A stretch of 62,653 nt of DNA, counting the filler, from Collodictyon triciliatum (Eukaryota), in assembly GCA_043381765.1 (NCBI GenBank). It is 13 parts of 12 records of this genome, joined end to end, with 100 filler letters (N's around TTAATTAATTAA, not from the genome) between each part and the next. Parts side by side here need not be neighbours in the genome. Positions count along the whole stretch, not along the records: positions 36,664 to 41,783 come from JBHJMP010005463.1; 12 more parts are not named here. One strand, 5' to 3'. The notes under the pieces were generated by a model. The model saw only the letters and a list, made by a program, of their open reading frames with translations. It did not search any database and was not told the origin of the DNA. Position numbers and translations under genes: made by a program. Positions 1 to 62,653 of this stretch are shown in pieces (position 1 is the stretch's first letter; each line of letters begins with the position of its first letter).

Positions 1-780
1 CTCTTTGAGGATGCGCTTTGGACACTTTTTTCCCATGACCTTAAACTTTGCAGGGAGCTGGTTCTTATGACAAAGAAGCTTCACCACGGCCGTGTCTGTA
101 AAGAAGCCTTTGTCCTTTTTGATCTCCACGTGGGTCGGTCTGAACGGCTTCAGCTCCTCACGAAGGATTTGTGGCCACACGTCCAGCGGTAGTTGGTAGA
201 GCATCACCGAGGTTTTTGTTGGTTTACTTCTGCTGAAGCTGCTCGTAATATCGAAAACTTACCTGCCTCAGCTCTAGAAGCTTTCGGGCGTTTTCTTCAG
301 TGCAGAGGGAAGTCAGGCAAAGGCCTTCGCTGTCCGGTAAGCGCAATTGGATGGACTCTTCCAAAGTTTGTTCGCTTCCAAGAAGGAGGCGACCGCATCT
401 GTGAGTCTGCGGGCCTTGTTCTTGTTGTAAACGACTTGCCCGACCCCGTGCAAAAATACTGTCCGCCCAGACAGACTTGCGGGCGGCTTCCTTGCACGAG
501 TCTTCCTAGACTTACGTGCACCTTGGCGGTTTTCCGCGCCAGCGTTGGAACCAGAAGAGCTGGCTGCAACTTGCAAGGCCTCCAATAGATTAATTGCAAC
601 ATATACATATATACCTTCTCCAATAGCTTCACGGCCACGACGCCCGAACGCACAATCTGGTGGGCTTGCAGACTGGTCACATCCAATGGAAGGCCGGCAG
701 CTTTGCCTCAGTTCTGCATTGAAATAGAGGATACCCCTTCGACAGATATTCGCCGCAATCTCTTTAGCCAGCGGCAACAT
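1..780 (-). pseudogene. Degenerate RRM-like ORF, possibly a non-LTR retrotransposon ORF1 remnant
   Basis: ORF 313-780 continues past a TGA as AKAFA*LPLCTEENARKLLE (RNP1-like). After a frameshift it reads SVMLYQLPLDVWPQILREELKPFRPTHVEIKKDKGFFTDTAVVKLLCHKNQLPAKFKVMG, resembling ORF1 RRM-like regions. It runs off the window start. Confidence 0.3.
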
Positions 781-1053
781 GCATTTGGGATGTAGGCTTC
801 CTTAATTCCCAGTGAAATTAATGCGAACATAAGTTACTTTTTTCTTCCTTTTTTTTTGTCATGATTGCTTCATACGCTTGTTATTATCCTATTTTTCTTT
901 TTCATCCTTTTTGATCCAATTATTTCATGAAGAGACAATAAACGAATTAGTTACAAATAATCAGCTCGGAAGCGCTCGACCAAGTAAAGATTGTTTTCTA
1001 TAAAGAACGCATCGATAGTATTTATTGGGCCCGGATAGTGCCTTATGGGAGGA

Positions 1054-2296
1054 CTAGATGATAAGGCATTGGTCACTGCAGGTGATTTGTTGCACTGTGG
1101 ATGACAAAGGAAGAGGAGCTGCATCCACAACAGCAGGTGGGATATCATGCTCTTCCATAGGCCTTACCTGGTTGACACGAACAGTAAACTCCCTTTTATC
1201 ATCATCTTGAGGTTGTAATTTAGAGTCAGTATTCACGACCTCCGAGCCTGTGCTTTTAACCTAATACCAAAATTCATTCAAACATATGAGCAAACAGGAG
1301 AAGAACACAAAAGAATATCATCTAATATACTAAATCGTCTTATAGATTGCTATAATACCGGCATGGTTTCTTGTATGTCCTCTTCAGACTCTTCGTCAAC
1401 ATCGCCAACATCATCAACTTCGTCAACATCATCATTCTCAACAGTATTTTTCTCATAGACAGCGTTATCAACTTTGGCCCCCTTATCAACCCGGTAAATA
1501 TCCTTTTTGGTGTGAGCTTGCACTTGAATCAACCTTGAAAGGGCAGCAGATATTGATACTCCTCCCATAATATCTGTGGTATTGCTGAAGCAGGGAAGAA
1601 CAGTCAAATCCCTTGGGATTCTCTTAAGCTGAATGCACCCTTCATAATCTTGTACGAACATAACCTTCAAGTCCCTCATACACACAACACCATGGGGAAG
1701 CTCCTCTATCTAATGTATTGCTAAATGGTGAGAAACATACTATCTAATAACGCAGGTTGAAAACTGATTTTCATAGGGGATGTTGTAAATATACAGGATT
1801 CGAGTGAAGACTTAAGGACGTAATCTTTGAAAGCATGGAGATGTGTTCTGTGAGTGTTGTTATGCAATTGCTTGAAATATCAAGGGATTCAAGCCACGTC
1901 ATGCTACATAACCATTCGGGTACACTCGTGATCTAATCAGGTTGTGTAAAAGAATACAATTATGTGTGATGGATGTGTTGGTATCTATCCTTTATTCATG
2001 CATAGGTAATACAATTGATAAAAAAAAAAACTATCGTTTCTTTTGTTCTCTGTTCTCTCATAAATGCACCTGATTATTTGATACGTCCAGCTTCACTTTG
2101 GGTGGAAGGAGAAGAATCTCGCGCCTAATATCGCGAATGCCTCCACCGAATATTGAGATTTCGTTCTCGCTTAAACTCATGCCTTCAAAAAAATCTTGCA
2201 GTTCACCAGGAAACATGTTCTGGCCTAAGTTGAGCTTCCGAAGGTTCGTCATCAGCACCATGCTGGGTATACTGGATATCTGTTTTGGCGTGAATG

Positions 2297-2395
<99 letters not shown>

Positions 2396-2503
2396 GAGCG
2401 AAATACAAAGTCCGTCAACAATCGCCACCCTACATGATTTTCGGACACATCAATGTACTCGATTTGCTTCATGGCTGGTATCCACTCGGGTATGACGCTT
2501 AGC
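1054..2503 (-). CDS. Leucine-rich repeat protein with acidic tail and C-terminal CaaX motif (5' end uncertain)
   Basis: Spliced exons include LSVIPEWIPAMKQIEYIDVSEN, ISSIPSMVLMTNLRKLNLGQN and ITSVPEWLCSMTWLESLDISSNCITTL...LSLHSNP. The exon IEELPHGVV...EEDIQETMP joins (GT at 1358, phase 0) the last exon 1260-1054, which ends CSDQCLII*. Confidence 0.75.
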
Positions 2504-2640
2504 TGTAAATACAAGCACAAAGTTACTCGAATACTTGGCGTGCTTCTAAAAGAAAGGATTAAAAAAATAAAAAGGAAACGAAGGGTTGTTGCAGAGCAGC
2601 GGCACTAATCAGTCACTCGTGCGCATTCTGTGTTCACTCG

Positions 2641-2675
<35 letters not shown>

Positions 2676-2719
2676 CAAAAGGTTTTTTTTTCTTTTTTTT
2701 TTTTTTTTAAAAATTTTTT

Positions 2720-2819
2720 NNNNNNNNNNNNNNNNNNNNNNNNNNNNNNNNNNNNNNNNNNNNTTAATTAATTAANNNNNNNNNNNNNNNNNNNNNNNNN
2801 NNNNNNNNNNNNNNNNNNN
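2720..2819. other. Artificial contig linker N44-TTAATTAATTAA-N44 (recurs at 7944, 13164, 18387, 23610, 26123, 31344, 36564, 41784, 47002, 52220, 57438)
   Basis: Identical 100-bp spacer with stop codons in all six frames. The segments between linkers are nearly all 5116-5124 bp, as expected for size-sorted concatenated contigs. Confidence 0.97.
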
Positions 2820-2914
<95 letters not shown>

Positions 2915-3195
2915 ATAATAGGGATAATAGGAATAATAAGAATAATAAGAATAATAAGAATAATAGGAATAATAGGAATAATAGGAATAATAGGAATAAT
3001 AGGAATAATAGGAATAATAGGAATAATAGGAATAGAAATAGAAATAGAAATAGAAATAGAAATAGAAATAGAAATAGAAATAGAAATAGAAATAGAAATA
3101 GAAATAGCAATAGCAATAGGAATAGGAATAATAGGAATAATAGCAATAGGAATAGGAATAGGAATAATAGGAATTGGAATTGGAATTGGAATAGA
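2820..3195. repeat. Compound microsatellite (AAAG)n/(AATAATAGG)n/(AATAGA)n
   Basis: Directly visible tandem repeats at a contig end. Confidence 0.95.
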
Positions 3196-3201
3196 AAATT
3201 A

Positions 3202-6200
3202 CCTCGAAAGTGCTAAGTGACCTCCACATAGATTCTGTAAGAGAGGCGGATGTTGGTCTAATAATAAATAATAATTCCTGAGTGAAAGGTTGTAAAAAGC
3301 TTCATATTCATGTTCTTCCTTCTTTCTTTTTTTATCTTTCATTATTAATATAATTATTATTATCATCAAATGCAAACCTCGTCCATCTGGCTCCAAATTG
3401 CCTACGGGCTTCATCATCGGCGGATGCTTCATCCTGGAGTGCTACCTTACATTTATTGACCATAATCGAAGCCTATTTTCCCACAATAGTTTAAAAAAAT
3501 AATAGTGTTCATTTAACGAGGTGATTAATTATTTTTTTTAAAAAAATATGATTTTATAGTAATTTTATTTGAAAAGTAAGGAGCAATATTCACTTCTCTG
3601 GAAGACTGGGTGCGAGCCTTCTCAAGATCCTGGACTATGTGTTGTGCATTCTGAAGTGAAAACAAAAACGCATTTTTACATGGTAGTTGCAAAGAGCGAA
3701 CATATCCTTATCTTATTCACTGCGAAATAGTAGACTTTGTTTTAAAGCATGTTAAATATATATACAGGTCCTTGAACTTCGTTGATTTTGTCGCTGAGGT
3801 ACTTTGGGATCTCCTCTTTGGTGGAATACGCATCGACATATGTAGGAAGTCGATGTTCTGTCATTTTCCTTCGGGAAGTCAATAAAAATATTTAGTTTTG
3901 TAAGACTCTGTCGGAGCCAAATCAAATTAAAAATTATATACATTAACAATGAAGCAGATAGCAATTCATAAATGGAAAGCACCTTTCATATTCTTGGTCA
4001 ATCATCCCAGCCACATCCGTAAGTTTTTTCACCATGTTTCCTTTCTCTGTCTATGGTCCGCATGCAGAAAAACCGATTACATAAAGTCAGGATTGGAAAC
4101 AGTAAGGCGAGACAATTGTCTATTATTTTGCTCGGCGACTGAGGATTGGTTATGGCCAAAGCCTCACCTCATACCGAGACATGCTTTGCTGAATGACCAA
4201 CGGCACAAGTGATGAAAATAGGTCAGCTGTGGTTGGGTGCGGGGCCGTCAAGAATGGAGCAGGAGTGACCTGGTGACAAGAAATGAGTAACTGCCACACA
4301 ACAGTCCCTTATACATGGCCTTGTGAAAGCATTTATATGTAATGCAAACCTTAACCATAACCTTAGCTTCGATTGGTGCTATTTTTTCAATCGGAGGCAC
4401 GCTATCGTAGTATATAGTGTTGTTCTCCTTTTCAAGTTTTTGGAGCAGCAGTGTGACTTCCTAGTTAACGTCGTGACAGACATGCATGAGGTGGATATTC
4501 TCCTCAAACATAGTATTGCAATTCATAGTTAAATAGAAGCAGGTACTTGAACGAGATTCGCCTGAGCATGACTAATGTCTGCTGAGATTCCTGGTGATTG
4601 GCGCGTAATTTTGGAGCACTATAGAAAATGACACCATCTTGAGACATATATACAAAAGAGAATTTAAAAAGGGGTAGATATTCACCTCTTGAAGTTGATC
4701 ACTAATCAAGCGCAATCTTGATATTTGCTCCCCGATTGCAGATGTCTTTTTTTTTTAAAAAAAAAATGCGAGATGAGAAAAGGTATTTAATCAATGACCG
4801 TATATATTGCATAACATGAACTTTTCTTTAAAAAAAATTATGGCACAACAATATGTGCAATCCCCAGGTCTTAACATATGCATTATTATACAGGTGCTTC
4901 GTTTCTCATAGAAGACAAGATTCGGTAGTGTGCAAGAGCAGTGTAGTAAGCAGAGCGATGCTGTGCTTGTGAGATAAAACTCTGCATCGAGTAAATTAGC
5001 GATTAGCGACATAAATTCCGGGACATCGAAAAGAAAGGAAGGAGAGAGGAATATATTCGATTCGTAGTGTTTGTCATGTTGTTACTACCTTTTTAATATA
5101 TTCCTTTAGTTTACTTTCCATAATCGATACTGAGGCCTGATATGATGCCCTGACTATATATTCCGACAAAATGGATAACATATTTTAAAAAAAAGGGGGT
5201 CCTATTGCGAAATAAAAAATCTACAAAGTTCAGAAAATATTGGCTGGCCTTCCTTTTGGTTTTTGGAACTTCAGGATTTGTAAATTAAATCATATCTCTC
5301 GATATTTCACCTCCATAAGCAAGCTTGGCTAATATGCTGTCCTTCATTTTGTCCATAGCAGCCTGGATTATCAAAATCACATTTAATTGTCTGATTCTTT
5401 AACAAAATATAGAGGCGATCTCAATCGAGCCAGGGGAAGGTGATAAACCGAAATAAAAGGATTGCATAAGGATGAATTAACAAATTGACTGAATCGACCT
5501 TTTAGAATGAGTAAAAGAAAGAAAGAAAAGGTCGAATTTGAAAAAAAAACCTTTTCATAGAAGCATTCCTGGGCTTGGGCAAGCATCAATCCAACCAAAC
5601 ACTCAAGAAGCGGCGGTGATAAGTCCGTAGTGACAAGAGTGCCCAAGTGATTGACTGATATTTGCTTAACCTCCTCAAAATAAGCAGCGGATTGCTGGAA
5701 AAGTTGGCTGGCAGTCTTCAGCGCCTCTGGGTTCGAACGGGGTTGCGATACAGCCTTTACGCGTTGCAGATTTTGTCATGCGCACATTTGTATATTGCAA
5801 ATTATGGTCATATGCAGACAGATAATTATATAATCGTAGCGTATTTCTATCCATGGCCTATCCATGCGTGAAACGGAAGAGATAATGAGAGAAACCTGAC
5901 AGCAAGCAATCACACCGAGATTATACAAAATTGACGCCGTCTCTAGATGAGGATTTGCTGAATCTGCAGGTTATAGGCCTGTCAGTATTGCCAAGAAAAA
6001 CTATGGAAAAGAGCCACTTGGAAAAAGCCCGGATTAGAAAATGAAGGCCAGACTGAGTACTAGTCTAACTAAAAGAAGGATAGATGAAACAAGAAAACTC
6101 TAACCTGTGTAGCGGTTTGTTTGGAACGGATCGTACCATCTGGTGTCGAAATCCAACTGGAGCAGCAGTAAAACCCAAGAGTTGGAAAAGTATGTATTAC

Positions 6201-6628
6201 ATAACTGCGAATACATAAAGATGGAAACAAAGGGAGAGGAGAACAAAACGAAATCATACTGGTTTGGTCCCCACGGGGAAGCGCTTTATGAGGAAACTGT
6301 ATTGATGGAAGTATCTGTGCATGACGGGAAAAGGTCAGTTGGATTTGAGAGTAATCGTCACATAGTTCCGTGTAGACTGATACTTATAGAAGTCTTTGCC
6401 GATGTGACTTGTACATCACGTTTTGACGAGTGCGCAAGAGACTGACCTTTGGTGGATTTCTCTCGCAGACTCTGTGGTTTCAGAGCACTTTGCTATATTT
6501 TGCCGTGAAAAGTGTAGATCATCGAAACTTTTCTTCAACTTTTCTGCCTCTTCTTTGCTGGAAATGAATAGCGATGAGGTTACCTGAAGTAACAAAACAA
6601 AACAAAACAAAACAAAACAAAACAAAAC

Positions 6629-6659
<31 letters not shown>

Positions 6660-6870
6660 CAAAACAAAACAAAACAAAACAAAACAAAACAAAACAAAAC
6701 AAAACAAAACAAAACAAAACAAAACAAAGAAAAAAAAGCCAAATATATCGAGAACGCATCGTGGCAGAGACGGAGCAAGAAGGACGGAACCTGTAGTTTT
6801 TTGAGACAAAGTTCTGAAGCGACTTTCTCCAGTCACAGTCCCGCGTAGTCTTCAGCGAAAGAGTCAGCAT
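3202..6870 (-). CDS. ALIX/BRO1-domain ESCRT accessory protein (multi-exon, 3' truncated by contig end)
   Basis: BRO1-domain exons read MLTLSLKTTRDCDWRKSLQNFVSKNY, WYDPF, ETASILYNLG, DLSPPLLECLVGLMLAQAQECFYEK, AYYTALAHY and KENNTIYYDSVP. A V-domain segment reads DEARRQFGARWTRPTSASLT. Confidence 0.9.
6591..6727. repeat. (AAAAC)n intronic microsatellite
   Basis: Direct tandem repeat inside BRO1 intron 1. Confidence 0.95.
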
Positions 6871-7596
6871 TCGCAGCTGAAACAAATGAAGGAGGAATCT
6901 GCGTTTAGTACAGAATGGAGTCTCGCGCAGAATGACTCGATCCAGCGCATCGTGTTGCGTGCGACGTGTGGCTTTCTCCTCGGGCATCGTGCGATCGCAG
7001 ATTCGGCATCGCTGCGTCTGTGCGAAAAGAAGCGTCCTTCGACGAGGATTATGATTAATTCCAAATGCGGAATTTATGACCAATCAGCGATATGCGCACA
7101 GATACTTTCCGCAATCAGTCGCAGGTTGTTCGGCTCATTGTTGTAAATATGCATTACATATTGTTGGCCAACTCGGCCGTGGTGACCCGAGTCTTTATGC
7201 ACACCGAGCAAATCGAAAAAAAAAATGTACTCATGTCGAAGCGTGGTATCTGAATCGGAAGGCGGGAATCTTCAAGCCAAGCAAAAGTGCGCCGCATGGA
7301 TTTATTCCTTCATGACCAGGCTGGCCTCGATGAGCGGCTGGACGACCTCCCTTCCGCCTTTGAGGACGTTAATGATCCGGAGAAAGATACACTCGGCTCC
7401 TGCGCGCCCTTCTTTGGTGTGTCCTTCTCAGCGAGCCTGGATGGGTCGTAATGATAGACACTAATTCCTGTGCGAATCAAAACGAAAAATAACGAGCAAA
7501 GACAAGTGAAATTTTACGTCTGATAACTCTCAAATTATGATGAGAGAAGTCAGAATATGAATGTCAGTCACAACCCCCACCATCTTGCACAAATTG

Positions 7597-7790
7597 AAAA
7601 AAGAATAAAAAGAATAAAAAGAATAAAAAGAATAAAAAGAATAAAAAGAATAAAAAGAATAAAAAGAATAAAAAGAATAAAAAGAATAAAAAGAATAAAA
7701 AGAATAAAAAGAATAAAAGGAATAAAAGGAATAAAAGGAATAAAAGGAATAAAAAGAATAAAAAGAATAAAAAGACTAAAAAGATAATAA
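7597..7790. repeat. 9-bp tandem repeat (AAAAGAATA)n
   Basis: About 20 copies, some with the AAAGGAATA variant. Confidence 0.95.
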
Positions 7791-7799
7791 TAATAAAAG

Positions 7800-7943
7800 A
7801 CTAAAAGAAGGATAGATGAAACAAGAAAACTCTAACCTGTGTAGCGGTTTGTTTGGAACGGATCGTACCATCTGGTGTCGAAATCCAACTGGAGCAGCAG
7901 CAAAACGCAAGAGTTGGAAAAGTATGTATTACATAACTGCGAA
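7800..7943 (+). repeat. Direct duplicate of 6068-6211 (a BRO1 exon plus flanking intron)
   Basis: 144-bp match at offset 1732 with two substitutions, both intronic. Confidence 0.92.
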
Positions 7944-8043
7944 NNNNNNNNNNNNNNNNNNNNNNNNNNNNNNNNNNNNNNNNNNNNTTAATTAATTAAN
8001 NNNNNNNNNNNNNNNNNNNNNNNNNNNNNNNNNNNNNNNNNNN

Positions 8044-10861
8044 TTCATCTGTTAGTAATTTTAAATGAGGGAGTTTAAGACTGTATGAAACCATGAAGAA
8101 AACTCCATGAAAACCTTGTATTTTGTTATTCGACAGCTGGAGGTAGATGAGGTTCTTGCAATTGGATATGTCAGGTAGTTCTGTTGGATACGGAGAAGTG
8201 TTTATAGCGAACCAATTTATATTCGTCTTCAAAACATGTGTATATGGAAAATAATGCTAGATTTGTACTTGTTAGTTGGTTGGAACTGAGGTCCAAGTAT
8301 CTTAGCGAGGGAAACACAGATACGTCTAGGCCATCTGCGACGTTTTATGTTGAAAAATTAACGATTGTTATCATACACTACGTAAGAATTACAATACCCC
8401 TTATTATTACTGTTATTGTTATTATTATTATCAGTAGTACCAGTGCTCTCATCAGTATTCTTAAAAACAGAACAGAACAGAACGGAAAAAAAAACAGGAT
8501 ATGCTCCACAAAAAATAATAATTCGTGAGTGTAAAGATGAGTTCATTTCCAAACCCCCGATGTAGCTCCCAGATACTAGAAATGTGGACATGTAATAAGC
8601 TGGTTTGAGATATGGAACTCCTACAGAGGAAATACTCTCAGAGCTGATCATTTTTCATGGACTCTTTAATAGATAATTCTGACTTTAAAAATACTATTTT
8701 TTTTAATTTTTTCCTTTATTCGATTCAAAAACTGTAATTTTTGATTGAAAATAAGGAATATAATATTCTCACAAGTGAGGGATATATGGGAGGAATATGA
8801 CTGAAACATACCCTGCATCCGAGCGTAGGAGACACTAAACGCATATATGTACGGCGTGTACTCAAACGTGGGCACATATGCTGCATAATTCATAAGTGAT
8901 TTTTAATAAAATAGAGTAATCTAAATTTATAATGAAATGAGTTGAGAATCAAGCAAGATGAAGGAGTGTAATCAATATATTATTTGTAGATCAACCAAAG
9001 TGCATAGTTGTGAGCTAAAGGAGAGGGAATATGGGAAATGGTAACGTACCAGATAATTGAGAAAAAGAGAAGTCGAAGATCTGCAGATAAGGCGAGTTCA
9101 CAAATTCTGGGAGATCACCTAAAGAACATGAAGGTGTATCATTTTCCTTTTTTAAAAAAAATAATTGACGGGAGTGAATTGATTATTTGAAGATAGGGAA
9201 ATAGAGGAAGGCTGATATTGATGTCAATCGAGTGTTTTAATCTAATTTGCACGATGAATGAAAACCTTGTATGTTGGTCCCTCTGCCCAACAGGAAGTAA
9301 ATATAAGGGAGACCAGTAAACTCTGGTAAAGACCCTAGAGAAGAATCATTTTATAAAAACAAAAAAAAAGCACGACAGGCAAATATGAAAATAACCTTGG
9401 AAGAATTAAAAAAAATCATAAAAAACGAAGTAAAGGAAAAAAGAAATGAAATGAAAGAAAAGTAGAAAAGAAAAGACTAGTGTTATTATACATGCATAGG
9501 GACAGACTTACCAGTGACCCTAGTGAATGAAAAATCCCAGCTGTACATAAAGGGAAACTGTGCGTCTGGAATAGAGCCGTATATTTCATTGTCATCGATT
9601 TGAAGAGATCCTAAATACAGCAGGTTTTCCGCAATCCGTACTATCTCTGTGACATCCCCGCTGAGATTGTTTGAAAAGAGCCACAGACGGTAAATCGGAC
9701 AAACCATAGCCTAGATACACCCACCACACAGACAGACACAGACACAGACACAGACAGACACATATTCATATTATTAGGCTAAAAATATTTCATCTTTTTG
9801 ATTTTCTTGTTTCTTTCTTTCCATTATCTTGACGCCACCCTCCTCCCACTTCACTACTCTCTCAAACACACCCAATGCATCAACACACATACATCACTAC
9901 AGCAAGATAAAGGAAAAGACATCTCGCCTCGACAAAACGAAGCAACCGGCAATAATAAAAATAAAAATAAAAAAAATAAGATGAGGATGAAGATGAAGAT
10001 GAAGATGAAGATGAGAGAGAAGCAAGTAGAACTTACATCAAGATGTTCAGCTGTGCAAAAGTTGTAGCAGATGACGTCCTCCCAATTGCAGTAGTGGACC
10101 GACCAATCACCCCACCCACCGCCACGGAACCAGTTCCTCCCGTTGGCGGCATCATAGATGGCCATCAGCGTCCCCGGGAAAGTCGATGTGTTGCGCGACA
10201 GAATCGCCTCCACGTACTCCTCCCCGCTCAGGATCGGCAGAATCATCTGCGACGGACCCGCATTCATAGTCCCAGCCGCAGCCGACCCGAATGGAGAGAC
10301 GAAGCTTCCATCTGGCGCGTCGAAAAGGGCCTCCAAGAACAACTTGTCCGTGTCCACAATAGGCGGCGGCTGCGGCTGCTGCAAAGGGATATCAGCAGCA
10401 AAAGCAGCAGCGTCGTGTGGCAAGGAAGGGGGCTGTGGCTGTGGCTGTGGCAGAGAAAGAGAGTGTGGCTGTGGTTGTGGCTGAGAAAAGGGATGTGGCT
10501 GTGGTTGAATTGGATTTGTGTGGTCGGGTAGCATTTGTGGCTGTGGCTGTGGTTGTGGCGGAATGGGGCAAAGGGTGGCACGGGACTCCAGGATGATTCG
10601 GAGGGCGGCTTCGTGGGTCAGGGTGGCGGCTTCTGCGTCGGTCAGTGAGCAGAGGGTGCATTGCGTGGGGGCGGGATTTGTGTGTGCAGAGAGACACAGG
10701 ATGCTCCTGAGGAATGATGATGGTGAGTCACGAGTCCGGAGTAGAGAGTAGTTGGGGGAAAGTATGGGCAAGTGCAGACTCTGGAGTGGGATCAAATAAG
10801 GAGGAGGAGGATTCAGTTACCACACAAGGACGGTAGTCAGCAAGTTGACGGAGGCCCGCAT
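8044..10861 (-). CDS. Secreted or receptor-like LRR protein with LRR N-terminal cap (3' truncated)
   Basis: Hydrophobic N-terminus MRASVNLLTTVLV followed by a PQ-rich linker. The cap reads LMAIYDAANGRNWFRGGGWGDWSVHYCNWEDVIC. Plant-type LRRs follow: LWLFSNNLSG, LQIDDNEIYGSIP, LDLSSNQLT and LQLSNNKIQG. Confidence 0.8.
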
Positions 10862-13650
10862 GTCTGTTGAGTTTTTTTAATTAAAAAAGATTTTTTTGTG
10901 TGTGTCTTTGTTTTTTTTTTTTTTGTTTTGTTTTGTTTTGTTTTGGATCGGAGTCGGCTCTCTTGGGTTGTGCGGTGAATGGATGGGCGAATAGAATGAT
11001 TCTTTGATCAGTGAGCGCGTGACTCAATAGGGAGAAGGAAGAGAGGGAGGAAAGAGCAGAGGCGATATGGGAGGAAGTATTTGGGAAAAAAATGCGACTG
11101 GCTTGACCCTACGCCCGTACGGCTTTCATTTTGCGTTTGTGACAGATCATTTACTGTTTCGTGCTGTGATGGCTCGCCAGGACTTTCTTGTGAGGCTAAA
11201 GTCCAAAGTCGTGCAGGGGTGCGAGTGAAAAACAGATTCTTTTTCCATCATCTCTTCCTGTGGTTTTTTTTTTATTCTCTTTTAAACAAGCCAATACCAT
11301 CTATTTGCTGTGATGTCCTCTCTACGTCAAAATATGTCTCTCTCTCTCGTGTTTGCGCAGCAATAAATATAGTTGCATCGCTTTACTTTGTTCCAATCCA
11401 CCGCCACCCACATTACATCGTGTACAAAAGCAAACTTGCTTAGTTCTCTAAAGGATATTTGAAAATAGGAAATAAGAATTTAGAATACCCTACAACAAGT
11501 TGGGTTTGTGCGCTTGCGCTCGATATTATTTTCGAAAGATTCTGTCCCTTCGCAGCATAACGCAATCACATAGTGGGAAAATGAAACAAATTCCGAATCA
11601 CTTTTTTTTTTTGTCACACTCAATATTTTTTTTCTCTTTTCGTCTGGTCTTTTCACTCGAATTCCCCCCAACCGACCCACAGTTACATTTCTCCTTTTTT
11701 AAATTACCCGGTTTTTTTTTTGTTCTTTCAAATTCGTATTGCCCTTCGCCGTTTCTCTTTCCTTCACTAATTTGTGGCTCTTTTGCTGCTGTTCTTTCCA
11801 TCTCCCAGTCGCTTTTGAGTTTACACGTGAGAATTATTCGGAGACACAATTATTTCCAAAATACTCCCTAGTATAGAATCATCTTGGTGGTGCGTTGAGA
11901 CTTACCGAAAGATACTTTCATCATTGAATATTTCATTCACCTGTCGCAGATTTGAACAATATATGGCGAAATCTGTTTGCAAATATGGGTATATATTCGC
12001 TAATGGCCGTTACTTAATCCATATTAGGACTCCATTATAACGGTCGGGTGTTGCACAGCAAAAGCACGTCCACTTCAAGCGGCCGTTGCAATCTGAGCCT
12101 CATCCACTTTCACCGAACTGGAAGACGTTGCATCTCTTAATCTACACATGGAAATTATAGTTAAGATAATTAAATACCACCAAGTCGCCATATGTATGCA
12201 TAAATTGTTATTATTTAGAATAAATATATATTAAAATATAAATTTGAGAAAATAATATGGTTATTCCGTGGTTATTTCTCAACGATGTATAATTTTAGAA
12301 TCTCCAAGTCCGGCACAGCGGAGGAAGTGAGGGAGGAGACAACCAGGATGCGCGCCAGCGGAATATCGCCATATCTTCATTTTAGCTGGAACCTTGGGAT
12401 TCAGTGAATACAAGAGGCCAGAAAAAACGCACACAGCAGTGAATACACGCGAGTAGAGATGCAACCTGCACCGGTTGGTGGATCAGTCATCAGCAATTAG
12501 TAGCCAGGAATCGGGGGTAAAGAAAAAAAGAAAAAAAAAAAAAACAATGATAGCGAGTTGGTCAGGCGGGCAGCCCAACCTATTGATTGGCTGCGTGAGT
12601 AACAGTGATTTGGATAAGTTGCGGGGAACACCTCGCAACACACACTCACATCTCTTCGGCTGCGGTCAGAGAAGTGATTCATGTCGACGTGCTTCCGCAA
12701 AATATTCATGAATCTATATATTGCACGAGGCTTTCCGGCCTGGATAGATTCATTTCTCGTTCAGTCGAGTCACTGGGGCGAGAGAATGTGCGCACATTTC
12801 ATAAGGACCACGACACATGTCTTTGATGCGACAAGATTTCTTAAAATTCAGATTCAATCGAATCAACCTGCCGGACTGTCCACCTTACCACTCACTATCA
12901 CTGATGTCCTTCCGATGAGGACATATACAGGTAATAAATAACAATTATCGCGCCCTTTTCATTTCCTTTTTTTTCTTTTTGAGACCATATGCTACCTTAT
13001 AATGATTGCCTAAATCTTATATGACTCCCCTTATTGACGTTGTGAACCGACCGAGGGAGGAGGTGGGGAAGGAGGTGGGGAACGGTCTTAAAATATCAAA
13101 AAAAAAAAAAAAAAAAAAAAATAAAAAAAACAAAACAAACCAAAATAAAATTTTTTTTTTTTTNNNNNNNNNNNNNNNNNNNNNNNNNNNNNNNNNNNNN
13201 NNNNNNNTTAATTAATTAANNNNNNNNNNNNNNNNNNNNNNNNNNNNNNNNNNNNNNNNNNNNTTTTTTTTTTTTTTTTTTTTTTTTGTTATTGTTGTTT
13301 TATACATTCTTCCACCCAAATGCACCCTAAAGCATAGTTCATAACTCTGCTTCATCCTCACAAATATTTTGAACCCAGGCGGACTGTTATTCCATCCCGC
13401 TTTGTCCCAAAAAATCACTGCTGTCATACTAGACTCCGGTCAAAAAAGATGGAATTCAGGACCCAAGTAACTTAAACAGCCTATATACTGTCTGTATGGT
13501 TGCCGATTTTCACACCGGTTTCTCTTCTGAACCACTTTTACTGTATCTGTATGTATACTTGGTTATCACATCCTTTTTCTAATGGGGCGTTTCTCTTGAC
13601 AATATGAGGTTTCATCTCGAATTTATTTCTCATGGATCTAATAAAAATAG

Positions 13651-15031
13651 ACATTACTTCACCTTTGATACCTATAAATTGGTGAAAAGATTCGAACAAG
13701 ACGGTTTCACAACGAAGCAAGCAGAGGCAATTACAGGAACTCTTGTCGAAATTATTGGACAAAGGTTAGTACATCCCCACTCGCAGATTTCTCAGAGTAT
13801 GAAAAATAATAGAAGAAAATGACAAAAGAAAATAACAAAAGAAAATACTAAAAGAAAAGAAATCAAATCAAAGCAAAACAATATACTGCTATCATATAAC
13901 GGATTAGGCTATCAATATTGATTCAAATTCAACATGTCTACCATTTTTAACAGGGGATCTAGGTTGGTGAATATATATATGTGAAATTTAATAAAATAAT
14001 ATACTACAGCTATACTACTTTTTCAGCCGAATTTGCTCCATCCAAGTCCCTCGAAGGAGTTCTCTTTTCTTTTCCAAAGACTGTTTCTCCATTTACCTTT
14101 TGTTATAAAAGTGTTGAAATACAACTTTGAGACAAATTAATATTCAACACATATTTTTATATAGGCTGTTTTATCATCAAAAAATGACGTTTCTCTTCTC
14201 AAAAATGATTTGGAACACAGTCTAAATGGGTACACATCCGATATTAAAAGAGAAAACGAACGAATTAAGTCAGAAGTGGCCTATCTGAAGACAGAACTCA
14301 AGTAAAATATATTGTTTCAGTTCATTTGAATCTATTTAATATTTTATATAGACCTAGTTCTTCATGCGTTCAAGTTTATTATTATTGTTTTATAATTCCT
14401 TCCAGGTATGAAATTGAAAGAATTCAAGGAAATCAGAAATTGGACTTGAATCTTGAGAGAGGGCGTATTCAGGCAAGTTGCATCCTGATCTCAACTTGTA
14501 AAGTAGCGATACAATAGTTTATCGGGTCGTCACATTACTTTTATTATCATCTTTATCATTAATTTAAAAATCGAAATGAATCAAAAGACGTGTTGGGAAT
14601 TAGTACGGTTTCCTTACTTTATGTAATAGGAACTCTTGGCCGGGATTGATGGAAAAATGATCACCATCGATAAGAAGATGACACAAGACATAAAAAGTAT
14701 TAAAACAGACATGGAAGCTCTCAAGTATGACGTTATCAAATACTGCGTTGGTAAGATATTGGATGTCCCTACATGTTAAGACATCATTCCCTTTTTCACA
14801 CTCGATCGCCCTTTTTTATTCTAAAAATCTTTGCTGTTGAACCCGACTCGACACTCAGTAACACTTCATGGATAAAGATGTATTATGTACGCTCATAAGT
14901 TGAGATTCACATACAAGGACAATATTTTGAAGGATCCAAGTTTTAAGATTTTGATATAGATTTTTTTTTGTTTAGGTACAATTATATCGACAGTCGCTGC
15001 TGGTCTCGCGTTGCTGCGCATTTTATTTTAA
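13651..15031 (+). CDS. DUF1640 family mitochondrial coiled-coil protein (CCDC90/MCUR1/Fmp32-like); N-terminus not defined
   Basis: Exons read FDTYKLVKRFEQDGFTTKQAEAIT, LDLNLERGRIQ|EL and KTDMEALKYDVIKYCV|GTIISTVAAGLALLRILF* (C-terminal TM helix). Confidence 0.9.
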
Positions 15032-15534
15032 ACACCAATAATCCATAGAGTGATACCTTTGGAAAAGCACAAACGGAAATGAGAGTGAAAAAAAAAAAAA
15101 AAAAAAAAAAAAGGAAACCAAGCGCACCGTTTCAAAAACAGCCAATGTCCTAGATCAAATCAATATGTTTCTGTCGTTGTATGAAGAACCAAAATATTTC
15201 TATTTATTCCATAAAATGGAAAACCTGACGATGAATTTTGTTATGGCTCATGTTTCCTTTATCCTTTTGGTGCTTTTAGTCAATCGCCCGCCCTTTTTGA
15301 TTTGATAAAAAGTTTTCATATCGCTAATAGTGCATATCAGTGTGGGTAAAGTACATTCTTTTAGAATCCTAGCTAGCAGCGACAATCTATGTGATACGAA
15401 GCAAAATATCCTTTTACATGACAGCGAAAGCATCACATCAAATCTTGCCTTTGATTAAATAAACAAAAAGTTCTAGAATGGAAAAGCAATTATAATCTTG
15501 AGTGGAATGCCGAAAAATAAATAAAAAGACTCAC

Positions 15535-16999
15535 TAAATTGTCCGACAAGTCCAAGTTTTCTATCCAAGTCATATTCAGCAGACACTCAGGGACCTCAGT
15601 TAACTGAATCGACATATATTAGTGAGCAAAAAAACTGTAAAGGGCGCGGAAAATAAACATCATAGATTCCGATGTTCCCAAAAAGAAGAAAAGAGTGGCG
15701 AGAAAGATATAAGAAAGGCTGTACCCATGAACGAACCTTGTTATTATTTATGTTTAAGGTCCTAAGGTTTACCAAAAGAGAGAACGCAGCCGGTAGGGAG
15801 GAAATCTAGATAAAGTAGATTCGTTCATATTTATAATGTACTGTGGTTAGGCGTTTCTTCTAGTTATATTATTATCATTATTACACTTATTAGACGCTTT
15901 GCTGATATTACAATGTCAAAATATCAATGAAATATGAAGCTTGCCTGATTACTGGATATGTCCAGGAGAGAGAAGTTTTCCCAAGCATCAATTAAATGAG
16001 TCACTGATGTTAAACCTTCTCCCACAAAAAAAGGCGGGTGGTTGTAAAGCTGAAGAGAATGTATAAATCTCTTATGGTCGTAATGCCCATACATCCAAAG
16101 GGGGAGCCTTTTGATCCCATGAGGCGCTACCCTTATACTCGGTAACCCTTGGATAGCGATATTAAGTATGGCAAGGTCCTTCAGATGGGTCATTGCTTCG
16201 GGTAACATGGTGATCTAACTCATGGAAATATAATTAAGGCAGAAAATAAAAACGTTAAGTACACAAATATGCCCAGAAAAACAAACAAACGCACAAAAAA
16301 ACTTCAAAAAAACTTTAGCATATTTCTTTCAAATAATTGTATCAAACTCTTCTAACAAAGATGAATATAAAATTTATTAAGATCAGGAACCAAACACACA
16401 CATATATATGTTAAACTGTGATAGATATCATATAAAATTCGAACCGGATTCTCCTGCAAGTCAAGCCGCGTCATTGTTGTGATGAGAGACACCTCTGCGG
16501 GTAACTCTGTGATATTATTCGAATTGATAGAGATGTACTTGATGACCGGAAGAACGCTTAGGGACACTGGAAACGAGGTAATCTTGTTATATGATAAGTC
16601 AATAGTATGCAGATTGAATAGACAGGACAAGCCTTCGTGCAGAGACGTTATATGGTTACCGGTTACTTTGAAGAATTGAAGGTTGGTTAAGGAAGAAAGG
16701 TCTTGAGGAAGAGATGATAGGTTGCTGTAGGTCAACTCGAATTGTTGCAGTTTCTTCAGTTTGAATACGTCCGATGGGATGGATGTCAGGTTGTGTCGGT
16801 TGATGCAAAGATAAGAGAGTTTTTTCAAAGATGACAATCGAACGGGCATAGCCTCCATGCGACCAGCTGGTATTTCAAGAAAAGTGCATGACTTTATATC
16901 TCCTGAGGGCCACCACACTATGGGAATGTCCACCCGCTGGTATTTGCGAGTGTACAGAAGTGCGTCCTTTGCTGTGTGTTTTGCCTGCTTATTTCCCAT
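15535..16999 (-). CDS. LRR protein with N-terminal myristoylation-like MGNKQAK (3' end uncertain)
   Basis: Exon 16999-16444 carries about 6 LRRs (LxxLxLxxNxIxxLP). Further exons at 16215-15945, about 15807-15739 (ISSLPAAFSLLVNLRTLNINNNK) and about 15603-15536 (LTEVPECLLNMTWIENLDLSDN). Confidence 0.85.
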
Positions 17000-17595
17000 G
17001 GCTGATCTCTCTGCTGTTTTTCCAGTGCGCCAGCGGTGTCCCAGTACCCTTCTTTTTCCCAAACTATTGTCCCTTGTTATTCGCGTGAGTTGTGCGGGGC
17101 CTTTGTGTAGGTTATAATCGTGTTTGTTTATATTAAGGCTCTTTTGTCACCGTCTTGTTAAACTGGTACGCTCGCAAGACGCTCAAATTGCTATTTTCGT
17201 GTGCCTGTCAAAACAGGCGCAATGTGCAGGCTCGAATAAATGTAGAGCAGAGCAAGCCTGTCACTATACAAGGCTTGCAATCCCAACATTTTATTATTCA
17301 TTTCTGTCACATTTCATTTCTTTTTCTTGTTTTCTTTTTCTTGTTTTCTTTTTCACTTTTTTTTTCTTCTGGCGTATCTTTAGGATAATTGTTTTGGTGA
17401 GACATTATTTGCAGTGACGTCTGATGTCGTCCGGATTTTTTTCATGAGTCGGAGACCCGGTGTATCTAGTTTTTACTTTGAATCAAACCAATGGCAACGG
17501 GCATATTGCCTTCAGATGCAACATTTTTTATGGTAAGCAACTATGTAGCAATACTACGACAAATTACTCGCAAATCAAAGAAAAAAAATCAAACC

Positions 17596-18237
17596 TTGTT
17601 TTTGCTGATATCGAGTTTCTCCAGCCACCACATTTCGAACAGGCATTCAGGAATCTTTTGGAACTGTTTGATTGGTTCATATTAAGTATTCTGTGGTAGA
17701 TAAAAGTGGGTTACCACTCAAAATATAGCAGGATTATCGAATTATCAATAATTGAAAACTCATGAAATGCGATGAACATAACGCGCACTTCATTTTTGCT
17801 CATGTTTAAGTCATACAAGCCACTAAGAGTGGAGAGCGAATCAGGTAGATCAGATAGCTATGTGTTGGTCAGTTATGGTTCAGGATTATCTTATTGCATT
17901 TACGAAAATGCGTCTATTAAAATCATCATTCAGACATTTTAAGGTCTACTCATTAGGGAAAACTCACCCTGTTATTTGATATATCCACAAAAGCAAATCG
18001 AGACCAGCTTTGTAGCAAATGGGATATAGAAGTTAAACCCTCTCCTATATAGAAAGGTGGGTGGTTGTAAAGCTCAAGCTCCTGGATAGGGTTCATGCGG
18101 TACTGATCGTAACTCTTCCAACAGGGCAGGAGCTTTATGCCATGCGGCACTTTCTTTAAATTGATGACACCTCTGCATTCCACGTACAAAAATCTCAATG
18201 TTTTAAGTTCAGTTATCTCCTCCGGTAAACATTCAAT
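17596..18237 (-). CDS. Tandem paralog of the 15535-16999 LRR gene (5' truncated)
   Basis: Shares LYNHPPF(F/Y)(V/I)GEGLTS and PHGIKxLPxW with the neighbouring gene, with a matching intron position. Further exons LSDLPDSLSTLSGLYDLNMSKN and IPECLFEMWWLEKLDISKNK. Confidence 0.85.
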
Positions 18238-18486
18238 CTATGTTCATTTTACTAAAATTAAAAAAAAATCACCAAAATTTGTACAAATAAGAAGAGAAGA
18301 AGAGAAGAAGAGAAGAAGAGAAGAAGAGAAGAAGAGAAGAAGAGAAGAAGAGAAGAAGAGAAGAAGAGAAGAAGAGAAGAAGAGAANNNNNNNNNNNNNN
18401 NNNNNNNNNNNNNNNNNNNNNNNNNNNNNNTTAATTAATTAANNNNNNNNNNNNNNNNNNNNNNNNNNNNNNNNNNNNNNNNNNNN

Positions 18487-18587
<101 letters not shown>

Positions 18588-19834
18588 AAAAATAAAAATA
18601 AAATAAAATCCGCGTTGACTCCCGCACTTGCCTCTGTGCGGAATCCTCATGTGTCGCTACGTTTCTGTGTGAAACTTGAGAAGAATGACTTCAAAGGAAA
18701 GCATTCGGCTCTCGCGAAACAGTGCCCGATCCCGTTGTTTTTATCCTTGTGCGGTCGACAGAAGCGAAGAACCTGAGAAAGACGATCTCAATCTCAAAGG
18801 GCGATAAACGACGCTCGTAGGCCGAAAAGATGAAGAAGGACAGCCAGCTGAATCTGCCCCAGATCCCGGCCTCTCATCCGCTTGTTTCCATGCAGCAGCG
18901 CAATGCAGCATCAATNNNNNNNNNNNNNNNNNNNNNNNNNNNNNNNNNNNNNNNNNNNNNNNNNNNNNNNNNNNNNNNNNNNNNNNNNNNNNNNNNNNNN
19001 NNNNNNNNNNNNNNNNNNNNNNNNNNNNNNNNNNNNNNNNNNNNNNNNNNNNNNNNNNNNNNNNNNNNNNNNNNNNNNNNNNNNNNNNNNNNNNNNNNNN
19101 NNNNNNNNNNNNNNNNNNNNNNNNNNNNNNNNNNNNNNNNNNNNNNNNNNNNNNNNNNNNNNNNNNNNNNNNNNNNNNNNNNNNNNNNNNNNNNNNNNNN
19201 NNNNNNNNNNNNNNNNNNNNNNNNNNNNNNNNNNNNNNNNNNNNNNNNNNNNNNNNNNNNNNNNNNNNNNNNNNNNNNNNNNNNNNNNNNNNNNNNNNNN
19301 NNNNNNNNNNNNNNNNNNNNNNNNNNNNNNNNNNNNNNNNNNNNNNNNNNNNNNNNNNNNNNNNNNNNNNNNNNNNNNNNNNNNNNNNNNNNNNNNNNNN
19401 NNNNNNNNNNNNNNNCCTTTCCACGCCGCTGTGTCGAACAACTGAGGGAATAGTCCCAGAAGACAAAGAAAGAGGATCGATAGAACACCCCAGAACGGCC
19501 AGCAACGTTTTATTAATCTGGGATTTATACTTAATCAAGAACATACGGATCATTGTAGCTCAATTTTCTTTTCAACAAATAACAAACAATCAAAATATGT
19601 ATCTTTCATCGTATTCCAAAAATATTCGCAACTACTCTGTACATACAAACATTTGAATTTGCATTCTACAGCCAACGATTACAACTCCAACGGGCAGCAC
19701 TCTCATCCTTTTTATAATCAATCAATCACACACGAGCCATGCATTCTTCACCTGGTCATCAGTAGGAAACAGCAAGACGTTACAGTACCCGCATCACCAG
19801 ACTCCAGGACCACGGCATACGAACCCCACGCACA

Positions 19835-20701
19835 ATGAAGCGCTCCTCCCGCACCGCCAACAAAGCCAGCACAGCCGTCATAGTCGCAGCAGACACGACA
19901 CCGAACCCGCCTGCCCAGGACACCGGGATCACCAAAGGCAAAGCGAAGGCCAAAGCCAGCCTGTCGAACCCAGGCACGGACGCCAAGCACGACCCAAGCA
20001 CGAATGCCAAGGCAGAGAGCAACGAAAACCAAGCCAACTCCACCGCAGCTGCCAAGACAAGCCCGACCCAAGAGCCGACGCCCGCCAATGCCCCACCAGC
20101 AGCGTACGGACGCTACCTGCGCTTCGACGACGACGGCGTGGCCCACGTAGCGGAGCCGCTGCCCTCCGAGTTCAACTTCCGCACCTGCCGCCCGGGCAGC
20201 GCAGTGGCAGACGAACAAGGACACGGACGCCAGGACAAAGAAGAAGAAAAAGAAGAAGGAGACCAACAGACACCCGAGCAGGCCGAAGGAGAAGGAGGAG
20301 AAGAAGGAGAGGGGGAGGAAGGAGAGGCGGAGGAAGGGGAGGCGGAGGTTGAGGAGGAGGTTGAGGAGGCCCCCTTCCGCGGCGGCACACACATCAAGTT
20401 TGCGGAGGACGGGACGGTGGTGAGCGTGCGGCGGGGCGGGGCGTGTGTGCCCGCGGCGCATTGCCAGGCGCACGTCCTCTGCCTGCTGCCCTGCCCGGGC
20501 CCCGGCCTGTCGCACCTGGCACACCTGCCGCAGACCCACGCCCAGCGCCACCCGCACTTCTGGGTCGTCCCGGCTGCCTACGCCGGCCAGTCCGTCATCT
20601 GCTTCAAGTGCCAGGCCGTCGTCACCTTCCCGGCCCGCGCCGTCGCCCACACGCCCGGCCCCGACGCCCTTGTCCCGGACATGTTGAATCTGCGCCTCTG
20701 A
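19835..20701 (+). CDS. Intronless GC-rich 288-aa ORF: disordered/acidic N-terminal part, Cys/His-rich C-terminus; function unknown
   Basis: ATG-to-TGA ORF with strong GC bias at third codon positions. It has an E/G-rich tract and a C-terminal CVPAAHCQAHVLC...CFKC. Confidence 0.55.
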   Translation: MKRSSRTANKASTAVIVAADTTPNPPAQDTGITKGKAKAKASLSNPGTDAKHDPSTNAKAESNENQANSTAAAKTSPTQEPTPANAPPAAYGRYLRFDDDGVAHVAEPLPSEFNFRTCRPGSAVADEQGHGRQDKEEEKEEGDQQTPEQAEGEGGEEGEGEEGEAEEGEAEVEEEVEEAPFRGGTHIKFAEDGTVVSVRRGGACVPAAHCQAHVLCLLPCPGPGLSHLAHLPQTHAQRHPHFWVVPAAYAGQSVICFKCQAVVTFPARAVAHTPGPDALVPDMLNLRL

Positions 20702-21530
20702 CCGGCCCGCCCTCGCGCCCCCTCCCCCCTCCTCCTCCTCCTCTCAGTCTGTCCATAACGCCCCCCTCGACCCTGTCCCCAAGATAGTCCGGCCTCATCC
20801 CCATAAACCAAACGCCTCTCTCCGCCTTCGCCCCTTCTGACGAAGCATCCTGCCCCGCTGGCCCCAACCCCTCTCCGCCTTCGCATTGGCCTCTGTGCGC
20901 AACGCCCCTGTGCCTGGCAATCCCTTCATGCAACATTTCTGATGGTGTCTCTGCGGTCATCGAGGTTCGGGCTGCAGGCGGAAGGAGGCATGTGAAGGCG
21001 CCGCATGATGTCTCTGTTCCTTCCAGCGACTCTCGCCTCCTTCGCAATCGAGCAGGTGGTTATATCCCTGGCCTACCTTCCATCCCAGGCCCTTCGCCCG
21101 GCGGTGTTGTCTCCAAGTGCCCCGCCCCTCACCAGAATCCTTTTATTTAAATGCGGAAAATATTGCAATATCGTTTTTTGTTGCTCAAATAAGGTCACGT
21201 AATCTTAGATAATCCACCATATTCTAAATTAATGTACGATATCATAATTATTATTGCGCTAATGCTCGGTTGTGACCTCACTTTTGCCAAAGCTGCGTAT
21301 GTATAAACGAAAGGTAGGTAGTCTCTAATCGTTTGCTGAATCATTCCTTATTTGGATACCGTTGGTTTCCTAAAAATAAATAACGAATTATTATTATAAT
21401 CACGAGCCTGGTTATGATCATCTTTTCTTGGCGTCCATCATCGGTGTCGCCGGCTATATGGCACGCCAACCCGGACAATTCAAACCCGATCAAAGTGCTT
21501 GTTTGCACAAAAGCCGAAAAAAAAAAGAAG

Positions 21531-21700
21531 CAAACACAATAAAACACAATAAAACACAATAAAACACAATAAAACACAATAAAACACAATAAAACTCAAT
21601 AAAACACAATAAAACACAATAAAACACAATAAAACACAATAAAACACAATAAAACACAATAAAACACAATAAAACACAATAAAACACAATAAAACACAAC
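21531..21700. repeat. 10-bp tandem repeat (AAAACACAAT)n
   Basis: About 17 near-perfect copies. Confidence 0.95.
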
Positions 21701-21811
21701 AAAACACGACAACAGAAAAAAGAAGACAGAACATAAGACCCTAAAATTAACAACCATTAACCTTGGTCATCAAGAGACAGCCCACGCCCTAGACCGCGCC
21801 GGCTCCTGCCA

Positions 21812-23397
21812 ATGTCCACGGCCACACCTGCCCGCTTTCTAACGCCGTCTGCGCCACGTCCGCTGACGTCTTCGTCCCTTCAAAGCTGGAGCCAAACAAA
21901 CAGCCAGTCCGGCCCCCGCCCGCCAACTCTTCCACCCACTCCACTCGGGCCGAACCGGACCGGAAATGCCCCGGCCAGTCCAAAAAACATTCTTGCAAGG
22001 AGTATCGGCTCTGCCCGTCCCACACCGCGCGAATCACCGGCCAACTATGGCGTCTTTGCGCCACTGCCTTCGCAGGTTGCTGCAAATCCTGGATATGTAT
22101 CATCCCCGTCTCAGAATTCACACATTTCTGAGTCCCGTCGTGCGCGACTGGAAAAGATTCTTACAGCAGAGAAAGGGAAGGATTCTATTCTCTCAAAACT
22201 CCGACTAAGGTTCCTGAAGCTCGTGAGTTTTAAAAATCTCTATTCGTTTATTTATGGTTGCATCGCAAAGGAAGGGCTGGAAGTCATTACAAAAACCTTT
22301 CATCTTGCACAGTCTGAATGAAATACTACTATCATTATATATGTGTCCGTGTAGATTCATAGCATGCAGGTTCATATCTTTGCAAAATATTTTAGTGATA
22401 AATGATCTCTTTGTCTTTCTGCTTGTAATTTATGAAGGGAATGGAGCCTGCTCTACAAGAAATCGTCAACAAGATCATTGATGAATACGTCTGTCTTCCA
22501 TCTCTCAATATGTCAGACATGGACAAAATCCAGACCAGAATCAGTATGACTTTGTGTCTCAGAATAATATTATATCATTTTACCAAATGTGATTTGAACC
22601 AAAACAGTCGCTTTATCCACGAATAATATACAAGAAGAATATGCATCTTGCACCTCACTCGTATAACTATAGAAAATGCAGAAAAGGAATTTAAAATGAG
22701 AGCTTCTGGCAGCCTGTATGAATCACGGCCATCAACCGGTCGCTCACGCATCCCTATGGTACCCATTTCCCCTTCCTATTGATCGACAGTATTTCCCCCT
22801 TATTAAATTATTTTGGAATGCAATGAAGAGTTGCTATTGCCTTTTTTTTTTTTTTGTCGGAATAAATTATTCCATCAATCATACCTCATACCAAATGCTA
22901 TATGGCGGTTCCAGAGCCAAACTTCCAAATCTTGCAGAAATCGGAAGGAAGAACAAAAAAAAATAAAAATAAAAATAAAAAATTGAATCACAATTTATAA
23001 AAAGACCCAAAATAAACTTTATTTTGAATACTTCAATCAATCTCCAGCTATTACCTCTAAGCAACATCATTCTTGCATAAAATTAAGCAATCAAGAGGAA
23101 GCGATATGTCTAGGCCTATGACCACTCAAAGTAAAGGACACTTGATTAGCCCTGGGCGATTTTCTGGTAAAATAAAATTTTTCATAATTTGTCTGTGACC
23201 ACTATGTTGCTAATATCTTATTTTTTTTTTAATAACTAAAGTTTTTTTTCTCTTAAACTCAACCAAAGAAAACCTGATGGACGATTGGAGTGCATCAATC
23301 CAAGCTGATGTCGGGAATCGCATGGAAGAAGTTATCAAGGAAAGAGAGAGGCTATCCTGCATCAAGAAACAAATGAAAGATGACCTTGATAGAATAG
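21812..23397 (+). CDS. Multi-exon protein with S/P/T-rich N-terminus then coiled coil (N-terminal part; possibly trichoplein/TPH-like ciliary protein)
   Basis: Exon 21812-22222, then GMEPALQEIVNKIIDEY, KNAEKEFKMRAS and ENLMDDWSASIQADVGNRMEEVIKEKER...DDLDRI with GT-AG boundaries. Confidence 0.6.
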
Positions 23398-23509
23398 TAT
23401 GTGGATTTTATCTTTCTATCAATTTTAAGATGGGTCGTCTTTTGTAATTTCAGAACATAGCTGATTACTCACTATTTACATGATTTTACTCCATACAACA
23501 TCAAGTTAT

Positions 23510-23609
<100 letters not shown>

Positions 23610-23865
23610 NNNNNNNNNNNNNNNNNNNNNNNNNNNNNNNNNNNNNNNNNNNNTTAATTAATTAANNNNNNNNNNNNNNNNNNNNNNNNNNNNNNNNNNN
23701 NNNNNNNNNACATACATACATACATACATACATACATACATACATACATACATACATACATACATACATACATACATACATACATACATACATACATACA
23801 TACATGGAAAGTTATTTTTTTAGGTGTAAATTTACATTGTGATAAAAAGAATTCGATGAATACAG

Positions 23866-24596
23866 AAACATGAGGATATGAGACAAGGGCTGCTTCAGAA
23901 CGAGCTTAAGTCGCTACGAAAAAAGGAAGAAATACTTAAAGCTTTGCAAGACGACCGTGAGCTGCTTCAAAAATACATAGCTAATTATGATAAGGAGGTA
24001 CTTTTTTCATTTCACTTTGGTTAACATTTCCAACATGGTAATTCCCACATATGAACTTCGATATATATATTTAATATTCATACATGTGCTGATGGCTCTA
24101 GTTGCATGAAAAAGAGGAATGGGATAATTATATGAAGGGAGTCCGTCTGGCTCGCGCCAATTACTTCAAGGAGCCATACTCAAAGCCTATGATGGACAAG
24201 AGTCATGAGGTTTCTATATGGTTTTCAAGGAATAATAATGTCAGACTAAACATTAAAGTCACAGCTGCTCATTAAGACTTTTTTTCTATTGAAAAATAGA
24301 AAAGAAAAAGAATTTAACAATAGATAACAAGAAGAATAACAAAATGATACATTCATTATGCCTCTTAGATGTTATAAGATTATTACATATATGTATATTT
24401 TCCTGCTCATATACCAGGATGAACTTCGGGCTCAGAGAGAACTAGAAAATATCGATGAGCGTATCCGGCAAAATGAAATAGAGCGGCTGAACAAAATATT
24501 ACGAGACCGAGATGAGCTCCAAAAATCCGTAAATGAGATACATCGTGCGAAAGAGGTTTACCATAATCAGTATTTTCGTGTTTTTATATCCCTTTC

Positions 24597-24631
<35 letters not shown>

Positions 24632-25794
24632 TAATAATAAATATAATAATAATAATAATATATATAATATAATAATAAATAATAATAANNNNNNNNNNNN
24701 NNNNNNNNNNNNNNNNNNNNNNNNNNNNNNNNNNNNNNNNNNNNNNNNNNNNNNNNNNNNNNNNNNNNNNNNNNNNNNNNNNNNNNNNNNNNNNNNNNNN
24801 NNNNNNNNNNNNNNNNNNNNNNNNNNNNNNNNNNNNNNNNNNNNNNNNNNNNNNNNNNNNNNNNNNNNNNNNNNNNNNNNNNNNNNNNNNNNNNNNNNNN
24901 NNNNNNNNNNNNNNNNNNNNNNNNNNNNNNNNNNNNNNNNNNNNNNNNNNNNNNNNNNNNNNNNNNNNNNNNNNNNNNNNNNNNNNNNNNNNNNNNNNNN
25001 NNNNNNNNNNNNNNNNNNNNNNNNNNNNNNNNNNNNNNNNNNNNNNNNNNNNNNNNNNNNNNNNNNNNNNNNNNNNNNNNNNNNNNNNNNNNNNNNNNNN
25101 NNNNNNNNNNNNNNNNNNNNNNNNNNNNNNNNNNNNNNNNNNNNNNNNNNNNNNNNNNNNNNNNNNNNNNNNNNNNNNNNNNNNNNNNNNNNNNNNNNNN
25201 NNNNNNNNNNNNNNNNNNAATAAATAATAAATAATAAATAATAAATAATAAATAATAAATAATAAATAATAAATAATAAATAATAAATAATAAAAAATAA
25301 ATAATAAATAATAGGAGCGTAAGCGGCAGGAAATGGATGAGAAATCCCGCCAGGTAGAGTACTGGAGAGTCGAGAATGACATTGCTGACCGAAACGAGGA
25401 AATGAAGAGGCGTCAACAAGTTGAAACAAATAGGGAATATGCCAAGCAATTATTAGAACAATCACGGTATTTGATACTGAAAGGCATTCAAGATATCTGT
25501 CATTCATTATGTAATACATGACTGAGATAGTATGACGATATAGTCTCACTTCCATACAAACAAAAAAGAATAGATACATAGGACAAGATAATTATCTAAT
25601 CATATAATATTGATAGGGCTGACCTTATGAGAAAGAGGGGCGAGTCAAGTCTGATATCTGATGCCGAGAGAAATATGAATAGAGCATTGATTGAGCGGTA
25701 CGGCATACGTTCTATGTCGGTTGGGCATCCACCACGAACAGAAGTTTCCACATACAGCCAAAGCTTCGGAAGTGGCGCACTTGTGTTAGCCTAG
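23866..25794 (+). CDS. E/R/K-rich coiled-coil protein C-terminal part (TPH/trichohyalin-like)
   Basis: Exons read DELRAQRELENIDERIRQNEIERLNK, ERKRQEMDEK...NREYAKQLLEQ and ISDAERNMNRALIE...LVLA*. A 530-N gap interrupts the gene. Confidence 0.65.
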
Positions 25795-27150
25795 CCTGAG
25801 CACCGATGTGGACGCCGATTCTCCGACATAACTTACATGGCCTCACACACGATTAGTCACTATGTGACTGGAACAACAGACTGCAACCTATCTGATTTAT
25901 AGTTTGCTATGATTTCTTTATCCATTCACGCCCTTCGTCTAATTGACTTTATTTTGATGAAGAAAACTACTTTTTTTTTTCCAGACAAACACCTCAGTTA
26001 CTAACATGGGTATCTTATCACAAAGTCTTTGAATTCCGTCTTGCTGTCTTTTTTTTTTTTTTTTTTTTTTTTTTTCCTCCGTCCGATTTGGCAAACAAAA
26101 TAAATTTTTTTTTAAAAAAAAANNNNNNNNNNNNNNNNNNNNNNNNNNNNNNNNNNNNNNNNNNNNTTAATTAATTAANNNNNNNNNNNNNNNNNNNNNN
26201 NNNNNNNNNNNNNNNNNNNNNNAGAGACCAGGGAGTGGAAGCTTATAGCCATAAGTTTTGCAAGCAAGAGGGAGAAATCCCTTCGACAACCTCTACTGAA
26301 AAGACCCTAATACGGTCTGGAAGGAGGTGAGTCAACCATGCAGAGAATTCTTCTTTGCACTCGACCTAGTGCTTATCAAACGAACCTCACTTCTCTTTTT
26401 CACCATCCTTTTCGACAGCTTGCGCCATCAAAGCAGTATTCCCCCTCCTCCATCCAATCAATATCACCCGTCCCTTTTTTCTCACGCTCGTGGGACACTA
26501 TCATGCGTCCCCTAAAGAAATCCATGCGTCTCTTATCAAGCCTCAAGAACACATCTCTTTTCCCTTTTTTTCTATTTTATCTCCCACACATCACCACCTA
26601 CTTTGGAACTACTTGCCTGATGGCTGAATGAAAGATTGTTGAGACGGGCTCAACAGCTAAGACTCCAAAAAAAATATAAAAAAAACATACTGTCTGGGGA
26701 GGTCGCTTGACATATAGATACTATATTATTTATTTTTGCTAAATTTATAGTAATAAATTTATCATTAACTATTATAACGTAATGTTAAAATATACTCGTA
26801 TTATATTATAAATTCCAGAAATACATAATGTGGCTTTTCCTCGATCGCTTCGCCACCACAAATCCATCCAAAGATCCAAACTAAAGAAAAAGATCAATAA
26901 GCACGGGCCGACGCCTTCACTCCTGCTACTCCACTCAGATCCCCTCCAAGACCCAGAGTCCTGACCCAATAGAGGGGAAGAACAGAGCAGAACAGAACCC
27001 TGTAACAGGATCGAAGTTGCCCCTTCTCTGACTATTTCGTTTGTTTGCTTATTCACCCACACGCCTGTTTGTTTCATGGTTAAGCAACTTTGCTTCCCTC
27101 GCGGCATAGAATCCAACGAAGCCACACCGGAAGCACACTCTCACAGGATA

Positions 27151-28167
27151 ATGTCACTTCTCCGTCTGTCTGCCCTGCTGGGAAGTCGTGCCGCACTGCA
27201 AGGCTCTCAATTCGCTGCTCGATCTGCGGTCGGTCTCTTGTCCACCCTCCCAAAACCTTTCCTCCTTTACGCTAGCATCGAAGGGTTTCTTTCTTTGCCT
27301 GCGTGTATACCAAACCCACAAGCCGTGGGGAAATAATACTGTTCAAATGAGATATAGTCATAACCATACTCTCAACATAATTCACTTCGCGCTCTATACT
27401 GATGTACAGACCCCCACGCAAATGTCCAGGTTTTTGGGACAACGCCAGCGCGTCTATTCTGGAGCAATAGCTCGGACAACAAGCAGAAGACAGAGGAAGG
27501 GCACAAGAAGAGTGGGACTGCAGAGCCTGCAACCGAGGAAACACAACAGGAAGCAGCAAATAACAATCCCAACACCAACACAAGCACGCACGAGAACTCA
27601 GACTCCGGGGCAAACGCCAATGGCGAGCATGAGACAGCTGGCGAGGCACCCACAGAAAAGGAGCTGCAGCTGATGGAGCAAAACAAGCGCCTGAAAGAGC
27701 GACTTCTCTACGCACATGCAGAGATGGAAAACACGCGCCGCCGTGCTCAGTTAGACGTGGAGAATGAGCGCACATATGGCATCGGCAAGTTTGGCAAGTC
27801 GCTGCTCGACGTAGCTGACAGCCTTTCCTTGGCCCTCAAGCACTCGCCATCAGGCGCAGACGTCTCTAAAGTCCCGCCAGCTGACCTTCAGAACCAGCTG
27901 AATCAGCTTCACGAGGGTGTGGTCATGACAGAGAAGCAGCTGCACAAGGTCCTTTCTCAGCACGGCATCAAGCGCTTCGACTCCAAGCTCAAGAAGTTTG
28001 ACCCGGCCTACCATTCTGCCCTCTTTGAAATCCCGTCTGTTGCGACAAGCACTTTGCCCAACGGTCCGTACGAGGCAGGCACGGTTGTCGAGGTCTTGAA
28101 GGAGGGCTTCACCATTGGCGACCGCATCCTGCGCCCTGCTGAGGTTGGTGTGGTTCGCAAGGACTGA
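27151..28167 (+). CDS. grpE: Mitochondrial GrpE nucleotide-exchange factor (one intron, about 27233-27409)
   Basis: Presequence-like MSLLRLSALLGSRAAL. GrpE motifs AEMENTRRR, KFGKSLLDVADSL, FDPAYHSALF and GFTIGDRILRPAEVGV. Confidence 0.95.
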
Positions 28168-28822
28168 GTCAGACCTGTAAAGTTGGGCTCACTCGACCGA
28201 TATTGATGTGTCTTGGTTGGTGGGGATGGTGATTTCTTTGCGTCGTGTGTTTGTGGGTTTAGCGGGTTGTGCAGAAATCTGGATTTAGCGAGGTTAACCG
28301 CGTGCACCCTTGATATCCAGAAAAGAAAATGTTCCATGAATTGTGTGTTCTCGTCAACACAACCTCATGCGGACAAATTCAATGAAACAAATGAGTCCAC
28401 ATCAAGCGAATAGACGTCAGTTTTGAATTTTCGAATCGATTGTCCTTCGGGTGACCCAATGTTGATTTTGGTTGTGCTGTTTATTTTCCTCCCTTTAATG
28501 CCCTATAACGTCTGGCGCGGAAACTAGCGAGCAGAAATCAGAGACGGATGCGCGCAAGACAGAAATTCGATCAGCAAAGCAGCCGCGTCACAACTCAATA
28601 GAAAGACTGTGGCTCGAAAGGGGACTCTGAAGGTAGTTTAGACACGAAACACAGCAGAAGCAAAGCACGAGTTGTAAATGTGGTTCCATGTTTCTTGCTC
28701 TTCTTTGGTAGTTTCTGGGGCAACGTTTTGTGATTCTTCACGTGGTGATCTTTCTGTAGACTGAAATGTTTGCGTAGCAGAAACAACCACCACACAACTC
28801 TAAAGTCGAGGAAGAAAAGAGA

Positions 28823-30904
<2,082 letters not shown>

Positions 30905-31246
30905 ACCACTCGCCCTCCCTCCTGCACAGCCCAGTCAGATGAAGATCTATCTACTAGAAACCGATATCGAAGAGATATTCAAAGATACGAGAAGGAATGA
31001 AAGAAATTATCATCACCTTCCATTTTGCATATTGCAAGTCGGAATCCCAGTTTCGTTTCATATCCACTATTGGTGAAGATGTCTAGGAAAATTTTTTATC
31101 ACGAAGCCAATGAAGATTACAACACACCCCCACCAGAGCCTTTTTTTTTTTAATTTTTTTATCCTATTTCTATTCCTTTTTTTCTTTATTCTCGCCAATC
31201 TTTGCATCTTCACGTCTTTCAACGCTCTTCCTTTACTTGTCTCACT

Positions 31247-31335
<89 letters not shown>

Positions 31336-31547
31336 CCTCTCACNNNNNNNNNNNNNNNNNNNNNNNNNNNNNNNNNNNNNNNNNNNNTTAATTAATTAAN
31401 NNNNNNNNNNNNNNNNNNNNNNNNNNNNNNNNNNNNNNNNNNNTTTGTTTGTTTGTTTGTTTGTTTGTTTGTTTGTTTGTTTGTTTGTTTGTTTGTTTGT
31501 TTGTTTGTTTGTTTGTTTGTTTGTTTGTTTGTTTGTTTGTTAAACAG

Positions 31548-35925
<4,378 letters not shown>

Positions 35926-36451
35926 GAATAAAGACCGGAGCATCTCTCTCCACCCTTTTTCCAGAGATGGATTCATTTTCATGACGTCACTAAATTACCG
36001 ATTCAGCCACAACAACCACACTGTGGTTTCGATGTCGATTTCCCTTATGCGTCCCCGCAACAACCACAACTGGTATAAACTAGGCCTGTGAATTTTCCCA
36101 TTCCCGTCGCGAGTCGCACTTGGTCATGCGCGGCCTAATTCAAAGGCACAATAGCCTCGTAACACGTTGGAAGCACCAATCACGCCGCTGGACATACCTG
36201 TCTCAAAGGGGCTTTGACAAGAACCAGTCACAAGGCTGCCTCTATCAGACGCAGAGTTCTCTCCGTCGAGAAAGCGAAGCAGATAACGACGCAAAAGAAA
36301 TACCACTACGAACCGCAACTTGAGCATATTTTCTTCTTTTCCTTTCTCTACCTTGTGTCTAACAGCACGACTAATCCTGTGTTTTGTTTTGTTTTGTTTT
36401 GTTTTGTTTTGTTTTGTTTTGTTTTGTTTTGTTTTGTTTTGTTTTGTTTTG

Positions 36452-36482
<31 letters not shown>

Positions 36483-36663
36483 TTTATGTTTTGTTATGTT
36501 TTGTTATGTTTTGTTATGTTTTGTTATGTTTTGTTATGTTTTGTTATGTTTTGTATTGTATTANNNNNNNNNNNNNNNNNNNNNNNNNNNNNNNNNNNNN
36601 NNNNNNNTTAATTAATTAANNNNNNNNNNNNNNNNNNNNNNNNNNNNNNNNNNNNNNNNNNNN

Positions 36664-36757
<94 letters not shown>

Positions 36758-37073
36758 GGAAACAAAAAAATGACGTATCGAGCTCAAGCCGTCAACCCAC
36801 GGGTAGCAAGATAATAATGATTATAGTGCTCGGAATTAGTTTCTCAGAGTCACTCCGGTTTTTTTATTTTTTATTTTTCCTTTTCTCATTCCCTTTGCGA
36901 ATCACGGGTGCACTTGCTGGTCACTTATAAAAAACTTTGTGTATTTGTTTGCCACAATGTGCACATTTTGAAAGTCTCGGTAGATGCTTAATTTTACCTG
37001 AAATGATATTATGCAGGTGTTATATATATTTAAACTGACTAATTGACTAAAGTTTTATTAAATTAAAAAATAA

Positions 37074-39038
37074 GTAGTTTCCGAAAGGAAAAAGTAAAAC
37101 AAAGACTTTCAGGTGAAGAAGAGAAAGCGCCTTGAGTTTGAGAATCTAAAGTCTGTAAAACCAGACTATTGAAATGTGAAAACATCTCTGAAGTCGATTG
37201 TAAAGAATGCAAATGACTATGACAAAATCGACGATACGGCTTTATTGTGTCATAATTTGGTTACCGACACTTATCTGTTTCCAAGGTGTTACATATTGAA
37301 ATCCCAAATCCCAAAAATCGATGAAAAGTTTTTTGTACGCTTTAAAGACAATCAGAGTAGTTTCACAAGATAGACTCGCAATATTTTTAAAAAAACCAGG
37401 TTTGAGAGAAGACATGATGACTTTTTATCTCAATGATTTTCGATTCTTTTTGTCCCAAGAAAAACGCATTCCGTTGGTTGGACTGTCTCATGTATCACCG
37501 TACTTGGTGAAGCAAATGTTAACATCTTATCATAATAACATTAAGGAACATTTTGTTAAGAGGTTACTGCGCTTTATAAATCAAACAGTCCCTAAAGATG
37601 AGAATATTACATAAGCTATTAAAAAAAGCAGAGTTACGAAAATTAAAAAAGGCCATCTTCAAGAAACTCAAAATACCAGAACAATATAAAGAGTGGGCTT
37701 GAATGCTTTTGCATCGTATCATTCCCAGCCACATTGTAAAAGCTATCGAATATGACGCCAAATTCAATCCAAATAAGTACACTCCATGTCTGATTTACAT
37801 GAGTCGCATTTTTGAGGACATTGAACACAAACTGTTTCAACGAATCCCTATAAGAACTGCCAATATACCATGTTATATTTCTCTAAATACCGCATGTCTG
37901 ATAGATATGTTAGTATCAACTGGAAAACATTATTACTGAAGAATATATCATGATGCAAAGATACCTATGGGATAATTTCTATGCAATAAAGAGAGAGTCT
38001 TTCATCAAAGAGACTACATTTTTAAATACATGATACAAACAGACGGCTAGGCGGTGTCATTATTGTTTGAAAAGAAAGGTATTTCAAATTCAAATCCAAT
38101 TTAATCAAAAAATCCAAGATTATGTTTATATGGATGAACTTTCCGAAGAGCAGCTATCTTTATTAGAGACGAAAAATACAGCTGGAGTGGATGCAGGCAA
38201 GTTTAATTTGGTTTCCATGGTGGATGAGACAGGTAAGAAATTACGTTACACGATACACCAAAGAAGACGTGATAGTAAATCTCTTAAAAATCACAAAATA
38301 CTCTTGCGCGAGAAAAAAGAAAAGTACAATGCTTCAGGGATATGCATGGCAACAGATTTACAAAGTGCTATTTCTTTTGGTCCCTTGACTTTTGAAGAGA
38401 ATCAGCGGTTTGGGTTATTAAGAATATCTTTAATCGATTTAGAGACAAAACTGAGTAAATATAATTCATGCACCGTCGATTATGAAAAATTTCGAAAATG
38501 TATATCTATGAAATCAAGAAACCAGATAGAATTATCCAGATTTTATGAACAAGTAACTTTTCGAAAGATGATATGGAGACAGTATGTTAATACAAAAAGA
38601 AGTGAAGAATTGTTTATGGACCGAATCGAAATGACTTTTGGGCAATGATGTTATACTGGCGTATGGAGACTGGAGCAGAAAATGTCCGATGAAACATTTT
38701 ACGCCAACAATCGGAAGAGGATTACGAAAAATACTATTCAAAAGTTTTGAAACCGTATTGTAAATGAATTTAGAACCTCCAAGATATGATGCATCTGCGA
38801 AAAAGAACTAGAATACATGAAACCGAAGGGAAATTCAAAAAAGGTGTATGGATGTCTCATATGTAAAGAATAAAATCGCTTAGAAAGCAATCAAGGCGCA
38901 TTTTCGACAATGGACTTTAACAGCGCTAAAAATATACTCAAGAAAGTTCTTTTAATCCTTCAAAATATGCATATATCTCCTCTAAAATATATCGTCGGGC
39001 CTCTCCTGGCAGCCATCACCACTACACAACCTTTGTGA
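37074..39038 (+). pseudogene. Fanzor1 (eukaryotic TnpB-like RNA-guided RuvC nuclease), inactivated by stops and frameshifts
   Basis: Reconstruction gives VKTSLKSIVKN...TYLF, MLTSYHNNIKEHF, IQTDG (38033-47) and RuvC-I GVDAG (D at 38190). It continues with ETKLSKYNS..VDYEKF, FRKMIWRQY, LAYGDWS (38656-76) and PTIGRGLRK. RuvC-II NEFRTSK (E at 38766), a decayed zinc ribbon (*CIC...CKE*) and RuvC-III MDFNSAKNI (D at 38913) follow. No obvious spliceosomal intron is required. Confidence 0.9.
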
Positions 39039-39196
39039 AAAAAGTAGTGAGACCTTTGATGCTAGCGCACCAGGTTTACCAATCTTTCTATCGGTATACC
39101 TCTCTTAGTCTATACTATAAAAAACAAGACTGATTAGTTTGTCAGTTACCGATTCAGGTTACAAAATTGATGGCTTTTTTTTTTCAAATGGTTCGG
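39011..39196 (+). ncRNA. Candidate Fanzor omegaRNA scaffold
   Basis: Overlaps the Fanzor 3' end. Nested complementarities are AGCCATCA/TGATGGCT, CACTAC/GTAGTG, ATCGGTA/TACCGAT and ACTGA/TCAGT. Confidence 0.6.
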
Positions 39197-40300
39197 AAAG
39201 CCTTATTAAAACAAAAATAAAGAGAAAGGCGTGCGCAAGAATTTCTTTTCGAGTCAAGCCTGTGCTTCATACAAATATTCTCATATTTAAATTGTTGCTT
39301 GTCAATCAAGAATGTAATTCCCACAAAGAAAATGAATCACATCCAGATATTGAGCGCTAAGGATATCATTAGTTCACACTGCCACAGAAATGGATGCTCC
39401 CTTCACATTTCAACAGGCCGCTGGTTGCGTGCGATTGGATGCATTCTCACTGGCCAAAGCAAATGGGTTGTTTTGATTGCTGGTGAATAATATGTTTGTG
39501 CATTTCGCCGACAAGACAATCAAACGACGATTTTCGTCCAGAGCTTTTCGCCAGAAAGAGCAGCACAAGCCTAAAAGACTGAAACGGCAATTATTTCCAC
39601 AATTTCATTCGAATCGCTTTCTTGTTTCATACTGTCTCATAGAAATTCAGAGTACATTATTATGATAGTATATGTAATTTTGTGCTAATTATGTTTATTA
39701 ATTTAAAACAGGAACTCACATTTTTAAAAAATTATGTAATTATAATATAATTTCCACATACATATGAATGTTCCAGATACGTTTCAAGCGAACATCCAAA
39801 TTTGGCGCAGGAACATTCGCTTAATAAGTTCCTCTTTCGGAAAACTGAAAGAGAAAAAACAAACAAAGGAGGGCGGAGAATGCGTTGTGTGCTTTTGGTT
39901 GTGGGAATCGCAGGAAGGATTGGGAATCTCGCAGCGCAAGCAGAGCGATATGTTGTGCATTGGGAATGTCGCGACGTTGCAAGCGCCAGGCAAAGAGTCA
40001 AGTCCAACAGAGCAGGAAGGAATGCCTTTTTTTCTTTTCAGCTGCGCAAAGTTGAATGCCTTTCGTCTCTTCTGTTGCGGTAGACGGCACAAAACCTTCC
40101 TGCGCCTGGGTTTGTTCAATTGCTTTGCCTCGAGACTGCATGAATACGGAGCCCGTCAAAATCACATCACATCTGACTCGCTTATAGAAGAAAAATATAT
40201 TATTGGGGAGTGATGTGACAGAGAACTACTCGGCGGTTTGGGCGAGTGACCCACGGAAAGCTTATCATGAAGCTACCTGGCACGCTTTCAAAGATTATCC

Positions 40301-41741
40301 ATGACTGACTCTTTCCACGATTTTCCCAGAAAGCCTAGTCTAGCACAGAGAAAATCACTTAGAAAAGAAATCACAGAAAAGCGACAATCAAAGGGAATCA
40401 AAGGCAAATCGTAAAGAAAAGTGCTGCGATGAGTTGGCCCACCATGTTTGCTCTGTCACCAATCACCATTTGGACGTGCTTCCTATTGATCTACTCCTCT
40501 CTAGGTCAACATTTATGTTTCAGATTTATGTGTTTTAATCTCCATCCTACATACATGAGCATGACCATCCATTATTGTGAACGACCAAACCAATGATTCA
40601 ATAATAATTGCATACTCAAAGACGCTGTGAGCTTAGACTGGATTCAAGCAGATTCGCAGCCCCCTGCAATCATCCATGGCTCTGTTGCATCCAACTCAAC
40701 ACACATTTACTTGTTTGGGAGGATACCGTAGCGATGCAAAGCTCTCATCTTCTAGTGTGGAATTCACAGACATGGACCTTATTTATCTTTTGAGAGATAC
40801 TAATGCAGGTTACTCACCTTCAAGAATCAAAGGAAAAAAAAAGGGAGACCCATCGCCTTATTCATCCAAAATGTTTCTCTCATATAAAAATAATCACCCA
40901 GTTTTCTCCTTTTAAAAAATTACTCAAAATAAAAGCCACATTCAGCTGGGAGTTGATTCGAGCATCCGGAGACATTCCTTCAAAAAGATACGGAGCCTGT
41001 GCAGTCCTCACTAACAACAAGTTTGTATACAATTAAATACCTACAATTACTTACACAGAGCCAATAATGATATTGAAATGAAAAAATAAACACCAGTATG
41101 AATGAATTCGATATATACTGGCGCATTAGAATGTTTCGGTTGGGAAGTACTCATACAAAATTGTTGATTAAAGGATATATCTTTACGGAGGATTCAACAA
41201 GAATGGCAAGGGAGACCTTTTTACATTCATTCTTCATCTTGGTTCGAGGTTAGCCAATATGTGCAAGATGCACGATTGAGAGTTTTACTTCTTTTTTTAT
41301 AAAAAATATTCATTATATAGTATATGGACTCGGATTTCTATCTCTGGGCCGAGCAGTTCCGTTCCATCAAATAGAATGGGCCATGCGTGCATAGCAAATG
41401 GCACTTCCATTTACATGACTTCTGGATGGCTAGAGAAGAGCTTGGCAGACGGTTCGCAGATTTCGACGGAAACGTGGAGATTCTCAACAAGTTTATACTA
41501 AATGCCATATAGACAATAATGAACACATTATGCATAAATCATCTAGTTTTTCATGAAATTTTAATAAAAAAATTGTGGCATGACACAAAAGTAACGAACG
41601 AGTGGAGTCTGATTCAGCAAAATGGGCCATCGTCATTGGGGAGATACCACTTTTCATCTTTCGTTTACAACAGCAAGTGGAGAATTATGATGGGTACAAC
41701 TGGACAAGAATTACCTCTGCAAATTTTAGATTTTGACTTCG
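40301..41741 (+). CDS. Kelch-repeat protein (3' truncated; one apparent frameshift)
   Basis: Kelch segments HIYLFG(G)Y, GDIPSKRYGACAV...IYLYGGF, PSNRMGHACIANGTSIYMTSGW and GRYHFSSFVYN. Confidence 0.8.
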
Positions 41742-42033
41742 GTAAGTTCGATGAGTGCTTCATTTCCAAATCATAAAATGAAANNNNNNNNNNNNNNNNN
41801 NNNNNNNNNNNNNNNNNNNNNNNNNNNTTAATTAATTAANNNNNNNNNNNNNNNNNNNNNNNNNNNNNNNNNNNNNNNNNNNNGCTGCTTCTTTTTTATT
41901 CTTTTTTTATTCTTTTTATTCTTTTTACTCTTTTTATTCTTTTTATTCTTTTTATTCTTTTTATTCTTTTTATTCTTTTTATTCTTTTTATTCTTTTTAT
42001 TCTTTTTATTCTTTTTATTCATTATATTTACAG

Positions 42034-44018
42034 AGGACCCAATATACGTGACGGACGCCTGGTTCAAAATTGGTGAAGATTTAATTACAAGGTTTGGTGG
42101 TTCCCTTCAAATTTAGCAAATAAAGTTATTCTTAGTCCCTTAGTATTTTGAATAATATCAGTGAAATGGTGATTCCTTAGATAATAATAAAATATATGAT
42201 GAACCTTTCTTGATGTAGCATATCCACAGCACCCACCCCGCCTGCTATAATTGCTGGATCTTTTGATGGACGTGTCAGACTATTGTCCATGACAGGTTAT
42301 TTTGGTTTTTTTTTTTTTAACGAATACATGTGATGTTTTGTTTCAAACATGGTGAGTTAATTTATTTTCAGCTGTGTCCACTTCATGGCGTGTTACAAGG
42401 GAATATATGTCGAAAGGTATTTATATGCAGTTACATTCTACTAGGTTCTGTTCATGGATCTTTGACGCAAAGCAAGAGGGTAATACAGCTGAAATGTCTT
42501 CTTTTTTTTTTTTTATAAAGCATGGATATCTCGATTAATCTATTTATGTAATTACTAGCACCATACTTTCTATTCAGAAAATTAAATAATCTCTCCTTCA
42601 CTGCAGGCAGTATGGGGCTATCCCGTCGATATGGAACAGGCGAATAGATCTATGAATCTTGAAGCTCAAAGCACGCTTCAAACATGTGACTCGTTGCTTT
42701 TGTCAGAGGTGAAGTAAAATATTGCGTTTCAGATATATAATCTCAACAACATCGCTTTACAATATGGTGCTTAAGTGCCGATTTTCCCGTGGCTATTTGC
42801 AAAATATGTGAGAAAATACTTGAACGGATTTTTATTCAAAAAATCAAACTTTGCGCCATATAGTCTATGATGAAAAAGAACGCTGATGGCTTTTTAGACT
42901 CTCACTCTCCTCGAGATATCAGGATGAATGTAATTTCATTTATATAATTCGATGAGGACAATCGCAATCTGATTTCTAACCTACCTTCATGCTCCCTTTA
43001 TATTTTTTTTTAACTAGATACAAATGCTAAGTCCTTTTTATCATGACTTCAAACAAAGCAGAGATGGAAATGCAATTGTGCGCCCTTTTTGTAGGGGCTG
43101 CTTCTATCCCATAATCTGCAATTCCTTTGCTCATATGCATAGCTACATACATCAAACTGAAAGCAATTCCTCTTGCATACTGTTTCCTGATGAATATATA
43201 ATTCTAGTTATGCCCCACCAAAAAATGTCATCAGCTAAAGAAGTGATTATGAACCGTACACTTTTATTGATATAAAAATTAAAACGTTTTGATGATCGTT
43301 AATTTTCCTGTTTCTCATATATCTGATTGTGCTTCTCTATCTTTATATGTGTCATTCTTATTATTCTATGCATTTTTTTTTTAAAAAAAAAAAGCAAGTG
43401 CTCTTTTCATATGTGAACTTTTAGGCGCCCTGGAAATTATGTCGTCGAAAAAAGCGCAGCGGAGGTCACAGACTCCAGTCACCGACCCAGTCGGGTTCGT
43501 TCATCATCTTCATGTCTCACAGTTTTATACTCGCTTTCGTTGGAGCAATTCAACCGATATATGCATGATGCTTGAGCCAACATATGTATATATATTCACT
43601 AGGTCCCGTGGAGCCTCACGTGCAGGCAATCAGTCCTCAATTGGATTCTCTGACCTGGCAGCAGACATTCCCCCCAGAGCGCGGTCAGAGACGCCCTCGC
43701 GCTCATTCACAAAGTCCCAAAAGAGTGCTGGCAGAGGCAGCCCCCAAAGCAACAAAACCATGAAACCTGGTGAACTGAAGGTTGGTCTTTGAATCTAATT
43801 TATGTATTTGCTAAAAAAAAATAATTTGATATCTTTTTATTCTATATAACACTGCATACGATTTTATTAAGTGTTTATTTTTCGAAAAGATGCCTTCTAT
43901 AAAACAAAAAGCTTTCTATTTATCTATGATATTGTCATTATTTCTTTCCCTTTCTCCTTCACTCACTCGCATACTTTTCTAGTTGCCCCCGATGCCGAAG
44001 TTTAAGAGCTTTTCCTAG
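42034..44018 (+). CDS. C-terminal exons of a probable WD40-repeat protein
   Basis: Exon PAIIAGSFDGRVRLLSM, followed by several GT-AG exons ending LPPMPKFKSFS*. Confidence 0.45.
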
Positions 44019-45608
44019 TAAATGGCATGCTTCTATGATGGGCATGTTCTGCTTCGGATGTTTATTTATCTCTCAATTCTTCTCTTGCGATCCACCTTGG
44101 TTTATTTTGATGCTGCCCTCCAAAGTGGTTTTTCGTGGGAAATGTTCTGATGTATATACCAAAATATGGTTGGTGCAGTGATAAACGTCAACTTCATCTT
44201 TTCTGAGATAAAGAATTAATACATTTATTCGCAAAACTAACAGCTATTTGCGTGTTGGTAAAATCTTGATGATTATTCACGTGTTTTCCACAAACTTAAT
44301 CGCTTTCTGAAACAAGAGCGAACAGTTGTCGATCGTCGGAGGACTTTCTGTGCATACCTTCACTCAACAAACCAAAACGACTCTGCCGTGCTTCAAAAGA
44401 AAAAAGAGTTTATTAATACCCAACGCTAGCAACCTCCGCTTTGTCTTGATAACAAAAGTAATCGAATTCTCACTATTTTATTTGACTTTGTTTTTGAAAT
44501 TCTTTTTATTTTCGTTTCTTTACTACTAATGTGCTCATGGAAAGTAAGGAAATGCATCAAAGAATGACGCGACGTTGATGCGGTGGTCTAGTTCATGCAT
44601 CGCATAGAGAAATCATGAAGCTTTCCCTTTGTTTTCTTGATGTTTGTTGACGATTTTAAAATACAGACGACGTGCTCGGCCTCGTGTGTTATGTGTGAAA
44701 TATTCAAGCAGAGCAGACTTTCTGCACGATGATTGCGGATGTCTTGACTACTACAAGGCTTTGGATGATTTCATCAACATCGTCATCACTGCCACAGTCT
44801 TCGTCATAGGTTTCATCGTAGTTTTCGTTTTCGCGGTTTTTTCCAAGCATGGAGATGTTCATCTGTGCAAACGCCAGGAGCGAAGGCGAAGGCGATGGTG
44901 ATGGTGGTTGTGCGGGACTCCGTGGATGGATAATGTGCGGTGTTGTGTGGGGAAGTGTGTGCAGGCGGTCAGTTTGTTGGATGTAGCATCGCAGAAGAGA
45001 AGGCGGAGGACTCTGCGGTGTAAGCTTTGGTGCGTTCATGGTTGGACTTGTCTTTGCTCTTGTTGTTGTGTTGGCTTGGTGACTTCCGGGTGTTTTCTGG
45101 TAAGTGATTGCTAAGGAAGCGAATGCCACAGCAACCAGTAAAGAGGTGAAGGCGAAGGCGAAGGCGAAGGCGAAGGCGATGAAGCAACGGTGTTATATAT
45201 ACCCCGGAAACGAAGCGGAAAACCCGAAGAAGCACACACCCACCACAACGCCGCAAAAGGCAGCGATTGCAGTGAGCAGTGCGGTTTGGAGCGGAAATAC
45301 CGGATGGGGCTGCGACGGGCGGAGGTTCGGTGGCCGTTTGCGGGATAAGGAAGCTGCTATATTTGTCGCAAGGATACAGATGCGGACGTGTGGTGGGTGA
45401 TGGATGGGGCGCTGTAATCAGAGCCGTGTAAGGAAGGCGGGTCGGTGTTTGGTGATTGGCTCAGCCGGGTCGTTCATCTGCATGGCGATGAAGAGCGGTT
45501 GATGGAAGGAAAGAATAAATGAAGAGCAGATTGTTATGGGACACAGATGAAGGCAAAGCGGATGGGAGAGCATAAATTCCAGATTCTGCGACAGGGTTGA
45601 GCGAGTTG

Positions 45609-45670
<62 letters not shown>

Positions 45671-45704
45671 CATCCATCCATTTTATTTTATCTTTCATAT
45701 AATT

Positions 45705-46820
45705 ATGCTACGAGTTTCATCAGTTTTATATGAGAAATCGTGTTCACCACCTACAAGTTCCTCCAAAATGCCAAAAAAGAGGAGAGTCGAGACAGAAAAT
45801 TCAAGGTTATCATTTCGGAGTTCTTTTAGGCAGCCGGTGTTTATGGATGCCATCAGCAAGACATCAAATGCAGATTCCATTCGAGATACAGCGCATGAGT
45901 ACATAGTAAAGGAACACGGAAGGGTAGCAAACTAGCACGCTATTCGGCAGACTCACCATCGATTCCGGTTGTAGGTAATGAGAGTGGAGACCTACGGTAC
46001 ATATTAGAAAAAGGAGAAGATAAATAAAATCTTTGCCTTCTCTGTCTTCCTCATTTCAATCATTGCAAGGAACAAAAAAAATCAGAAAAGCGATCGAGTC
46101 GGTCCACAAACATCTTCGCAGCGCTTTCCTGAGCTGCATCGATTTTCAAAGACGTTGGCATGTTTCCACTGAAGTCCTGTTTCACAAAGGGTCCGCACGT
46201 TTAATAGCAGAGTACATAGCTGAATTTGAATTACAAGTAAATGCAATTCACCCGGCACGGTTAGTGGATAATGAAAATTCTACCCTGCTGTTCCTTTGTT
46301 CGTGTAGTTTAATCGACTGACCAGTCGGCACTAAGCTCTCTGAAAAGACATCATTTTTTAGATAATTAATATCTGAAGTGAGCAAAAATAAAATGAAATA
46401 AAAATATACAGCAGAAAAAGTTCACCGTTTGTGATACGTGCAGTTGCATCAGTGGCATGCAAGCAAGGGTCTGTTCCCTGAGATGTCTCTGATTTCGGTT
46501 TTTGTGAGCTTTGAATATGGGTAAAGACCAGGCTGTGAGATAGGCTTTTGAGTTCACGCTGTAAAAGTGGCGAGACTCTCCATTGCTGGACCCTACTTAT
46601 TCATGGTAACGTATTAAGAGATATACTTTTATTTTGCACTTACTGATGTTCATGTTTTTTTTTTTTATGTATATATAACAGTGACAAAGGAGCTCACGAA
46701 TTGGTGCTCGAAGGATTTGCTGCACCAATAGGTACATCGTTCCCTCTGCCTGGTTTGAAGTCATCCACAGCATATATGTTTGGTTCAGACATGTTCAACT
46801 TTCGAATGAAATCAGAATGA
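45705..46820 (+). pseudogene. Multi-exon unknown gene, probably decayed in its 3' exons
   Basis: The first exons splice cleanly (MPKKRR..HGR|VMRVETY|GTKKIRKAIESVHKHL). The segment at about 46412-46605 has stops in all three frames. Confidence 0.3.
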
Positions 46821-47212
46821 GCCTTAGGTTTGATCTGGTATATAGTTAACTTCAGTCCTGGCAAAAAACTAGTTTATTTAAATATTAAATGGAAAAAGAA
46901 AAAAGAAAAAAGAAAAAAGAAAAAAGAAAAAAGAAAAAAGAAAAAAGAAAAAAGAAAAAAGAAAAAAGAAAAAAAAGAAAAAAAGAAGATGAAAAAGAAG
47001 ANNNNNNNNNNNNNNNNNNNNNNNNNNNNNNNNNNNNNNNNNNNNTTAATTAATTAANNNNNNNNNNNNNNNNNNNNNNNNNNNNNNNNNNNNNNNNNNN
47101 NACAATACAATACAATACAATACAATACAATACAATACAATACAATACAATACAATACAATACAATACAATACAATACAATACAATACAATACAAATAAT
47201 AATTACAATTAC

Positions 47213-48447
47213 CTATAATCTGAGTCATCTGAGTCCATTTCTTGCGGCCCACAGCCCCCGCTTGCATATAAATCTTTCAAAAGCCTCTGAACACAAATTT
47301 TGTCCTCTAAAAGATCAATGAAAGACAAACATAGAGTTTCTCCCATGACCTATGTTTTTTTTTTTTTTTGTAAATATTTTAATTGAGTATTTACAGACAA
47401 ATCATAATTAATCATGCCATAATGAATGACCTCATACTCTTGTTGAAATCACTGTTTTTATTTGTATATTTTCTTTTAATACAGTACTTGATAATGATTG
47501 ATGTTAAAATGAGCTCCCGAATTATTGTCAGGGTTAAAAAATCCAGCCAAAGATGCTTCCAATGTGTAAGAATAGGATATATCGTATTCCCGTCTCATAA
47601 CAACCTATTGATAAAGAAAATTACTTAGAACGGTTCGTATTCATATTCATCGCTATTCATATGTGGTAATAAAAGGCGCTAAGTATTATATGTCAATAAA
47701 CATTTTTTTTTCACAGGAAATATCCCATAAAATTTACCCTGGCTGTCGATAATTTGCTTTTCTGAACCGAGAACCGAGAATCTGTATATGAATACATGTG
47801 ATTCCTATCATCGACAAATTTAGAATTCAGTGAGTATATTATACCACATTATCAAAAGAATAGGTTGCCCCTTTGTATGGCATAACTTCGCTGCACTTTG
47901 AATCGAATATAGGGGAAAAATCAAAAGAATAGGGAACATAGTTGCAGGAAATCATAACCTAAATATCAGAGTGTATAAAGTCGAGCAGCATAATTTTATA
48001 CCTGAGTTCCAGCAATCGGGGAAATACCTTGTCACCCCTGTTTTTAGGCCCGTTGTCGTCTCCGCATCCATACATAAACACGTTTTTTTTTCGACTTTGC
48101 CCACAGCAGAAAAATAATGAGTTCATTTTGTTGGAAGCGAAATAAAAACAAAAAACAGAAAAACAAAAACAGAAAAACAAAAACAGAAAAACAAAAACAG
48201 AAAAACAAAAACAAAAAAACAGAAAAACAAAAACAAAAAAACAAAAAACAAAAAAAAACAAAAACAAATTCAAATTATGAAAAGTGTACACTACCTGTGC
48301 CCGTGCATATCACAGAATAAAAGCATCGGTCTGTCAATCAGGAAGTTTTGTATCATCTTTTCAAGTAATAATAAAATAATAATATAAATAATAATAAAAT
48401 AATAATAAAAATAATAATAAAAATAATAATAAAAATAATAATAAAAA

Positions 48448-48478
<31 letters not shown>

Positions 48479-49686
48479 AAAAATAATAATAAAAATAATA
48501 ATAAAAATAATAATAAAAAAATAATAATAGATAGTAGACAATACGTGTAATTCTTTGTTTAATTTCGATTCTAAGTTTGGATGCGTAATAACAAATAAAT
48601 TATAAGGAAAAAAAGCAAAAGTTGGATAATTAATGAGTAATTTATCGTGGCTATTGGCCATTGTTCAAAAAAGGAGTAAAATATGTGGGTTACAAACAAT
48701 CTTGGCGTGATATATCGTAGGGTGGTACGATTTGCTGGGCTCAATCCAGCATCTATTCAGGTCATCGCCATATTGAGTACATCGATAATTTCCGTTGATG
48801 ACCCCATCCGGATTTAGAATAGGAATCACCTTTACAATAAGGTTGTAAAATTAAATATCTTGGTACATATATAAGGTTCTAAATATAGTATATACAAGTT
48901 GATATCGAAATTAAACATCTAGGTTTGCATGTCCACAAACTTACATAAATTGAAATGAATAAAAACATTTTTAGTGGTGGTAAAATTAAAAGAAAAGATC
49001 ATAAAGTACCTTAAATACGTAATTTTCTCTGAGATAGTTCGCCTCTTGAGTTGGTCCAGTAATGAAATTGATGAACCCCTAAGTAACGATATATATATAT
49101 ATTTTCAACATTAAAAAGAGATTCTTTTATTGAAAAAAAATAAAAAGAGGGAGGTAGGATTATAATTCTTCTCAAAAAGAATGCCCCAAAAGTATTGAAC
49201 CATTAAAATAGTTACTCTCATTATCCAGCTGGTCGAAGACACGATGATACCAAGCAAAATAGTTTTTGTTTTTTTTTTTAATAAAAAAAAGTAGAAAAGT
49301 GTGGCTTTTATCATTATCTCATCAAATAATCATCTGTGCTCATTACAAATTTGATATGAATACTTTATGAACCAATCGCTAAATAACATACCTTGAGCAA
49401 CTCTCTCCTGGATGAACCCTGGATGTGATCACAATCCCTTTTCTATTACGAATGGCTTCTGTAGGTGACGCAAACGATGTTATCGTGAGAAGTTCACACC
49501 TTTTAATTATAAAAGTAATTATTAATCTCACTTTGATTTGATAATACACGGAATACTGACTTTTATTTTACATTAAGCTATCATTAAACCCCCTGAAAAC
49601 AAAACAAAACAAAACAAAACAAAACAAAACAAAACAAAACAAAACAAAACAAAACAAAACAAAACGAATAATAGAGATAACCACAA

Positions 49687-49765
<79 letters not shown>

Positions 49766-50108
49766 ATAGAAATAGGCTTGTATACGAATTATTCGCGATA
49801 TTTGGATAAAAAACGTCATAAATGTTATCATTACATATTTCCTGATATTGTGAGACACAAGGGTCGGCGTTTAACTGTTTTTTTCCTTTCAGGATCAACT
49901 TCAATTGCCATCAAATCGCTAGCATAATCGATGAAGGGTTTGATAATTTAAAAATAAAAATAGATTTTCGTCAGATCTTTTAATGATAGATATTACTGTA
50001 TTGTGTGGTTAGTTAACATACCTCTGAAGATTTGAATATGTATAGGGATAGCAATGTGCAAAATAGCATAAATCGTCAACATCTTAAATTGAGCAAAACT
50101 CCGTTAAA

Positions 50109-50194
<86 letters not shown>

Positions 50195-52077
50195 AGCGAC
50201 TGAGTTTAAAGTAGTGAGAGAGAGAGAGAGAGGTACGTATACCGTGTCCAAATGTATTGGACGGGAAATTATGTCGTAATAAGTTTACTTTTAAAAGTGT
50301 ATGAAAATGTCAGCGTGAAGTAAAACTGGTGCTTGTTTCTCTTAAAGGCGTTCTTGTAGTAGTATATATGCTGCCCTCCACGAGTCCATCCAATACCTGT
50401 GAAAAGGTGTATACTTGATTTGATGTAAAGATATTCTATTTGTATGCAGGCACCATAACAGGGCAACAGCTTTACATACCGTTGGCAGCGTCGGCACAAG
50501 AATAAACAACTGGTTGCATTCCATAGTTATGCAGTGAATCCGGTTTATACATATTAACAATATTGAAGACATATGGTACCCCAGTTCGAAAATTCGAGAC
50601 TGAGAAAAAATACCTAATAAATCATCTTCCTTGAGAATTACAAATAGATCAATACTTCCAAGGGCGATTTTTAATTTTATATAAAAAGCCACAAGTATTA
50701 AATATGATTGTATAAACATCTAGTGAATCAAAGCCAAATCCTTTCATCTTGCACATATTCAAATAGATGATACCATTGATGATCATGGTTATGAAAATAG
50801 TGATAAATATATTTTTAAGATAAAATAATATTATACCACTGCGTATATGTTTTTTCAGAAGAATCTGGTCTTAGGTACAGATTGTATTCAAACTCAGATC
50901 TAATATTTGAGAGAAAGAAAAACAACAAGGCTCTATTTATATAACGCACGAATATAAATATCGCATAATAGGTAGGCGACTTAAAGAATGACTGTCACTG
51001 TAAAATATCGACTGTTATGAAAACGGTTTGGTTGTAAGATGCACTAGTGAAAAAAAGAATATGTGGATATTGATTACAGGCAAATGGCTTTCTGGAGATT
51101 TCCTGATTCAAAACGAGATTCAAAACACAACGTTTTATCCTCAGAGGATATAGGAATATAATACGGAGCTAAATTCCCATGCTGCTTTTCAGAAGTTGCA
51201 CTTCGTTGTACAAGAGAATTTATCCTTTGTGGTTCATCACCCAGATCAAAAACCGTCCTTCCAACCGGAGGATTCGGTGACTTCTTATGCTCTCTCCGCT
51301 GTGTCCCATCAAAAGATATTTTATGCTCTTGAAAAAGGAAAGCCTCATCATTCGGGGGGGATACATCCAAGAAAACCGGCCCAGGATACATTAGTGATGT
51401 ACCGAGAGCCCTATATGAAGAAAAAGAAAAGAAAAATCGGGGGGATGATGATTAGAATTTCTTCGTGCTGATTAAAAAAAAAAAAAGGAAGAATTATTAG
51501 AGGATATATGAATAGTAGAAGAATAAAACTGTATTATATCGGTATTGAATTCCATACAGTCGAGCTGGCTCAATCGAAGTAGGTGGTGTTGGCGATGACG
51601 ATGACGACACAATTGGGGTGGATACGGTTGTTTGATCTACAGAGTCTGCTGTCGGAAGTACACTCAATCTAAGCGGGGTTTTCTTTTTTGCACACAAAAA
51701 GACAAGCAACGAACAAAGCTTAACACACAGGACATATAAAAGAAAAAGAAAAAGAAAAAGAAAAAGAAAAAGAAAAAGAAAAAGAAAAAGAAAAAGAAAA
51801 AGAAAAAGAAAAAGAAAAAGAAAGGAAAGACAGCAAAAGGAGCCCAAATAATCAAGCGCCAAACCGCAGGGGCGACTGGATGCTACTGGAGCCAGCGGTT
51901 CAGAGTAGGGAGGCCGAGGAAACCGCACCGCAGCCGAAGGAGTAAGATGAGCAGCCGAGAGAGAATCGCCCGGAGCAGAACCGTTCCACGAGGCTTCGTT
52001 CATGGAGGAGTCGAGCGGTCTGATCACAGCAGGCACGGGTATTTAGAAGTGGAGTTTCCACGGCTGAACGGCTGACC
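47213..52077 (-). CDS. Cytosolic carboxypeptidase (M14 AGBL/CCP/Nna1 tubulin deglutamylase family), partial at both ends
   Basis: Motifs [41 protein letters not shown]...[32 protein letters not shown] and YTLEAS. Confidence 0.95.
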
Positions 52078-52814
52078 TATGCTCTGTGGTTGTTTTTTTG
52101 TTTTTTTTGTTGTTTTTTTGTTTTTTTTGTTTTTTTTGTTTTTTTGTTTTTGTTTTTTTGTTTTTGTTTTTGTTTTTGTTTTTGTTTTTGTTTTTGTTTT
52201 TGTTTTTGTTTTTGTTTTTNNNNNNNNNNNNNNNNNNNNNNNNNNNNNNNNNNNNNNNNNNNNTTAATTAATTAANNNNNNNNNNNNNNNNNNNNNNNNN
52301 NNNNNNNNNNNNNNNNNNNTTTTGTGTTTTTTTTTTTTGTTTTTTTTTTGGTTTTTTTTTTTGGTTTTTTTATTGGGTTTTTTTATTGGGTTTTTTTATT
52401 GGGTTTTTTTATTGGGTTTTTTTATTGGGTTTTTTATTGGGTTTTTTTATTGGGTTTTTTATGGGGTTTTTTATGGGGTTTTTTATGGTGTTTTTTATTG
52501 GTGTTTTTTATTGGTGTTTTTTTTTATTGGTGTTTTTTTTGTTTGGTTATTATGGTTTTTTCCAGATTTAATTCTTGGGATAAAATAAATCAAAATTTCC
52601 TAACGGTAATATACATATCTGGAAAATTAAAAGTATATTTCCAATCTTATTCAAACTCCATTTCTGTGTCAAAATGAATTGATATTATGAGAGCAGCGTC
52701 CATTACACTTGCATAACTCATAGCTGCCTGAAACCAACAGACAGCCTTCGCGGTTCGCCAAAGCCTTGCTCATATATTGGTTTATTCTGCTTGCGGTGCA
52801 TCCGGTTCGCTGTC

Positions 52815-55534
52815 CTAGTTCCAGATGATGATGTTTTTGTCCTTATCACAAGAGATGAGCTGCGAGCCGGTCGGGTGCCATGCGACGGACGGAACAACGC
52901 ATCTTAAATAGAGGATGGGTAAATAATTAATATATATTATTTAACAAAAGAGAGTTAAAAGAAAATTACGCTTTTCTTGAAGTTTAAGAAAAGGTATAAA
53001 ATGTGATTATTTGCTTGTTTATTTTGTTATATTTAGGAAAACTCCAGAAATCTAATGAAAAAAAAGTACTTATGTCCATTTCGGAGTATTTTGTCAACAG
53101 TTTCGGTCTTTGCATCCCAGATGAAAACTGCACCATCGTGTGAACCAGCTGCGATGAATCGACCATCACGGCTGATAAATTCAAAAAAAAAAAAAAATAA
53201 GGAAAATCATTCGATCAGATTGGCACCAAAATATTAATACAAAACTTCTACCAGTTCGGATTATCATGTTAGTGGTTTCATCTTCAATTTTTTTTGGGAT
53301 ATAACAAACCTCATGGATGACTTTGTCCAATTAAGTCCGTTGCGGTAACTTTCGTGCCTTTGAATTGATGATTTTCGTTTTGATTTGGGTTGTATATGTA
53401 TTACTATATTTTATAAATCGTTCTATGCGCAGTTTGTAAAAGATGAACAAGATATAAATCCACATAGCCATGATGCCAGTTGGTAAGCTGGGAACATTTA
53501 AAAAAAAATACGTGAAAATTAAAAAGAACGAAACGAATCAATTCACCTAAAGCTCTTTACAATATGCCAATTTCTGAAATCGATGAGCTTGAGTGTGTTG
53601 TCTCTTGAATTTGTAAGAATGTAAGAGCCATCTGTTTTCGTATTGAGATAGAGAAATATATCTTTGAAAAGGCCGTCCTATTCATTTCTTTATGTAGTCT
53701 TTCTTTCAATTTCTTCTATTCAAAGATTTCTTTGTGAAGTTGATGAATAGCTTTAACAAAAATATATGCTTAGATGATTCGAGGAAAACTCATAACAAAC
53801 ATACACAAAATACCTTTTGATATTTCAATTGATGTGACTTGGCTGGTGTGCGCAGTGGCTATTTCGTGGCAAATGTCACCAGAGCGAACATCGATGATGC
53901 GAATCTGGTTGTCAAAATGTCCTTCATATCGATTCATATTTTGCAGTTAGTTTATTTGTCCACTTTTCACAACAGACAGGCCTTGCAGTTTAAAATTTAC
54001 ATAGCTATTTATTCGTGAAACTCTTGGTTACATGATTTTACCATACCAGATACGATTGTATAACCGTCTCTGCTTATGTCCAAATCGTTGCAACTTGAAG
54101 TACAAAACATCGTCTTTACACCTAGTCATTCCACCGAAGTACAGTAGATTAAAAAAAAGATAATGAAAAAAAAATGTTTGCACGTACTTAAAAATTGTAG
54201 AAAATGTTAAAAAGCTTATACAGTATCCTTTATTCAAATCCCAGATTCGCATCGTTCTATCATGACTACCGCTGACCTAGGTAATTCATTACAATTTTTT
54301 TTATTAGGTAATTCATTACAATCAAATAATACTCACATACTCGGCTGTTGATATATATAAGGCATGCATCTTTAGAATTCATTATATCATAATTTTATCA
54401 ACGTAATACGATTTTTTGTCCATCTGAGCAAAACTTTGCAGAATATACTTTTGATGTATGGCCTGTCAAAGTGTGCTGGAAAGCAAACCAGTAAAAACGA
54501 TTATGAAAGAATGTATTTTAATAGGAATATCAGAACGAATGAGTTTATGCTGAATATTGATGAATAGCATTCCGGCGTCCTTGGTCTTATTTCAGATGCT
54601 TTTTTTTTCAAAGCTTGGAGACATGACATCAAAAGAAAGAGAGGAAAATAAGAGCACCTTTAATCGTTGTTGTTGAGTACTCCAAACACGAATCGAGTTC
54701 TCGTTGCTTGTACCTAAAATACTGTCGTCCGTCTCTGAAAATTGGACACACATCACTCCTTGAACAGGGCCGCCAAACGATGCGATTCGGTTACCTATTA
54801 CAGGGGGATATTGTAAAGATATCGGATTTAGAATCAACAGATTGACGCTAAAAAGAGATAACCAAATCATGTAATAGGGATTGATATGGGTGAATAGTCT
54901 TGAAAGAATGAATGAATGGGAAAAAACCAGTTTTTGTGTCCCATAACCGAACGCTTTTATCTAAACTACCAGAGGCAAACATCATTCCATTATTATTGAA
55001 CGCTACTGTGTTGATTTCGTCCTGGTGTGCATTGTTCTGTGCACAGCAAATGAATATGAATGATTTAAGCTTATCATTTAGAAGTTTAAAAAAGAATTAA
55101 AATCAAAGGATAAAATACATATTTTAATTCAGTAGTATATGCGTGTGGTGAACTATGAGATGAATTTCGAGTAGAATTACAATAATCTTTTTGATCTTGG
55201 AAGGTGCAGGTGCACTTTCTTCAGCAATAGGATAAGGTGTAGACTGAACGGCGCTCCTGTATGCAAAAACTTTGACTTTGAGGATAAAAACATGGTGTAT
55301 CAGATTTACTCTCCATTTTATAGTATGAAAAAAGAAGTTTGGAAAAAAATCGTAATGCCTGAACACTTTCTTTTCCTCTCTATTACATATTGAAGTGTGT
55401 AAAAGGATTTAGTAGCATATTAATCGAGCTTAGTATGGGATATATGAAATTATACGATGTTGAGGAACCCATTCCTATAGCCTGTTAAAAAAATAAAAAT
55501 TTTTGTCAAAATCACATGGAAGAGAATGATGTTT

Positions 55535-55566
<32 letters not shown>

Positions 55567-57184
55567 GATAATGATAATGATAATGATAATGATAATGATA
55601 ATGATAATGATAATGATAATGATAATGATAATGATAATGATAATGATTATATATTAAAAATACCACATTATCGGCAAACCTCTTCTAAAAGCATATTCTC
55701 TCGATTCATGGCCTCAATTTGCACATGTTTTAATTGTAAAAGCTGTTCTACCTGGATGGCCAAAGAAATAATCGAAAACATATTCCCGTATGAGATAACA
55801 ACAACATAAAAAAAACGTTGAAATTACCATGTGCGTTTTTTCCAATTCGTATTGCTTAATGGATTCATCTCGCTTTAGCAGTAATTGCTATTGTTTTATT
55901 TTTTTATACTTAGACAAAAAAAATTATCGCAACAATTATTAAAAAAAAAACCAATTGTTCGACAAGGCCTCATGATTTCATAATTTTTCCTCAAGTAAAA
56001 TTTTCTTTGCATATATACCCGAAGTTCTTTGGAATCATCTGTCAGAACGCTGATGACTGTCTCCAGTTCTCGAATCTTTAAAATTGAAACTTAATTCTAG
56101 ATGAAAAATGAAAAATTGAAAGGTACTTTGGTTAGAGGCACGTGCCTTCTTTTCCATCTCTGAAATGATCTTTGCCTTTCGTATTCCATCTTCTCTCAAT
56201 CCTTGAATACTATTATACGAAATGTTGGTTAATTGCCTCTGAGGGAAAAAAAAACCTCCGATACTAGGCGTTGCCCTTTATGAAGGTAATATACTCTAAG
56301 GTAGGGAAAGAGCAAATTCAAAAGATATATTATAGAGACCCTGTCTCATAATCAAAGTATGACACATGATTAAATTGTGTCTGTTTTGGAGAATAGAATA
56401 TATGTATACAATTCCTATCAGAAATGATTAAAGCCTTTCACAAACTCTGTCTTTAATCCATCATTTTCACATTTGAGCTTTTCATTCGATTCCATCAGGC
56501 CAAGACATTTCTGTGTCTGATCGTTCAGCTTTTGGAGCACATCATTCTGCACTTCTTGCGACGACGACAGCTTTGCTTCTAATGCCATCAATTTGGTCTG
56601 CGAGTATGTCCCTGAATGACTGTAAACACAGTTACAGGATGGCGTACCAAAAAAAAAAAAATAAACGTCGCATTCGAAAAACATGTGAAGAGATCATTAA
56701 TACACGTGATAGGCGATGTAAGGCGCGTGAAACAAAGTGGACATATATAGTACTATTGTTCTTTGGTGTAGTTAAGGTCGGCCTCTAGGTAAAATACACG
56801 TTGTTGAGACATGGCCAGGCTATTTTCCAGCGCATTCACCTTCTCAGCGAGAACTGCCTTCTCCTTTACCACCTTCTGGTCTATTGAATTACCCCTTGAG
56901 ATAAGCTACCTTTCTTTCTTTCTTGATTGTGGCTTTGACAAGCGATGATGGCAAACATGGTGGAAAAAGAGAAGGAAAAACTTCGTGTATAGGAAAATAG
57001 CAGCTAAATTGTGCTTTGAAAGACACTGATAAATCCATGAGTAAATGAATGTCATAAGTAGATTGGTATGATTTACTGTACATTTTTCAAAGATATCCTT
57101 AAAGGGCGTGGTTTGCACTGCGTTTCGGTGGGCGAGTTGCGTGTGGAAGTGGAGACGCAGTTGCGGATCGACCATGGCGCACAT
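52815..57184 (-). CDS. ATG16: Autophagy protein 16 with coiled coil and WD40 propeller, apparently complete
   Basis: N-terminal QLAHRNAVQTTPFKDIF (ATG5-binding-like helix) and a coiled coil. WD repeats include HTLTGHTSKV, VSGSHDRTMRIWDL, SSCND, GHFD, LTNSRDNTLKLID and AAGSHDGAVFIW. Confidence 0.9.
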
Positions 57185-57255
57185 ATGTTCTGTTTTTATC
57201 TTTTTTATCTATTGTTTTTTTTGTTTTTTGTTTTTTGTTTTTTTTTTTTTTTTTT

Positions 57256-57295
<40 letters not shown>

Positions 57296-57604
57296 TTTTT
57301 TTTTTTTTGTTTTTTTTTTTTTGTTTTTTGTTTTTTGTTTTTTGTTTTTTTTTTTTTGTTTTTTGTTTTTTGTTTTTTGTTTTTTGTTTTTTGTTTTTTG
57401 TTTTTTGTTTTTTGTTTTTTGTTTTTTGTTTTTTGTTNNNNNNNNNNNNNNNNNNNNNNNNNNNNNNNNNNNNNNNNNNNNTTAATTAATTAANNNNNNN
57501 NNNNNNNNNNNNNNNNNNNNNNNNNNNNNNNNNNNNNATGTATGTATGTATGTATGTATGTATGTATGTATGTATGTATGTATGTATGTATGTATGTATG
57601 TATG

Positions 57605-57635
<31 letters not shown>

Positions 57636-57709
57636 TGTATGATTTTAAGTAGTTTTCGATGAAAATATTATGCATCCATCGTTGATAAGGGTCATATAAA
57701 TCGTGCCTG

Positions 57710-59713
57710 CAGTTGAACAAGCTTTTCCCATCCGTAGAAGAATATTGCAATGGAAGGAGTGCATTGAGCGAGCCATTCCTTAAGATGATTCTGGGAAAGA
57801 AACGTATTGCATCAGAAATCGAATACATTAGGATAAATAGTTTAATAAACGCCTTTTTATCTCTATGATGAAATAAATACACAGACACCCATCTTGTGAT
57901 ACTACAATATATAAAGGAGCATTCCCGTTGTCGTAAATAGTAAATGGCATAGTATGTATGAACCTTTAACATGAATTATATAAGAGCATACTTGAGCAGT
58001 CGAAATTTCTTTGTGTGCATCTTGCGCAGATTTTGACGGGTCACAAACTATGGTCTACAATTGAGATATTAATACTCTTTTTGCGTACTGTAACACGGAT
58101 GGATTGATAGTGATACACGTAATTTGTGTTGATTGTATCTAGGAAAAAGTACAGGCTTGTAGTCCCCTTTCTTAGGGACTCTCTCAGGTAGTTCCTATGA
58201 TGTGATATTTCCAGAAATCAAACTTCAATTCATAATGCACACACATACAAAGAAAAGAACGTAAAGAGTTATACGGTTTTGAACAACTCTAAAGCGATAT
58301 CGCTCATGTCGCTAGGCAGGCTTCTATAACACAAGAACATGTTCAAAGAAAGATTACATGTTATCAAAGCGATATCGAATATTAGTTCCTGAAATAAATA
58401 AGACTGAAGATACCAAAAATGCACATGATTTATCATAATTGACCAGATGAGGAGGAGGAAAATGAATGAATAAAATGAAATGGCCATGGATAAAATACAT
58501 GTATCAATACCTGTTCGATTTACCACACTCATGTGTTACTGAGGCTAGGAAAGCTGTTTGGACTTCCTTTCCAGCAAACGCATACAACAAAGTTCTGGGA
58601 GCATAATGTACGTATTAAAGGCATAACTATACTGCGTATTTTAAAAAAATTGTAAAAAAAAAAAATTGCAACTATTATCTCTATCATTTTATTTGCAAGA
58701 ATTTAACGAGAACAAAAGGACATTGCAATCATATCGGGAAGCATTATATTAAGTTGATGTATCATGTGTCAATGATGATTTCCCTTCTTTTTCTATTTCT
58801 TTTTAGTTTTTTTTGTTCGGTGAATATTTACTTCAGTCGAGTATCATCCAACTTACAGATTACTGGTTCCTATAAGGTCTACCCCGAAAGCTGTAGCGCC
58901 TTCAATCTCCCCACGAGATTCCAAACTAGGTCCAGGTAACTAGAAAAGAAGAGTTGTAAACCAAAAAAAAAAAAAAGCATTCATGATATATAACAGGAAT
59001 AGCCTCAATGCTCAGCTTGATTGAATACATTAATTTCTTTGATTAAAAAAGCATGAAAAGTCCCGTGACTGTACCCAGAAGTAGGTGTTTGCATCCCCGA
59101 TTTTGGAAACGGCTGCAGAATGCACACTGTAGTGGAAGATAATATTAGAGGTACATATAAAAGGATCAAGAAAGTGTCTTTTTAACCACAGGACAATAAC
59201 ATCGATGTAAAAATATACATATTTTAGGCCAGTTTTTTTTTTGTCTATAAGAAAGTACCTTCCACAAAAGGCGTTTGTAGAAACATCGGTGAGGTTTATG
59301 CTGCAAGTCCAGTTGAAAGCATCTCCAACAACAACAACATCGCCAACTTTAGATTTTCCAAGTGTTCCTAAAGTCTAAAATTAAGTACTCTCCCCACATC
59401 GAGGTGGAACTGATTTTGGCTCGTTTTTCGAGTTTAAATAAATAGTTTATCAAAGGCAATAAAGGCGTAGATGGGGCAATAAATAATTGTTGACCACATA
59501 CCAGCAGTGGCAGCTAGGACAAAGGTGCTAGCCCCAAGGTCCGAGAAAATATTTGATGGGAAATGAGATTCATTATGGCTAAATCCTGAAAGTAAATTAA
59601 AGTTTACTTCTACATAGAAAAAAGTTCTGGTCTAAATCGAAATATTTGGTTTGTAAAAAAAAAAAAAAAAGGAAAAAGAAATTGGCTCTTTTATTCTCTT
59701 TTATTTGTTCTTT

Positions 59714-59809
<96 letters not shown>

Positions 59810-60419
59810 GGGGGAGGGGCTGCCAAATTATTTCGTCAAGTTTGGGTGTACATTTTCCTTTTTATAATGAGGCTCATGGATGATATTGTGCGTTTCTAAT
59901 ATCAAGAAATAAATGAAGGTGAGGGGCGAATCTACCTTCTTCGTGGATAGCTTCAAGTACAACAATTATGTTTTGGGTTCCATCTGCCTGTCCGATGAAG
60001 AGTCTGCCGTGATTAGCTAATAAGTGTATCAGTAGAATTCAAGCGACTGCATGCATTTAAGTGTATTTCAATTTAGTCAAAGCAACGCTCATAAACTGAC
60101 CAGATGCAGATGCCAGTGGCATATGAGGAATGTCCTTGATTTCCATCTGATTAATATGAGTAAGCTTCTCAATAAATTTGAAGGAGGATGGACCAATTGA
60201 TGCAACCAAGAGCTTTCCTATCATGATAGAAGTTGTAAACTGCAGCGTCCAACAGTAGAATAAATTAGAGTATCATGCGATAAATAAATAGCTATATATG
60301 AATTAATTTTGAGTAAACCTGATTTCGGGATTAATGAATCAAGGAATTTGACGGCGTCCTGGATCTCTCTCTCGGAGGCCAGCTTCGTAGCGTCCTGTTA
60401 AGATTCAAGAATGGATTGT

Positions 60420-60464
<45 letters not shown>

Positions 60465-60465
60465 G

Positions 60466-60504
<39 letters not shown>

Positions 60505-62472
60505 GGGCTATGAGATGTCAGAGTGTACGCATGACAACATAAGAATATCATCAAGATGGAATCGATTATTCATTGAACTGAATAAAGAGAAGAAAAAATA
60601 TGGAATTCATCATTGGAGATCGCCTTCGAGAATGAAATAAAGAGGAAAAATACTTCGAGATGAGATATGATAGTAATTTGGTCCCAGATATTGTTAAAAA
60701 CCTTTGTTACAAATAGATTGGACTTTGTTGGATGAGGAGGCTGGAACACTATTTCCTCCCTTCGCAAATTTTTTATTTAAATAATTGTTCACCTCACGAA
60801 AGAAATGCACTGAAAGACTGATTTCAGTGATTACAAGGATGTTGGACATTCAACGATGTAAGTCTTTAAGAAATTTAACCATGAGGATTTATAAGGAATT
60901 CAATCAAAGGAAATAATACTCTTTCAGTGCCGTCAGGATTCCTACTACGAATGACTTGTTTTCAAGAAAAGTGTAATTGGATTAATACTGTCGTACAATT
61001 CATATTAAACCATGTTGGCTGAGTATTGTAGTTTGTATGAACTTTGAATGTAAACCTCTATCTTAGCACCGTGCTCAACTCCCATCGCTTTGACCTATTC
61101 AGAATATTCATATATGATGTTAATATTCAGACTATACTTATTTTATTAATACACGTCGATTGAGGTTGAATATATTTCTACATCCTCATGACTTAGTAGC
61201 GTTGGAGATAATCCAGTCGCCAGATTCCTGTGAAAAAATATTTTTGAGAAATAAATTATGGAGCGAGATATCTAATATCTGTATATCCATGATTGGCTTA
61301 TTTTCTTATTTGTCTCCTTTTTTATCTATTTTCTGTTTTCTAGTGTCTTGAGATGAATGCATGAATATTTGATTTACTTTCGTTACTTTCCCTTTGAATC
61401 GAAAGAAAGCGAGCATGTTGGTTCATGTACATTAGTTTTATTTCTGTCATTTTCCATTACCAATATTTATTAAATCACTCACGTGACCATCGATATAGCC
61501 AATACTTCGACGCCCAAACTCGAGGCGGCAATAACTTCTGGTATAGTTGACATACCGAAAGCGTGGCCACCTATAGTGATATAAAATAATTCGAGGGCAC
61601 TATCATCATGAATCTTTTTCACTTTTGTGGTGAAAGGACTAAGGAAATTATAAATGAAACAACTGCTGTTTGTAAATGAAGAGCAAATCATATAAGAATA
61701 AATTGATTTCCACTCGATACCCATTTTCATGGCAGCTTTCACTTCACAAGAGGTTTCATAGGTCGGTCCAGTAGTCCAACAATATGTACCTAAGAGTTGA
61801 AGAATTTTTAAATTGGAAAAGGAGGAGAGAAAGGGGATATGGGGAGAGTGGTTCCTTAGATGTTGCTCTTTGGTCTATTTTTTTGCTTGTTATGAGTGGT
61901 TTGTGTCATTTTTGTTGTTTGCTTATTACTCTTACTTTTTTTATTATACTTTTACTAATACTCTGCATTTACTCTGCATTTACTCTGCATTTACTCTGCA
62001 TTTACTCTGCATTTACTCTGCATTTACTCTGCATTTGCATTTGCATTTGCATTTTAATATTTACTTTGAGTATCATATGCATGTACGTAATATAAATGAG
62101 AATTTACCATCGAATATCCTTAATCCCTTTTCCTTAGCAACTTCATGGGCGATCCTACATATCCTCTCACTATTTGGATATTTAAAGAAAATATAAAGAT
62201 TAAGATTTTGACAAAGATGATAATGAATATAATTATAGAGTTAAGGTCAAAATCAAAGGAAAAAAGTGGATGTTACAAATACATAAAGAGAAATTGCTGA
62301 GACTATGTCATATCGTTCATAATTGTGAAGAGAACTAAACCTGGCTTCGATTATGTACATCATTTATAGTTAAGTATTCATTTTAAGTTTTTAGCTGATC
62401 AAATATTACTTACCTATAAGAAATAGAAGAATCTACGACACGTGAACCGAGGCGACTGTCTTGAAAAGAATC
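57710..62472 (-). CDS. Purine nucleoside phosphorylase (PNP/MTAP fold) with additional divergent PNP-like repeats; partial
   Basis: First domain GTYCWTTGPTYETSCE, GMSTIPEVIAA and AISMVT|NLATG...LSHEDV. Second domain IKDIPHMP, HGRLFIG, FVLAATA|G...KVGDVVVVGD and LPGPSLESRGE. Confidence 0.85.
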
Positions 62473-62547
62473 TAAATATATGATTATATCCGTTTTCATA
62501 AGTTATCCTGCTTTATATGGATAAAAAAAGTTGAGAACTCAAGTTCA

Positions 62548-62653
62548 AGATGGTGATGGTGATGGTGATGGTGATGGTGATGGTGATGGTGATGGTGATG
62601 GTGATGGTGATGGTGATGGTGATGGTGATGGTGATGGTGATGGTGATGGTGAT
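62548..62653. repeat. (GATGGT)n microsatellite at the window/contig end
   Basis: Direct tandem repeat. Confidence 0.95.

What the first reader, a model, noticed from the sequence alone, without database searches (positions are those of the whole stretch)
37074..39038. Decayed Fanzor1 RNA-guided nuclease locus in a protist genome
Seen: across at least six frameshifts and several stops, the segment spells a protein of roughly 600 aa with the ordered motifs IQTDG, GVDAG, YGDWS, NEFRTSK, a zinc ribbon and MDFNSAKNI. All three RuvC catalytic codons (D 38190, E 38766, D 38913) survive. Established: this motif order characterises Fanzor1, the eukaryotic TnpB homolog that cuts DNA using an omegaRNA guide. 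Inference: the lack of obvious introns, the AT-richness and the N-terminal KTSLKSIV...TY(L/Q)F style recall giant-virus-associated Fanzors. The lineage may therefore carry an undescribed Fanzor family, with intact copies elsewhere in the genome. The ORF track splits it into five or more unrelated-looking pieces, so automated annotation would likely miss it.
Basis: partly seen in the sequence, partly recalled or inferred. Interest (0 to 1): 0.88.

Follow-up and report, generated by a model that had tools for sequence, protein, structure and literature searches.

The report
Decayed Fanzor1 transposon copy, eukaryotic contig
This is a broken, non-functional copy of a Fanzor1 gene, an RNA-guided DNA cutter carried by jumping genes; it is one of many worn copies, its closest intact relatives sit in giant viruses, and it is an ordinary relic of a known family.

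Summary
Window 37113-39026 (+) reads collinearly onto an intact 648-aa protein, P0157, with 378 of 636 aligned codons identical. P0157 matches only solved Fanzor1 structures by sequence (E 2e-28 to 4e-23). Its model's best seven fold matches are Fanzor1.

The window copy is dead:
- its start codon is GTG;
- it has 8 frameshifts and 6 in-frame stops;
- the first zinc-finger cysteine is TGA;
- DPG has become DAG, and RD has become MD.

The three RuvC codons (38190, 38766, 38913) survive. They align with the SpuFz1 metal ligands D383, E541 and D606.

It is one copy of a family. In one public run, 349 contigs 80-99% alike cover 36929-39111. The copy belongs to a subfamily with a 34-residue insertion. 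That subfamily is sister to Fanzor1 genes of Tc1/mariner-type two-gene transposons on giant-virus contigs.

The window is a chain of unlinked ~5.1-kb assembly pieces, so only 36664-41783 is real context.

Still open: host lineage, transposon ends, guide RNA, and whether intact copies exist in the same genome.

Verdict: a new member of a known kind, of modest interest.

The parts
36926..36935 (.). TATAAAAAAC, left copy of a 10-bp direct repeat. It is a candidate target-site duplication or target preference, not established.
   Evidence: This was the only exact direct repeat of 10 bp between 36780-37000 and 39000-39160. I estimate about 0.1-0.3 such matches by chance in AT-rich DNA. The leftmost diverged copies begin at 36925-36929 (table 8, records 9 and 25).
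36936..37112 (+). 5' non-coding part of the repeated unit, upstream of the lost start codon.
   Evidence: Covered by diverged contigs of runs X10, X1, X2 and X4 (tables 2 and 8). X10 record 9 (419 nt) fits 36929-37202 with 278 of its letters and then runs on unlike the window.
37113..39026 (+). Fanzor1 pseudogene: 8 frameshifts, 6 in-frame stops, start codon GTG.
   Evidence: Frameshift-aware alignments to P0157 (378/636) and P0004 (261/586). tblastn results.
37113..37115 (+). GTG where the intact relatives have the initiator Met. It is followed by KKRKR, a basic, NLS-like stretch.
   Evidence: N-terminal NLSs in Fanzors are reported in PMC10530073 (passages read).
38190..38192 (+). RuvC-I aspartate codon (GAT), in GVDAGK. 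The family signature DPG reads DAG here.
   Evidence: It aligns to P0004 D372, which equals SpuFz1 D383 (PMC10432273). D and P are invariant in A4.
38325..38441 (+). Subfamily-specific insertion: 39 residues where viral P0004 has 6.
   Evidence: There are 34 gap columns in P0004, P0014, P0017 and P0029. The insertion is present in full in the window, P0003, P0005, P0007, P0009 and P0011, and in P0010 and P0039 as far as those fragments reach, and in P0157. In the P0157 model the stretch is low-confidence (pLDDT under 50 at 416-437).
38766..38768 (+). RuvC-II glutamate codon (GAA), six residues before the zinc finger.
   Evidence: It aligns to P0004 E530, which equals SpuFz1 E541. The six-residue spacing is a Fanzor feature according to PMC13565253 (passages read).
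38787..38873 (+). Zinc-ribbon region. The first Cys ligand is TGA (38787). CIC and CLIC are kept. The codon at 38871 is TAA opposite Cys.
   Evidence: At 38872 every other copy laid reads G, giving TGA: 14 of 14 X10 contigs, 1 of 1 in X2 and 1 of 1 in X4 (table 3).
38913..38915 (+). RuvC-III aspartate codon (GAC), in MDFNSAKNI. The conserved RD reads MD here.
   Evidence: It aligns to P0004 D581, which equals SpuFz1 D606.
39027..39115 (+). 3' tail of the repeated unit. This is where a Fanzor1 guide (omega) RNA scaffold would be expected, but none was demonstrated.
   Evidence: Diverged copies cover the sequence up to about 39111. Folding of 38930-39125 is no better than shuffles (z -0.36).
39116..39125 (.). 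TATAAAAAAC, right copy of the 10-bp direct repeat.
40794..41776 (+). Three open pieces with weak Kelch-repeat likeness on the same assembly piece. This may be a split host gene.
   Evidence: Pfam E-values of 2e-4 to 0.03, all below the curated cut-offs. Suggestive only.

Best explanation
The segment is a dead copy of a Fanzor1 gene. It probably makes up almost all of a transposase-less mobile element of about 2.2 kb that exists in many diverged copies in a eukaryotic genome.

The ancestral gene encoded a ~648-aa RNA-guided RuvC nuclease like P0157. From what is established for Fanzor1 and TnpB, I infer that such a protein binds an RNA transcribed from the element's 3' end. That RNA runs into the flanking DNA and so provides a guide. 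The protein recognises a short AT-rich TAM, cuts matching DNA, and thereby helps the element persist by cutting empty sites and being re-copied into them.

This copy can do none of that. It has lost its start codon, carries 8 frameshifts and 6 stops, and has lost the first zinc ligand and two signature residues next to the catalytic aspartates. The surviving D/E/D codons show only that the decay is incomplete.

The subfamily is marked by a 34-residue insertion. It is sister to Fanzor1 genes that ride Tc1/mariner-type two-gene transposons in giant viruses, so exchange between such viruses and the host lineage is likely. The direction of exchange is unknown.

Shown here: homology, breakage, the existence of many variants, and the viral sister clade.
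Inferred: the unit's ends, mobilisation in trans, the guide RNA, and the virus-host transfer.
For: Homology:
- Piece 38034-38648 finds 416 proteins at E<=1e-3 and 66 at E<=1e-10 among 1.84 billion.
- P0157 is 59% identical over 91% of that piece.

Fanzor1 identity of the intact relatives:
- At E<=0.01, all 3 PDB sequence matches of P0004 are Fanzor1: SpuFz1 9e-37, PpFz1 7e-34, GtFz1 7e-16.
- The same holds for all 3 matches of P0157.
- The P0157 model has pLDDT 86.3 and pTM 0.85.
- Its best 7 Foldseek matches are Fanzor1 chains (E 2e-26 to 5e-22, TM 0.61-0.80). The next best is Cas12X at 9e-7, and mimivirus Fanzor2 scores 8e-5.
- Directly, the read-through piece P0001 hits PpFz1 at E 0.005. 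Three of its 6 matches at E<=10 are Fanzor1.

Breakage.

The breaks are mutations, not a feature of how the gene is read:
- The stops lie opposite R, R, L, C and C of an ordinary open reading frame.
- Other copies carry a T after 38755: 3 X10 contigs (43.4 of 54.6 depth), plus 1 of 1 contig each in X2 and X4. That T removes the 38757 shift.
- Two X10 contigs carry AA after 38091 (54 of 191.8 depth). That removes the 38091 shift (table 4).
- Gap-free contigs at least 99% alike repeat the window's sequence across three shift regions: X2 record 22 (38572-38722), X1 record 4 (37621-37813) and X1 record 5 (37889-38042) (table 8).

Many copies:
- 349 X10 contigs were laid. Of these, 16 are at least 99% alike, 55 are 95-99%, 163 are 90-95% and 115 are under 90%.
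- Up to 14 different contigs overlap at one position.
- 14 joints, all seen in X10 contigs alone, skip 42-231 bases.
- Short database ORFs 66-83% identical to the window run into the window's off-frames (P0032, P0039).

Viral kin:
- Five IMG/VR loci encode intact relatives.
- In L001-L004 the gene lies in a ~3.35-kb unit. That unit also carries a DDE_3/HTH_28 transposase and ~50-bp inverted ends.
- In the tree, window+P0010+P0003 have SH-aLRT 97. They are sister (94) to P0008+L002+P0004+L001 (99). All sit in an 18-row clade (98) that also holds L005.
Against: - No terminal inverted repeats were found.
- No transposase remnant was found.
- The only end signal is a 10-bp AT-rich direct repeat that could be chance.
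- The extent of the repeated unit rests on what the contigs cover. Contigs cannot prove where a repeat stops.
- Run X10's kind (RNA or DNA) and its organism are unknown to me. Depth is not copy number.
- X1 may be the sample the window was assembled from.
- No guide-RNA structure was detected.
- The tree is a 'quick' search. The sister branch is not starred (94). Only 3 of its 76 rows (L001, L002, L005) come from known viral contigs. Among the unlabelled rows, P0004 is 88% identical to the L001 gene. 21 rows have odd composition.
- Some of the 8 frameshifts lie in homopolymer runs and could be assembly errors.
- No intact copy was shown in the same genome.
Confidence: 0.9

Rival explanations
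1. The Fanzor relic is part of an integrated giant-virus fragment, or the contig is viral or contaminant DNA. On this reading it is not a dispersed transposon copy of a eukaryotic genome.
For: The closest full-length relatives of known origin are on giant-virus contigs. Bao and Jurka describe Fanzor1 elements in virus-derived insertions in Ectocarpus and Hydra contigs (PMC3627910, passages read).
Against: None of the 7 ORFs scanned in the remaining 2.7 kb of the assembly piece matches a viral protein family. Three of them show weak Kelch-like open pieces broken up as if by introns. The diverged copies cover about 2.2 kb around the gene. Hundreds of variants 80-95% alike are typical of an old genomic repeat, not of a virus. 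Scans of IMG/VR with P0010, with piece D and with P0157 found no member of this subfamily; this is weak evidence because the scans use exact 8-residue words.
Confidence: 0.06
2. The gene is intact in the organism, and the breaks are sequencing or assembly errors.
For: Several shifts lie in runs of T or A (37330, 38091). The assembly is fragmented into ~5-kb pieces with gaps.
Against: Six nonsense codons, the GTG start, and the DAG and MD substitutions are base changes, not run-length errors. Contigs from other runs reproduce the window's sequence without gaps across three shift regions (table 8), though X1 may be the source sample.
Confidence: 0.02
3. The gene is functional but is read unconventionally. 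Either TGA is read as Cys (as in Euplotes) or all stops are reassigned, together with programmed frameshifting at stop codons.
For: Two TGA/TAA codons sit exactly at zinc-finger Cys positions. All other copies laid read TGA at 38871. One frame change (37612) lies near a TAA.
Against: The intact relative P0157 is an ordinary ORF with Cys at those places. The other TGAs lie opposite Arg, where CGA to TGA is one step, and the TAG lies opposite Leu. Two shifts are undone by simple indels in other copies. Other pieces of the assembly carry long conventional ORFs, for example a complete GrpE domain in a 254-codon frame. No start codon remains.
Confidence: 0.02

Closest known systems
Fanzor1 RNA-guided nucleases with solved structures (Spizellomyces punctatus SpuFz1 8GKH, Parasitella parasitica PpFz1 9CF0, Guillardia theta GtFz1 9CER)
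   Same: The domain order and fold are the same, shown through the intact relative P0157 (TM 0.61-0.80). The D/E/D triad is aligned. The Glu lies six residues before the zinc finger. The size is about 640 aa. No introns are present.
   Different: Only 18-20% identity to P0157 in the structural alignments. There is a 34-residue insertion after the first RuvC strands. The window copy itself is a pseudogene.
Tc1/mariner-type two-gene elements with Fanzor1 in giant viruses (PGv-1, PUl-1 and relatives, PMC3627910; here loci L001-L004)
   Same: These are the nearest full-length relatives of known origin. The window is 44.5% identical to P0004 and P0157 is 45% identical to it. They form the sister clade in the tree.
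   Different: The window element has no DDE_3 transposase remnant. It has no ends resembling their ~50-bp inverted repeats. It also carries the insertion they lack.
Fanzor1-only non-autonomous elements (PUl-4 with mariner ends, PMC3627910; the ascovirus SfAV element, bioRxiv 10.1101/2023.08.09.552727; Spu-1 of S. punctatus with 42 full or partial loci, PMC10432273)
   Same: It is a short unit consisting essentially of one Fanzor1 gene. It occurs in many copies, some of them partial or decayed.
   Different: Those elements have defined inverted ends and short TSDs (TA or TTAN). No ends could be defined here. The only candidate is a 10-bp direct repeat.
Prokaryotic TnpB of IS200/IS605 and IS607, and Fanzor2
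   Same: The RuvC-plus-zinc-ribbon core and the RNA-guided mechanism are shared, by homology.
   Different: Structural likeness of P0157 to them is much weaker: ISDra2 TnpB 8H1J at E 1e-3 and mimivirus Fanzor2 9B0L at E 8e-5, with TM 0.2-0.3. No TnpA is nearby.

Membership tests
Fanzor1 (by descent) | Full-length sequence homology to Fanzor1 proteins rather than to Fanzor2, TnpB or Cas12 | tested here: met
   The window aligns collinearly to P0157 (378/636) and P0004 (261/586). At E<=0.01 those two proteins hit only Fanzor1 chains in the PDB, 3 of 3 each. The top 7 fold matches are Fanzor1. Directly, P0001 hits PpFz1 at E 0.005.
Fanzor1 (by descent) | RuvC catalytic triad D...E...D aligned with the metal ligands of a solved Fanzor1 | tested here: met
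   Window codons 38190, 38766 and 38913 correspond to P0004 D372, E530 and D581. These correspond to 8GKH chain residues 777, 935 and 1000, which are SpuFz1 D383, E541 and D606.
Fanzor1 (functional gene) | Bao-Jurka motif D-X(125,275)-[TS][TS]-X-X-C4 zinc finger-X(5,50)-RD (PMC3627910) | tested here: not met
   The motif is met by P0157, P0159 and P0004. The window read-through fails it: the first Cys is TGA and RD reads MD. I therefore file the window copy as a relic of a Fanzor1 gene, not as a working Fanzor1.
Fanzor1 (functional gene) | DPG signature at RuvC-I and Glu six residues before [CH]xxC (bioRxiv 10.1101/2023.08.09.552727; PMC13565253) | tested here: not met
   The spacing E-x6-zinc finger is kept, but DPG reads DAG and the [CH] position is a stop. 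The pattern matches only when relaxed.
Fanzor1 (functional gene) | One open reading frame with a start codon | tested here: not met
   GTG at 37113, 8 frameshifts and 6 stops.
Fanzor1 (functional system) | Structured guide (omega) RNA encoded at the 3' end, reaching past the right end | tested here: inconclusive
   Folding of 38930-39125 gives z -0.36. No Rfam match was found in the window. No DNA of other copies was available for a covariation test.
Fanzor1 (functional system) | RNA-guided, TAM-dependent DNA cleavage | not testable with these tools
   This needs biochemistry with an intact relative.
Tc1/mariner-Fanzor1 two-gene element of giant viruses | Adjacent DDE (DDE_3/IS630-type) transposase | tested here: not met
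   tblastn of the L001 transposase against the whole window gives no hit at E<=0.01.
Tc1/mariner-Fanzor1 two-gene element of giant viruses | Inverted terminal repeats like those of the viral elements, flanked by TA | tested here: not met
   No inverted repeat was found between the two end regions. There is no significant likeness to the L001 end sequence (best local score 20).
Dispersed repeat / transposable element family | Multiple diverged copies with different flanks | tested here: met
   349 contigs of run X10, 80-99% alike, were laid, with up to 14 at one position. 109 of them fit the stretch only in part. Record 9 runs on unlike the window left of 36929. No whole genome was available to count loci.

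The most novel reading that the evidence does not exclude
A Fanzor1 subfamily not yet described is marked by a 34-residue insertion in the helical region after RuvC-I. Its intact 648-aa form is P0157/P0159. It crossed between mimivirus-like giant viruses and a freshwater eukaryote, shed its Tc1/mariner transposase, and then multiplied as a 2.2-kb nuclease-only element. It kept multiplying after the nuclease had died. Every other copy laid at 38872 (14 X10 contigs, one each in X2 and X4) shows TGA at a zinc-finger Cys codon, and most of the X10 depth at 38091 lacks the AA that would undo that 2-base shift. If so, spread of the element did not need its own Fanzor.
Probability: 0.3. Interest if true: 0.45.

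Novelty: new member of a known kind. Interest (0 to 1): 0.25.

Why it matters
Fanzor1 genes, their presence in protists and giant viruses, their multi-copy state and their partial or decayed copies are all already in print (PMC3627910, PMC10432273, PMC10530073; passages read). One more dead copy therefore changes little.

Three things have modest value:
- The locus points to a high-copy Fanzor1-only element family in an aquatic eukaryote, with an intact 648-aa relative that could be tested as an editor.
- Its sister relation to giant-virus elements adds a case for virus-host traffic of these nucleases.
- Breaks shared among copies would, if confirmed on a full genome, bear on whether Fanzor is needed in cis for spread of its element.

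The locus also shows that ORF- and Pfam-based annotation misses such relics.

Tried and rejected
Dead ends and uninformative steps:
- No whole genome is held, so copies could not be counted or a family alignment built.
- The word-based protein search with P0001 ('longer') found nothing. The search with piece D ('near') also found nothing at E<=1e-5.
- PDB sequence searches with piece D (best Fanzor hit E 2) and with P0002 (no hit) were not significant.
- IMG/VR scans with P0010, piece D and P0157 found no relative.
- The metagenome scan with P0010 found none. The scan with P0157 found only a 21%-identical locus, L006.
- No tRNA was found and no Rfam family.
- RNA folds of the two ends were unremarkable (z -0.36 and -1.21).
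- The sigma-70 promoter/terminator scan is irrelevant for a eukaryote and showed nothing of use.
- No other copy exists within the window.
- No inverted ends were found, and no DDE_3 remnant.

Sequencing runs:
- No RNA holder is listed. X10 is only guessed to be RNA, so nothing can be said about expression.
- None of the four runs laid covers 39112-39951, and cover beyond that is scattered and thin.

Ideas considered and dropped:
- TGA read as Cys, or frameshifting at stop codons, was considered because of TGA at two Cys positions and a TAA near one frame change. It was dropped after the alignment to the ordinary ORF P0157 and the indel variants in other copies.
- Context from GrpE, LRR, CSC1-like, BRO1 and PNP genes was dropped once the window proved to be unlinked pieces.
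- The GrpE Atlas look-up gave only 'eukaryotic' and no lineage.
- Look-ups of earlier findings by place and by sequence were empty.

Supplementary tables of the Fanzor papers, which list host taxa, were not seen. They may already list this lineage.
Full report
WHAT THE WINDOW IS.
The window is not one stretch of chromosome. It consists of 13 pieces, 10 of the 11 complete ones about 5.12 kb long, joined by linkers of 44 N + TTAATTAATTAA + 44 N. The finding lies on piece 36664-41783, and only that piece is real context. The GrpE, LRR, CSC1-like, BRO1 and PNP genes I first took as neighbours lie on other pieces. No whole genome is held.

THE OBSERVATION.
The codons at 38190 (GAT), 38766 (GAA) and 38913 (GAC) are as stated.

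Taken alone, the pieces are almost invisible to profile searches:
- Of the 6 open pieces, one gave OrfB_IS605 at 18.2 bits, below the 30.5 cut-off.
- The two read-through pieces gave no relevant Pfam hit.
- Against the PDB, the 204-aa piece was not significant.
- The read-through of 37580-38065 hit Parasitella Fanzor1 at E 0.005, and 3 of its 6 listed matches were Fanzor1.

HOMOLOGY.
An exhaustive HMMER search with the 204-aa open piece (38034-38648) found 416 proteins at E<=1e-3 and 66 at E<=1e-10. Many of these are 600-780 aa long.

P0004 (634 aa, intact):
- It matches SpuFz1 at 9e-37 over residues 14-607, PpFz1 at 7e-34 and GtFz1 at 7e-16. Nothing else in the PDB matches at E<=0.01.
- tblastn of P0004 on the window gives four collinear pieces in frames 3, 1, 2, 3, with sum E 2e-76.

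P0157 (648 aa, intact):
- A word-based search for longer proteins then found P0157, which is 59% identical to the piece. It has a twin, P0159; both lie on ~2.6-kb contigs.
- P0157 again matches only the three Fanzor1 structures.
- Its AlphaFold model has pLDDT 86.3 and pTM 0.85. The best seven Foldseek matches are Fanzor1 chains (E 2e-26 to 5e-22).
- Cas12X follows at 9e-7, mimivirus Fanzor2 at 8e-5 and ISDra2 TnpB at 1e-3.

HOW BROKEN THE COPY IS.
I wrote a protein-to-DNA aligner that allows frame changes. Against P0157 it covers 37113-39026 and residues 1-642, with 378 of 636 codons identical and only 5+6 gap columns, so there are no introns. The breaks are:
- 8 frame changes, at 37330, 37643, 37933, 37950, 37982, 38091, 38647 and 38757.
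- 6 stops: TGA 37170 and TGA 37700 opposite Arg, TAG 38048 opposite Leu, TGA 38787 and TAA 38871 opposite Cys, and TAA 37612 as an extra codon.
- GTG at the position of the initiator Met.

Against P0004 the figures are 261/586 identical, 8 shifts and 6 stops.

The metal ligands of SpuFz1 are D383, E541 and D606 (PMC10432273, passages read). Counting in the printed alignment, these are chain residues 777, 935 and 1000. They pair with P0004 D372, E530 and D581, and those pair with the window's three surviving codons.

Other signature residues are gone. DPG reads DAG, the first zinc ligand is TGA, and RD reads MD. The motif of Bao and Jurka (PMC3627910) and the DPG...E-x6-[CH]xxC...RD pattern of the 2023 bioRxiv paper (10.1101/2023.08.09.552727) are met by P0157, P0159 and P0004. 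The window read-through does not meet them.

DECAY, NOT AN ODD CODE OR ASSEMBLY ERRORS.
TGA at two Cys positions made me consider a TGA=Cys code and frameshifting at stops. I dropped the idea for these reasons:
- P0157 is an ordinary ORF with Cys at those places.
- The other stops lie opposite Arg and Leu, each one base change away.
- When public runs were laid on the piece, other copies carried simple indels that undo two of the shifts:
  - a T after 38755, in 3 X10 contigs and in the single X2 and X4 contigs there;
  - AA after 38091, in 2 X10 contigs.
- Gap-free contigs at least 99% alike from runs X1 and X2 reproduce the window across three shift regions. X1 may be the source sample.

A FAMILY OF COPIES.
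In run X10 (coded 'organism A', kind only guessed), 349 contigs lie on 36929-39111. Of these, 16 are at least 99% alike, 55 are 95-99%, 163 are 90-95% and 115 are below 90%. Up to 14 contigs overlap at one position, and there are 14 internal-deletion joints, all in X10 contigs.

Runs X1 and X2, labelled aquatic and freshwater metagenome and from two studies, hold 3 and 2 contigs at least 99% alike.

Short database ORFs 66-83% identical to the window (P0006, P0009, P0011, P0032, P0039) share its insertion. P0032 and P0039 run on into the window's off-frames, as decayed paralogues would.

At 38872 all other copies read G, so the codon is TGA in them too. Most of the X10 depth at 38091 lacks the AA. 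Some breaks may therefore predate the amplification.

What the contigs cover suggests a unit of about 2.2 kb, made up of the gene, ~180 bp upstream and ~90 bp downstream. It is flanked by the only 10-bp direct repeat between the two end regions, TATAAAAAAC at 36926 and 39116. That repeat could be chance, and missing cover beyond 39111 proves nothing.

No inverted ends were found. No transposase remnant was found. No convincing RNA fold was found.

The rest of the piece carries three weak Kelch-like open pieces. These hint at a split eukaryotic gene.

RELATIVES.
P0004's nearest Atlas clusters are 92-100% Nucleocytoviricota and carry PF26935. Five IMG/VR loci encode intact relatives. One lies on a 254-kb giant-virus MAG contig. 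Their neighbours include ribonucleotide reductase, DUF5755, MutS_V and a DEAD helicase.

In L001-L004 the gene forms a ~3.35-kb unit with a divergent DDE_3/HTH_28 transposase and ~50-bp inverted ends. This is the architecture published for PGv-1-type elements (PMC3627910).

I built a 76-row tree (quick IQ-TREE search, SH-aLRT support). The rows were:
- 67 of the full-length representatives of 560-800 aa, leaving out the two P0004 cluster mates P0153 and P0154;
- four fragments;
- three viral loci, L001, L002 and L005; I left out L003 and L004 because their gene gave tblastn results identical to L002's;
- the window read-through.

The tree puts window+P0010+P0003 together (97). They are sister (94) to P0008+L002+P0004+L001 (99). 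All lie inside a clade of 18 rows (98) that also holds L005.

The window's subfamily carries a 34-residue insertion that P0004, P0014, P0017 and P0029 lack. In the P0157 model this stretch is a low-confidence loop between helices that follow the first RuvC strands.

COMPARISON WITH WHAT IS KNOWN.
The following are all already published:
- Fanzor1 in protists, fungi, arthropods, plants and giant viruses (PMC10432273).
- Up to 122 copies per genome (PMC10530073).
- Nuclease-only non-autonomous elements (PMC3627910; the SfAV element in the 2023 bioRxiv paper).
- Partial copies in S. punctatus (PMC10432273).

I read passages of these papers, not their supplements.

A search for papers holding both 'Fanzor' and 'Apicomplexa' gave one unrelated paper. 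Since the host lineage is unknown, I make no claim of a first for any lineage.

VERDICT.
The object is a dead member, by descent, of a known mobile-gene family. Its kin are giant-virus elements, and an intact relative is available for testing.

Noticed in passing
whole window; linkers at e.g. 36564-36663 and 41784-41883: The window is a chain of 13 assembly pieces, 10 of the 11 complete ones about 5.12 kb long, joined by N44 + TTAATTAATTAA + N44 linkers. Two further gaps of 500 and 530 N lie at 18916-19415 and 24689-25218. Gene neighbourhood across linkers is meaningless.
   Followed up: yes
window 27403-28167 (+), 16352-17146 (-), 31396-33428 (+), 5383-5775 (-), 61479-61874 (-): Other pieces carry ordinary eukaryotic genes: a complete GrpE domain (E 1.5e-41), an LRR protein, CSC1/OSCA-like RSN1_TM and PHM7_cyt exons, BRO1 and a PNP_UDP_1 fragment. 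They use conventional long ORFs. The lineage was not determined.
   Followed up: partly
window 36348-36560, 36664-36756 and many piece ends: Piece ends are rich in microsatellites: (TTTGTTTTGT/TTTGTTATGT)n, (TAA)n, (CTTT)n and (ATAC)n. This probably explains why the assembly breaks there.
   Followed up: no
window 19650-21150: A GC-rich stretch (0.55, against about 0.34 elsewhere) has long overlapping open frames on both strands and Glu/Gly/Arg-rich low-complexity coding.
   Followed up: no
window 38871-38873, in copies in runs X10, X2 and X4: All other copies laid read TGA where the window has TAA, at a zinc-finger Cys codon. This nonsense codon seems ancestral to the sampled copies (table 3).
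   Followed up: partly
L001 4620-7970; L002-L004 4625-7970: The giant-virus relatives form a ~3.35-kb two-gene unit (DDE_3 transposase on the minus strand, Fanzor1 on the plus strand) with ~50-bp inverted ends. A GC-rich hairpin (GCGCCGA...TCGGCG) lies just after the Fanzor stop and next to the right end, which is a likely guide-RNA stem.
   Followed up: partly
protein P0008: A 378-aa Fanzor1 fragment is named '6-pyruvoyl-tetrahydropterin synthase' by its source. This looks like a mis-annotation.
   Followed up: no
window 36978-37077: One X10 contig skips 98 bases with GT..AG ends in the element's 5' region (depth 5, table 5). It could be a deletion variant or a spliced leader intron. A single contig at the 80% likeness setting is too weak to interpret.
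   Followed up: no

Follow-up and report, generated by a model that had tools for sequence, protein, structure and literature searches.

A decayed Fanzor1 gene of Collodictyon triciliatum and the putative omegaRNA relic at its 3' end

An intriguing question raised by this locus is what to make of the stem-rich interval 39011-39196, which lies on the + strand, the strand of a Fanzor nuclease gene, and spans the stop codon of that gene. A sequence-only reading of this DNA had proposed that the interval is an intact omegaRNA scaffold closed end to end by an 8-bp stem, that the guide begins near 39197, and that the RNA may still be used in trans. The answer that we favor, with slightly better than even confidence, is that the interval is the decayed site of the omegaRNA gene of a Fanzor1 pseudogene. 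The interval, or its first part, most likely holds a relic of the scaffold. Neither the fold as drawn, nor a guide at 39197, nor use in trans has support.

The window, by which we mean the whole 62,653-nt stretch of C. triciliatum DNA that was analysed, is not one natural stretch. It is built of assembly pieces of about 5.1 kb each, with 100-nt linkers (N44-TTAATTAATTAA-N44) between them. Microsatellites are plentiful and long ORFs are absent. The features of the locus are collected in Table 1. A tRNA scan found none, and between 36760 and 39800 there were no convincing terminal inverted repeats. A second Fanzor copy in the window was sought by tblastn with the protein P0001 (introduced below) and by blastn with 38900-39400, and both searches returned only the locus itself. 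Downstream of the pseudogene, at 40794-41776, are Kelch-like exon fragments that fall below the Pfam thresholds. The overall look is eukaryotic.

Table 1. Coordinates of the features of the Fanzor1 locus, counted along the window
Feature	Position	Strand	Basis or remark
Assembly piece, 5120 nt	36664-41783	.	Linker positions, sequence
Fanzor1 pseudogene, intronless	37113-39038	+	tblastn with P0001; profile match to SpuFz1
Stretch alike in another family copy	38958-39108	+	38994-39084 aligned; clipped 36 + 24 letters compared by eye
Closing stem, 5' arm, AGCCATCA, 8 bp	39011-39018	+	In last ORF codons
Hairpin CACTAC (39020-39025)/GTAGTG (39044-39049), 6 bp, 18-nt loop	39020-39049	+	
TGA stop codon of Fanzor frame	39036-39038	+	Inside loop of first hairpin
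Imperfect hairpin GACCU...AGGUU, inner UGC/GCA pairing	39051-39076	+	
AGGTTTAC, rival right end	39072-39079	+	34-41 nt past stop; resembles relatives' terminal AGGTGTAA
Stem ATCGGTA (39090-39096)/TACCGAT (39147-39153), 7 bp	39090-39153	+	Encloses ACTGA/TCAGT
Hairpin ACTGA/TCAGT	39129-39133/39142-39146	+	Within ATCGGTA/TACCGAT stem
Closing stem, 3' arm, TGATGGCT	39168-39175	+	Pairs with AGCCATCA
T10 tract	39176-39185	+	Directly after closing stem

The gene upstream of the interval is a Fanzor1 on the same strand, as had been suspected. An open stretch at 38034-38648 (204 aa) matched P0001, an intact protein of 648 aa, at E 1.5e-58, and had hits to 416 cluster representatives (E up to 0.001). 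In tblastn, residues 1-643 of P0001 are colinear with 37113-39029 in four pieces that lie in frames 3, 1, 2 and 3 and are 48-65% identical to it. When a profile of P0001 and 13 relatives was compared with the PDB, it matched the solved Fanzor1 proteins: SpuFz1 of Spizellomyces punctatus over its full length (8gkh, E 4.4e-86), PpFz1 of P. parasitica (9cf0, E 4.4e-82) and GtFz1 of G. theta (9cer, E 1.2e-65). Pfam gave only sub-threshold OrfB_IS605 and TNB matches on the pieces of the pseudogene, and no match on P0001 at E up to 0.1.

This Fanzor1 copy is dead. It carries 8 in-frame stops and at least 5 frameshifts, the latter including an out-of-frame block at 38635-38763. A variant genetic code was considered as an explanation for the stops and excluded: they stand opposite R, Q, R, L, D, L, C and C in P0001, five residue types in all, so no single recoding rescues the frame, and the frameshifts come in addition. 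Both late stops strike zinc-finger cysteine codons. The RuvC acidic residues of Fanzor1, which we take to sit in the motifs GVDxG, NEFRTS and RDxN, are kept in the pseudogene, where these motifs read GVDAG, NEFRTS and MDFNSA, with M in place of the R before the last D.

All of the stems that were named in the interval, together with the imperfect hairpin and the T tract, are indeed there. Each stem taken singly, however, is at the chance level for an AT-rich 186-nt window. An 8-bp stem occurs in 24% of 242 contig windows of the same size and in 26% of 2000 dinucleotide shuffles, and at least five non-homopolymer stems of at least 6 bp are found in 45% of the 242 control windows. Having at least four stems of at least 7 bp is less common (5.8% of the control windows); the interval has four, two of which are pairings of an A tract with a T tract. 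Such counts are what would be expected if the interval held no omegaRNA-derived sequence at all and its stems were random pairings in an AT-rich 3' flank or in some other repeat. We consider this unlikely, though to be reckoned with. Rfam at E up to 1 over 36000-42000 is consistent with it, having given nothing except two sub-threshold matches away from the candidate.

The folding statistics cut both ways. Framed exactly by the closing stem (39011-39175), the + strand folds at z -3.39, with 1 of 200 shuffles as good. Among 217 sliding 165-nt windows on the + strand over 36780-39372 this segment is the lowest (z -3.7 in that scan), and it outscores each of the 74 further segments in the 62-kb window that have a perfect 8-bp stem at their ends (their mean z is -0.80, with sd 1.11 and minimum -2.95). 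To be the best of 75 stem-bounded segments argues against chance pairing and for an intact scaffold, but the signal comes from one stem. When the closing stem is left out (39015-39160) z rises to -1.39, the slightly wider frame 39005-39200 gives -1.23 (24 of 200 shuffles as good), and windows 12 nt off the lowest segment score -1.0 and -0.6. Three windows near 37044-37128 reach z -3.4 in the same scan. Of the two halves of the interior, 39015-39080 scores -1.10 and 39085-39160 scores -0.92. Moreover, the - strand folds equally well (-3.02 for 39011-39175, with 1 of 200 shuffles as good, and -1.86 for 39005-39200), and this lack of strand specificity is also what random pairing would produce.

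In the minimum free energy structure (MFE) of the full segment, the closing stem and the ACUGA hairpin are present, and two of the four named stems, CACTAC/GTAGTG and ATCGGTA/TACCGAT, are unused; enforcing the drawn fold costs 2.3 kcal/mol. The excess of structure is thus modest, comes mainly from the GC-rich closing stem and does not differ between the strands, and the drawn fold amounts for the most part to a single strong closing stem with chance-quality helices inside it. As a multi-stem scaffold of 165-186 nt the proposed fold is not supported.

What would an omegaRNA gene next to a Fanzor1 of this kind look like? A scan of metagenome contigs yielded 363 loci encoding relatives, and 80 of these were kept; the contigs of P0001 and P0153 are outside this set. 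A stop codon is present in 76 of the 80, with intact ORFs of 601-699 aa, and conservation was compared among the 74 loci with both a stop codon and a 3' flank of at least 150 nt. In BLAST comparisons the nucleotide similarity among these 74 crosses the stop codon and mostly ends 85-110 nt past it; the element of L001-L004 extends 45-46 nt beyond that codon. Sixty-three distinct sequences were aligned. The 11 that were dropped comprise 8 duplicates after trimming, L052 (no end motif), L020 (a 179-nt version) and L078 (start pattern not matched). The aligned element consists of a hairpin that sits at or over the stop codon and, after it, a long-range helix with a third hairpin inside. Its end is an invariant GGTGT plus AA, beyond which the flanks differ; this GGTGTAA end lies 45-85 nt after the stop codon, and from the last helix to the variable flank there are 2-3 nt. 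The relatives' 3' element has the look expected of a Fanzor1 omegaRNA gene from the excerpts of PMC10432273, PMC10530073 and PMC11423790.

The candidate shares with this element (for example L008:4826-4911 and L002:4881-4951) the protein clade, the strand, a start at the stop codon and a hairpin over or beside that codon. It differs in that the relatives' element is compact (70-106 nt), covarying, strongly folded and invariant in its GGTGT end, and neither its sequence nor its covariance models have a match in the window. Model R1, built from the 63 sequences, had its best score in the window at 37150-37180, the 5' end of the ORF, with 9.8 bits and E 1.4, which is noise; inside the candidate interval it reached 5.5 bits (E 9.6) on the + strand and 5.8 bits (E 8.6) on the - strand. 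With model R2, of the L001-L004 type, nothing matched on the + strand of 39000-39200 at E up to 10, and the best match (E 2) lay elsewhere. The best nhmmer match of the relatives' element was at E 4 and outside the candidate, and blastn found nothing in the window. No sub-segment of the candidate folds like the relatives' element (z -0.9 to -1.4, versus -4.6 to -6.8).

That neither models nor sequence similarity link the window to the relatives' element favors chance pairing. The failure of the models lowers but does not refute the claim of an omegaRNA, because these relatives are remote (their proteins share 38-47% identity with P0001, and P0001 in turn is 48-65% identical to the window's copy) and because an omegaRNA beyond its first stem-loop may be unconstrained, according to excerpts of PMC11423790. 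The architecture of the relatives may not carry over to the window's Fanzor1. A spacing rule was also tried: in the relatives, 210-226 nt separate the RD motif from the right end of the element, which would place the right end here near 39120-39136. Nothing notable is found there, and the rule was rejected as too loose.

Another possibility, suggested by the nearest relatives with available DNA, is that the scaffold was a short one, at about 39015-39079, consisting of the stop-codon hairpin and the GACCU/AGGUU helix and ending in AGGTTTAC. The old guide would then have begun near 39080, and 39080-39196 would not be omegaRNA. Taken jointly, these propositions seem quite unlikely to us. They have in their favor that AGGTTTAC ends 41 nt past the stop, compared with 45-46 nt for the element of L001-L004, and that the MFE of 39015-39080 consists of two adjacent hairpins, in which CACTAC/GTAGTG is used and the first sits over the stop codon as in the relatives. 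The motif GGT[GT]TA occurs at 0.35 per kb on the + strand of the window, with two occurrences in the piece 36664-41783, and the GGTGT that is invariant in the 63 relatives has one mismatch here. The motif match was spotted post hoc, however, R2, which was built from L001-L004, has no + strand match at this place, and the fold is weak (-12.7 kcal/mol, with 27 of 200 shuffles as good).

Other copies of the window's own family bear more directly on the interval. Eighteen sequencing runs were considered, none of them RNA and none with half of the stretch's words, and four metagenome runs were compared. These four hold short contigs that are identical or 99% alike to parts of the piece 36664-41783, together with further contigs, 80-90% alike, that overlie 36921-39084. 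The latter come from other copies of the window's Fanzor family. Contigs of the four runs have zero coverage of 39109-39302. Among the pieces listed, one spans the end of the ORF (38994-39084, that is, the last 45 nt of the ORF and 46 nt past the stop), and it differs from the window at 15 of 91 positions (16.5%). Letters clipped from the alignment and compared by eye extend the likeness of this other copy to about 39108, or about 70 nt past the stop.

This likeness past the stop argues against chance pairing in unrelated flank. Together with the structured element of the relatives, it is the part of the expected conservation downstream of Fanzor copies that was found; a match of the window to the relatives' models was not. 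It also bears on a scaffold ending at 39079: the other copy's letters past 39084 still resemble the window by eye, so that the repeated unit seems to exceed 39079, unless a larger repeat contains the Fanzor unit.

The same contigs speak against the claim of a fold better preserved than its ORF. The 18 listed pieces from other copies that cover the ORF and 5' leader are 5.6-15.7% different, every one of them below the 16.5% of the piece at the ORF end; therefore, among the listed pieces, the 3' end is not better kept than the ORF. Among the listed changes, only two sites fall within the stems. At one, 39046 A>G, a U-G pair is retained. The other is the arm ATCGGTA, which reads ATTAGTA in the clipped letters of the other copy; this counts against the drawn fold, the partner arm lying beyond coverage. 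At the window's frameshift sites 38640 and 38755, other copies are one base different, and therefore less damaged copies may exist, a point in favor of an RNA still in use. Copies and relatives were also sought elsewhere: scans of viral contigs with P0001 and the window's 204-aa piece, and a scan of genome contigs with the 204-aa piece, found no relative, and the open frames 39121-39357 and 38930-39130 used as protein queries for other copies gave no match.

How does the interval compare with known omegaRNAs? Excerpts of PMC10432273 and PMC10530073 place Fanzor omegaRNAs in the 3' non-coding region abutting the right end of the element, which agrees with the general rule on which the sequence-only reading had relied. 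In position and strand the interval is exactly as the Fanzor omegaRNA genes of these excerpts, which argues against chance. The omegaRNA of SpuFz1 likewise lies directly downstream of the Fanzor1 ORF on the same strand; its scaffold, as excerpted from PMC10432273, is 75 nt long and extends across a 30-nt terminal inverted repeat, with a guide of 14-15 nt immediately after the scaffold. In a comparison by description only, the candidate is twice as long and a terminal inverted repeat was not found. The GtFz1 omegaRNA of Guillardia theta, about 150 nt long and with several stem-loops, overlaps the ORF by its last 17 codons (excerpts of PMC10432273 and PMC11423790); the candidate does so by 9 codons and contains four or five helices.

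Fz1 omegaRNAs measure 75-150 nt in the excerpted text of PMC11423790, and the 165-186 nt of the candidate were counted in favor of an intact scaffold. The same excerpts describe a 7-bp stem-loop first and further stem-loops after it. The first hairpin of the candidate has 6 bp and is absent from the MFE of the full segment, and the end-to-end closing helix of the candidate has no counterpart in the Fz1 RNAs described in those excerpts. The proposed guide start fares no better, since it needs a 21-nt unpaired spacer containing T10 between the closing stem and 39197, as opposed to the 2-3 nt that separate the last helix from the variable flank in the 63 relatives. On balance, an intact scaffold at 39011-39196 with its closing stem, a guide near 39197 and use in trans is decidedly improbable.

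The reading that we prefer, a decayed omegaRNA gene, asks less of the interval. The interval would be the 3' non-coding tail of the dead Fanzor1 copy, and it is most likely a decayed omegaRNA remnant because the omegaRNA gene of the window's Fanzor family would run from around the stop codon to the right end of the element. In an active copy, processing of the tail transcript would yield the scaffold to which the Fanzor protein binds, and a 3' extension copied from the DNA of the flank would direct cleavage to the empty site.

Could this copy, its nuclease being dead, still supply a working omegaRNA with a guide from its own flank, to be used in trans by intact copies? If that is the case, dead loci would keep directing cleavage at their own empty sites. 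There is precedent for an omegaRNA outliving its own working nuclease gene, which also lends the intact scaffold some plausibility: excerpts of PMC10432273 describe ORF-less 'ghost loci' in S. punctatus, and excerpts of PMC10530073 describe 20 extra fRNA copies in C. reinhardtii. Those ORF-less loci, however, are highly conserved among themselves in the excerpted accounts, in contrast to the window's family, in which the listed piece from other copies at the 3' end is 16.5% different. We give the idea very little credence.

If the RNA were real and active, it would be one more natural Fanzor1 scaffold, and a guide RNA that outlives its nuclease gene is in outline already known from the ORF-less omegaRNA loci. 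On present evidence we have a transposon-borne nuclease gene that has decayed, and beside it a putative RNA relic. It is an ordinary member of the known Fanzor/omegaRNA type, of value for annotation and unsurprising to specialists.

A more solid by-product of the analysis is the compact, covarying 3' element ending in GGTGTAA that is found in many metagenomic Fanzor1 loci. Single relatives form the same three helices (z -4.58 for L002 and -6.77 for L008). The long-range helix is 93.2% paired, compared with 44.5-63.6% when its partners are slid, and has 58 double-change cells, compared with 2-25 when slid. The number of pairs with any double change shows no excess over shuffles (4 versus 3.6; 317 of 500), while the observed pairing, double-change cells and covariation score of the helix were reached by none of 500 shuffles.

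Among the metagenome loci encoding Fanzor1 relatives (L001-L080), a large set carries a compact 3' element, two examples of which are listed in the table. The layout of this element comprises a hairpin at the stop codon and a covarying long-range helix that encloses a third hairpin, and the element terminates in an invariant GGTGT(AA), beyond which the flanks differ. The element has a fold z-score of -4.6 to -6.8. It is probably the omegaRNA gene of these metagenomic Fanzor1 loci. On the other side of the Fanzor ORF, a transposase gene lies head to head with the ORF at one locus (L002), and in many relatives other than L002 the 250 nt upstream of the start codon is likewise conserved.

Folding was also observed at the start of the Fanzor pseudogene in the window. 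Windows of 165 nt starting at 37044, 37056 and 37128 (span 37044-37292), which surround the start codon (37113), have a fold z-score of about -3.4, as low as that of the candidate omegaRNA region at 39011-39196 with the exception of the latter's best frame. The top match of R1, the covariance model of the relatives' 3' element, falls inside this span (37150-37180) and is non-significant. Near the stop codon of the pseudogene there is a local direct repeat, either copy of which is able to pair with AGGTT at 39072-76.

Among the in-frame stops of the pseudogene (37170, 37612, 37703 and others), several lie opposite Arg or Gln of the intact relative, with TGA opposite Arg twice and TAA opposite Gln. 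This pattern would be consistent with decay through C-to-T changes in CGA and CAA codons. At two of its frameshift sites (38640 and 38755), other copies seen in metagenome contigs are one base shorter and one base longer, and the family may therefore include less damaged copies.

The window is built from assembly pieces, each about 5.1 kb long, chained through linkers that lie between 2720 and 57537. Many pieces have microsatellites at their ends, and adjacent pieces are not necessarily adjacent in the genome. Downstream of the Fanzor relic, three open stretches probably represent host-gene exons.

Coordinates of features in the window and at the metagenome loci
Feature	Position	Strand	Remarks
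Direct repeat, AACCTTTGTGA / GACCTTTGATG	39028-39038 and 39051-39061		8/11 alike; read from sequence
Three open stretches	40794-41776	+	weak similarity to Kelch / beta-propeller domains; no match reaches its Pfam threshold
Compact 3' element	L008:4826-4911
Compact 3' element	L002:4881-4951
DDE_3 transposase with HTH domain	L002:1638-2678	-	346 aa
Linkers, N44-TTAATTAATTAA-N44	start at 2720, 7944, 13164, 18387, 23610, 26123, 31344, 36564, 41784, 47002, 52220, 57438
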